Of a DNA stretch of 64,000 bases, positions 1 to 64,000 are shown piece by piece. Position numbers and translations under genes: made by a program. Below the pieces are notes generated by a model. That model had not been told where the DNA came from. It saw only the letters and a program-made list of their open reading frames with translations, and searched no databases. The first letter of the stretch is position 1. Each line of letters begins with the position of its first letter. Source of the DNA: Ylistrum balloti (lineage: Eukaryota); NCBI RefSeq assembly GCF_031769215.1, contig NW_026782152.1:434001-498000 (forward strand), written 5' to 3'.

Positions 1-305
1 ATAGGCTAACAACATCTCCCTCCACCTTCACCCTGTCATACCTATGTTAGGAATATACAACATGGGCTAGCAACATCTCCCTCCACCTTCACCCTGATAC
101 ATATATGTAAGGATAATACAACATGGGCTAACAACATCTCCCTCCACCTTCACCCTGTCATACCTATGTTAGGAATATACAACATGGGCTAACAACATCT
201 CCCTCCACCTTCACCTTGATATACCTATGTTAGGAATATACAACATAGGCTAGCATTACCTCCCTCCCAGTTAGCCCAGATTACAACACAGTCTAGGAAT
301 ATATC
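1..305. repeat. 61-bp tandem minisatellite, 4 near-identical copies plus a degenerate fifth (may extend left of the window)
   Basis: Unit ataggctaacaacatctccctccaccttcaccctgtcatacctatgttaggaatatacaac recurs at 1, 62, 123, 184 and (degenerate) 245. No spacers between copies. Confidence 0.95.
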
Positions 306-2499
306 CTTTCCATTTAGCCAAGATGAACAATATAGGCTACATATATCTCCCTTCCAGTAAGCCCATACACACAATGTAAGCTGGGATTATAGAACTGCTT
401 GTTGGCCAAGATGTACAACATAGGACAAGAATATCTCCCTACCAGTCAGCACTGATTTATCATTGGTTAACATCATCATTTTTACATCCTACAACATTAC
501 TGAATTAAATTACACCAATTACTTTCATCCTTGAACATATGACTCAACACTGAATCTAAAAACACACTTTCTACAATTAACTTTACATATCAGCATGTTT
601 CACTGTGTACAGTCTACAACTCACATATTTAATAAAATGAATTAGCAATTTACGAACTTCACAAACTATTATAATATTTGAAGTATGTAAGGGTTCTAAA
701 CACATGTATTCTAACACATTTTCAGTAACTAGCTATAATTATGATTAGCTATAGAAAAACATGTAGCTTCCCGGACCTATATGCACATTTAAATAGCACT
801 ATCAAGCATGCACTGAACACGTGCAGCAATTCATACATGGCCTTAACTGGAAGGCTACTGTCAATGACAGGATGCACTGTAACACTGGTGCTGTAGAAAT
901 GTTCTATATCCACGTACACTATCATAGCTGTCAGATATCTACAAAACTATCATCATCTTGCATACAAATTCAGCCAAAATGTCAGCATGATTATAGCTGG
1001 CTTATCATTGAAGATATGTGATATAGCTGTTAACTGGGAGGTTGTGGCCTCTTTCATTTGTGTGTACATCTTGAGAGATGGATGGCCACAAAACCTACTT
1101 GGTATGCAGCTCAGCTTTGACCTACAGACTGTGCATCAAATCATACAGCCCACAACCAACAAATTAACATAGTTTTCTCTTACAAATAATAATCTAAAGA
1201 TGACAGAGTTGTTCCCCTTGAAGGATAGCTAACATGTCCATTAGCTTCTAACTTGCATACAATGTAAAGTACTGTGTGTGGTTTGTTTGTTGGGTTTATC
1301 ACATCTTGAAGAGTCAAGATCATTTGAGGCAGTGCCTCCTTGTAGTAGCTGGTGACTATCTCAATGAATGCAATACTGGAGACACATCAAAGGCCATTTG
1401 GAGCAATAAAGTAAAGTGTCTTAACCATGGCTACCACCATGACAGCACAGACTGGTCAGCTTCTAAGTTACCTAGAGAAACAGAGCAGTATTTTGGTGTT
1501 GTGATCATGACTATGGACAAGACTGCATGTGTTGACTGTTTGGAGTAAATTTGTCTAGATACTACTTTCTATAAATGATTTTGTCAACAAACAACTTTTA
1601 AAAAAACATTAAATTTTCCAAAGAAAATGTTTCAAACCAATCAATTTAAGCTCACACAGAGCATTAGTATTTGTAAACAGTAAAATAACTGACAGTAAGT
1701 ACTTGAATGATATCAAAGTGAACACTACTGGTACTTGAAAAATGCCATATAAAGCAAACTTTATAAGTGTAATTTTTAAGATGACAGTAAGTAGGTATGT
1801 TTTTACACCAAAGCAATTTTCCAATGATACATTTAAATAGAATCACAATTTAGTGACATACAAAACAAAACAATCACCGGGAACCAAAATGGACAGAAAG
1901 TTGTGTTATATTTTCATATATATATATATGAATATTATTGTTTGCTTTGACACTCTGGATCTTCTGCAGTGTCCTTTTATTTTTTGTAGAACATGAAACG
2001 GACATAATTTTCTGTACAAATAATATGTTATGCAATCTGTTCATATCTCTCTGATTACTTTTGTTTCATAATACCTTAATTGACAACACAAGACAATACT
2101 GAGTATTTGTCCTACCACAAAATCACACAAAATTATGGACTTATTCCCTAAGTTCTTCATTTTGGCACTTACTGCTCTTTGCTTTATATCACACATGGTA
2201 TGGATGGCAGCAACGTCTCTTAACAACAGATTGCAGAGGGATCTTAGTGCCTATAATCTTTGATCTTAATTCACATAACTTGGAACAAAAGGGTACCTAC
2301 AAATCTTTGAGAGAGTTCCAGTATTTCTCAAGAAATAATTGATAACAAGAATTGTATACAGAATATTAGATGATGGACTGAAAATAGAGGTCTAAAAGTA
2401 AGCGTGTTGTCAGTTGATATTATAGCCAGTTGGAGTTTTATGCAATTATGTCCAGGTCTTGAAATTTTGGTAAGACTGTAATTTTAATTTCCAAATGAT

Positions 2500-2562
2500 T
2501 TACCTGAACCTACATGGACATGTCCTTATCTGTGACATTAAACCTTCAATAAACCAAACCAA
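2500..2562 (+). mobile_element. SINE-like 3' tail fragment
   Basis: Ends ...ctgtgacattaaaccttcaataaaccaaaccaac, resembling the gacgttaaa...(aaac)n tails of mollusc tRNA-derived SINEs. Recognised by eye only. Confidence 0.35.
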
Positions 2563-3748
2563 CTCCACCTGCTCAGGACCCAAATTATAAGTTAGCTAGC
2601 TTAACATTGATGAACATTTTCTATAACCAAAAGATGCTCCACAGTACAACTCAGTGTGGACACTTGGTAGGATGTCACTACACCTTGACAATGGTGTGTA
2701 CATTGTATTTCCCGTCATCTGTCACAAAGTCTAACAGATCTGATGTGGCTAGGGGTAGATAATAGCCTGGCAATGTCAGCCTGCCACTATTAGGGAGGGG
2801 AAAATAACACCCTCAATGATCACTTCACTGATAGTATAATAACATAATGATGATGGAGAGGTATGATAATTAGGACAGGCTCAAATGTCAGCATGTATTG
2901 ATTTTATACACCAGTTAACACAGCTAATTACTCATAAAAGGTGATTTATACTATTATAGTACACTTGACATAGTTTTTGTCAATGTATCTGATCCTTACT
3001 GATAAGATAGCCTTTCATCGTGTCTATAAACCTGATGAATAGTAGGCTTTATGTAAACTTGATCGGTCTGCCAGTATATACTTATTTTCTATAATGTAAT
3101 GCCAGTGTAGCTCCTTACCAAAGTCTGTCTCATCTTATCTCTACAACATTGAAATAGTTATTAATACCTAGTCCGATCAAAAATGTGTTAATAACTTTGA
3201 TTTTCAGGAAAAGTCTCCATTGAATTGATACAGTCTAATTTAGTGTTTTTTCCAATGACTGGTTGCAGCCTGGAAAGACACATTGATATTAATGATTGAT
3301 TTGCTTGCCAATTTATCTCTATAAATGGGATAAAATATCATCATTTAAAATTAAAATAAAGCATATAAACTTACCCTATTGTCAAGCATCACTACTATTT
3401 AACATAAAAAAATGTATTATTATCTCACACACTTATTTGATGCAGATTTCAGTATATACTAGAGTACAATTCAGTTTTTTATCTGACCAGTGCTATAACT
3501 GCCTTTTGCATTCTGGGTTTTTCTGAATTTATCATTACCGTGGTTCATGTATGATGGTATCTTTACTTTTTCATACTGCATGTCCTGATGCTTATGAAAA
3601 CAGATGAAAACAAAAGTGGGAGTTCTCATAAAGTCAAAAATCTGATCACAGTTTTTTTTTCTTTAATCTTATTAATGATTTTCCAATTGATTTAATATTT
3701 TATCAAGAACTATTTATTAAACATTTTCATTCAGATAATTTTAATATA

Positions 3749-3924
3749 CAGTCAAACCTCGTTATCTCAAACTCAATGGGACCATTGGAAAACTTCAAGA
3801 TAACCAAGTATTTGATTTATGTAAGTTTGATTATTTTGTGTCAAATTAGACAAGGATTGACAAAATGCTTTGAATTAAACTGTGTCTCCAAGTTGTACAA
3901 GTTCAAAATAACAAGGTTTGACTG
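3749..3924. mobile_element. 176-bp MITE, Tc1/mariner (pogo/Tigger-like) type
   Basis: 24-bp terminal inverted repeats CAGTCAAACCTCGTTATCTCAAAC / GTTCAAAATAACAAGGTTTGACTG (20/24 match), flanked by TA at 3747-3748 and 3925-3926 (TA target-site duplication). Confidence 0.85.
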
Positions 3925-6537
3925 TATTTATGGGTGGTTTACGTTCATTTTCTGTTGGTATACACAAATCTTAGTGATTCACATTTTTAACCATCAAATT
4001 TGAAATTTTGGAAATATTTTTTTTCAAATCAGTGAAATTTATGTTAAATTTACTGAATTACAAATTTACAATTTACTTAAACAATTCCGAGTTCCGCTTG
4101 CCAATGTATTGGATACTGGACCCAGAACAATAACAGAACTTCAAAACAGATCAAAAAGAGCTTATTTAGTTATCCTATGGTGGGCAATAATTCAAAAGTT
4201 CAAGTCAAGATACTGTTTATGACATTGTTCTTGTTCCTTGTTTCACAGTATTATTGTATGCTACATACGATGTAAAGGTGCATATAACATTTTATGACAC
4301 TAAAGTAGTTTTTTAAGTTTTTGTAATGACAAATATAATTCATACTATAAACTGAATAGCTCACTCCTACCAGAGATCTCACTTAAATAATACCATCTTC
4401 CAGCTGTTGCTGTTATAGATTTTTTTTATAAATTGTACAAAGCATGTGTGTTCAGTCAAGAAACCTGTCACATAGAATGCCCAATTACCACAAAAATCTG
4501 CTGTTTACATATGTCTGATTCATGTGCACAACTATCACAGAATTATTATACATGCACAAAAGCCCAGTGTGAAGTGTATGTGGACACTGCACACACTTTA
4601 CACAGACAGACAAAATATGAAATAATTAGATTTTAATCCATCAAAAGTGTAATTCAATTTCAATTCAACAAATGCAACTCATTTCAAAATAGATATTTCT
4701 TATACTACTTCCTGTCTCTGGATTGGCTGACGAGAAAGACTCCAATCCAGATTTCCTAAGCAGAATCAATGATCTATTTATATCTAAGGCTGGATAATGT
4801 TTCAGTTTCTGCATTACTGGATCAATTACAAGTTACAGATAGTACAGAGTACACCAACGATATATTTTACACTAAACGCATGAAATCTTATATCAAAAGT
4901 GAAAAAATACTGGATTACTGATAAGTTATTACACTGTATTACATTTTCAATATTTATCATTGAAGATTTGTACCTGTTGAAAGTGACCTTAGTATCATGT
5001 TTGCGTCGCTGACATACTATACCTGTGACAGGTAAAAGTAAACACTCAGTGTATCAACATTGGGATTAAGAGGCATTTTTTTAAGGATATCTGATAGATG
5101 AATACCAGATCTTTTGATCTTTCTATACATGTTTGACACAAATATGAAAATAATAATTTATAAATCGGGTGCCAATGCATAAATTAACACTTGAGATGAC
5201 AATGTTTGAATTTGCAATCAATATAGTGATTTACCATTTTTAGTTTGTTTTTCAATCCCCGAAAGGCCTAATCTATTTATTGTTTACTGAACAATGATTC
5301 TTAAAATATTCTTTAAACTGAATAAAATAAACTAAGGAACTAATGATGTGGATTATAAAACCAGAGATGTATATGTGTTATATACATTTCTGATAAAACA
5401 ATATAAGGATGAACATTTGTCTTGTTATTGAGTTTATTCCTCATTGAATCAACATATAACTACTAACAACAAGATGACGTTCTCAAGTGTGATACACAAT
5501 ACACACTTGTACCGTCGGCAATGCAAAACATTTTTTTATCTCTCTGTAACTGATCAGCTTCTACAAATATCAACATGGAACTTCGTACTAGAATGTGTTA
5601 AGGACATATTAACAATCCTATGCTACTTGTATAAAACCTACACAAGTGTCAAGCTGTCTCCCTGGAGTCGCTAGTTGTTATAACTCTTGTCATTTTTTTA
5701 TGAAACTGACACTTCATATATTAATGTTTTATAATCATATAAAGTAGATATTTTTTGATGTCGCTAATTTTATCTAGTATTGTAAGATATGAAGTTTGAA
5801 AACGCTGCCCTCAAGTGCGATACACAATGTAAATGTATGTCAAAGATGACTGAGGAAAATTTTACTTTAAAGAATTCAACCAATTTTACAAATATGTTTA
5901 CGAAACATGAGACTTGGTACAAAAGTGTATTTTGATCATATTTATGATGTCATTCGTACCTGATTCAAATCTTCATCTGAATTGTGTCAGGACACCTAGC
6001 CTGATCTTAACTATGCTACATGTGGCATAAAAACTTGCACACATTGTAACACTTAGAACACATTTGATAGAAGGAGGCTGTAAATCAATGCTATATTGTA
6101 TTATATACTGTATTATCATCATCTAATGATGTAATTTCCATATAAGTCTCCTAGCCCCTTGTATGCAAGGCCTTGTTCACTTTAGATCCTGACACTACAT
6201 CTGGATTACCAGTCACATCAATACAATGTGATAAACATAAGTGGGTTCGGTATATTTGCCAATATTTCCTGTCTAGTAGGGAAACCTCAATTTTGGCCCA
6301 GATTGTAGACATGTTTTAGCAATTAATCTTCATTGTTTATTTTTTCAAATGTCACATTATCTTATTTATAGAGCCCAAAAGACACAGCTAAACTATGTTG
6401 TATTAAAGAACATGCACAATTTTCCCCGTGGGACAACTGAAAAAAGTCACAAGAAGTTATAAATATCTCAATTAAAAGCATATGATAAGCACAATGATGG
6501 GTTCAATAACAAAGAAAACAGTAAGAAAAAGCTATAC

Positions 6538-9500
6538 CTGTAGAATTTGAGTGCAACTTCTGGTTGATCTGTGTAGAAGTGATGTGTAGCTATACAGGCA
6601 ATAGCCTCTACATGCATACTGTCATAATTCAACACATCCTTATAGAACTTCACTGCATTGTCCATGTCGTTCATACCCTACAATCAAACCAAACTCAACA
6701 TTAACAAAATCGTACAATATTCATTCACGACATAGAAACACTACAGCAAAGATCAGTAAAAGACAGCATTGCTCAGATATAGATATTGGCCTATGTACCT
6801 CATAGATTCTAGCTATTCCTGACAGAAGAGTTGTTTCCCCCTGGAACTTTTCCAGTCCTTGTTTGAAGATGTCAATGGCTGTAAGAGGCTGGTCAAGTCT
6901 CACATAAACCTTACAGAGGTACAAAAAGATGTCTATGATATCCTGCTGCTTCTGTGCTGACTTCAGCTGCTTCTCAGCATCTCTGTACATACCCAACCTA
7001 GTAAAATAGACATTGACAACGTAATGTCAACAAAATTACCAGATATTCTCCTTAATATCTAATGTATCTAACTCTTGTTATCCTTCATTTTCCTGCTTGA
7101 GACAAATATTGAAATGTTCTTCAATCATATTCAACTCAGAACTTTTTAAATCGACCTAGAAAATCATTTATTTTTTTATTAATCCACATATAAAATCATC
7201 CCACTTTGAATTTGATTTACATGAATCAATTTCCATCTGAAAAAAATCAGTTAACAAGATAAAACAGAAGACTTGCAACTCAACATCAACTTGAAAAAAG
7301 AGTGTTCACTGTACATTTCACACACCGCACTTCCTAGGAATGCTCAATCCTAAAATTTTATTTACCATACATCTGAATTCATGCTTGAAGTGCCTTTTAT
7401 GAACAATATATATGAGGCAAAAAGCATCTGCACCATCTTCATATATGAAGAGAAGCTCTCCCTACCTCTCATGTACCATACAACTGCAGCAAAATTTCTT
7501 TCTGCCATTCATGTATCAAGAATCTAAAGAGAAACTTGGACACCATATATCTGATGAAAAGCTCTTTATCATTATATTGTCAGAAGGGATAGTGTTACTG
7601 TTCATATGGTACTGACCTGTAGTAACATTTAGCTAGCTGAACTTTCCACCACCAGTCCTTGTACTGACAGGCTTCTGTGGCAAGTGCTGCTAACTCTAAT
7701 GCCTGTAATATAGCATGTGTTCACATCTACAGTTTTTTTTTAAATATTTCCATACATCTTAATATAAAAATATTTCAAAATTGACAAATACTTTAACTTT
7801 TGAACAAAATTAAAACAAGAAAGTATGTCCTGCATTGCAAACATTGTGTTTTACTTGTATATATAACTACACAGAAAAGAAATTTTATTTCTATTTTTAT
7901 ACTCACATTCCTGACATCATTTTCATGGTGGAATATGTATTCAAACAGTGCCTTTGCTAGGTTTGGGCGTGCTGCATACTTTGCAAAGTTGAGGCGTGCC
8001 AAGTTTATAAAAGGTCCATCTGGGGTTGACAACATGGAAGCCTGCAAACAAAATCAATTATATATCATATGTAATGGTGAAAGATTTGATACAAATCCTG
8101 TAATCCTGAATTGGTTTAAATAGTAAAACTGTCAAAACAAAATGCTTTCATGGGGATTCAAACTTTTAGTGGGCACTTGCTCTGGTTGAAAAATTGTATT
8201 CTGAAAATTAAATCTAATATTCAACAGATTATTACTTCACACATGTGAATTCTTGGATCAAGTTATCAAGTTTTGTCAAATATGATGAACTTTTGTTTCT
8301 AAATCTCAAGTTGGCCAAGGGTTCAACAGATTGGCAACTTTATTAATTTGAACTGATCATAATAAAATCACTTCAACGAACCAGCTGTCAGTGCTCCAAA
8401 CTGTGTCTCACTGAGGTTATTATATATCTAACCGAGGCTTCTACAGGACATATCTAATCAAAAAACTAGTCTAGTCATTATCTTGTAAACTTTTGATATT
8501 TGACAGAGCAGATTTCCCATTTGGTCTGATCATCCTCAGAATGTTCTTCATTCGTTGTGATGGAACTGTCATTTATTTTTTACCTGACAAAGGGGGACAA
8601 GCATTTAATTTTCAACAGACAGACTTCCCTTTTGGTTATATTTGTCACTGAGACATTTCCTTAGGCAGAGCCACAAAGCAAGTTATTCAAATCTTAAACA
8701 AAAAGCATCAGTTTTCCACTTGCATCAGTCTATGTCAGACGGGTAATTAAATTTAATCTAAAATCTGCTACACATAATATTGTTAAGAAATAAACTGTCA
8801 TTGTCGGAAATTGCCGAGAAAAATGCTAAAAGTAGTGCTTGTAAATACTCAATGTAAAATACTCACAGTTCCCAGTCTAACATATCGACCTGAAGCACTT
8901 GTGACTGGGCGTGCTGTGTGTGCTGTACGAGGGGTCCTGATAGCTTGCTCCATGGTACCAGGTCGCCCACCTTGTGTACCTGGGCGAACAAACCCTGATA
9001 CTGGGCGCCCAGACTGTGACGTAGGTCTGCATAAGTAAACATAGAGAACATAAAATATAAGACATAAAGACATCAAAGTAAGACACTGATGCAGGGATAA
9101 TCATGGAAGGGACTAAGGGGCGTTGGGCCTTTCAAAATTGAAATTAATTCCTCCATTTTTCTATTTTAATGTTACATCAGATGGCCCATTTTATCTTTGA
9201 CATTGAAAAAGAATCACTGAAAATGCCCAAATAATGCTCTCAGCTCCCTGGATTTCCCCTTCCAAGAGTATTACTGAATGGAAATAATAGATCATTTCAA
9301 GGCAAAAAAAAAGAACTTGCTCGCAGTTGATTGACCATATGAATATTGCAAAATATCTGTTACTTCACTATTTCTATAGCATCAGTTGCTGTATGGAGAA
9401 ACATTATGCTGTTCTCCATCACTTTATTTTTTTTTTTCAAGATGATTTGTTCTGATTTGCTGGTGTTGCTTCAAAGAGTTTGTCAGAATATTAAGCTTGT

Positions 9501-10559
9501 ATTATAAGGATTTTTGTTTTTACTTACATGAATTAAACCAGTAGTACTTATGGTAGGTATTTTTGAGAAATGAACAACAGCACTAAATTTAAAGACCAAT
9601 GGTTCAATGTGGAGTAAATTCTAAAACTTTTTTGTACTCAATTTTTCATGACTAGGAGCTGTGCATGCTTTATTTTGTTGATAACTTATTGATAAATTTA
9701 TCTGATATTTATCCATTGTAAAATGTGTATGTTTTTATTGGGTGATTTTTTTATCTAATATTCAAGCAGAATAACTCTGAAAAAGTGAAGATAAAATATA
9801 GAATTCCATTTCTTTTCCCTTTTTACTTTTGCAGTTTGTTATCACCATTTTTTTCTTGTTCAACTATTAATCAATAATCATCATCATTTCATTTTAGATT
9901 TTTTTTTACCTGACACCAGGACTGGGTGCGCCCACTCCCGTTCCTGGAACCTTTAACGAGGTTCCTGGACGTGACACTTGTGCAATGGTGTTATCATCCA
10001 GCAACATTTCTGCAATTCCTTCTTCATCCACATCAACCTCATCAACATACACTTGAGCAGTCAGTGCTCGTGTCTTTAGTGTCCATGAAGCCTGTTAAGT
10101 GATATCAGTTAAAAGGTAGGTCAAACTATTAAATATAATTTAATTCTAGTTGTCATTAAATAGTCAGGGTATGAAAACAGATTAAATGTTCGGTACATTT
10201 GTTACATTTTACAGTTTGTCAACATACAGTGGACAAAATGAATACGTTCCAATTTTCGGTCTTTTTCTCTATTTTTACAGAAAAGCGACATATTAAAACC
10301 GTTCTTCACTTGTCATCTATCCAACGGAGTAGATTATAATAATCATAACAATGCAAAGACAAAAAATTCAGTATGTTTACTACAATGCTAACCAACATCA
10401 CATTTGAAAACTGCTATATGGCTGATCCCCATCAGTGACTTTCTTTGATATATTTACCTGGTCATACGGATTCTTTTCTAAAAGTTGAGAACATATTTCA
10501 ACACATTCTTGGTATTTTCTTCTTCTGAAATAACTGTACGCGAGAAAGAGAGGATCCAT
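6538..10559 (-). CDS. TTC8: Tetratricopeptide repeat protein 8 / BBS8 (BBSome subunit), 5' part; remaining exons lie left of the window
   Basis: Coding exons (minus): 10559-10458 MDPLFLAYSYFRRRKYQECVEICSQLLEKNPYDQ; 10091-9910; 9026-8867 (RPTSQSGRPVSGFVRPGTQGGRPGTMEQAIRTPRTA); 8041-7907 (ASMLSTPDGPFINLARLN...ALFEYIFHHENDVRN); 7702-7617 (KDWWWKVQLAKCYYR); 6997-6799; 6677-6538 (FYTDQPEVALKFYR). All GT-AG and phase-consistent; matches BBS8 as I recall it. Confidence 0.97.
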
Positions 10560-10908
10560 TTCTGTCAGTTTAATTACAACGCTAAAGAATGTTGTGGAGT
10601 TGTCAACCTCTCTGAAGATCGGTACAAAGGGAAGTAATTCTGAAGGCCGGGTACGCAGAGCGGTGTGCAGGCAATTACACCCTCGAATTATTTAGGTAAT
10701 AAATATCAAAATTAAAACCATGGGTCGTTGTTTTTACTAATTTGTTTTTATTTCACTTATACAATCTCATTTGTTTTAACCATCTAGCGCTCACGTCTTC
10801 AAATATCATTATAAACACATTTCTCGGACCATAATGTAGAACTCTGTTATGGGGTATCCAATTTTACTTATCACATTGTAAAAAACGTGAGCGGTTAGGA
10901 AACAAGTA
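10560..10908. promoter_or_regulatory. Putative bidirectional promoter / 5' UTRs of TTC8 and CNIH4
   Basis: Only 349 bp separate the TTC8 ATG (10559, minus) from the CNIH4 ATG (10909, plus); locally CpG-richer than the flanks. Confidence 0.7.
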
Positions 10909-13900
10909 ATGGGGTTAGATTCATTACTTTTCATATTCTCGGTGGTCGACGAAGGAGCTCTGCTCTTTCTCGTTGTATACTTTGTATCCTTTTCATGCCA
11001 TTTGCATTCGTATGTGACATCGTTTGATAAGTTTGCCTCTCTTTTAGAAGTACAACACAAACACCGGCTCAAGGTTCAGAGGTAGATGATGGACTGAGTT
11101 TGAAATTTGGTATGAAAAATGTGTCAAAGAATTTATATGATGGAAGATTTTCTGAAACTGTAGAACGTCCTCTCAGTATCCGTTACTAATTTTTACATTA
11201 CTTAAATACTTCCGCCACTGACATAGAAGTTGATATTTGTTTTTGTCTAGTTATGAACCTTTATTATTTTAACTACTGATCATGACCCATTTATACACAG
11301 TACTTGCCAGGTGTTAATTGGTGTATATTAGAGATGGATATGATACTATCTTCATTATCTAATATTCCATTAAGGTTTGGGTAAAGAACCGTGAATTAAG
11401 TGGTTCAGTTTCCCACAAGAATTCCAAATAAATAGAACAGTTTTAAGTATACCCTGAATAGTAATATCTTAAGCTTTAAAAATACTTTTAACTGACACAT
11501 GAGACTGTAAATGGCTTCAAAAGAAAAAAGATAATCGTTGGAAGAGTATGACTATTAACTTGGAGCCACTTTGCAAGTAAACAGTAACGTGTAAACATGA
11601 GCCAAAGACCTAAGATTATTTCACTATACAGTATCTTGCTGCGATACTTAGGGATGTATAACAAAGGTGGAATGGAAAGAAGGCCATTTCAAGACTTATT
11701 GGCAATACTGTTCACTGAGCCATGAAGAAAACTTGAGCTCTTAGAGGTTATTATCTATGTGCTCCAACCAGTGATTGACTGAAGTAAGTGTCAATTTATA
11801 GCAATGAAGAGTCCTTTCAGAGCCGTATTGTCACCCTAGGAGAAATTAAGCTGATTTTCATAACAAAAATAAGGTGAATTAAACAAAATTTGTAACTTTT
11901 ACAGCCACTATGATGCTATATATTTTAGGCTTTGCCATTTAGTCACTTCTGTCCACCCTCAGGCTTAACCTGATTCAACAGATTTTGTTCTTTCCCATTA
12001 TGCTTATGATTCACAACCAAGTTACTTTCACTGCTGTACTTGTCCTCTAGTTCCCTGCTTTTTCCACTACTATCAAAAAATAAGGCCTGCTTTCCATGTA
12101 TGTTATCCATGTCATTCCTGTCCTCATTTTCACAAATTGACACAAGATGATATCCATTAATTACGTGTCATGCATAATTAAGAAATAGGAGAAACAAGTT
12201 GGAAACTTCAATATTAAATCACAGTGCTGCCTACGATAGTAAATGTCTCGCAAATAAAATATACACATGGTTGGAAATATCTGTAGATTACAATGTTGTA
12301 ATACATTCCTTGACTGATACTTAAGGTTATCACTCTATCAGATTTAGAGTGTGATTATCTTAATGCGACGTCATGCTGCTCAAAACTCAACAAGGTATAC
12401 ACTTTCTTTATCAACAATCAAAAAAATAATAATAAGCAACAACTTTTGATTTTATCAAATTTAAAGATTCCTTTTATGACAGATTTATTCATTTAATTGA
12501 AATTTTCTCAAGATGACTGTCTTTAATGCAGGCAAACATCCAGTGTCAACTGAGATAATTATTAAACTGATTTAAGAGTAAAATACCTACATAACCTTTA
12601 TCTGATATCTATGTACGTAAATGATAGAGCATTTCCTTTGATTTATCAATGGGTTTTATGAAAAGTGATGAAACAGTTTGTGGTTGCGATGACAGAGGGT
12701 CATTTCTGATTTTTCAATGTTTCAGTGGGTATTACCAGAACTGGTTGCACAGTCTGTGCTTGCTTTTTTCCTACTGGTGTCAGGTCATTGGATTCTGTTC
12801 CTTATGTATGCTCCTGTTACAGCATGGATGGTGTTTAAGTAAGTATTTTATATATACAGGTATGGGGTAAAACCAACACCCTCTAATGTGTTTACTGATG
12901 GAAAGGTGTGTGTAATTTGTCACCTACATGTTCTTGAATATCAGAGTTTGCTTTAATCAATATTTATTCAGTTATACATACAAAATATGTTTGTTTATTG
13001 GGTTGATGGCCCTTTGAATGGCCAGGATCAATTTGAGGAAGGGCTGCCTTGTGTTAGCTGGTTGCTTCCTCTCCAAACAATATACAGAAGGTCCACCACA
13101 TACATGCTTTTCCAGAGCAGTTAGGGTGAAGTCAGTGTCTTTCACAAGCTTGAAGTATCGACAGTAAGATCAGCTTCCTGGGAAACAAATACAATGGACC
13201 ACACACCTCTGATCTTAACTTGAGAGTGCAAAGTCCTATGCTCAGTGGACTGAGCTGTCATGAACGTCAAGAGTAAACTTTCAGTTCCTGTACATGAAGT
13301 TTGTGTTAATTATGTTCCTTGTTTACCCATCTGTCTATTTATCTTCTTGACATTTCTAATGATTTTTTCTTCAGATACGTGACAAAACCTTCAGGAAATA
13401 TAGGTCTCTATGACCCTACAGAGATTCACAACAGACACCAACTGAAAACATACTTAAAAGAAAACCTCATTAAATTGGGATCACACCTTATCTTCTTTTT
13501 TGTTTTCTTGTATTGGTAAGTGTGTTGTTGTTTTTGCCCTTTTACATCTGTTATTTTAAGTATCTCTGTGTTTTGAATAATTAAGTAGATTACTCTTATA
13601 AAGATATAAGCTTTTTACACTTCAAATAGAGGTGTTAAAGAAATTTTCTGATAGTGAAAGGTTGATAAAAGGGTATATTAATAAAAATTATATATTCTGG
13701 TGTTATGAGTTGATATCTCTTACCATAGTTTTCTATAACTCTTACCTGTTTAAATGTTAGTTACTATGTATCAAAGTTAGCTGTAGGAACTAAATGCTTG
13801 TCTGTAACAGGATGTTTAATGTTAGTTACTAAGTATCAAGGTTAGCTGTATTGGCTGAGCGCTTGTCTGTGACAAGATGTTAAATGTTAGTTACTATGTA

Positions 13901-14300
13901 TCAGACTTAGCTGTATCGACTGAGTGCTTGTCTGTTACAAGATGTTAAATGTTAGTTACTATGTATCAAACTTAGCTGTATCAACTGAGTGCTTGTCTGT
14001 AACAGGATGTTAAATATTAGTTACTATGTATCAAACTTAGCTGTATCAACTGAGTGCTTGTCTGTTACAGGATGATTTACTCCTTGATTAAAGGACTTTG
14101 ATGACTGACAGACATGATGTACCTTTGTAACTTCCTGTGCAGCCGTGTTTCCATGGTGATGACCTGATTTACATTGCAGGATGATCATCTCTCTTTTGAC
14201 CAATGAGGCTACCGGAGCATTTGGTTCACAGGCTGCTCTCTTGGCTAATTTACCAGATGTACAGAGTGCACAGGAGGTTATGGATGTTCTTGATGAATAA
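10909..14300 (+). CDS. CNIH4: Protein cornichon homolog 4 (ER cargo adaptor), 172 aa, complete
   Basis: Exons 10909-10983 ([25 protein letters not shown]), 12326-12394 ([23 protein letters not shown]), 12726-12838 (WVLPELVAQ...), 13375-13515 ([20 protein letters not shown]...KLGSHL), 14180-14300 (MIISLLTNE...DE*). 519 nt, in frame. Missed by the ORF track except exon 4. Confidence 0.95.
10984..12325 (+). other. U12-type (minor spliceosome) GT-AG intron, CNIH4 intron 1
   Basis: 5' splice site GTATCCTTT at 10984; branch site TTCCTTGAC at 12306-12314 with the branch A 12 nt from the AG; no polypyrimidine tract before the acceptor. Confidence 0.9.
12989..13260 (-). mobile_element. Degenerate tRNA-derived SINE in CNIH4 intron 3
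   Basis: Read on minus: head cagctcagtccactgagcataggac (A-box-like) and tail ...ccatcaacccaataaacaaaca typical of mollusc SINEs. Confidence 0.55.
13748..14074. repeat. 65-bp tandem minisatellite, 5 copies, CNIH4 intron 4
   Basis: taaatgttagttactatgtatcaaa(c/g)ttagctgtatcaactgagtgcttgtctgt(a/t)acaggatgt starts at 13751, 13816, 13881, 13946, 14011. Confidence 0.95.
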
Positions 14301-14453
14301 CTTCAGATGATAATGACACAGAAATCAGGGAATCATGGTACAGAGATGAAATCTATACTACGATCATCTATTGTGTCTCCTCACATCCTGAAATCCTATA
14401 GAATACCAAGGAATGAAGTGTCTAAATGTCCTTTTTATCATAAAACACATTTG

Positions 14454-14588
14454 CAGTGAACCTGTTTTTCTGACACCAGGAGTGACATCTTTTTTTTAAA
14501 AAAAAATTGATATTGGCCTTAAAGAACTTTATGATCATGTCAGATATTTAATACAGGATGTCCTTAATGGCTAAGTCAGATTTCACTG
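14454..14588. mobile_element. Old MITE-like relic in CNIH4 3' UTR
   Basis: Imperfect inverted termini CAGTGAACCTG... / ...CAGATTTCACTG; no clean TA duplication. Confidence 0.35.
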
Positions 14589-16676
14589 CTACATAACATA
14601 TGTAAGTATGTCATCATAGTAAATGTCAGTCATATGTGTTATTTTGGTGCAATTTCATCTTTTTTTTTTTTAATGAGGGACCTGAACAAATAATGTTAAA
14701 AGAAAAAGCTATTTTGTCAACCTTGATTGTTGTGTTGGATGTCAATTCTTATGCAGTTAACCAATCAAAATAAGCAATCCATTGCAGATTTTTATATCGC
14801 TGCTTTCTGATACCTGGTTGATTAGTGGTGTGCTGGTTCATGTATATGTTGATATTGGGGAGATTTTCAACCTTTCATTTTGCCTAGTGAGAGGTCGTGT
14901 GGCTTAATATTGTTTGAGGGTTTATATTTCACAAAATTTGACACATGTGACAGTTAATGTGTATCTGATGGAACAAAGTGCTGAAATAAATGATTAAAAT
15001 TACCATTTGAACACTGCAAACAAATTTGGTGGTACCTGTAATCATGTTGATGTTGTAGAAACTAATGTGTGTTGTTGATTAGAACTGATATTCTTCTTGG
15101 ACCAAGTAATATCTAACAGTAATATTACTTGAAAACAGATCTGACAAATTTCAGATTCATTTGAGAATGATTTTTTTATCAGATTAAGAATACCAGAATT
15201 CAGTTACATATTATTTTTGTCATTTAATCCAAAATACCATCATATCCTTATGTTCTGTTACATCCGTCCTCAGTTTTCTGACATAAATTAATGATACCTT
15301 TTCCCGTGGGGAACAAAAGTTACACATTTTAAGGACAAACTCGCCTAAGATCTAAATGAGTCAGATTTTTTACAAGAGTATCTCCTAAACTACTTGACAG
15401 GTTTCAGTTCATGACGGTGATTTCCTCATTTTATGATGATTAAAAATGGCTGACGATTTTGGTGATGATGGCTAGTGTCAAAAGTAATGAAAATGCTGGA
15501 TTTATAAATACTGAGTATATTTCAACCAAAAAAGGTAAACAGTGATCAGATTTACTTCATGGGGTTCATGGATATTAAGCTTTGGAGGTCAAATTAACCA
15601 ATTTGTTGTAGATGACATCATTCTGTAAAAAAAAATAATTTGGCATTTTTCAACTTTATTGGTAGCCATCTTTGCCGACATAGAGCAAATAATGGGATTT
15701 GTGCAGTTGGCACAGTCAAAAGAAGTCAGGTTTTCTGATTTGATTTTGACAGAATTTATCCAAAGTAACAAAACCAAAATCTTAACTTAAAAAATGATAA
15801 AAAAGGAAATTGAAGTTGATTATTTTGAAACCATTTTTTTTTTTTTAGTAATATTATTCAAATTAAATAGATTCCTTTTTTTAGGTATGGACTCTCACTT
15901 TTTTATTGGGCATACCCCACAAGTTAATAACCCCATTTTACATTATATATCGAGTAAAGTATAAAAACTTTTACTAAAGTGATCAGAATTTAACATGTCC
16001 TAGTAATGCTACAATATGATGCAATGTTGATGTTCCAACTGTCAGAGAATTAAAATTAGACCTGGAATTATTTTAACAAAACTCGGACCACATTTACGTT
16101 AGGATACTACACCTTATCATAACATGTTTGTTATGTTTTATAATCTTCTATGCAAATAATATACTTCTGGTGTAATGCCTTTTGTTCTCCCATTGTATAT
16201 GTTTGTATATTTACCATTGTATGGCAGTGTTTTAGTGTAATGTTACCAAAGTCTGTTGTATTTTATCAACTTGTGAACTGTAAAGTGTCACATGGATATT
16301 AACAAACTGAGATTGCCTCTCGTTGTATAATATCTAGATAGAAATTAAAAAAAGATAACTCAAGTATTAAACTTCAATGAAATTGACCTTACCGAAATGT
16401 TACCAGTTCAATATTGTATTGGTTTTTTAAATATGCATGGCTTAATATAAAGTCAATGCTGTCTTTATAAAATCAGAAATTAGACTTTGTGCAACTTGTC
16501 TGTTTACATTTTATTGTGCATGACATTTTCTTGATCTTTACTTTGGGTAAGAACTCAGAACATTCTGTTGTCAAATACAAAAAGCTATTGAGAAAGGTAT
16601 TTTAGACTACATATATTGAAATAGTAATTGGTTTACAACATAGCTGCTGACATCTTCTCTTGATTCACATTACTAG

Positions 16677-18094
16677 TTAGGTCATCTGACCCGAAGGGTC
16701 CGATGACCTATAGTCATCATGCTTCGTCCGTCGTCGTCCGCCGTGCGCCGTCCGTAAACTTTTCATTCAAACGACTTCTTCTCAATAATTGGAAGGCCCA
16801 GGCAACTAATACTTGGCCTGTAGCTTGCTTTGATGAAGCCCTACCAAGTTTGTTAAAAAGAATGACCTTGACCTTCATTCAAGGTCACAGGGGTCAAATG
16901 TCTTAAAATCTTCAAACGACTTCTTCTCAATAACTGGAGGGCCCAGGCAACTAATATTTAGCCTGTAGCTTGCTTTGATGAAACCCTACCAAGTTTGTTC
17001 AAATGAATGACCTTGACCTTTATTCAAGGTCACAGGGGTCAAATGTCTTTAAATCTTAAAAGGACTTCTTCTCAGTAATCAAAAGACCCAGGCAACTAAA
17101 ATAAGGCCTGTAGCATGCTGGGATGAAGGACTACCAAGTTTGTTCAAATGAATGACCTTGACCCACTTTAAAGGTCACAGGGGTCAAATATGTTAAAATC
17201 TTTAAACAACTTCTTCTCAATAACCAAAAGGCTCAGATTGCTGATATTGTGCCTGTGGCATGCTGGGATGAAGGGCTATCAAGTTTGTTTAAATGAATGA
17301 CCTTGAACAACTTTCAAGGTCGCAGGGGTCAAATATGTCAAAATCTTTAAATAACTTCTTCTCAAATACTAGAAGGCCTAGGGGGCTAATACTTGGCCCA
17401 TAGCATGCTGGCATGGAGCCCTACAAAGTTTGTTCAAATGAATGACCTTGGCACACTTTCAAGGTCACAGGGGTCAAATATGTTAAAATATACAAAGGAC
17501 TTCATCTCAATAAGCAAAAGTCTATGAGTGCCGATATTGGGTCTGTAGCATGCTGGGAGGAAAGGCTACCAAGTTTATTTAAATGAATGACCTTGAACAA
17601 CTTTCAAGGTCGCAGGGGTCAAATATGTCAAAATCTTTAAATAACTTCTTCTCAAATACTAGAAGGCCTAGGGGGCTAATACTTGGCCCATAGCATGCTG
17701 GCATGGAGCCCTACAAAGTTTGTTCAAATAAATGACCTTGGCCCACTTTCAAGGTCACAGGGGTCAAATATGTTAAAATATACAAAGGACTTCTTCTCAA
17801 TAAGCAAAAGTCTATGAGTGCCGATATTGGGTCTGTAGCATGCTGGGAGGAAAGGCTACCAAGTTTATTCAAATGAATGACCTCAACCCACTTTCAAGGT
17901 CACAGGGGTCAAATATGTTAAAATATACAAACGACTTCTTCTCAACAAGCAAAAGTCCATGAGTGCTGATATTGGGCCTGTAAGATGCTTGGAGGAGAGG
18001 CTACCAAGTTTGTTCAAATGAATGACCTCAACCCACTTTCTAGGTTTGGCTTGCTTTTTGTCAGATGACCATTAAGGCCCATGGGCCTCTTGTT
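16677..18094 (+). mobile_element. Non-autonomous Helentron (HINE/DINE-1-like) element carrying a 145-bp tandem array
   Basis: 5' subterminal IR ggtcatctga with a 5' hairpin (16680-16708), a gtccgtcgtcgtccg microsatellite-like tract, ~8.7 units of 145 bp (aatgacct motif at 16861, 17006, 17151, 17296, 17441, 17586, 17731, 17876, 18021), 3' IR tcagatgacc (18061-18070), palindrome AGGCCCATGGGCCT and terminal cttgtt in T-rich sequence. Confidence 0.9.
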
Positions 18095-20129
18095 TTTGTT
18101 GATTGATCCAGGTCACCAGTGGCAGAAAAAAACTCCCATCATGCACATTATAGTGGAAACTCTTGTGAAGGTCCTCAATGTCCTATATAAACAATTTTCA
18201 GTAAGGATGTATGGTATGCAATACCTTACATTCTACTTGTCAACAAACATCCTGCTGATAGCTTCATCTGTACAAAATTCCTCTTAAATATAACCCGTTA
18301 CGATGCTCAATTTACTATAATAAGTAGTCTGCACTTTGTGAAACATTCCAAATGAAAGAGATATGAACACATTTCCATATCTTAGAAAATATTAAAAACA
18401 GTTACACCACATATACAAAAACACAAATTAACGGACCTTTTTATGATGGAAAGTTCTACCATTCTTAAATGCAATGTGAAATTCATATATATGAACTGCA
18501 TATTTAGTGTTTAGTCGGTGTCTGTTTAAAAGTACTTGTAAGGTGTCTGATTTATGTATTCATGATTTTCCCCTATTACAGTTACATGGTATTTTTTTTA
18601 CATAATTGAGAATATATAGATTTATAACTTTATTATATGCATACATATATTAAAAAGTTATGTGAATATATGCTATTTATATCATGTGTAAAATCTTGCT
18701 ATGTGCTGAAGATTTTTCCTAACTTTGAAGATTCTTTTTACAGCTTTGGTGTTACAAGTGCTAATGAATGTTTTTGTCCAAGCATTCAGCTCTGTTGATG
18801 TGTATTCTTTGGTACCAACCATGTGTTTTTGTGTGATTACAGACTTGCTCCAACAAGAATGTCTTTTTGTGTCATACTTCAATTAGATGTGTACTGTTGA
18901 GCAGTTTCCTTCTCCATGGTATAACCATCTTGATTCATTCTATATTTTTGTAACATTTTTCTAGCAAATGCAGTGATGCTGTTATATTTTGAATTTGTGA
19001 ATAGCATGTATGCAACATTGACAATGGAATTACAGCACTTTCTCTGCAGAGCTACCATTGTAATCCGTGAATAGTGATTATAATGTAAATCATTTGAATT
19101 TTTCCAGTCTTTGGAAAAGGTTTTTTTTTTTTTCATTCATGTCATATAATGCATGAAAGTGATGAATTTGTATCACCTTGCAGGTAATGTTGAAAGTAAC
19201 CCCAATCCCATCATTTGTCAAACAAATGTGCCATTGTTTTGCTTGTGTTCTGCCTTGATCTCACCCACATCCTCTGTTACACACTTTATCGTTTACTAAT
19301 AAAACTCCTATGAAACAATATACTTTTTTAATGGTTAGTTATCTTAGAAACATTCATAACAGAAATCTTGTAAGGAGCATCCCACTGTCTGATGGTGGTC
19401 AGAACAGACAAGTATGATATCAATACAAAAATCATAGCATATATTTCTTTATTGATAATATATGAAAACCATTTTGTTGTATTTCTTACATTGTGAATTG
19501 TCAATTTAAAAAAAAAAAAGACAAAAATGCAGTATTTTCTTGCAGATAAAGCTGGATGTAAACAATGTAATTTTGCCCCCCCGCTGACAATGGAATAAAC
19601 TACTACGGATAGTAGATAGCAATCATTTAATTATGCATGCAGACACTTTCATGTATTTCTTCATTCCAAGTGATGGGCCAGTTCTCCGAGGAACACAGCC
19701 CAACACACACACTTGTACAACAATTATCACATGATCTTATTTTTCAATTTCTCAAATCAGTGAATATTGACATTCATAAATCGTGATTGTATTAAATTTA
19801 AATTAAATGAATATTCTGTTAATAATGAGTGATTTTGATTTAAAAACAAATTAATGATTCATGAATGAATGAAGACAGTTGAATGTACACATTCCCTTTC
19901 ACTTACTTCAAATATGTCACTGTACAACTTTTTTTACTTATATACTTCGTAGTTAATGGATCAATTCATAGTCAAAAGAGAACATTTCAGGGATATTCTC
20001 ATCTTTGATTAAAAATATATGGAATCTCAAACAGTGCACACTACCTTTTCTAGGATGCTTTCTTAGAAAACCAGTAGAGCAGGATTAAAACTGCTCCAGT
20101 AAATATTAACAGTATCAAAGTCATAAATA

Positions 20130-20624
20130 TGCGATCCTCTTTGTCCAGCGTCATGCACCGTAAGCTTTTAATATTTTCGACTTCTTCTGGAAGACTCCTC
20201 AATGAAATTTTAAAAAGCCTTCCTAGTCTATAGGTACACCAAAATTGCAAATTATGTGTTCCCTGAACCCTGTGGGTCTGAGGGACAAGGCCAAAAAGGG
20301 TCAAATTGATTGAAACATCAAAAATCTTCTTCTCAAATCCTAGGTAGGGTAGAATCAAATACTCTTCATGGAAAGAAAGGCCTTCATATGCTTTACCAAA
20401 ATTGTAAATTTCATAATATAGTTAAATTCAACTTTTGAATGTAATTTCCTTGAATTCAAACTTGGTTAGAAGCCTTTGCATGAAACAGCAGTTAATGTTA
20501 TGCATAATTTACATTTGCATTATGTGTACAATGTAGTTAATGTTATCTTACAAAATCATTTCTTTGACATGTTACAAGAAGCATTGTGATTCAGGTGACC
20601 ATTAAGGTCCTAGGACCTCTTGTT
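20130..20624 (+). mobile_element. Older Helentron/HINE copy of a related subfamily
   Basis: Degenerate gtcc-type 5' tract, core similar to the 16.7-kb element (gggtcaaat...aatcttcttctc), and 3' end tcaggtgaccattaAGGTCCTAGGACCTcttgtt. Confidence 0.75.
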
Positions 20625-22796
20625 TTATCACTTTTCATCTACTTTTATTATAACAGTAACATATTGCAAGTTTGTACTAGTAATCAGTATTACCCCACTT
20701 TCTGCCAAACTTCAATATCTTAAAAAGAAGGAAGGACCATAACCCTGAATGCTGGGGTACTGGTGACCCCGTTTTTTTCATGCAACACTTCAGCATCCTA
20801 AAAAGATCTTGCATACAAAATCTGGCAATTGTAGGTCTTCCCAGACTAACTGAAGCATGTTTACAAACAGCCATAATTCTACACATAGTGCAATACCTAT
20901 ACCAGACACGATTAAAACTGCCATACCAAAGGTACATGTATTTGCATGCAAAAGTTGGCAGTTGTAAATGAACAAGTAATTAGATATGAATAGAACTATG
21001 AGTTGCACAACATGATGAAAGTGCTTACCTATCCTCCTTCCCTTCAGGAACTTACAAACGAGATTGGTCTTGGTAAACAACCTCACATTGCATACTATGA
21101 TCTTGCCAGATGAAAAGGTACAAAATAGCATAGCGATGATGTGTTATGGAGTGTAATTTCAGACTTGAACAGTCCTAGATCTACAAACTTGACACTACAA
21201 GAAGGTAAGTTATACAGCCTACAGGATACAGAGGACATTACTAATTCTACCATCATGTTGCCTACAGTCACTTTACCGAGCTTCAAGACTTGCACAAGTA
21301 ACAAAGAAATCTACACTAGGTAATAATGTATCAAAAGTATGTCACATGTTATTCTATAAGGCAACACCACAATGACTGACATTTCAATAAAATGTTATTT
21401 ATCTGATCACATCATATGCGACAGAATCATCTACAATGTATTGCTTATCTCAAAAACTCTCTGATTCAAAATCCCACAAACTTGATAGATTCTATCTACA
21501 CAAGTTTCATATTCAAATTCACTAAATCACATGCCACATGCAGGTAAAATCCATACAGAATTTATAACGATGCAAGTCACACAGAGTTATGGTTTTTTTT
21601 TCAACAATTAAAAAGAATGTTCAGGATCCAGAACAGAGCCAATTGAAATTTTTATCATGTATTGTCATATCTTATCTGAATATGCATAGAATGCAGTTCA
21701 TTGATTTTAATACAGCAAGAAACAAGTGACTTCTGTTTGACACATGCCATCACTGATTAATTATTCACATTATTTATTAATCACAGGTAAATCAGACCAT
21801 TCCCACACAAAACAAATAACTGGGCTCTCTCACCATAACAATTTGTTTAGTAAATCAAGCAAAGATGATAAAATGACAATTAAAAATCAAAGATAAAACA
21901 AACAGAATTCTAAATAAACAGGACATGATGCTACAAGTTGGACAACACTCAAGCCATAATAGTCTTCCTTTTCTCTGTCAGGTACAAGAGTTAAGAGTTG
22001 GAAATATCCAGATACACTGTATGTGTGAAATGGTGTATTGTTTCACCCGATTCCATAATTGATTCATCTGATTTCAGAAAAAAAACTTTTCCAGACTAAA
22101 GCAATATTTAAAATTCTACAATAATGTAATTAAACATAATACTACATCTACCTTATTATATTCAAATACAAACCAAATCTTACCAGGTGAAATTCCAGCA
22201 ACTTATTTGTTTTATCATAAATTTTTTAAATAAATTCACTACATCTACTACCAAAAAAAATTAATAACACTAATGGCAATATGTTCAGTTTTTCAATCAA
22301 ATGGAATTCTAAAGACAGTATTGAGAAAATGTATTGACAGCGCAAGTATACCATTATCAAAAATGGATTGAGTCAAGACCAACCTGTGACACTGTTTCTC
22401 TACATGCTACTTTTAAATATGAACAAACATCCAGTCGGAACTTACACACAAATTAACTTAGATATATATATATATATTACATACATTGTAAAAATATGAA
22501 AAAAACATGTAAATAAAAAAGGCAATATTAACTTATCTTTCTTTTTTTTCGTATTCTTTCATTTATCAAAGCCTGTGACTTCCAAGCTGCACCATACATT
22601 CTCGTCAAGTACTTTTGTACTATGAAACATCACTTTTCAGGACAACACTTCAACTGTAGTGATGAATTTTGCTGTATTTTCAAATATCATTACATCAATC
22701 AAACTTTGTAATACACATACCGAAAACAATCAGACAAAACCTTTAAACATTCAGAGTTGATAGTTACAGAAAACAGTTGAGAAAGATTATTCACTT

Positions 22797-22830
22797 GAGA
22801 GAGAGAGAGAGGCAGAGAAGAAGAAGAAGA
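22797..22830. repeat. Compound (GA)n/(GAA)n microsatellite
   Basis: gagagagagagagaggcagagaagaagaagaaga. Confidence 0.9.
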
Positions 22831-24595
22831 AAAGGCATTAGCACTGTAAAGATAATTATATACCTGTAAATCTAGCAATTGCTATACAACAAAAAGAGGT
22901 TATTTAACTTGGTTACAAAGATTTGTTGTTGAACAATCAAATATTAATACTTTTAAGTGGCATGGTGAAGGTGCAAACAACATTCTGTCTATGTTCAAAC
23001 ACAATAATATCAAGACTTAAAAATATTTAGGACAACAAATGTAAGTCTCCTCAGTTTCACTGAAACAACACTCAAAACACCATAATTCTTGGAATATAAA
23101 ATGAGAATAATTCTACACCACTTTACTGCTGTTTATGTATATGTATATATATATATATACATATTATTTGTAGGTTCACATCAACTGACCCACTTCTATG
23201 AAATCAATGGTCATGGTTTTATATTGTCCCTTAACATACAAAATGTACTTGGCAATTTGACTGGCAAACACACACAAATCACTTTTAAATACCACTCTTT
23301 AGATTTATCCATTCAGAACTTTGAAATTAAGTACTAATTCATATAAAGCCAAAACTTTTAATGTACACTTGATGATGTACCAAAAGAAATGATGTCAGTC
23401 ATCCTGACAGGATGTAGGAATCAGGTATATAAAAAAACTCTGAATTTTCATCAATAACAATACTAGGAATATCATGGTGCTTTTTGAACAATGAACAATA
23501 AATCTCTGGACAGGTCAACATTATCACAGATGAACCAGGTAGATAAAACTCTGTTTGGAAGTTTTGAGGTTAAGTTGTCCCCTGTAAAATCTTAGAGTAT
23601 ATATTGACTAACCCTCGTCATTTCCATACCTGTTAATCATTCAAATTGCAAATCGCAACAGAGCTATTTTAAGCAAAATTACATTGATATAGCGCTGTGA
23701 AACAGGGCACTTACAACACAGCTGTATAGTGACAGATGGAATTGACACATAAACACTTGAAGACATCCATTAGCAGAAATTGATAGCCAAGGACAAGAAC
23801 ATGAAGTATCTTAAGACATGCATGTACTCGAAACAACATCATACCACTTTAGGTAGTGGGAGTTCAAAACATTGACTTAAAGTCTTTTTAATTTAGATTA
23901 AAAACTCAACTTTGAAAACTTTCAGTATGCAGCTAGGAGCATCTTTGTGCATTTCATTTACTTTAAAATCTACACAATTCATTTTCTTGTTTGATATTAA
24001 GACACAAAGTTTAGTTCTTACATCTTCACAGCTATATGGCGAAATGTTGCAATGAAAATAAGGACTGAATACCATACTGATGCCTAGTTTAGATGTAACT
24101 TAAAAATTACAGACATGCTATTGTGACACATTTGGCATCCATACATATTTTGATCATTGTTATAAAACATATTTGACTGAACACCACATAATGTCTCTTA
24201 CAATAATCAATATTTGAAGTGTGTTGATACCTGTAGGAAAGTATTTGACAGGAGAAAGACAGTCTTGTGTTGTATCACATGGTAGGTTATACACTACCTT
24301 TGGTATGAAGGTTGTGTTATTGCCACCTCTTGTGGCACAATGAGTACGTGAAAACATGGACAAGGTTGGTATGGATGGATATATTGATACATTAAGGAAT
24401 TCTGATTTCTTTTTGAAGATATATCCTTTACATGCATCCAGCAATTATCACTATCCTGTGATATGCTTTTTACTATCACTCATGAATGATATTGTTGATG
24501 GAAAGATGTCTGGTGGAGATGTGTTAATGATCAGAGCTGGCAGTCAGACCAGACTGTGAGAGATCTATAGTCAGTGTCAAACACTTGGCCTTTCG

Positions 24596-27500
24596 CTATA
24601 CAGGTGTACTTCGTCCTGACTCTGCTCCATTACCTGCAGCAGAAATTCATACGAACAAATTAGGTCAAATATATTTGCTGTCTCACATCTGCCATTAATA
24701 TAAATACATTTATATATTAGCAAATATATTAGATAAACTACTGTATGCACCAATTATATGAAGCATTGCTTTTTAAGAGTCATCCAGCCTACTTTCATTT
24801 CAAGAGCTTGATAAAAAGGCCTACTTTCATTTCAAGAGCTTGATAAAAAGGCCTACTTTCATTTCAAGAGCTTGATAAAAAGACCTACTTTTTTAGGAGT
24901 TTGATAAAAAGGATAAATTTTGAAAGCATATCTATAAATAATTTTATGTAGACTCTTCTATCTGCACCAATAGGTAGCAAACTGAAAATATTTTATTTTC
25001 TTTGTGTAAAACAAATCTATTAATTCATAACCTAATGATGATGCTCGATATTTCTGACACTTACCTATTTTGACTTTATCGATAGGTCCCCAAATTCGAA
25101 CAGTGCCATCATCTGAAGCACTCGCTATGATCCCAGGCACTTTGGGGTTCCAATGAACACAATTAACAGTTCTTGTATGACCTTCTAACACTGCTATAGG
25201 TACTTCTCTTCGTAAATGCCATATATATACTTTATGATCTGTAAAAAGATGAAACGCAGCATTTTAAGGTACATAGGAATGTAACTTCAGAGAGTAACAA
25301 GACGAGTAGTGCCAGCAATTAATTGTCCCCGCCTCCAAACAAACTGGTAAGTAACTGAAGTAAGAGTCATGCCTCCTTTTACAGCTGAATGTGTTACACA
25401 GTTAATACTTCATCCGGCACAAATTCTACCCTTCCAGATTTTTCTAAACATGATTTGGCAATTTTAGGTTGCTATAGGTTAAAAGATGCAATACAATTTA
25501 AAGAATTGTGAAAAATGCACATATTGGACAGTACTGTTGAAAAGGATGCAACACTTTACCATCCACATAGGTTCTTACTTATGTAACTAAATGATCAACT
25601 TTTGCAAATGTAGGTACACTATACAAGATATATCACTAGAAAAGTGACCAATGGACAACACATGGACTGTAACTCTATCACTTCTAAAGTGTCAATCCTG
25701 TGAAAGAGGTGTATAAATGCATGATCTGAGATGAGACATTCTCATACACAAAACTTTTTAATGAACTTGAAAATTTATTTATCATTTATAAAAACAAGTC
25801 TTAAAGAAATGATACACAGTGAACCAAGGTTGATAACTCTAGAAAGACAGAGACTGGAGATCTAATGTTGGTATGCAACCCTCCACTACAAAAGGTCCCA
25901 AATACAAAACTTTATAGTATTTGGCTACAAAATAGATGAAATATGCCACTGATAAAATGATTTGTTTACTAATCTGACTATATCATTGAACACTGATAGT
26001 CTCTATTACAGTTCTAGATAAGGAACTAACATTCTTAGTATTTTACAATTAGTGACCTTCAAAACACTTTTCCAATAATATGTTTAACTAAACTTTGATA
26101 TTTACATTTAAGTTGAAATGTTACTTCATTAATTTAGTTACCATGCAACAAAACATCAGTATTTTGTGCAACTTGTGTTCTTTGTGGTGCAAACTTATTA
26201 CCTTCACTTCCACTGGCAATAAAGTCCTGGTTGAGACCTCCAAAGCATGAGTGTATTGTGTAAAATCCTTGTGTAACGCCTTGAAATTTTCTAACTAAGC
26301 ACCTATCTTTTAAATCCCATAAATGTACTCCCTGAAATCGAAAAATTGTGTTTTAAACATAGAATCAATTAAACAGCATATATCATTCAAGTATAGATAT
26401 TTTTTAGATGTCTTTTTGTTTCACATAATGTGGAATGTCAACAATAACTATGGGTCATATATACCCCCAGATACAGGAATATCATCCCAGAGTAATGTGT
26501 TTCTATTATATGGATGCAGATCATGGCAACTCAGAAAGAAGTGTTATCCTACCAGTAATTCAATTTGTTCCATTGATTTGAATAGAACTCAACTTTTATC
26601 CATTAGATATATTACAAACTAACTCAAAGAGAAGTGGTATCCTACCATGAACGACTACCTTATCCATGAGACAAAACAAATTACCTGAGTCGCAACATTC
26701 AATAATGCTAATCTCCCGGTTTCATTTAGTGTGAAAGACATGACGGGATGATCCTCCTGAATTCTAAAACATAATGAGACCAGGTTTAGTATAAATAGGG
26801 ATCTTTTGTTATTCACATCATTCTCAACCATCACAATGTTCAAACTTCTAGAATAGATGTTTCAAATCATTTACACTAGATGCAATCTCGACTTCAGCTT
26901 TTATCATTGTGTAAGTCATTAATGTATCATTTTTAGTGTATTACATGATGCTATTTATTCAGACAGATCATAGGCCTTCTGTTGATAAACCACAGCCTTC
27001 TTTAACATTCTGAAAGTAAAAGACAAGGGAATGATAAATGTATACTGACATGTTGTAGTCTGTTAATTCATCAAAATTGTAGCCTCGTATTCTGTGGTGG
27101 GTGTCAGCTGCCAGGACACTCTTGCCATCATTTTGACAAGCCATACACTGGACCCTCACACCCTCCCAGGAGTCCAACATGTTCCCGTCAAGGTCCTATC
27201 ACACACAATATCACCAACATATTTGGAAATTGATAAATAATGTTTGATAATTAAGTATAATTTTGATTGAGGTACTTTTGCCACAAAACTGGAGTCTCTA
27301 TCTCTTCTTGGATTAAAAATGAACACCTATCATGTAAATTTTATCAAAGGCAAATGGAGAAGAACATAAAGTACTTCTTTTTTCATAGATTAAATTGTAA
27401 AATGTATACCTTCCTTCATCAAAAGATAAATCTGTCTACAAATTTCGGAGTCTATATAAAAAGGTGCGTGGTATTTCTTTGATATTTTCACTAGCCAAAC

Positions 27501-30500
27501 TCTTTCAATAATTGTGGTGAGAAATCAAAATATAGGTCAGTCACCTACTTTTCAAAAGTTTCAATTAACCATCAGAGGATGTTCTTGCATTCCAAACAAA
27601 ATATCAAATGGAAGGGGATACTTTGTTTCAAAGTTTGCAAAGAATGAGGTTAAAGAGTAAAACATTCTTAACAATCGCTAATTTTACAGACATTACATTC
27701 TATCATCATGAGATGGGACCTGCAGGTCTTATTTTATTCACCAAAATGAAAATGAGATGCAGGATATATTCCAAATGTTTACAAAGAAAAATGTCTAAGA
27801 TTAAAGCGTTCATGAAAGTACAATGAACACTACCATCCCAACATGTAATTACACAACAAGATTTGTGAAATGATAAAAAGAAATGCATCCATACATAGTC
27901 CTTTCTAATAATGTGCAAGCATATAAAATTTAGTATTCAAATAAATTTTGAACCTCTTCGTTAAAAAGCATAAGAACATCTTATGACCAGAACAAATGTT
28001 TCCAATTGGAAAGATCCACATTTGTGGTCCACAGCACTCCACCACACAAGATCTGCCTACGTATGAAACTGATATCTACCCCCTGATGAATTTGTCCAAA
28101 CACAGCAGATGAATTTGACTTACACATTGATAGAACTGTCCCCTGGTTCCTCCAGTAACAAACTTTTTGCCATCTGGTTGCCAGGCAGCTGTAGTTAAAC
28201 TATCCTCTGGAGACTGGCTCATTTTTACTCTCAAGTCCCCAGTCTATAATAAAGGAAGAGAAAATTCAGTACTTCCACAGGACACGATAAACAAACCCTC
28301 TCAGTGAGTTTCATCAATCTTTTTAAGAACTGATGACATAAATAATGTCTTCAAAACATATTTCCAGTTTCTGAAACACTATATTATAAAAGCTGAATCA
28401 GTAGGAATACTCTTAGGTATGTTTTTCCATATATAAACTTACATCATCTTCTTTGCTGAAAAATCCTTATGAGAAACGAACTTTTTCAGGAATAGATCAT
28501 TTATTAACTTTGTATCTTATCATTAAGTCACTTGAGTTATATGTTATAAACAGACTGTATAGCACTTTTGCTCATTGGTATCCATTATAATCATCAGTAC
28601 ATTAGTACAATAAAAAGACTATTTCAAAAATTATCATTATCATCATATATCTTCAATTGGAAATAACATTTAATTATTCTGGCTTATTCAATTTTAACCA
28701 CATTTTCTTTTAAATATTCTCTTTGGTTTTTGTTTAAACATATTTTTATTGTCATCAAACAACCGTGATTAGGCTCAAGTTATAACAACTTAGTGACGCC
28801 TTCTCTTTGGTTTGGCAATGTCAGAAGAAAAGAAGCTAATCGCTTCACTCTGTCCTTTTTCTGATTAAGGTAACAGTGTTGTTATCGAAACATCACACTT
28901 CAATCTTCTACTGTTTGTGTTATAAGCACTTCTTTTCTATTATACACAGCTTAATACCACAGTACCTCTGCATTCCACAGCCAGAGATCAGAACAGTCAT
29001 CTGGACCACATGCTATAATGTGTGTGCCATCAGGACTCCAGGCAATATATGACACTCCATAGGAATGACTATCTAGGCTCTTAACCCGTGTCAACTCATA
29101 GGTTGCCTAGAATAGGTTAAAAAATCTATATAAATCATAACTCATGTAATTATGTTTAACATGTTATAACAAAATCTATATTAATTTATTGTGTTCTTTG
29201 CCTAAGACAGGTCATCTTCAAATACATCTTCAATAAGTAAAATGTTAATGCATATAGAGAATTTTGTATGTGTTTCCATTCAAGTGAGATTTATGTAGGA
29301 TGACGACATGTATCTCGTGTAATAAAAAATTTAACAGGGAGTGCACGATTATCAAATTAAAATATTTGAATACTTTAAAATAAAATACTGATGACAAAAT
29401 TACCATGTCAAGTTCCCAGATGATTAGTGAGCCATCTTTAGATCCTGTAGCAAGCTTTGTACCATCAGGAGAAAAGCGGCAGAACCAAACTTCATCACAG
29501 TGTTCATTAAGAATCTGGATGGTGGTGGACGGGAACTGCTCTCTATAAATATTATCAATAAAATCCATTCAAATATCTTACAACAAAAAAAAAAACCATG
29601 CAATCTAAAATGGATCAGAACTAGAAAATACCTTCAAGATGTGAATGTCCCTACAAATGAATATCAGTGTATGACAAATTTTATAAAGAGTAAAAGTGAC
29701 CTTACTTTTGACCTGAAAATAGTGTAACCCTATAAAATGAAATCAGTATAGGTATTGTTGTAGTAAATTACAAAAGAAAAAATGATGTCAGACAGGACAC
29801 TAAATGATGGGTAAGGATTACATCACTTATGATAAATCTCTATAAAATGGTGAAAGCATAAACACATCTGTTTATATATCTGTCTTGTGTAAAACAAAAG
29901 GCATCTTGAATATGATAAGGTATGCAAAGAAATTTTCATTGCAGTTTAACTTTTGCCTGTTTTGCTCTTTGGCCAGAGTTTTGTTTAAGCTGAAATAAAG
30001 GATTGTTATGTATTTCAAGGGCAAATTTAACACTGGGACAAATGTTTGTCCTTGTATAGTGATAGGATGAATGCTTGGCCTTGTACAGTAATTATTTCAA
30101 ATTTCTTTTTTCACAGCAATGCTTTTGTTTGGGTGTTTCTACATACCTGCTACAGACATGGTCTATGAGAAGGGAGACAGCATCAAGGTTGCTGTCAAAT
30201 TTTGTGTTGTGATATGGACATTTGTCCTTCTGCATCTCAACAGCTTGATTAAGTAATGTTAGCAACCGACGAGGAGGAAGCATAACAGTTGGTGGCAAGA
30301 AAGCTGTAAAAACATCAAGGAGTAATTAAATGCTTAAATCTTCAGAAAATTTCAGAAAGGTACAATTTACAGTTTCATGACATTCTCTTCAAAACCTACA
30401 AATACAATTCAATGATTTCAGAGTATCAATCTACACTCTGTGGGATAACAGGATAACGTTGTAAATGAAGGATGCATATTTCTGATATCATGTTAGCGAT

Positions 30501-33500
30501 AGAAACAATTTATCAGAAAATACATCCCAGAAATCGCCAATGGTTAATGTACTCATTACTGTGACAATAAAAGACAAAAGCTCAAGAACCAATTTCATAA
30601 ATGGCAATGTTAAAAGATTTACCCATATTTTGCCATTGTTGGAGTTCAGATTAAAATCTGAAGATATTGACATTTTTCTTTACTGCTTTCCGATGGTAAG
30701 TTAAGTAATTCTGTTTATGTTTAGGGACCCTTGTAAAAACAGTTCTACAATAGTTTTCAGAGTGATTTCACAAATGACAAGAAACATAAACATTGACCGG
30801 CAAGAAAAATAAATTCTCTGACATCTAAGATTGTTATGGCAAAACAGTATAAAACTCTTGACAGTTATCTGATACATCATTTCCAATTAAATTCAAAGTT
30901 ACTGTTTTGTGTCATCAGGAAAAACTAACTTGGCTTAAATACACATACTGACTGACCATTAGATAAGGTACACTTTTAACCTGCACTGATACATACACTG
31001 AAGCTTTTCCACAAGTTTGGTCCGCGACTCTGTACCTCTCCCTTGCCACTCCGCTGTTTCTCGTAAATCTTCAGGGTTACAACACATCATGTACCTAAAA
31101 TAAAAAACATACAACTACAAATTAGTAAGATAATCAAATTATTTGTGAAATCTTCTATAGCCTAATCAATGTTCTTGGTTTTAAGAAGACAACAGATTAT
31201 TTTGTTTACACACCCTGACAATACGTGGACCCTTTCTGTGTTGAATTTAAGTGGAGTAAGCTCATGCCGTAGACAATGTAAAGCATCCATCTCCCTTCCA
31301 TCTTCCAACAGCTCCAGATACTTTTGTTCAAGTAAAAGGAACTTCATTTTCTATAAGTAGAAACATTGTTTGATAATCATACAATCATGTCAACGAGCTT
31401 CACTCAGTCTATATTACCATATGTACCATATTAGTTACATGTGATACAATTGTCATTGATTGAGCAAGAGATTCTCACATAACATGCTTATGTTATTGAT
31501 AAGTCAGCAGAAACATGCATCTTATAAACAAACCTTAATTTGTTAGCAATTTCATAACCAGATAATATATGAAATAATTGAAGACATGTTTTCCCTATCT
31601 GGATTATCACCATCCTTCTAACACTTACAGAAATCCCTTGTGGACTATCAATCAGAGTTTTGAGTTCTTCCAGGTTTAGTTCTGCCTGTAACAAAGACAT
31701 GGAAAATATATTAAACTCTTAAATTTTAAGCATACAACATGCCAACCACTTAAACATCTGTCATAATGTACTTGAACTGGTCACCTTGATGTTCTTTATT
31801 AAATTAGTTATAGTGATGTACTAGATGTCACAATGTACTGGTTACCATGATGTACTGGTTGTCATGATGTACTGGTTATCATGACATACAGGTTACTGTG
31901 ATATACCAGTTCATGTTCCCATTGTCACAATGTACTGGTTATTGTGACAGACCACTTCATAATTCAGTTGTCACAATGTACTGGTAATCCTGATTTACTG
32001 GTTGTCATGATATACAGGTAATGTATCAGTTCATGGTCCAAATTGTAATAATATCCTGGTTGTTGTGATGGACCACTTCATGGTTCTGTTGTCATGATGT
32101 TGTGATGTACAAGTCATCTTAACGTACTTTATGTAGTTATAATATAAGGTGAGTAACAGTTGTCATTATGTGTATTATCGTTATATACCAGTTGTTATTA
32201 ATACACTTGCTATCCTGGTGTTCCAGTTATAATATGCTGTACCAATTGTCAAGGTACTCTAAAATTAATGCACTGATTGTCATGATGTAATAAGTTATTG
32301 TGACAAACATCAATATGCCTATTGTCATGGTGTGTCAGTTATTAAAATGTGCACCTAATGCCAAGGTGTTTAAAAATCAATATTACTGGCACCATGATGA
32401 TCAATGAATCAATCATTAATTTGAATAACGTATTATTGAACATATTATCCTGTTATATCCTTTTCTATATTAGACAGTACTGCATACCTTCGCCCATTCT
32501 CCATTCATTACATGTGAACGAAGTTTGGCAGCAGCCGGATGCTCCAACATACATCCCGATTCAGAAATAAGTTGTTCAGCAGTTTGACTGAAAAGGCAAA
32601 CAGGATTTTTATATTTCAATCAAAAAATTGAAATGATAGAGTCTTCATTATCATTAGATCTATTTAAATATCCATACATTGATTACAAATCTAGAAGTTG
32701 AAAAAAACCAAATGTATCTGTAATATATGTAACGGCAAATGTGCCATTTTACTACATTATATCCTTTGGATGCAATCACTGAATTGATATGCTATTTTCA
32801 TATTGAAATTAAGCAAATCTAATTATAAACTTAGATGTCATAATATATTGCCAATACCATAGCATGACTAATAATTTCAAACACTATCATTTTTCTTTAA
32901 TTAAATTAACTTTTATGTAATCATGTATTTTTTATTCAGTCAAGGTATGTATATAAATATATTCAAAACCAAAAACATATCCAACAATAACGGTATCTTT
33001 GATGATCAACAGGTGATATTTTTCACTTAATCATCAAGTAAGATGTAATGCCTCTATCCACGCATGACATTCACTAATGTACACAAAGAAATCAGCTGAT
33101 CCATCAACACTTTTTTTTTGTTTACATCCCTAATTCCTCATCAGAATTTTCGATTCGCCATGGAATAATTTAATTTCAAAACACTTCAACGCGGTTTTAA
33201 GCAGACTGGCATTCTGATTTTGTAGCAATATTCTGCATATCCTGTTTAGGCCGTTAGTAAACAAAGCAATTTAGACAGACGGCTTTTACGCAGCCGTCTA
33301 AATACTGAACAGCTCCTTACTTTAAACCAAGTCCTCTCAAATGCTGTACAATCAATCGGACGATATCTTGGTCAGTTTGTGACATTGATTTGGGAGGTAC
33401 AGGTTTATCTAATTCCCCGTTTGTGAGAGAGGAACACGTTCCATTTTGCTGGGAAGTTGTTGCTATCTCAGTCGCTCCATTGTGCTGGGGGCAGCCATTA

Positions 33501-33508
33501 GCCTGCAT
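24596..33508 (-). CDS. WDR26: WD repeat-containing protein 26 (CTLH/GID E3 ligase subunit, Gid7 homolog), 567 aa from the first in-frame AUG, complete
   Basis: 14 coding exons (minus): 33508-33321, 32587-32488, 31685-31629, 31350-31214, 31094-30997, 30303-30147, 29542-29404, 29106-28966, 28243-28124, 27195-27050, 26763-26685, 26331-26202, 25238-25065, 24633-24596. 1704 nt, all GT-AG, in frame. LisH/CTLH region ([20 protein letters not shown]...[12 protein letters not shown]) and WD40 repeats ([23 protein letters not shown]; [13 protein letters not shown]...[11 protein letters not shown]). Confidence 0.98.
24788..24912. repeat. 32-bp tandem repeat, about 3.9 copies, last WDR26 intron
   Basis: cctactttcatttcaagagcttgataaaaagg at 24788, 24820, 24852, and degenerate at 24884. 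Confidence 0.95.
28842..28940 (+). ncRNA. Degenerate hammerhead-ribozyme-like motif, copy A (antisense in WDR26 intron 8; probable Penelope-like/retrozyme relic)
   Basis: CTGATTA-A-[GGTAACA gtgt TGTTATC]-GAAA-CATC at 28861-28894. About 100 bp is homologous to 59498-59597. Core G8 is mutated to T. Confidence 0.5.
31820..32350. repeat. Degenerate ~17-bp minisatellite in WDR26 intron 2
   Basis: Many variants of tgtactggttgtcatga (e.g. 31850-31885, 31930-32030). Confidence 0.75.
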
Positions 33509-33586
33509 GTTAGTGGCAGAAAATCGCTGCTTTTTCCGCGGTGGGGGCGAAACTCCACCGTCTTCTGAACCTGACGAGGATGCCAG
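33509..33586 (-). CDS. WDR26: Predicted CUG-initiated 26-aa N-terminal extension of WDR26
   Basis: In frame with the AUG at 33508 and open back to a TAA at 33607-33605, with no AUG. CTG at 33586-33584 has context gacATACTGG (A at -3, G at +4). Encodes (M)ASSSGSEDGGVSPPPRKKQRFSATN. Confidence 0.7.
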
Positions 33587-33635
33587 TATGTCTCGAATGA
33601 GTTCTTATGTGAATATTGTTGATTAAACCCATGCA

Positions 33636-33718
33636 AAATGGCCCACGACTGATCAAAACATAGGTCCTCTCTCACTTCACTTCGACGGTGACCAAATTTG
33701 TTTTGCTTGATGACGTCA
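33636..33718. promoter_or_regulatory. WDR26 core promoter motifs: full CRE palindrome and YY1-like site
   Basis: TGACGTCA at 33711-33718; aaaatggc at 33636-33643; CpG-enriched segment just upstream of exon 1. Confidence 0.5.
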
Positions 33719-34489
33719 CGGATTTGTGAATGATGGGAAATTTTTCTAATTTCGGCAACCCGGGAAATATAACTTGTTGCACAGTTGTCATAAATTTTAA
33801 CAAGAATCAATATTTCATCACAGACTTACAAATTCTCACATTTTATAAACTTCATCCCGAAGTAAATCATTTTGCTATGGTTTTGGTATAAAGACAACAC
33901 AGTCTGTGATATGGTCTCTTACATGTATGTAAAACTACGTGTACCAGGATGTACCATAAAGTCAAAATGCTTGTTAATATTTTGTTTCCGCCTGAATTAT
34001 TAAATTTTCCTATTCAGTTTTCCTTACAAATTCTTGAATATTGCAGACACAGAGGCCATGTGGGATGTATATGCAACGTTATTGAATTACGGGCCTAAAA
34101 TTTTATAATCCTTTTACTGAATAACATTTGATTTTCCTCGATCGCCTGTATGATGTAATTTCTGAATTCATCAGTATTCTGACTAACTATCAGAGATTCA
34201 ATTTTCGTCTTGGTCGATCTACGACCATGACAAAAATATGGAATTGCAGATAGACAGAATATTTGTCATAACCATTAGAAGTATGTTTGACTCAAACTAT
34301 ATCTAGTTTTTGTATTGAATGGAATCGCGAATTCGCCTGTGTTTGGTACGATCTTTAAATATGAGTCGCTTCATGCTTAATAAATAACGATTACACTATA
34401 CAAGTGTAAGTTAAATGGATGTACTTTACGCATGTTTTCAAAACCTTATAAAATCTAACTACAATAGTTATCCACTTTTTTTTTCATTT

Positions 34490-34680
34490 TTTCCGTTCGT
34501 CCGTCCGTCTTCAGTCCATTTCATGTCTTGCCTTCGCTGTGTCTTGAAAAGAACCAAATGCATCGTACACATATCTTATGTGTTGCTTTCAATTGGTCAC
34601 CAGTGGTGCCATTTTGATTCTGGAAATTATCGGACTTGAAAACAATGACGACCAACAGGCTGCCATCTTGGATTTTGACT
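34490..34680 (+). mobile_element. Degenerate HINE-like fragment
   Basis: ccgttcgtccgtccgtc tract followed by ggtgccattttg and ggctgccatcttggatt motifs typical of these repeats. Confidence 0.45.
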
Positions 34681-35929
34681 TTGAAAGTGCTGGATGGTTC
34701 TTGCTCAAATCAAATAGATATATTCATATATACAATGTAGTAAGACAAAAAAGGAATAAGAACCGAGAGTAACGAAAGGAATCTAATATCAGAGACATAT
34801 ATAACACGTGATATATACGTCTCTGCTAATATACAATAAAATATACCAAATATATACTTTTCATATCATTTTCATTTCTTTCCTTTGTATTTGCTATATG
34901 TTTAGATAACAGTATTTTTGCAGGTGTGTAAAGTTCATCTGGAAGTGGCTTGCTCACCTGTCAAAAGCTAACCGTGACCTTTACATATTTATTACTGCAG
35001 TAAGTGGAGGAGAATCTAACAGCAATATCATAACATTCATATTCAGTCGTCAAAAATCAGAAACTATAAAGTGCTTAAAAATCAAAAGCAAGTTCTCATT
35101 CCAAATGGAACTTAATGGTGCGGATTCTGGAATTTGAGGAGATGCAGATTTTTGTGTAACCGAAAAATAACTCCCTTCCCATTTCTGCGTGTATTGAAGT
35201 GTAGAGTACGTGACTTGTACCCCTGACCATATATTTCCTAACGAAGCACCCGATTTCATTCACACTTACGCATGAATACGTCAAGAATTAGTAGAAAACC
35301 ATTGTAATCTTAGTTATAAAGGTTATTGTGTGATTTGACAATGTCTCCCAGCTCGGATAATTTTGAAACCGATATGAGATGTGAAACAGCACCGTCAATG
35401 TCGGGGAAATATTATATGACCATATGTCATACCCTTACGTAAGGGTGATACTGTGATTCTATTGGCAACAACCAGAACTTTAGGCAAATCGTACAGTAAA
35501 CGAGGTCAAAGGTAGAAAGCTTAGGTCAAGGGGTCAATACTCAGGTAGTATATATATATATAGTGACTAAAGACTCCATTGGTACTGAAATCATGTCTAA
35601 ATACGTTATACATACATGTCCCTTAACACATTTTGCACACCTTTACTTAATCTTCTCGTCGCATGTTGTTTTCCCTGTTGTAAAGAATTGAGAGAGAATA
35701 AATGAGACTTGTTCAATATTCTAATAATCAACGAACCATGCAGACTGACTGAAAATACCATGACTGTTTTTCTCTTGTCAAAGCTGTCGCCAGTGTTGAG
35801 GCCATGGGTTCAACACATGGACTGGTCATCATATGAACTACATGCATGTCGCAGGCGCGAGCCTTTGAACTCGGCTGTCTAAGTGGGTTGTCCGTCCGGA
35901 ATATTTGGTATTTGGATAGGCAGTCATTA

Positions 35930-36420
35930 TCCTAGTCAACGTTCAAGATCAAAGGGATGAAATGTTTTAAAATCTTCCAAAGACCTATTCTCAATAATCG
36001 AACATTACTGGGTCATGATATTTGACAATAAGCATGCTGATTTAGAGCTTTCAAGTTTGTACACAGCAATGTGCATGGTTCAGTTTCTGAGTCAACACAA
36101 GTCAAATGTGTCAGAATCATCAAAACACCCAGGTTAATAATATTCGACCATGAGCATGCGCAGGTAAAGAGCTTTCAAGTTTGTTCAGATTAATGACCTT
36201 GGCCCACTTCAAAGTCAACAAGAGTGAACTGTGCTAAAATCATCATGCAACCACTTTTTAATATCCAAAAAGCGTCAGGTTGTAACATCTGGTCAGTAGC
36301 ATACTTGGATGAGGGGCTATCACGTTTGTTCAGATGAGAGACCTTGATCCACATTTAAGGTCAGAGGGGACAAATGAGTCAAATTCTCAAAACAACTTTT
36401 GAATGACCACGAGACCTTGA
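35930..36420 (+). repeat. Highly diverged copies of the same ~145-bp HINE satellite unit
   Basis: Recurrent aagtttgttca-atgaccttg...aggtca..gggg.caaat..gt...aat motifs homologous to the 16.8-18.0 kb array. Confidence 0.7.
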
Positions 36421-39339
36421 AATTTTAATATTCAATCAGCAATATTCCATAAAAAAAATATTGAAACATAAATGTTGGTAGCATCCAATATAAAGCAAAA
36501 AGTTTAATCATTTTACTGCAGTATCATGGTGGATATGAACATTTAAAATATTTTAACAATTGGCCAGTATTCAGAGATTTCATCAGACATTACCACACTT
36601 CTACAATCTTGAAAGTAGATAAGGGTAATTTATCTAGGGCAAACTTTGAAGAAACTATTGAAGTTTATAAGTTGAAAAACTCAGAAGAAAACTGTGCCAC
36701 TGTCTTAGGATATACAAATAACACAAACAAACATTAGTTAATGCAACAAGTAATAATTTATTTCAAAACTGATGTGAGTTTTTAAGTCAATCAATGACTT
36801 TCATCAAAATTAAGATGATACATATCTAGGCAGGTGTAATAAAACACAATTAAATTTTATATATAAGATGTACAATGTATTGCAATAACTAGGGAAGTAA
36901 TGATAACATTGATCAATTTAATGGGGTCTTTTTAATGCTAAGTGTTTGAATTCTGACTTCATGTATCTCATTAGTCATTTACTCAACTGGCTACCAAAAT
37001 CTACTTTATACATACATATATGAAATTTCACTTGTGACACATTTTTTTTGTTTTGTTATTTCATATATATCCCACTTTTACTTAAGACCATCATATATTT
37101 TTTGACTGTTACATACAAAGTCTAACATTTTTGAGAAAACATATCAGTCATGGCACTATCTTGGACAACACACTGCTGACCATTGAAATGTCATTTGATG
37201 TATGTCCAAATAACAATCTAAGGACTAGTGAGATAGAAATGGACTTAATAACAGGGACTTGTGTAGAGAATTCCAATCAAGGCCTATTTGGTAAATATTA
37301 CATCAATAGGCATTTCTAAAAAAAATGACTCCTCCTGTTGTAAATTATGAAAAATTACATATTTTCCTTACTTACTGAACAAGATAATAAATTTGATGAC
37401 GTATAAACTGACAGTCAAACTGTCATCTTTACATAACAAAGAAGAACACACTTCATGTATAAAAATCTATACACTGATAGACCAATTATTTATATTACAT
37501 CACATAAATATGCCATAAGATGAAGAGAAAGCCAGTAACTCACTACCATTGCACAATGTTGGTCCTATAAGGTAGTATAAACCATTAACCAAGAAATCTC
37601 TTTGTCTAATGAATGTACAGGAATGTGAGCAAGTTGACAAAGATAGAGGAAACTTTAAAAGGGTATTGTCATGTTTCTTGAGATGTTAGTGAAATAGCGA
37701 CCAATCTTGTATATAGAAAAATCAAATTGGTTTATTTTATTATATAAAGAAGTCATTAAAATTAGTAAAAGATTTTCTTAAGGTTTTAAAAATATCATAA
37801 AAAAAGTTGCATATCAATCTGATATATATATATACATATATAAATTAAGGACTAGCAATCAGATGTATACATTAAATTATCTGATTTATAGTTGTGAGGG
37901 ATATTTAATGATCATAACACCAAACATTTTTCAATGATCATATTCAACAATGAGTAATTTGTAAAAACTGAGTAAAAAGTATTGGTAAGGAACAAAACTC
38001 TGCATGGTAAACCTGGTCACTTTTATACATGATAAATTACGACACTCTCCAAAAGAATTTAACATTGAAACCTTCTAAGTATATTTTTACAGACAACAAT
38101 ACATTGAGTATTCTATTGCCTAGTTATACATATTTTATGTAATTACTTCTAGAGTTATCACTTTAATCGACAATTTTTTTGTTTTATGTATAACGTGGAT
38201 AAAAAATTATCCAAGATAAATTTATACTGTTGAGTTACATCACAACTCAAACTATTTAAACTCTGACCCCTCAGGATTTTAATCAGAGATTTCCAAATGT
38301 GGTATTGGCTGTGCCAAATGTGGTATAGACAAACGACTACAAACTTTATTTATTCAGGAAAATGCAAATTACCATAAGCTTTCATGGGGAAAAGAAAAAT
38401 GCATGGGACCCCATCCTTAGCAATTTCTTTATAATGACGGGAAAGAAAACTGTGCACAAGTATCTATATAAAACTGATTTCCTTCTAACTGAGCTCTGAC
38501 TGAATTTATCATCACCAGATAATGCTTATTGCAAGCTGAGAAAAGACAAAACATCAACAAAACTCACAGGTAAAATATTTAAAGAGGCATACATTCTTGA
38601 GTTCAAAATGATATACTCATACATTCAATGAAAATCACCAGCAAATTCATTCATATGTATTAACTCAATGGATCCATCACCAAAGTAGCTAAATAAATGC
38701 ACCATGGCCATGTGCTCCTAACGAATCTGACAGTAACATTCACTGCGATAATTGACTGAGCATGCTACTATATGTATATGAAAACAAAGAATTCTTTTGG
38801 GGTTGTAATAAAATAAATCCACTAGGACCTAACACCTGTCTTTCATACATCATTGAATGAGACATTTTGTATCCTAAACAACCACACAAGAGTGCATACA
38901 TTCAATTCTATATCTGATGAGATCAGTTTTTTGTGCATGTCAATTAAATAATACAAGGTGAAGTAGATGTCCAAGTGTAATCGCTATATTAACAATTCAT
39001 CAAGTGACATGAATAGTTCAACCATTTCAGCACACAAAAGCATTTTATGTCTAATAAGTTAAAATGTAACAATTCTCTAGTAATGGATTAAATACAGGAA
39101 GCAGCTATGTTATCTAACAGACACAATCACAATCTTTCCATTAGTAGGCAATAGAGCAGTTAATAATTCAGGTTGCTGATGTCACATCAAATATTAACGT
39201 TTGGCATGTTGATTTGCTGTAAAGCTTAAATTTCACTAATAGTATGTTAATAATTGTAAATTTTATGGATCAAATACATGTAATTGAGCAAATCTCCAGA
39301 AAATGTTCATCAGGACAGCACACTGTAGTCTGTATTATG

Positions 39340-42300
39340 CTAGTAATGACAACTACAGGAGGAGAGATCAGGACGATACTCCCAGCCATTTCCCAAAAAA
39401 CCTGCACAAAGAAATCCACCAGGTCCTTTCCATCCAAATTCTGGTCCTGTCACCACATAGTCTGGCAGTAGATTGGAAAACTGTAAACCACAAACCAATG
39501 TTAAACCATCATACACTATATTATACATCCCTGGTTAAACATGTACAATATTCTAAAAGCAACCTTGAAAAGAAAAAAAAATATATCAAAACTGTACATA
39601 CTAAATACATAGATTGACACAGGCTTTAGGCATGCAAATCAGTTTTCAATATGAAGATTTGATCTTCCAAAGGCCTTACACTTTTCAGGCAAATCATACG
39701 TCATTTTTGTCATGAAACCAGGATCAAGTCAATTAGATTTGGCCTTTGTAGTTTGAATCACCAGGTCTGTTATTATATCTATATTGTGACAGGTCAAATA
39801 TCATGACCACAGGTTTCTACCAGTACTCAAGCCAATTCAATATCAGACACCAGTACTGTTGCCAAAGAGGTAAAGTCCACTTTTTTAAGGAGGTACATAC
39901 CAATATTATTCCACTTTTCAAAAAAAAAAGAAAAATCACTCCTGGTAATAGGTCCATCCTATCTGTTGCAGTTTAAACTTACTGGTGACCTTGTCATTGG
40001 AGGAATGGTGGGTGTGGCTAGAGATACGATGTCCCTCAGACCCTCAATAGAGTTTGCTGACAGTAACATCACCAGGCCATCCTTCCATGACTTGTGTGGA
40101 GCAAGTGTCATTAAACCACTGCGAGGCTCCATAAATTTACAATCACCAAGCTTTATCACAGAATCTGCAGAGACATAGAAAGCAAATGAAGAATGTTATA
40201 AAATAAGTGTGTTTTCTTTTTAATGCAGTATTACATCAATGCAATATGCATATCTAATGCACAATGCATCCATACCACTTCTATTGATGAATGTTAGAAT
40301 TGTTTTCTAGAAGAAGAAACAAACAGCATGAGCTTAATACCAGACAGCAAATCAGTAACAAGGTATTTCAAAGCAACACTAATTCCTAAAATCAGTTTTG
40401 GCAATTCAACTATGGAAAGTAAAATCATAAAGTTAGATAGAAGAATGATGACACATGTAAGAAACAATTGTTGATCTCATAAGATACCGTTAACATATTT
40501 CACAGGGATAGTGAATAATAAACTACAATCCTTAAAATCTATTCCAAACAGACACTTTCCCTGAGAAAGCACTGGATGAAATCGGATTGGTATTGATAAA
40601 AAAGAACTGGAGATTTTGTGCTGAAACAAATTTTCTAACTACATGTATAGTTACAGTCAAATTAATCTTACAACCACCAGACCATAAAAGCATTCCTAAG
40701 TAAGCATTTTCTTGAACAAGGCATTGAGTTAGTGGAACTGGCCAAACTGGAGAAAATTATGAATGAAGGACAGACAAAAGCAATTGCAATATCCTCTTAA
40801 AATGGAGAGAAGGAAAGGAAGAATACCCAATATAAATAATGCTGTTTACCTGTTAATGTTAGGTCAGGGGGCAGTTCCAATACTTCCAGTATAGCAGTGG
40901 ACAGGCTTAAGATAATCAGGTTTCTTTCACCTAGGAAAACAACATTGCTGCATATTATTTTCCAAACACACAGGTCATGCTTTTTCTATGTAAAAAAAAA
41001 CTTTCCAACATCACAACAATTTGGAAATGTTTACAGAATTAGAAATTTCACTATTTCAATTGATATGAATCAAAAATATATTTACTTTGCATATACCTCA
41101 GTAGTGCAAGATCAGATTTAAGCATTCTTCAGTAGGACCTACCAATTGTTTTGTCGGAGATATCACTGAGTTTGACAATGGGAGCAGCTGTGTCTGAGGT
41201 CTGGAAGAATAGGTTAGCAATGTACACAGCAAGACTTTGGATCTCTGTGCCATACTCAGATTCTGTATCTGTGTTAAGGAATAAAATGCAGGTCTTTGTT
41301 ATTTCATCAATCTTAGTGAATAGTATAGTGTAATTGTAATTAGACATCAAACCCAGGACCTTTAATTTACTTAACTAAAGTTAAACTAATGATCTTAAAA
41401 GAAATTCTTCCCAATTGAGCCAGAGGCATCTAATACTTTAACAGGGTTACACAAAATAAACCTCTATTACAACCAAAATTACTACCAATATTAGACATTT
41501 AATGTGTCATAATTTCATGAGCATCATTTTACTTGTGATCATAGTTAGAAATATGACAATTTCCTTCCTTTGGCAACATCTCATACAATTTATCAAACAA
41601 TGTACAGACAAGTGGAGCAAATTAGCACCTATGACAATAACAAATGGTTGCTCTGCAACACGTCTGGCAGGTCCATAGGTGGTAGAATTTCTCCTATCCA
41701 TATCAACTCCACATAGTTCCCAGTCCCCTACAACACAGGAGAACACTGAACATCAATCCAATATCATGGTAACTGAAACTATCAATAAGTCAGTATAATG
41801 CTCTCTTTGAATTTATGTCCTTAATAATGTTGAAATATTTTAATAACTGAATATTTTGTGAATGATTCTGGCCTATTTCACAAACATGGGTCAAGGTTAT
41901 TTAGTATCCTCACCTTTTTTATTGCAAAATAGCACACCATCAGTTTCAAACTTGTTTGAATCGTCAATGTCCACAACTGTGTCATCAATCTTTCCGTAAA
42001 AAAAAAAAACAAACAAAAAAACAAATCACCATGATCTTGAAATATATAACCAATATACTTTGATAATAATACTAAAAATAATTGTGTCAAGAGCTTTTTG
42101 CAGTAATTTGAATTCTATTTGAAATTCAACTGGGAAATCACTGAAGACCTGCATGTCATGTTCTCACTTACTTTGAGCAGTTTGTTCTTCCAATCCATCT
42201 TTCTTATCTTGGGTTCTCTTATTACAAAAGATTGAACATTTGTTGTCTTAAGCCAAATTTCGCTGTTCTTTGTAAAACCCTGAAATTATAAAATTGCACT

Positions 42301-45300
42301 CTTGAATTGTACAACTGTAATGTAAACAGCATATAATCCATAATAAAGGCCTAATTAAAAGGCTTTAACTGCCACCTGAGTTTAATGTTTTAGTTCTTGT
42401 GCCATGTCAAAAATTGATTTTTTCGGATTTTCAGAAATTTTGACAACACACTGGGGAATCAGTCAGATTCAACATGCACAAACCGTCAAAGTACAATCGT
42501 ACACTTACAATTCTAACCAAGACTAAATTATTTTCCCAAAAAAGAACTAAGTTATAAAAGAATACACTACAGTAAACTTTGCCCCTAACTGAGGACAAAT
42601 AAATGTGAGATCCTGGGTAATTCTTGTAAAGCTTCTGAAACCCTTTCATCCATGAAAATTACATAAACTAGTATGTATTGGTTTCTACTGTATCCATTTT
42701 TGCCATATCCATCTGCTAGAGTCAATGTGTGCATCCATGAGAGTCAGGCGACCTAAAAAGCTTATAAGCTTACATTACAAATACAAAATGTTTTTTAGAA
42801 TAGGAAAGGTAGGCACTTACTTCTATTTTACTAAGGCGTAATGGTGTCCTCTGCTGAATGATCTCTAAACCATTTAGGCCCTCTCCTAAGGCTGGATTGT
42901 AGCTAGTGAAAACAAACTTTCCCTCATTTTCCTTCCTTGTGTATTTGTTGTCCTTTGAGCGGTCACAGCCATCACTATTACAGCTGTCATCTAGTTTGGT
43001 AATACTGTCAGTAAACTCCCTTAGCTGTCGGTCATTCACTACCCCACCATCATTGGTCTCCCTGGCAACATTTTTATAATTATAAACTGTTGTGAAGGAA
43101 TTCCTTCTTTCCTGAGACTGACACATTAATATCATATTTGATAAAATGACATTCATCATTTAACCTTTGATTAAAATTATCAAGAGTTTCCCCTACCACC
43201 AACTGACCTGTGCTATGTCCCCTGTACCCAATGACATCCATATGTAACTGTCCCAAACACTCAGTATTGTAACAAGATAATTCAGCAAAATGCAGTCTCC
43301 CACCAACACCACTTCACCAAGAAAAACCCATATCCCATGATTAGATTTGAAGAAGATAAGGCCAGTACAAGTTTTTTATGTAGATCAAAGGTCAAAATGT
43401 AGGTCAGTGACCTACTTTTAATATGTGACACACAGTTCCCTTCATCAGTATTGTAGATGATAGGAAACTGACAAGGAAAAGCTTTTCCTTTGATGTTCAC
43501 TAAGATGAACCAATTGTGTGTTGAAGAATGGGGACAATGTAGTGGAAGGATCGACAAACAAATGCAAAACTATAGTCCCCTCCTGTTCCTGGTGGAGGAC
43601 TCATCTTATAATAATCCCATGGGGTCAATAATTAAATTTTGACTCAAAGTCAGGGGTGGGCCTATTACATGAGAGTGCAAAAATTATTTATCTTTTTATT
43701 GAACAGCTTGGGTGGGCTCGTTACTGGGCCTAGGCTTATTGCCAGATAAATGTGGTAGCATACCATGTGTCCCACCACCAGTGTTCCTTGCCTGGTAGTT
43801 CTGTGTAGTTGATCATGAGCTGTATCTCATTCATTAGTCTGTACATCCTCCTCATGAAGAATGGATGAACAGTGCGATCATTGGCACCAATTCTGGTGAA
43901 TACAGGAATGTTCTGAATAAGAATGAATATCCATGTTACTACAGAATACTTATTCAGGTAATTAAACATTTATGCCATATAACAAATATAAATGAATGAA
44001 ATATTTAGTTGTGAGCAAAAATTGCAAAACTAATTTAATTATTTTTTTCAATTGTGCTACATACTCTCAAAAATATATGAATTTATATCCCATTGGTGAA
44101 ACGTAACTGCTTTTTTTGAAAAAAAACACAGCATCCTCTTCTTATTAATATAAAATTTTGACCAAGCTACCTGTAAATTTGTGATATGTCTATCAGCATC
44201 ATTCTCTGCTATACAGGCCTCCATCACTGCTTTGATGGCAGGATCAATGTGACTTGTGGCCAGATCATGTCTGTAGAAGAATTACTTAGGTATCATTTCA
44301 CAAATTTTGAAAAACTGGCATCTATAAAATGTCTAATTTAATAAATAGTTTAATATAATAGATAAAATCATTTTAAAATAGCTTAGATATTTGATCAGAT
44401 CTGAAGACTCATTTCAAATGATATTCCAAGTACCTAAATATGTTAAGAGAACTATGAATAAGTATGATTCATTAGTTTTCATTCCAAAACAAACCTAAAG
44501 AAAAGATTGCTGTCTCCATACTCTTCTTTCTTGATCCACCCTGCGAGTGATACCAATCCAATGGCTCTGTCAGGGAAGTGTGTGGCTAGGTGCCACGCCC
44601 CATGTCCTCCCATGGAGTGACCTGAATGTGAAATGTATACATGTAAACATACCCAATACAGCTACATGTATCTTGTCAGGCCTGTACTGTTTGATCAGCG
44701 ATTGATAGAATGGTGCCATACCTATACAGTAATCAAAACACAAACTCTTCAAATCTTTACACGATTCTCAAGTAATTTTCAAAGGTGAAAATAATTGTAG
44801 TTACTTGCCAGCAAACAGGACACTGGAACTGTCTGCCTTTTCAGAGATCCAATCACTGGATTGTGTTAGTGATGCCAGTCTGTCCAGTGCTGTCATAGCC
44901 GTGAGACTGCCAGGACCTTCCCAGTTATGTGCACCATGTCTGTTAGCAACCATTTACACATTGTTATCCAGTCAAGATGTTTTTATTTGATATAACAACT
45001 ATTGCTTGTTTAATCAAAATAAGTTTAATAGATCTGATCTTTAAATCAGATGCAACATTTCATTATTTCCCGCTTTATTCACATTAAGCAATTGTTTGTT
45101 TTTGTTTTTGCATATAAAACGTATTGGTTTTGAAAACAAAAGATGTAATACCACAATTTCTGATAGACATATATACCTTGTTGGAGCCAGCAGCCAAGCA
45201 CGTGGAATTCCAAATACAAATTCTCCATTCCTCATTACCTTGTAGCTGTCAGCCTGGTTCTGTGGTGGCACAGTGGTGCCATGTAATGTGAGAAGGGTAG

Positions 45301-48300
45301 GACAGGTGGCTCCCCCACACCCTATAATAGGGGCTATGGCTGCCGCATGCTGCACAGATCCATCATGGTCTAGAAATGTAAACAGAAAGGACTCTCCAAG
45401 CTTCCTACAGCGGAGATTGAACTTGAAGGGCAAGGTTCCTTGTGATGTTGTAATGGACAGAATCACATTTATTGAGGTACACTTTGACACAACTCTCTCA
45501 TCAGCTACTGTTTCCAATGATATCAAAACTGGTATAGTTTGACCTGGAGCAATATTCACAGAATGGAGCAAATGGCTTTTCAAAGTGTTTCCATCTGATT
45601 GATCAGCCACTGATACCTTGGAAATGCGAACCCATTTTGTTTGATGATAATTTGTCACTGGAAGAGCAATGTGTTTGCCAAACAAGTAGCCATTTACAAG
45701 ATCTGGTAAGAAGTGAGGAGGTAGAATTTGGATACTAGATTGTGGTATCTTTATAGAGCACTGGAAATTAGCAGTCACTTTAGAGCGTAAACGAATGTAG
45801 ATGGTATGGACACCTTGTGACAGGTGGGTAGTGGTCCAGAACACATCCCTACGGTACACATCTCCTGTCAATGGTCGGTCATCGATGTAAAAAGTGTGGA
45901 CATCCAAACACTGAAACACCACAATCTGGTCTTTCTCATTCACGGCAAACTCCCCTACCACCCAACCCTGCCATTCAGTTATCCCCATGGAACTAAGAGA
46001 GTTTACCAAGTCATTCCAGTTTACTTGGGGACTTATTTTTATGGTTTCATCAGCATAAGACTGCTTAAATGTTTTCCACTTAACTTCTCCACTGTGAACC
46101 AGCTCAGAGAAAAATTTTATATTTTTGTTGTTTCTTTTTTTAGCAACTTCAAACACACCACCAAAAGGTTCCAATGGATCACCATCAATTTCCATTTTTC
46201 CAATGACAAATGGTCCAATAAAATCCCATGAAGCAACGTACGGGCTAACCTTCCCAGATAGTTTTGATGCATGCTTGAAACAAGATACCGCTTGTGATGT
46301 TTGTCCCTTCCTCTGGTACAGTGTACCGAGTGCAGACCACTGAAATCCATCATTTTCCTTGGCTTCCAAGGCGAGAAGTACACATGGTATTGCCTGGTCA
46401 ATCTATAGTAAACATAGAAATTGGTAAAGATATATCAGTACATACAACTGATTCTTTGAAGTTTACATTAGTAACTAATTTTGGAAGGGTTCATATTTTT
46501 TAAGGATAGTAAATTGAATGGTCAATCAAAAGAAGCCATTATGAAGACAAAGGAGCTGTACTGAGATGATACAATATTAACTCTTCAATAAAATGACCAG
46601 GATTCAACTCTTCTGAAAAGGTATTGGGTCATCTCACCTGCCACTCTACATTGGTGTTTTCCAGTTTCCTTCAAAATTTTATCTCCAACATCAGTAATTA
46701 TTTTGCCCTGTATTAAAGCTGGAAAAAGGCTGGTTCCCCTTGGCCCGAGTAATAATTGCAAGTTGTTTAAACTTGTTATTCATAACTGTTTATTAATAGA
46801 TCTGTGCACTAAAAATTTCAATGTTTCTTAGTCATGAGATTGATAGGATCTGTTTACTACAGAGTTTGTCAATAAACAGTCATTTTCACGAATCCTACTG
46901 TCCTTTTTCTTTGTTTATCACTTGTATCAATACTGATGATACCAAGATATCTAATACCAAATAATTTCACAGAGCTATTGTTTTCTATTTGTCCCAATTG
47001 CAGTTAGTTTACTTGGAGTAAATTTCACACTACTCTGTCATTTTTTAATATTAGTGAAATAAGTAAAGTATGTCTTGATAGTGATATACAGGCACAAAAG
47101 GGTATAAGTGACATTTTCTGAGATTTTGATGGTTATTTAATTTTTTTTATATATTATAAGAGGAGTTCATATTCAATAAGACATAAAACATCTTAACAGT
47201 TCAAAATTGATATATAAAAACAACCTTTAAAACCTTCCTATTTTCAGCTGCTTCATCCTTTTATGTTTAAGGATTACCGGTAAATTTCTAGTTTGTATAC
47301 ATTTTAGGGAATAAATACATTTGAATTTGGGTAAATTGAATAACTGACAAATCCAGTTATGCAAAATTTAACCAAGTTCAGCTGAAGTTATCACCCAATA
47401 ACCTCAACAAAAAAAGAAAGTTAATCTTTACATTTACAGTTTTTCTTCATTAAAATACAATTTTATTACCCATTATAAAGTTTAATCACAAACGATGACA
47501 ATGTTCAGATTTCCAGCTTGTCCAACAGGACAAACTGTAATAACAAGAGGATAAGTTAATGATCTGAGATGCTATATACTTCACCTCTGCAGTCCATCTT
47601 AAATGGTTTACACTGTTCAGTGTTATCTTTTTTGGACATGGAGCTGTAAATTTCCTCTTTTCTTTTTCCAAAAATTCTTTAACATCCTAAAAAAGTAAAG
47701 AAAAATGTGAGAAATTTAAGATTTGTATAGTATCCTTTACATGACCATCTATTTTCAATACTACAATACATGATTTGGGTCAAAACTTTTTTAAAATGTG
47801 AAATGGTGTGACCATGTTTAAATCACACTAAAAAGTAAGGACATAAATAATAACTTCCTTAACTGTAAGTCACTATACAGTAATCACTCTCAGGTATGTT
47901 CAGTATCCAGCATTCTTGTTGGACATTCTTGTTGGACATTCTTGTTCCTGTCAGGATCATGGCACAATGAATTAAAATATACTTAAGTAAAACTATTCAG
48001 ATGTATAACATCATGATTCTATTTTAATTCTTAATTGTCATTCATCAAAGTTACTTGTCATCATAAAGTAAATTTGTCATAATCATAATTTCCTTTGCTA
48101 TATATGTCAGGATGATACATGAGTATGGTAGAAGTTGAGAGTACTGGTTGCCTTACTAGCCATGGCTAGTGAAATTTTCCCTTATGTCAAGCAGTAGAGT
48201 GTCTGACTAGAGACCGAAGGTTCAAACCCCAACAATGGCAGGGTATTTTTCATTACTTCTTCCTATTACAGATTTGGTACTGTAACCACTCCAAGGGTAG

Positions 48301-49824
48301 AAGTTATAGGAGATTAAGACACATCCTTGGAAATGTTGACTCTGGGTAGTTGTTGTCATTGGGGTCAAGGACTTTGTGAAGGAGGGAGAAGTGTAGACAT
48401 TGAGAATACAGTTCGCTTTATAAGCCTTGGCTTGTGGGAATTTCCTTTTAGATAAGTAAAAGGTTGTCCACCTAAGAGACCAAAAGGTCACTAGTTACAA
48501 CTCTGGGTGGAAGCATCATATTTTTTGTTACTACTTCCTAGTATACATATAGCAGAATTATGTTATACCAAAGAATGATCCAAATAAAGTACAAACAAAA
48601 CTGAGTTAGGAGAAAGGGAATACATGGTAAACTAAGGAAAATTCTGTAGAAGAAGATGTTTCTATTCTGCTGTGATTTGTATCTATTCCTGTGTATTGCA
48701 TTGGCTAATCTTTTGCAATAAAAGAGTGATGGAGAATTCCTGAATTGCAAACTAAACAATGTCACATATCAAGTTCTTAATGCACCACTGTTAGGAACAC
48801 TGGAACAGAATCTGAAATTGTATTGAACACCTATTGTCCATATGTCATACACAGTTTGTCTAGGAACATATGACATTGCCACTAGGCCTTTGTTCAGCCC
48901 ATGGAAGTAGCCCAACCAACCATCAAACTGGAAAGGTTAATGTTTTAAATGGAGGTTGAAAAACAGGACATCCACCTCAAATCCATTTATCATCAGCTTC
49001 GCCAATAAAAGTGATGACATTGGTTGTTTACATGCTTTATGTTTGCTTCCATGGATGAAATTAGTGTTTTAATAGATGCACCTCTAAGATGATCTGTCTA
49101 TTCAGTAAGTTGCCAGAGTTTGGCCATATCTTTGGAATGGACTAGCACAGCATAACTCATGGGGTCTCTTGCATCAGTGTGAATAACCAATCAACCAATC
49201 AAGATTGAATCCACTTTCATCATTGTACCAGGTAGTATTATTTTGAATCAATTTACCTAACCGACTTCATAATATTGCATTGCTGTAAGAGAGATATGCC
49301 GTATCTTATAAGATGACATGACATCATTGCTAAATGTAAGGGGCTATGATAGCTCAGTCAGTAGAACGCTGGCCTATGTAACCTAAGGTGGAGATCCGAA
49401 GTACATCGATTCCACACTCCCTACACATAGTGATTTGTGCTTCTCACGTTGCTCACTCTGAGAGACAGATCGGTCTGTTGTTGTGATTGTATCCTTTGGC
49501 AAGGCATTTTACTTCAAACGCTGTGGATGGCATACGACTGGCCTCTTGTATATTGTACAATGAGGTCACTGTGTACTGTAACGCCACGTCAAAATTGTTT
49601 TGACTGTTTGTGGGGATGATAAAACCTATCAAACAAACGAAAAACACCGCACATTAGATCTTCCTTGGGAAAATGAAGACATATCGAAAAATATCTTCTA
49701 CTAAGTCTAGTCTACTTACGAAAACGTCTTTCTTTTTCGCTAATGAATAGTGAATAAACGAAGTAAAAAACACGAGAGCGAAAAAGACTGTTTTCTTATA
49801 TTGAAGTGCTTGGATTGGCACCAT
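39340..49824 (-). CDS. Uncharacterised secreted protein, about 1018 aa: signal peptide + TPR pair + beta-rich middle + S9/prolyl-oligopeptidase-like alpha/beta hydrolase
   Basis: Exons (minus): 49824-49720 (MVPIQALQYKKTVFFALVFFTSFIHYSLAKKKDVF), 47686-47585, 46707-46645 (donor uncertain), 46402-45177, 44939-44809, 44621-44495, 44270-44171, 43912-43764, 43061-42821, 42279-42172, 41989-41914, 41727-41629, 41268-41143, 40930-40850, 40164-39983, 39480-39340. 3057 nt in frame. Nucleophile elbow FAGHSMGGHGAW, candidate Asp in RIGANDRTV, candidate His in GKEHWWWD, oxyanion-region LTLHGT. Confidence 0.85.
43290..43602 (-). mobile_element. Degenerate HINE-like element in reverse orientation (hydrolase intron 8)
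   Basis: aacaaga start, ggtcaaaatgtaggtcagtgacct core (related copy near 27530), end acaaacaaatgcaaaactatagtcccctcc...ggaggact. Confidence 0.5.
44622..44808 (-). other. GC-AG intron interrupting the Gly codon of the G-H-S-M-G motif
   Basis: ...TTT GCT G|gcaagt ... ttcag|GT CAC TCC ATG GGA. Read-through hits TAA two codons later, so the GC donor is required. Confidence 0.9.
48185..48260 (+). mobile_element. Degenerate tRNA-derived SINE head
   Basis: agcagtagagtgtctgactagag (A-box-like) and ggttcaaaccc (B-box-like); no full cloverleaf. Confidence 0.4.
49340..49420 (+). pseudogene. tRNA-like relic / SINE head (loosely Thr-TGT-like), not a functional tRNA
   Basis: gggctatgaTAGCTCAGTCAGTAGAacgctggcctatgtaacctaaggtgg...atcgattcc: D-arm/A-box intact, acceptor and T stems broken. 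Confidence 0.5.
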
Positions 49825-50310
49825 CTTTCGTGACTGATATGTTCTGTCCAGCCGGTCGCTAGTCTGCAAATCAGTAGCAGACCACAAGTCAACTTCCTCT
49901 GATGGCGGTGTGTAATGGAAAAAGCGACCAAAATTTATGGAAAATTTTAAATGCCCGAGTATAAGTCAAGTAGATCATAATGTTGTGAAGCGACATTAAT
50001 AAATAATTATTCTATCAATAAAAATACAGTATTTATTGAATAAATATTCCGATAAATTTATCGTCTTTTTGGTCTTGCGGAACTTTATATCGAGGGGGAT
50101 TTATTCCTAATGCACACAGAGTGTTAAATTCTATTGATCATGCAAACGCTTTAATATACCGGTGCGTATCAATGAAGCTTGTGAAATACGTTGTGTGTTA
50201 ATCACCCGACGCATCGCAGCCAATGGCAATGTGAAAAACTGATAAAAACACTGGTCTTTGGAATTTGGCCGGGTTTCTCTTCTTGTCTGCACTGTCAGAC
50301 CTAAATCACC
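49825..50310. promoter_or_regulatory. Putative bidirectional promoter / 5' UTRs of the hydrolase gene and GNPAT
   Basis: 486 bp between ATG 49824 (minus) and ATG 50311 (plus, context atcaccATGG); CpG-enriched. Confidence 0.7.
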
Positions 50311-53300
50311 ATGGAGGAACAGTCAAGAAACGTTTGGATCAAGCAAGGTTATATTTATTTGTCATTTCATTTCCTCATTGATGATGACGTTGCAGCTGGT
50401 GCCCGGGTAACAGCACCCACCCTGCAGATCATGCATCTTATGACTATCCTTCCACCCTTATCTACAGACATTAGTACATATGCTAGCCTATTTCTTACGA
50501 AAACACACGACTGTAATATATATATTTTCCGACTTCCCTAAGGTTCCGAAATCGGACATTAAATAAATTGTATAACGTATGGTGTTTTGACAAGAGGAAA
50601 ACGTTGAAAGGTATATGCTTATTTAAAATACAAGTTCCTTACAGGCATGTAATGCATGGGAAAGAGGGGTCCATGTTACTTATTGCTGCTTGAGGCCACT
50701 GGCTGAAGCCTTGATAGTCTCAGTTATGGCACTGTTGACAGTTTTCTCATCGAGCAGGTTCCAGACAATATATTCTCGCATCTGGAACGTTGTATCCCTT
50801 ATTGTGGTTACATGAATGTGTTTTCTATTGTGTTGCTATAGAAGAAACCACTGAAATCTTCCAGGTGTATTTTTCGTCATTGCCTTTCAGGTGTCAGGAA
50901 ATTTGATTTGGGTAACAATGGTAATATCCCCACAACCACTTTGAAGTATAGTGTTATGTGTAACATTTGCCTGCAATCTGCTTATAAAGTCAGACCTCTG
51001 GTCCATGAATAGTTTAGTTACCCAACCCTCTCCTCTGCTGCTGTAGATGCCACATATGGAAAATACAGTATTGTGCTGGCCCTCTTTAGGGTTGCTATGT
51101 GGTATTGGTAGTATGGATCCCAATTGATGCATCCACACTCATAGATTGACCTACAAAAGGCAGATGTAGGCAGACTTTAAGCAGTGTTTCTGATTGCAGA
51201 TAACGGAACTGAGGGAAAAATGGGCCATTTTGACAGACTTTGTAGTGTTCAAGGTCAACTTCATGTTTTCATTGATGAGAAGTTCAAGGTAGAAGCACTG
51301 ACTAATTTGCTTGAGAATCTGACCACTGAGAGAGTTTCTTAATGTCAATGCAAATAACTGAACATTTCTTTGAGTTGAACTTCATGGCTCAGTCTGTTGT
51401 CAAGCATTCAGGGTTGTAATATAAAGTAATACTTAGAGACTGTGAGATGTCCTCACTAAACACTAGCTTTTTCCCAAATGTTATTCTTTAGGATGTCTTA
51501 CTTTAGTACACTCAGATTCTCCTGTCTCCTAGATTTTACAAAACACCAGAATGGTTTGGTATTATTTGTACTAAGGTTCTTCTCAATGGTCTTATTTATA
51601 TAAGATACTTCTGCCTTCTTAAACTCTTGCTTACATTAACATTAGAATGCCTTGAATTCCTGCCTATTTTCATGTAATTACCCTTGTTAGTAATTAATTT
51701 TTTGTTTCACATAATGGCAGGTTCCTTCTGTCTTATGATTTTTAGTTTCTTTACTTTCTTTCTGGTTATAAGTTAACAAATGGTCTAATTTCTTTAAATG
51801 TCAAAGTTGGCCTTTGTAATTAATCTGTTGAAAAGGCATCTCAATCATATCATTACATATGTTAACAAATCTAGAAAATCATCTGACAAGTTTCGCAACA
51901 AATTATAGAATGACCTGTGAGTTTTGTCTGACAACAAAGTACGATGTATACCACATGAGCAATAACTCTGTCTGACGCTTAGTGTCTGAACTGGCTACTA
52001 ACAAAGTGAAAGGAATTTAGTTCATGTGGACAACAAAATTTCATGGATGATTGAAATTGATGTGATAGTGAGTCATGCTTTGAACTCAGGCTGATACAAG
52101 TAGGAACTTTATTTATAGCACCTTACACATAGATATGCATTTTAACCTCATTTCTTCCTGAAGCACACTTCATCATTGAAACTTTTAATATTGACCAATT
52201 GCTACCAATTTCAAGAACAAGAGTAGCACTGGTTTTTTTTTTTTTTTTTACTAGTTCACTTATTTCACTACAAATCATTTTTGTGACGTAATACTAAAAT
52301 ATTCATTGTTCCATTAAGTGTTTAGAGGGATAGCCTAAAATGCTTGGTCAAATGATAGAATGAGTGATGAAGATCCTGTTGACCTCATATTGTAGTATGA
52401 ATATACAAAATATTTGTATTGTTAAACATAACAGTAGTGTGTAACAATTCAAACATTTTATGAGCCATCAACAAAAGTGATAGGCTAAGTCTGACATGAT
52501 TGGAAACTACTATACAGGAGAACATAGCTTTTCTTTTATTCATCAAGCTGACAATGTTTTCACTATTTCCCATTTAATTGCAGTCGCTGATTGCTAATTT
52601 ATTTATCATGTATGTCATTGCTCTAAAATGTTTGTACTCTGCAACGAAAAGAATACAAATTATGTGACTCACGAGTATTTTTTTTTTTTTTCAATTAAAC
52701 TTTTCAAGACCAAATTGCTGAAAGTAGACAGAAAGAACTATATGAGTCTAGATTGTGTTGCATGTAAACGATCAAGAAGAAAATCATAAATTCAATTTCA
52801 AATAAATTGTTTTCAGATGATCCAAAGCTGGTATCCTCCAGACATAAGGACATATTTGAGGACATCCTAGAGGACCGTCGCCACAGTAGTGATTTAGGAT
52901 GGAGCCTCCGTACCCGTGATGTCCCCGATTACAAAAACAACAAACCAAGGACAATAGATCAGATTAAAGAGCATGTCATGGCCAGTGATCGTGTGAAGTA
53001 TGCTGTGGAACAAGTAAGAATTTCAGTCAACAAAACTTTTTTCAATACTTAATGCAATCTTCCTAAAATTGTTTTTATTTTTTTCAACAGACTGATGAAT
53101 AACATCTGAGAAATCAGCTTAAAATCACTCTCATAGCATTTATTGGCATTTTTTGCAAAACTGAAATAGATATGGTGGGCTAAATCTAGACACTGATCTA
53201 TTGCTGGATAATTGTTTTCAAATCAATTAGATCAAAATACAAACATCTTCTTGTCCAAGCTCCTTTTTAAAATAACTACATTATTATTGCCATTCCCTGA

Positions 53301-56300
53301 AATTGTGTTGATTTAAATGTAATAAAATTGTGAGAATGGTAATATTTCATTTCCAACAACAGGTTTGTATGGAGAGTGGATTGCCAGCTGATGAGGTGTG
53401 GGCTCAAGCCAAGGAAATCCTTGAGGAAATGTCACATAACCTCAGACTTGGTGCTATCAGAGGATTTGCTGTATTCCTAGTCAAAGTTCTGAAAGCCTTA
53501 TTTAAAAGAATTTATGTAAATGAAGAAGGCATTCAGAAGGTAAACAATTTTGATTATTAATTTTAAAAAGCTTTGTACTTAAGTATACAACATTAAAATG
53601 ACTTGCATACATGTCCTTTTCAAACAAACTTTCTAAGTATCTTTTTGTGCTTAAATTTGAAATTTGATTTGTCTGCAAAAAAAATCTTCTACTCAAAGCT
53701 GGCGTATTACAGAATATTGAAAAATATTTACCGTCATTTATACTAATGAGGAATATTTACAGTGTGTGACTGATGTTGTTGATGCCTATAAAAAGTACTT
53801 AATGTACTAGCTAGGAAAAGTAGCTGGTAGATTTAGAATTACAAAAGTTAATGAAAGATTAAGAGCTCTGATAACTTTAATTTGACATTTTTACAAGATT
53901 ACCTGGTATACATTTGTTTATAAAGAATGATTGACATTACATTCAGCCAATGATACAACATTATGTTATGAATTATCAAAAGGATACTGTGCTATTTACT
54001 TACATTAGGACATATCTATTTCAATGTTAACAAGCACATTGTCTTTTGTGTATTACAGGTGCGGGCAATGATTAAAGAGTACCCAATATTATTGACTCCA
54101 AGTCATCGAAGTTATTTTGATTTTCTACTAATGTCCTTTGTGTTTTATCACTATGACCTGCCATTACCTGTCATTGCAGCAGCTATGGGTAAGTATGGTG
54201 GTCTGGGTAAAAATACACAATTATTCCCTTCAGCCTTTATTAAGATATTTGTTGTTAACAAGTTGAAGTATTACTTTTATTACTTCTTTACATCTTATTT
54301 GATTTCAAACCTTGCTGAAATTTACATTAAAGTGAAATATGATTGGGAAGACTGTGAAATATACCTTTTGTTTTAATTAAGTACTTATCAAATTTTCTCA
54401 AAAATTTGAATTATTTTATTTATTTTACTTTCAGATTTCATGGGAATGAAATTCTTTGGATGGCTGTTAAGGAATTCAGGTGCTTTTTACATTCGCCGAA
54501 GTTTCGGTGATGACCAATTATACTGGGCTGTTTTCACAGAGTATGTGCAGACACAAATCTGTAACAGTGATCATCCTCTTGAATTTTACGTGGAGGGTAC
54601 CCGCAGTAGGACATCCAAGTCATACTGTCCAAAATTTGGTATGTCATTGTGTTTCTCCTGAACTTTATCTGGTACTGTCTTTCATGAAAACCATCGGTCT
54701 TTAACTGCACGTTACATTCATGCCAAGATTGATCCATTCCATGGCAACAAAGATTTTTTTCTATGTTCATTCAAATTTTTTAAAACAGTTGTATGAATTA
54801 TAGAACTTATACAATGATGTTGATATCCTTGTTTCTTTATTTTGCTGTGTAACAGGAATGTTGTCTGCATCACTAGAGCCCTACTTCAAAGCTCACATCC
54901 CTGATATCATGATTATCCCTATTAGCATCAGCTACGACAAAGTCCTAGAGGAGAAACTATATGCATATGAATTACTGGGAGTTCCAAAACCCAAGGAATC
55001 TACCTCAGTAAGTGTACATAAAACCTGAGTGTTAAAGAATGTAGGTGTTTCATTAAATTGGTCATTATATTCTTTAAAGAAATATTCCCAAACCAAATAG
55101 GTCCACTTCAAGCTGTGTTTTTCAGAAAGATGTGCATCTCTCTATGGTCCTTATGACTGCTGTTATATATATGAGATGATTCTTAAAAAAATATTGGTCA
55201 ACAAGTTCAAAACCATACTTGTCACTTTGATATATATTATCTTTGGTCATTGTGCAGTTTAAATTTTAATTTTTAAAATGAAAAAGTGCAATTTACTATC
55301 TGTAGAACCTCCAATCTAGTTGAAATCATATCTCTTGTTCTGTATACATCTTCATATAACAAAGTATGAAGTGAAATGATAGGTCTGATTTCCATTCAAT
55401 TAAAGAACTTCATTTGGTTTTACATTCAACTTTGATTTGAGTAAATCATAGCTAATCAAGTATTAATAACACCTAGGATATTTGATGTATCTTTAACAGG
55501 CATTATTTAAAGCGAGAAACATTTTGTCAGAAGACTTTGGAAATGTACACATACATTTTGGAGATCCTCTTTCAATACGTGAATACTCAGTGGGGAAAGT
55601 TGACAGAAGCATCCACAACCTTGCACCAAGGTGATTGTATTTTCCAATCGGCCATATTTTCCTGGCAAGACATACATCAGTAAATTTGTACTTTGAAGAA
55701 AATATGAACACTGTTTTTCAAAGTATTACTTTGTCATTATCTAAAAGTGTTATACTGGTATTGTAGTTACAGTCATAAAATGTGTTCGTCAAATATTCAT
55801 TTCTGTTTCTAGAAATGAAAGATGTTATTGTAATGAGAGGTCAAAAGTTGATCATGGAAAATTGTAAAAAGGTCAAAGTATTGTGAAACTTAAATAAAAG
55901 GGCTTCCTGAAACTATTTATTAAATTAAGTTTTGTTGAAATTTTACATACTTTATAAATTTCCTTAAACAGGTATATTGCTAGTCTGTCAAAACAGGAGA
56001 CAGATCTACTTAAGAGTCTTGCCTATGATATTGTGTTACTTCACTTAAAACACATGGTCATCTCCCCTTGGTCCATGACTGCAGCAGTGATGGTTCAAAA
56101 CAAGGAGGGTATACCCATGCGACAGCTTGTGCGAGAAGTAGAGTGGCTCAAACGCCATGCCTTGAATTTGGGAGCATACATAGACTGGCCAGGTATATAA
56201 AGATTGATTTGATAATTTTGGAACATTTATCACTTAATACTGTTACCATTCTCAGTAAGGTTACTTTTGAACTTTTTCTTTCCTGATGATAAAGACAAGA

Positions 56301-59300
56301 CATGACTTGCAAATTATAATAAAGTGTCTAGTTTTTTTTTAATTAGATATGTTGAATGATAGAAAAAAATATATTTTGTGAGATTCTATAAAACCAGATC
56401 TGGTAATATTGAATATACTGTATATCCAACAGGTAATGAATCGTCTGACACTGTGGTGAGAAGTACACTACAGCTCCACAAAAACATTGTTACTATAAAC
56501 AAGGACGATGTAATTGAGTTAGTATCCATGGATGTTCCATCACATGTGAGTGAGGACCAGTTAATGCAGGCAGCAGCCCAGCATCTGATGCTGTCGATCT
56601 ACCGCAATCAGCTGATGCACATTTTTGTCCGTGTAGCGATGGTGTCCCTGTCTATCAATGTCTGTACCCAGGACACTTTACCTTTAGGTCAGTATTGTCA
56701 TATATTTTATAGAAAGTTAAGATTTACTGAAAAAGAAATTATTTGTGAGTACAAGATATATCACTCTGCAGCATTGATATATGACAGTTTTTGCTATGTT
56801 AAATGGAGCAGGAATTAGGTGGTACATGTATAAACTCCTTTTTTGCTATGTTAAATGGAGCAGGAATTAGGTGGTACATGTGTAAAAAAAAATATCTTAA
56901 ATGAGTCTTAAATATTGGTAATTACTAGATTTAGGAGTGAATATTACCACAGAATCTTATCTGTAATTATTTTTTCTGTGTTTTGTATTTCAGAGGACCT
57001 TTACAACAAATACGTATTTCTGGAGCATTTATTAAACAGAGATTTCATTTTTCATCCTGGTCATACAAAACTGGCAAGTTTTCTCCAAAATTTAATATTT
57101 ATGTTTTCATAGAATTTTCCTTTTGTTTCATTTCCATACATATCACACAACTACAATATACATATTGGGGAAAAAATGTGACCTTTGATGTAAAGCTGAT
57201 ACCAAGTAAATGTATAGATCTTGTTGCATTTAGTAAATAAATGTGGTAGATGAAAGGTAAAAGGGCTGAAGCTTGGATTTTTTTATTTTTATTTTTTTTT
57301 TGAGTTTGCATTATGATGAAATTCTGAGAAAAGACTGCTTAATTTCATCTTTGATATGTTTTTTATTGCAGGACTTTGAGCACTCCCTCTTGACCCTTAC
57401 ACACAACTGTGGTGTTATAATCAGAGATAATGCTATCCTTATCAAATCCTCTACCAATAAATACACCACGTTCTTCAGCCAGATGTTTGAGCCTTTCCTC
57501 CTTGGATACTGGGTATGTGTTACAGTATACAATATGATCTAGTTTATCTTATCAAAGATTTGAAGAGGTATATCAAAATTTGCTCACCTACATTTTTCAT
57601 CAATCTCATTGGACACACAGTCTAGCCTGTAAATTATGTGTAAAGTTGATCATGAACTATGGCCTTTTAATAGAATCCCCTTCAACCATCATTTTTGTAG
57701 GGCTATGTCTACATACTATTTTTCTTTTACACGCAAATAAATAAGACAAATATTCATTATACATTTTAGTTGATCTTTAATGTGTATTTACCCAGAATAC
57801 ATTCTTCATTCTTTAAGCACTATTTTATTAATTATTTCATATCTAGGATAATGTCATATAGTTCTTCTTACACTTACACTTCGTTTTTCAGATTGTGTGC
57901 CGATGCCTTTTATCATTACACACTGATGTGCATGGTAAACCCAAGGCCAAGACTCCTAAAGTAATCGCTAAAGAGGCTCAGATGTTGAGTGCAAGGCTTT
58001 TAAGGGATGGTGCTGTTAAGCACTTAGAGGTTCTCTCCCTCGACATCCTCAACAATGGACTCCATGCCCTCTTCCATATGAACGCTGTGTCAAAAGAAAA
58101 GAGGTATACTAAATGTGATTTGTTGTTTATAAGAAAGCAGATTTAAGGGGTTGTTTCTCCACATCAGTTTCATTTTATAATCATGTCTTGGTAACAAAGA
58201 CTGTGGAAAAGTTAATTTTTAGATGTAGGTGTTGGAGTTCCAGTTTCTTGTAAGGTCTGCAGGGTTGACTGTAGGATACTGCATTTTCACTTGTTACCTA
58301 ATGAACTTAAATCTGGTGTGCTGGTCTTGAATGTTCCTTGTTTTTAAGAAGTAATGATAACTTGATGTAAATGTGTGCATAGTTATGGCATGTGTCTCAT
58401 GGCAAGGGTACCTTGGTTTAGATAGACTAATAATGAGGCAGGCAAAATGGTGTTCCATCAAGTTTCCTTACACATGCAGCTGTGTGTGTTATCTAGATTC
58501 AAAAGCAGGTATATGATCAACATACATGCTGTATCATTAAAAAAAAGTGAAAGAATCATTCAGAGATATGATTCTGATGATGTCTTGCAATTACTTAAAA
58601 TGTGATGTAGTAATCAACCTCATTTGTACATTACAGAGATGGACAGGCCTATATGTATCCCAACACCATAGTTCTTACCAATATCTGCGAACAACTCGGT
58701 AAGGCTGTCATTCATCAGATGGGTCGACACACATTGATTAGACAGTGTGAAGAATAATCATCTAATCATTATGATCATGACCAGATTTTTATGCAGAAAT
58801 TTGTTATTATTAATGTGTTGATTGAAATGTTAGTGAAGAAAATATTCATATCTATTGTAACATAGGCTTTGATTTTCATTTTAAATAGTTTTAGCATAAT
58901 TTCACTTGACCAAATCAGTTGAGCATTGGCATGAGGGTGCACACAACAAGTCAGTGTTGCTATTAGTTCATTATGTGTACAAGCATGTTGATATTTCCCA
59001 GAAACTGAAACTTGTTTGGTAATTAGAGTGCTACATGAGTTCTTATTACCTGGTATGTGACAACAGAATAATGCATAAACAGGCAAGATAAAACTGGCGT
59101 CAATACAACTCTGTTTGAAAGTATGAAGAAGCTTATTCAGCTAGCTTAGATCTACTAGAAAATCACCCCCAGAAGACCATTATTTCAATATTGACATCTC
59201 AAGAGAGATGTTTCCTTTATACTGTTAAAGTAACATTTACATGGCTTTAGCAAGCCAGTACTAAACAGGGATGAGGGTAGCCTCAGGCTTTTTCATATCT

Positions 59301-59790
59301 ATGATCAAGTGCTAAACAAAGGGTAGCTGAATTGACTACTGTGCACTGTTACCATCTTAGGTTTTTTGGTCTATATTATGTTTACCATCTCGTCACACTG
59401 TTTTCGACCTTTGTATACATAGGATTATAATACAGCCGGAAAAAAAAGTTAGTTGATTTCTTACCATCTCGTACACCATGTATGTCACTGCTAGTATGCT
59501 TCACACTGGTCATTTGTCTGATGAAGGTGACTGTGTAGTCATCGAAACATCACACTTTAGTCTTCTACTGGTCGCATTAAGAACTTCTTTTCTATTGCCA
59601 TTACTAACCCGAAGAAAATGTTGCAAAATATTTACAAAACCTCTTGAATATCATTTTGGAAGTAGACATGTATTATCATATTTAAAATGTCTTCATTTCT
59701 TTTTCAGAAAAGTTCCTTGACGTTCCACAGATTCCCATGACAAGCATCCTGGTGGAATCGAAAACAGTGGTGATCAATGCTAAGTTATAG
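50311..59790 (+). CDS. GNPAT: Dihydroxyacetone phosphate acyltransferase (peroxisomal, ether-lipid synthesis), 693 aa, complete
   Basis: Exons 50311-50347, 52817-53013, 53363-53539, 54059-54188, 54435-54638, 54856-55007, 55500-55630, 55972-56192, 56433-56687, 56994-57073, 57372-57512, 57892-58103, 58637-58698, 59708-59790. 2082 nt in frame. Acyltransferase motifs [36 protein letters not shown]; C-terminal PTS1 NAKL*. Confidence 0.97.
50640..51460 (-). mobile_element. Decayed CR1/L2-clade LINE, 3' part of reverse transcriptase ORF, in GNPAT intron 1
   Basis: Minus-strand translation with stops/frameshifts: [14 protein letters not shown] ... [24 protein letters not shown] ... [10 protein letters not shown]...[11 protein letters not shown], matching the CR1-type MKFN..KC, YLG and AY..LVRS.LEY...WDP motifs. 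Confidence 0.75.
56788..56881. repeat. Local direct duplication (~42 bp, 52-bp period) in GNPAT intron 9
   Basis: ttttgctatgttaaatggagcaggaattaggtggtacatgt occurs twice (gctatg at 56793 and 56845). Confidence 0.9.
57074..57371 (+). other. GC-AG intron, GNPAT intron 10
   Basis: CAT ACA AAA CTG|gcaagt ... ttgcag|GAC TTT GAG gives PGHTKL-DFE, the expected continuity; no phase-0 GT donor nearby. Confidence 0.88.
59498..59597 (+). ncRNA. Hammerhead-ribozyme-like motif, copy B (sense, last GNPAT intron)
   Basis: TGT-CTGATGA-A-[GGTGACT gtgt AGTCATC]-GAAA-CATC-ACA at 59515-59554: intact CUGAUGA and GAAA, 7-bp stem II, 3-bp stem I, imperfect minimal stem III. Confidence 0.55.
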
Positions 59791-59931
59791 ACATATATAG
59801 AGCCAGCATCTCTTGTGAAAATGTCAATTGTTTCAACTGTCCATGGAGACTAAATGTCATGACAGAGATGTTGTATTTTTTTGACACTTTTATAATCCAG
59901 GATTGCAATGTGACAAAAAACATCGAGAAGA

Positions 59932-59937
59932 AATAAA
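59932..59937 (+). terminator. Candidate GNPAT polyadenylation signal
   Basis: First AATAAA seen about 140 nt after the stop codon; such hexamers are common in AT-rich DNA. Confidence 0.35.
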
Positions 59938-62789
59938 AAATTCAATCTTCTATATTAAAGTGGTACTATATCCAAAAACTTATATTATTGCATGATGGAA
60001 TCATCAGAGTTTCACCTGTTAGCCATGAGTCTGTTAATCATCAGTCAATCTGTCCTCCAGTGCATCAATCTGTTGACTATGTGAATAGCTTTCAATACTC
60101 TGACTTGTTTTAGGGTAAAACACGCCAGCAGCCAGGTATAGACAAAATTAGAACATAATGCTGGTAAACCTGGTTTCAGGAGTTACTCTTTATTATTTTC
60201 TTTTTTAATTTATGATTATTCTTTTTAAGAGGGCTCTTGGGAACTTGGTAACTCTTGCAACCCAATACCTGTAACTGAACTATATATATGACATATAAAT
60301 AAGCTTATGAGATGTTTATTCATGGAGATTTTTCTCCTATTTTGTTTTTTGTTTCTTTTATCTAACTGTTATATTGATTTTATTTATTTTTTGAAAAATA
60401 GAACCTTGTATCAGTTTACAGCTTATAATGATGCAACATCTTGTATCAATATACTCCGTCTTATAATTGTGTGTCGCTATACTCATTGTCTGACTATAAA
60501 TATATTTAACAAATTAAGCAAATCAATGATTTTTGTACTGTAGTTCTTTTCTTGTTATCAAACCCTTAAATGAATTACTGGTTTTTGATTTGCTCATGAA
60601 GGGCATTGAATTAACTGGTGTAATGAGAAGATGACCTTGTATGACAAAAAATTGTGTTACTACACATGTTTGATTAAATTTTAGTGCAAAATTATCATTG
60701 AAAGTAAAATTATTGGCCAGTGCAATTCATGCTATGAATCCAGCAATGTTTTCATCTTGAAAACAACGGATCATAATTTAAACATTTGACATTTTCATTA
60801 TATTGAAATCCATCAAAGGTTTCTAAGATTGAAAACGCAGCTATTTTTGTCTTTTCCTTTGAAATATATTAAGGTTTTTTTTACCTGTATAGAATCAGAT
60901 CAATTGTATGTCATGATATGTATACATGCACAACAATATTTGAACATGTATATATACATTTATCTTTTGAAAGGATTATTAAATGTAAGGCTGGTCATGT
61001 GATTGTTTCATTTCTTGATGAAACAATGGTCTCATACTATAAGGTGTAAGTGATATTGTTTATAAGTGTGTACCCGAGTATATGTAGCATATATTTATTC
61101 ACAAACTCTGTAGTGCTTTAAGTCGTTATGTATAATTCAATTGATTCCAAAATGATTATATTTCCAAGGATTGAATTTCAAACATATTCTGTTTCTTTAA
61201 AGACAAGACACATGTTTACTGCAATTTTAATGCAAAATGCAATCAAATAAGAACTTGGAAATCAATCTTCCTGTAACTATATGAAGCACTACATAGTTTT
61301 CGTTGTTTATTTATATAATCAAAGTCATCAAGTGAAGTGTGATATATTGAGAATATAATATTAACGACTTTCTCGCACGTAAAAATGACATTATTGTAAA
61401 CTGTCATTACCTTATGAAATTGTTCATATATTAAAAGCAATTCATTCCAAGATGATTTCCAAAAAGTGATTTTGTAAACAAGACTTAATACTAAAAAACA
61501 TATTTTTTCTCATGTGTTTGCATGTTTATCATGTACTTCATTCCAGACACTCCAATAATGATAAAGGTTAACATGGCCAGAAATGTATGACAGATGCCTT
61601 GTAACTTAGCAGTTAGCTCAATAACATCAAATACTAAATCAGCCAGCCAGCAGCCTGTGATATTATAGGAGTATATTCCAGATAAAGCATGGATCTTCCT
61701 TCTAGCCTTATAATTGGTATATTTCTTCTACCTGCTCAATGTTAGCATTAGGTAGATTTAAAAGGACTGTTGACTCGTCCTTGTGAAGAAATTATGGTAA
61801 GAAAATGCACAGGACAATATATCTGAAGTGATTCCTTTATAAATGTCATTCCTCTCCCACTGTTACGGATTGATATGTGAACCTGATTAATTCAGAAACC
61901 TGTTTATTCTGAATGAGAAATCCCTGTAGTGTTTGATACAAACAGGTTTTCAGAAAAGAAATCCCATTTTTCTTTTTTAGAGATTTTTAAATCTGTGTGT
62001 AGGACATTGAGTAATATAATGACAAGTGAGATGATTTTAGATTTTGAGTTTTTAAATAAGTAGTAAATCTGAAGAAAATAATTTATATCATTATTTTATA
62101 CACAGTATGATTGACATTAGAGTTGTGAGCATGGTGAACATGGTTGTCATTGATTTTGATAGTATGTAAGGGAGTGTATTTTTATTGATCTATAATACAA
62201 TAGATCAGTAAACATTGCAATGAAAGTATTTCTAGATAATTGCTCAATAAAGTATTTCAAATTGTCATCGTTTTATTCAACTCTTTACCTTATACTTGCT
62301 ATTGGTAACAGTACAGTACCTTGCATGTATGAATTAAGATCCAATGGTGTCTTTAAAGTGAGAATATAGATCTATAACTAGTAGTGATTTATGACACATC
62401 ATTTCATGACAGGACAGTTTTATCAATACAAAAGTAAAAATGTGATTTTACCAAATAGTGCCAATACACTAGAGATAATAAATGTAGGTTGAAAATATCA
62501 TATGTAATTTGTTGTAAAAAAAAACACTTCTAGTTGATATGTAATAGAATATTTCAAATTCTATCATAAATATTAACTAAGTATGGTATGAAATCATTCA
62601 TGTGTATATCTTGTTAAGGAGAAAACATTATTGGATCAAAATATGGAAATGTAGCTGTCCAAGAATAAAAAGTTGAAAAATAGCAAAAAACTCCAACAAA
62701 ATCTTTCCATTTAATTAGATGCCATACACTTGATTAATCACAACTACATATAATTTTTTGGGGGAAAAAAAATTACTAAACCTACTTAG

Positions 62790-63170
62790 TCTCAAAGAAT
62801 GCACATGAACAGAGAGGGGCAATTTCTAGGCAGGATAAAATAATGAAAATCCACGAGCAATAACTCTTCTGAAAAATATGTTATTGATTTTTTTTTTAAA
62901 CATGTCAAATCATAATGCTATAGAAGAAAGCACCTCCACTGCTGATATGATTTTTAAAGGCTTTATGAGTGATCTGTCAAAAACAGACTTTCAGACAAGT
63001 TAAAAGTTTTGAAAATAGAGAAGAGCAATAATTCTCCAAAGCATTGATAAATTGAAATGCTATGAAGAGAACTACAACTTCACATCATGTAGTATAAAGA
63101 ATTGATCAAGTTTCAAATAGATTAAAATGTAGTTAAAACTAAGCACTGACAGTTGGAGTGACAAATGAGC
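62790..63170 (-). mobile_element. Degenerate HINE-like repeat
   Basis: Repeated gagcaataactct / gagcaataattct and gatcaagtttcaaa motifs typical of these elements in reverse orientation. Confidence 0.4.
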
Positions 63171-64000
63171 AATGCCATACAATAATACTTCCAATTAAAA
63201 AAGTTATTTTGGAGTTAATGGACTTGAAATGTCACTACAGAAAAGAACTGTACTTACACTGTAAGTAAAAGTAATATTGTATTATGCAGTCTCATTAGGT
63301 TTTGCCCAATTATCTTGGACCGATTAAATATCTCAATAACTTTACAATATGAGGACATCATTACACATTTATTAATAAAGTGATTTGATTCAATTCTTAT
63401 ATTCTTGTGGTAAAAATATTTTGTCTATATATTTTCTTGTGATTACAAACAAGTTTTTTAAAGAAATGAAGAATATCCACTTTTACTTCAATAACACATT
63501 GTTAAAAAAGTCTTTAATTCAAGCTGGGAGACTAATGTCCGTCAGTTATTTCTGCTATTTTTAAAGCCAATAAATATACATTTCTGATTCTCTTTTAACA
63601 TCAATGCAGTGAGATAATATACATTCAAATAATAATCCAACACAGAGATGTACAAAATTCGTGGACATGAAACAATGTGCGTTGATTAAATTTGACCCTT
63701 ATCTATTATTTGAACTGTTTTAGAATTATTCTTATTATCATCTAAATCAAATGAACTTACAACCAATATCACAGCTTTAATTGTTAAACTCCAGATCCAT
63801 AAATTGCAACTCGTTTGTGTAACTAGGAAATAATTTAGTGATCGCAGCCACAAACGCGCGTTCATCAATAGTTATCTCCCGTATTCTACATCTTGTATGT
63901 TGAAGGCTCAAAACTTGACATGTGTAGTCGTGATTAAACAAAATCAGAAATAGACTGAAGTAACGTTCTTTATAGCGAACTTGTGAAAACGGTTTAGTTA

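What the first reader, a model, noticed from the sequence alone, without database searches (positions are those of the whole stretch)
33509..33607. Hidden non-AUG (CUG) N-terminal extension of WDR26 carrying an NLS-like motif
The 5' leader is open in frame for 32 codons with no AUG. A CUG in optimal context (A-3, G+4) at 33586 would add ASSSGSEDGGVSPPPRKKQRFSATN before MQANG. PPRKKQR resembles a monopartite NLS preceded by an SP phosphosite. Human WDR26 is an established non-AUG-extended gene, and from memory its extension contains a very similar S-rich...GASPPPRKKPR segment. If confirmed, alternative initiation producing nuclear and cytoplasmic forms of this CTLH E3 ligase subunit would date to the bilaterian ancestor, and AUG-based annotation would miss it.
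Basis: partly seen in the sequence, partly recalled or inferred. Interest (0 to 1): 0.85.

Follow-up and report, generated by a model that had tools for sequence, protein, structure and literature searches.

The report
Conserved CUG-started front extension of WDR26
This mollusc's WDR26 gene almost certainly makes a second, 26-residue-longer protein that starts at a CUG codon upstream of the annotated AUG; the same CUG and the peptide it adds, which ends in a nuclear-import-like basic motif, are kept in insects, a crustacean and fish, so this hidden start is as old as bilaterian animals.

Summary
TAA lies at 33607-33605, CTG at 33586-33584 (A at -3, G at +4) and the main ATG at 33508. Between stop and ATG are 32 in-frame codons with no stop or ATG. 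Openness alone proves nothing, because all three frames are open there. The comparative data decide it. In 12 sequences the homologous codon is CTG (11) or GTG (1), always with a purine at -3 and G at +4. Other conserved Leu columns use 4-6 codons each. Amino-acid identity jumps from about 0.1 to 1.0 exactly at this codon. Downstream, substitutions are 3-periodic (0.23/0.16/0.51) and pN/pS matches the annotated exon 1. No species has a frame-0 stop or any ATG between the CTG and the AUG. Four species have an in-frame stop 2-6 codons upstream. RNA reads put the mRNA 5' end near 33718, with an unspliced leader. The module LASS(S/G)ES(E/D)DGG..PPPRKK.R occurs in at least 73 protein clusters, including named Hemiptera, cockroach, amphipod and teleost sequences. 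Vertebrate WDR26 was already known to have an ACG/CUG extension (Ivanov 2011), so this is a new member of a known kind, and it shows the extension is homologous across Bilateria. Translation itself and the NLS function remain untested.

The parts
33711..33722 (-). mRNA 5' end (about 33710-33720) within a conserved CCGTGACGTCA (CRE-like palindrome) block
   Evidence: The spliced RNA contig X1 ends at 33718. Raw RNA read depth falls to about 0 above 33707-33720. The block is conserved with L001 and partly with L004.
33653..33661 (-). mini-uORF AUG UUU UGA in weak context (CCU AUG U)
   Evidence: It lies inside the transcribed leader.
33510..33632 (-). 40-codon uORF in the +1 frame (UGC AUG G). 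It overlaps the CUG and the whole extension, and its stop UAA 33512-33510 is 1 nt before the main AUG.
   Evidence: The uATG at -46 is shared only with the closest relative L001.
33605..33607 (-). in-frame TAA stop, 6 codons upstream of the CUG, inside the mRNA
33584..33586 (-). proposed CUG initiation codon (GAC ATA CUG G: G -6, C -4, A -3, G +4)
   Evidence: CTG in 11 of 12 homologous sequences and GTG in 1. A at -3 in 11/11 CTG cases and G at +4 in 12/12. The conservation boundary falls exactly here.
33509..33583 (-). 25 further codons of the extension (ASSSGSEDGGVSPPPRKKQRFSATN)
   Evidence: Coding-type conservation: 3-periodic substitutions, pN/pS 0.49 against 0.41 for annotated exon 1, no frame-0 stops in 10/10.
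33554..33583 (-). Ser/acid-rich segment ASSSGSEDGG (CK2-like S-x-x-D/E pattern)
   Evidence: Conserved as ASS(S/G)(E/D)S(E/D)DGG. The kinase assignment is inference only.
33524..33547 (-). PPPRKKQR, a basic NLS-like core fitting K-K/R-x-K/R
   Evidence: P-P-x-K-K-x-R is invariant in alignments A1 and A2. The core is KKxR/KRxR/KKxK in 73 clusters, usually followed by L/V/I/F. It is the only such cluster in recognisable WDR26 coding sequence of the window.
33506..33508 (-). annotated-type main AUG (AAC AUG C, A at -3), start of MQANGC...
   Evidence: Invariant Met in all aligned sequences.
33321..33505 (-). rest of exon 1, up to the LisH start ([17 protein letters not shown]), ending in AA|C = Asn after splicing
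   Evidence: Splice joint 33321/32587 seen in RNA.
32487..32587 (-). exon 2 ([33 protein letters not shown] region)
   Evidence: RNA depth and joint. ORF.
24958..32290 (-). remaining WDR26 exons (CTLH/CRA and WD40 propeller)
   Evidence: Recognisable exon ORFs. The PDB WDR26 match concerns the exon-1 profile only.

Best explanation
Exon 1 of this mollusc's WDR26 orthologue encodes two proteoforms from one unspliced mRNA leader. Scanning ribosomes start from a cap near 33718 and leak past two weak-context out-of-frame AUGs. A fraction initiates at CUG 33586 (A at -3, G at +4) and the rest at AUG 33508 (A at -3). The 78 nt between the two starts contain no AUG in any frame. The CUG product carries 26 extra residues: a Ser/acid-rich stretch, then GG, then (S/A)PPP-R-K-K-x-R. 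This module is homologous to the start of the known vertebrate WDR26 non-AUG extension and has been kept since the bilaterian ancestor. Shown here: the segment evolves as protein-coding sequence, the CUG triplet and its context are conserved as nucleotides, and the segment lies in the mature mRNA with an in-frame stop just upstream. Inferred: initiation at the CUG by leaky scanning (about 0.85). Inferred with less certainty (about 0.45): the basic core is a classical monopartite NLS, perhaps modulated by phosphorylation of the neighbouring Ser/acid cluster, so that start-codon choice sets the nuclear share of this CTLH E3 subunit.
For: Start codon and context:
- CTG in 10/10 sequences, again in the fish Aldrovandia, and GTG in L011.
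- Other invariant Leu columns use 4-6 codons each. CTG is only 8.6% of other Leu codons.
- A at -3 in 11/11, G at +4 in 11/11, A or C at -4 in 11/11, G at -6 in 9/11. These match the measured requirements for CUG starts: G+4 gives about 10x, a purine at -3 helps with A best, and C or A at -4 is favoured (PMC5778536).

Coding signature:
- Ungapped identity is 0.05-0.29 for codons -12 to -2, then 1.0, 0.82 and 1.0 from the CTG on.
- Codon-position differences are 0.23/0.16/0.51 in the extension and 0.61/0.69/0.69 upstream.
- pN/pS is 0.49 against 0.41 for annotated exon 1. Frame-0 stops occur in 0/10 species, against 3/10 and 7/10 in the other frames.

Limits on the start position:
- In-frame stops lie 2, 2, 4 and 6 codons upstream of the start codon in L001, L011, L006 and the window.
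- No ATG in any frame between the CTG and the AUG in 10/10.

RNA and breadth:
- RNA covers the leader to about 33718 with no splice joint or loose end in it.
- The module is in at least 73 of 165 clusters, including Homalodisca, Diploptera, Trinorchestia and Aldrovandia.
- Vertebrate WDR26 has a published ACG/CUG extension with two bands on a western blot (PMC3105428) and a mass-spectrometry peptide (PMC5834625).
Against: There is no direct translation evidence (Ribo-seq, proteomics, western blot) for this species or any invertebrate. Two upstream out-of-frame AUGs lie in the leader. The second opens a 40-codon uORF that covers the CUG and could divert many ribosomes. NLS function is inferred only from a consensus match. 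The SP site is absent in insects. Synonymous sites in the extension are somewhat more conserved than in the rest of exon 1 (pS 0.62 against 0.79), so some RNA-level constraint may add to the conservation. Most related sequences are unnamed metagenome or Logan contigs, so their independence and taxonomy are only partly known. The raw RNA reads come from a differently labelled organism (D) than the 100% DNA holder (E), although they are over 95% identical here.
Confidence: 0.8

Rival explanations
1. The extension is translated from the CUG as above, but its basic motif is not chiefly an NLS. It is a self-binding pseudo-substrate or partner-docking motif. It would occupy the basic-motif pocket of WDR26's own propeller (the site that binds NMNAT1's GRKRKW degron and is blocked by YPEL5), or recruit another factor. 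Start-codon choice would then tune E3 receptor activity.
For: Human WDR26 recognises an internal basic motif in NMNAT1 that doubles as an NLS, and the authors speculate about capture of NLS sequences (PMC7616709). The extension motif is a basic core usually followed by a hydrophobic residue (L/V/I/F in 46 of 73 clusters). An adjacent acidic, Ser-rich stretch could regulate it. No solved WDR26 structure includes the extension, and the constructs used the AUG form, so such an interaction would have been missed.
Against: Resemblance only. The NMNAT1 motif (RKRKW) has an aromatic residue that most extensions lack. The motif fits the simple NLS consensus equally well.
Confidence: 0.2
2. The extension is coding, but it is normally reached from an AUG in an unannotated upstream exon or from an alternative upstream promoter, not from the CUG.
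For: Some gene models do this: Homalodisca P0013, Aldrovandia P0078, Trinorchestia P0088.
Against: In the window the RNA is continuous and unspliced from exon 1 to about 33718, with no joints or loose ends. An in-frame TAA lies at 33607 within that RNA. Stops lie 2-4 codons upstream of the start codon in L001, L006 and L011. Conservation stops exactly at the CTG. There is no acceptor-like polypyrimidine tract before the CTG. The grafted exons differ between species and look like annotation rescue.
Confidence: 0.04
3. The conserved stretch is a non-coding regulatory element of the 5' UTR (RNA structure, protein-binding site or uORF-related), and its open frame is chance.
For: All three frames are open in the window. 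Synonymous divergence is slightly reduced and a GACGGTGGA core is nearly fixed. A uORF overlaps the stretch in the window and in L001.
Against: Substitutions show 3-base periodicity, and amino acids are conserved through 2-4 synonymous codons per invariant column. The absence of stops is frame-specific across species. There is no conserved RNA structure (-4.4 kcal/mol, covariation about 0). The uORF is not conserved beyond the closest relative.
Confidence: 0.03
4. Initiation is at another near-cognate codon close by (for example AUA, the codon just before the CUG in the window, L001 and L006), not at the CUG itself.
For: ATA precedes the CTG in three species. Vertebrates have an additional ACG 8 codons upstream, which Ivanov 2011 considered.
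Against: The -1 codon is AGC, AGT or ACT in the other eight sequences. Only the CTG/GTG codon is conserved. The window has no in-frame ACG or other conserved near-cognate codon between the TAA and the CTG.
Confidence: 0.05

Closest known systems
Vertebrate WDR26 ACG/CUG-initiated N-terminal extension (Ivanov et al. 2011, PMC3105428)
   Same: Same gene. Same position of the module directly after a CTG with A at -3 and G at +4 (fish: ACT CTG GCC). Same module, LAS(A)SSS.D.D.GG(A/V)SPPPRKK.R. Same leaky-scanning logic giving a long and a short form.
   Different: The vertebrate extension is about 3 times longer. It has a linker of about 45-60 residues between the module and MQANG, and a further upstream ACG start candidate with 8 more conserved codons. 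The mollusc form is minimal (26 codons) and starts at the CUG only. The 2011 paper reported conservation within vertebrates and judged the fly extension independent. Homology outside vertebrates is not described in any paper I could search.
Other deeply conserved non-AUG starts or extensions (for example the EIF4G2 and TEAD1 non-AUG starts and the HELZ2 upstream region, as discussed in PMC11317171)
   Same: A near-cognate start in strong context kept over very long times. The extension is under purifying selection and is missed or distorted by AUG-based annotation.
   Different: PMC11317171 describes the HELZ2 upstream region as conserved in bilaterians while its proposed GTG start is conserved only among monkeys. 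Here the start triplet itself is conserved (11 CTG, 1 GTG) across protostomes and a fish. WDR26 is not among the cases in that paper.
Alternative-initiation proteoforms whose longer non-AUG-initiated form carries an NLS (FGF2 CUG forms are the textbook case; from my own knowledge, not checked here)
   Same: The CUG-initiated longer form carries a basic motif absent from the AUG form, so start choice could set localisation.
   Different: No localisation data exist for WDR26 forms. The motif is a short K-K-x-R core, not Arg-rich repeats.
NMNAT1 basic degron/NLS recognised by the WDR26 propeller (PMC7616709)
   Same: A short basic cluster with a dual NLS-like character, in the same E3 system.
   Different: That motif lies in a substrate and has a Trp. 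The one here lies in the receptor's own optional N-terminus. Any interaction is hypothetical.

Membership tests
Conserved non-AUG-initiated N-terminal extension (criteria as in Ivanov 2011) | In-frame open sequence upstream of the annotated AUG with no in-frame AUG | tested here: met
   Window: 32 codons. No in-frame ATG upstream in any of 10 sequences.
Conserved non-AUG-initiated N-terminal extension (criteria as in Ivanov 2011) | Protein-level purifying selection in the extension | tested here: met
   pN/pS 0.49 against 0.41 for the CDS. Codon-position differences 0.23/0.16/0.51. Invariant residues are encoded by 2-4 synonymous codons. No frame-0 stops in 10/10.
Conserved non-AUG-initiated N-terminal extension (criteria as in Ivanov 2011) | Conserved near-cognate codon in good context at the 5' edge of conservation | tested here: met
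   CTG 11 and GTG 1 of 12. A at -3 in 11/11 CTG cases. G at +4 in 12/12. Identity steps from about 0.1 to 1.0 at this codon.
Conserved non-AUG-initiated N-terminal extension (criteria as in Ivanov 2011) | The codon lies within the mature mRNA (TSS upstream, not spliced out) | tested here: met
   RNA reads and a spliced contig reach about 33718. No joints occur in the leader.
Conserved non-AUG-initiated N-terminal extension (criteria as in Ivanov 2011) | Direct evidence of initiation or product (Ribo-seq, MS, western blot) | not testable with these tools
   Published only for human (PMC3105428, PMC5834625).
WDR26 / Gid7 orthologue (CTLH E3 subunit) | LisH start at the end of exon 1, followed by CTLH/CRA and WD40 exons | tested here: met
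   DIVRLI.QHL..LGL aligns to named WDR26 proteins and to the PDB WDR26 chain. Downstream exon ORFs have WDR26-type sequence. The Pfam LisH_TPL hit on exon 1 alone is weak (E 0.078).
Homologue of the vertebrate WDR26 extension | Shared sequence module at the same place relative to a CTG start | tested here: met
   Vertebrate-type clusters P0078/84/89/90/96/110/112/134 carry TLASASSSSDSDTGGASPPPRKK.RAS. Aldrovandia genomic DNA reads ACT CTG GCC. Human sequence itself was not examined.
Classical monopartite NLS | K-(K/R)-x-(K/R) basic core in an exposed or disordered segment | tested here: met
   KKQR in the window. KKxR 52, KRxR 17 and KKxK 4 of 73 clusters. Proline-rich flank. The region is absent from solved structures.
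Classical monopartite NLS | Importin-alpha binding and nuclear import activity | not testable with these tools

The most novel reading that the evidence does not exclude
The conserved LASS..DGG.SPPP-R-K-K-x-R-hydrophobic module is an intramolecular pseudo-substrate (and possibly also an NLS). It would dock into the basic-motif pocket of WDR26's own propeller. The choice between the CUG and AUG starts would then be an ancient, bilaterian-wide switch on the substrate-receptor activity of the CTLH E3 ligase. In this species it would be further tuned by a uORF that carries ribosomes past the CUG and releases them 1 nt before the AUG.
Probability: 0.12. Interest if true: 0.85.

Novelty: new member of a known kind. 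Interest (0 to 1): 0.62.

Why it matters
WDR26 is a core substrate-receptor and scaffold subunit of the CTLH/GID E3 ligase. Non-AUG extension of WDR26 has been known in vertebrates since 2011, but it has been ignored in functional and structural work, where constructs and PDB chains start at the AUG. This work shows that the same CUG triplet, its Kozak context and a 21-residue module are kept in molluscs, insects, crustaceans and fish. That makes it one of the few non-AUG start codons conserved as a codon across Bilateria. It conflicts with the view that WDR26 extensions outside vertebrates arose independently, although flies themselves were not tested here. It also singles out a compact, testable motif (Ser/acid cluster plus PPPRKKxR) as functionally important. 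Practically, AUG-only annotation either drops the segment or invents upstream exons to reach it.

Tried and rejected
- **Downstream hairpin:** I looked for a conserved RNA hairpin after the CUG that might enhance initiation. RNAalifold on 11 sequences gave -4.4 kcal/mol with no covariation, so this was rejected.
- **TSS suspicion:** the uniform 0.62 word share in candidate RNA runs suggested a TSS downstream of the CUG. Read laying showed the share comes from SNPs in exon 1, and RNA covers the leader to about 33718.
- **P0080 as an AUG substitution:** its 'M' is a gene-caller GTG start. That is still informative, but it is not an AUG.
- **Amphipod group:** my first guess that the IDTLASWEDP group was dipteran (Ivanov's AUU) was wrong. 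The named member is an amphipod. Flies were not identified among the hits, so the fly question stays open.
- **Missing data:** Ivanov's supplement is not held. PMC11317171 and its supplements do not mention WDR26. Names for ten divergent clusters could not be obtained.
- **Weak or blank searches:** Pfam on exon 1 alone gave only a weak LisH hit. The earlier-findings search for WDR26 was blank.
- **Not attempted:** structure prediction, because no full-length protein with the extension has a reference and the segment is expected to be disordered.

Full report
**1. The observation**

The finding's coordinates describe the minus strand. Reading 33607 to 33300 in reverse complement gives:
- TAA at 33607-33605.
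- Then 32 codons, ELIRDILASSSGSEDGGVSPPPRKKQRFSATN, with no stop and no ATG.
- Then ATG at 33508-33506 and [11 protein letters not shown]...[17 protein letters not shown].
- Then a GT donor at 33320.

The CTG is at 33586-33584 in the context GAC ATA CTG GCA (A at -3, G at +4). The remaining WDR26 exons are visible down to about 24958.

Two caveats apply. All three minus-strand frames are open across 33510-33600, so openness alone carries no weight. The leader also contains two out-of-frame ATGs upstream of the CTG.

**2. Relatives**

A database search with the 94-residue translation (extension plus exon 1) returned 25 proteins. Of these, 19 align across the extension. They include fragments named WDR26 from the leafhopper Homalodisca and an unnamed cockroach (Diploptera) protein.

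The conserved block is (S/I)-L-A-S-S-(S/G)-(E/D)-S-(E/D)-D-G-G-x-x-P-P-P-R-K-K-x-R, followed a few residues later by M-Q-..-N-G-C. Similarity ends abruptly just upstream of the Leu.

I fetched genomic DNA for nine of these (L001-L009), and later a fish (L010) and a metagenome scaffold (L011).

**3. The start codon**

- The Leu codon is CTG in all ten sequences, window included, and again in the teleost Aldrovandia (ACT CTG GCC). It is GTG in L011.
- As an internal control, the three other invariant Leu columns of exon 1 use 4-6 different codons, with CTG in 0, 2 and 1 of 10. CTG is 8.6% of all other Leu codons in these sequences.
- Context: A at -3 in 11/11, G at +4 in 11/11, A or C at -4 in 11/11, G at -6 in 9/11.
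- These are the positions that a complete motif analysis found most important for CUG starts: G at +4 gives about 10-fold, a purine at -3 helps with A best, and C or A at -4 beats G (PMC5778536).
- In-frame stops lie only 2 (L001), 2 (L011), 4 (L006) and 6 (window) codons upstream of this codon. No in-frame ATG exists upstream in any sequence.

**4. Coding signature**

- Anchored ungapped at the CTG, mean pairwise amino-acid identity is 0.05-0.29 for codons -12 to -2. It is 1.0 at the CTG and then 0.82, 1.0 and 0.65.
- Invariant Ser, Pro, Lys and Arg columns use 2-4 synonymous codons.
- Pairwise nucleotide differences by codon position are 0.23/0.16/0.51 inside the extension and 0.61/0.69/0.69 in the 66 nt upstream. 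Variable columns number 9, 10 and 19 of 22 (p = 0.002).
- pN/pS over all pairs is 0.49 for the extension and 0.41 for the annotated part of exon 1, with equal pN.
- Frame 0 has no stop between the CTG and the ATG in 10/10. The other two frames have stops in 3/10 and 7/10.
- No ATG occurs in any frame between the CTG and the main ATG in 10/10. Leaky scanning requires this.

**5. Is the CUG in the mRNA?**

Many candidate RNA runs held the same 0.62 of sampled words, which raised the possibility of a transcript boundary near the CUG. Laying reads on 32300-34300 settled it:
- Two raw-read RNA-seq runs cover exon 2 (32487-32586) and 33324 to about 33715. Depth is zero in intron 1 and upstream of about 33720.
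- A spliced 3-kb RNA contig joins exon 2 to exon 1 and runs unbroken to 33718.
- There are no joints or loose ends within the leader.
- The 0.62 share reflects seven SNPs in the downstream part of exon 1. None fall in 33509-33586.

The TSS is therefore about 132 nt upstream of the CUG, inside a conserved TGACGTCA block. The in-frame TAA lies inside the mRNA, and no upstream coding exon is spliced on. The splice also shows that the last exon-1 codon is AA|C (Asn), not the Lys obtained by reading into the intron.

**6. Depth of conservation**

A profile of CTG-to-exon-1-end (A2) was searched against 1.84 billion cluster representatives and found 189 clusters at E <= 1e-3. Of the 165 sequences in hand:
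- At least 73 carry the full module.
- 11 more carry the basic part only.
- 67 are ORFs called from the AUG or truncated, and are uninformative.
- About 11 seem to lack the module.

Vertebrate-type representatives read ...TLASASSSSDSDTGGASPPPRKK.RAS, then about 45-60 residues, then MQANG...KKKKRLSQ.EEDVIRLIGQHL. One of them is the named teleost Aldrovandia affinis. Its genome also has ACC ACG GCC eight codons upstream of the CTG, which fits the 'ACG/CUG' description in Ivanov 2011. A crustacean group (Trinorchestia) reads IDTLASWEDPHYGGVSPPPRKK.

The window's own phylum was checked through a neighbouring long ORF. Its best named relatives are Mytilus, Lingula and gastropods. This supports a lophotrochozoan, most likely a bivalve. 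Earlier scan notes say scallop, which I could not verify.

The module is thus present in Lophotrochozoa, Ecdysozoa and Deuterostomia.

**7. Mechanism**

- Shown: coding conservation, nucleotide-level conservation of the CTG and its context, presence in the mRNA, and the bounding stop.
- Inferred: cap-dependent scanning with partial initiation at the CUG and the remainder at the AUG (AAC AUG, A at -3).

A complication specific to this species and its closest relative is the pair of upstream AUGs. One is a two-codon uORF at 33661. The other is a 40-codon uORF from 33632 that overlaps the CUG in the +1 frame and ends 1 nt before the main AUG. Both have a pyrimidine at -3. They could lower, or regulate, the share of ribosomes that see the CUG.

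The function of the added peptide is inferred:
- P-P-x-K-K-x-R fits the classical monopartite NLS core (my own knowledge of the consensus).
- It is the only such cluster in recognisable coding sequence of this gene.
- It follows a Ser/acid-rich stretch that could be phosphorylated.
- The S-P site is not conserved in insects.

A serious functional rival comes from PMC7616709. The WDR26 propeller itself binds a basic motif, also an NLS, in NMNAT1, so the extension might act as a pseudo-substrate. Published constructs and all PDB WDR26 chains lack the extension.

**8. Comparison with what is known**

Ivanov et al. 2011 established the vertebrate extension. They noted two bands on a western blot and stated that the fly AUU extension arose independently. 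A human mass-spectrometry peptide exists. No searchable paper reports the extension, or its module, outside vertebrates and flies.

The present case is therefore a new, orthologous member of a known kind. The added result is that the start codon and module are homologous across Bilateria.

**9. Limits**

- There is no direct evidence of translation.
- Most relatives are unnamed contigs.
- Human sequence was not inspected.
- Flies and non-bilaterians were not resolved.
- Organism labels of the runs are coded.

Noticed in passing
window 33510-33632 (minus): A 40-codon uORF (AUG 33632, context UGC AUG G) lies inside the transcribed leader. It overlaps the CUG and the whole extension in the +1 frame and stops (UAA 33512-33510) 1 nt before the main AUG. 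The uATG at -46 from the CTG is shared with the closest relative L001 but not with more distant species. It could carry ribosomes past the CUG and release them at the AUG.
   Followed up: partly
window 33653-33661 (minus): A minimal uORF, AUG UUU UGA, in weak context lies within the mRNA leader.
   Followed up: no
window 33690-33722 (minus); L001 1559-1592; L004 ~222-250: The RNA 5' end falls in a conserved CCGTGACGTCA(T/C)CAAGCAAAA(C/T)AAA block (CRE-like palindrome), shared with L001 and partly with the TARA scaffold L004. It is probably the core promoter/initiator of WDR26 in these animals.
   Followed up: partly
window 45044-46369 (minus): This 442-aa ORF belongs to the gene that another note (s1-254342) calls an orphan secreted serine hydrolase. 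It has strong relatives (E 1e-155 to 1e-80) in Mytilus, Lingula, Candidula, Elysia, Branchiostoma, Patiria and Amphiura, several with alpha/beta-hydrolase Pfam hits. It is not an orphan.
   Followed up: partly
L002 (Homalodisca GCA_019364655.1) and L010 (Aldrovandia GCA_029706075.1): The deposited gene models reach the conserved extension by splicing on a small upstream ATG exon (MDAQ...KPIRT and MTDR respectively). That exon is not conserved and replaces the genomic in-frame sequence. This looks like annotation rescue of a non-AUG start.
   Followed up: partly
window 33509-33586 versus 33321-33508: RNA of two differently labelled organisms (A, D) shows no difference from the window in the 78-nt extension but seven in the other 188 nt of exon 1. 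Across species, synonymous divergence is also lower in the extension (pS 0.62 against 0.79), and GAC GGT GGA is nearly fixed. No conserved RNA structure was found, and the cause is unexplained.
   Followed up: partly
L011 443-445: A metagenome scaffold has GTG instead of CTG at the homologous start position (TGA GTC GTG GCC), with a stop two codons upstream. This is a second near-cognate codon at the same site.
   Followed up: yes
window 33321/32587: The exon 1 / exon 2 junction is phase 2 (AA|C = Asn), so the spliced protein reads ...GLGLNQT... like vertebrate WDR26. The terminal Lys seen in ORF lists comes from reading into the intron. Organisms A and D carry a synonymous TTA-to-TTG change next to the junction.
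   Followed up: yes
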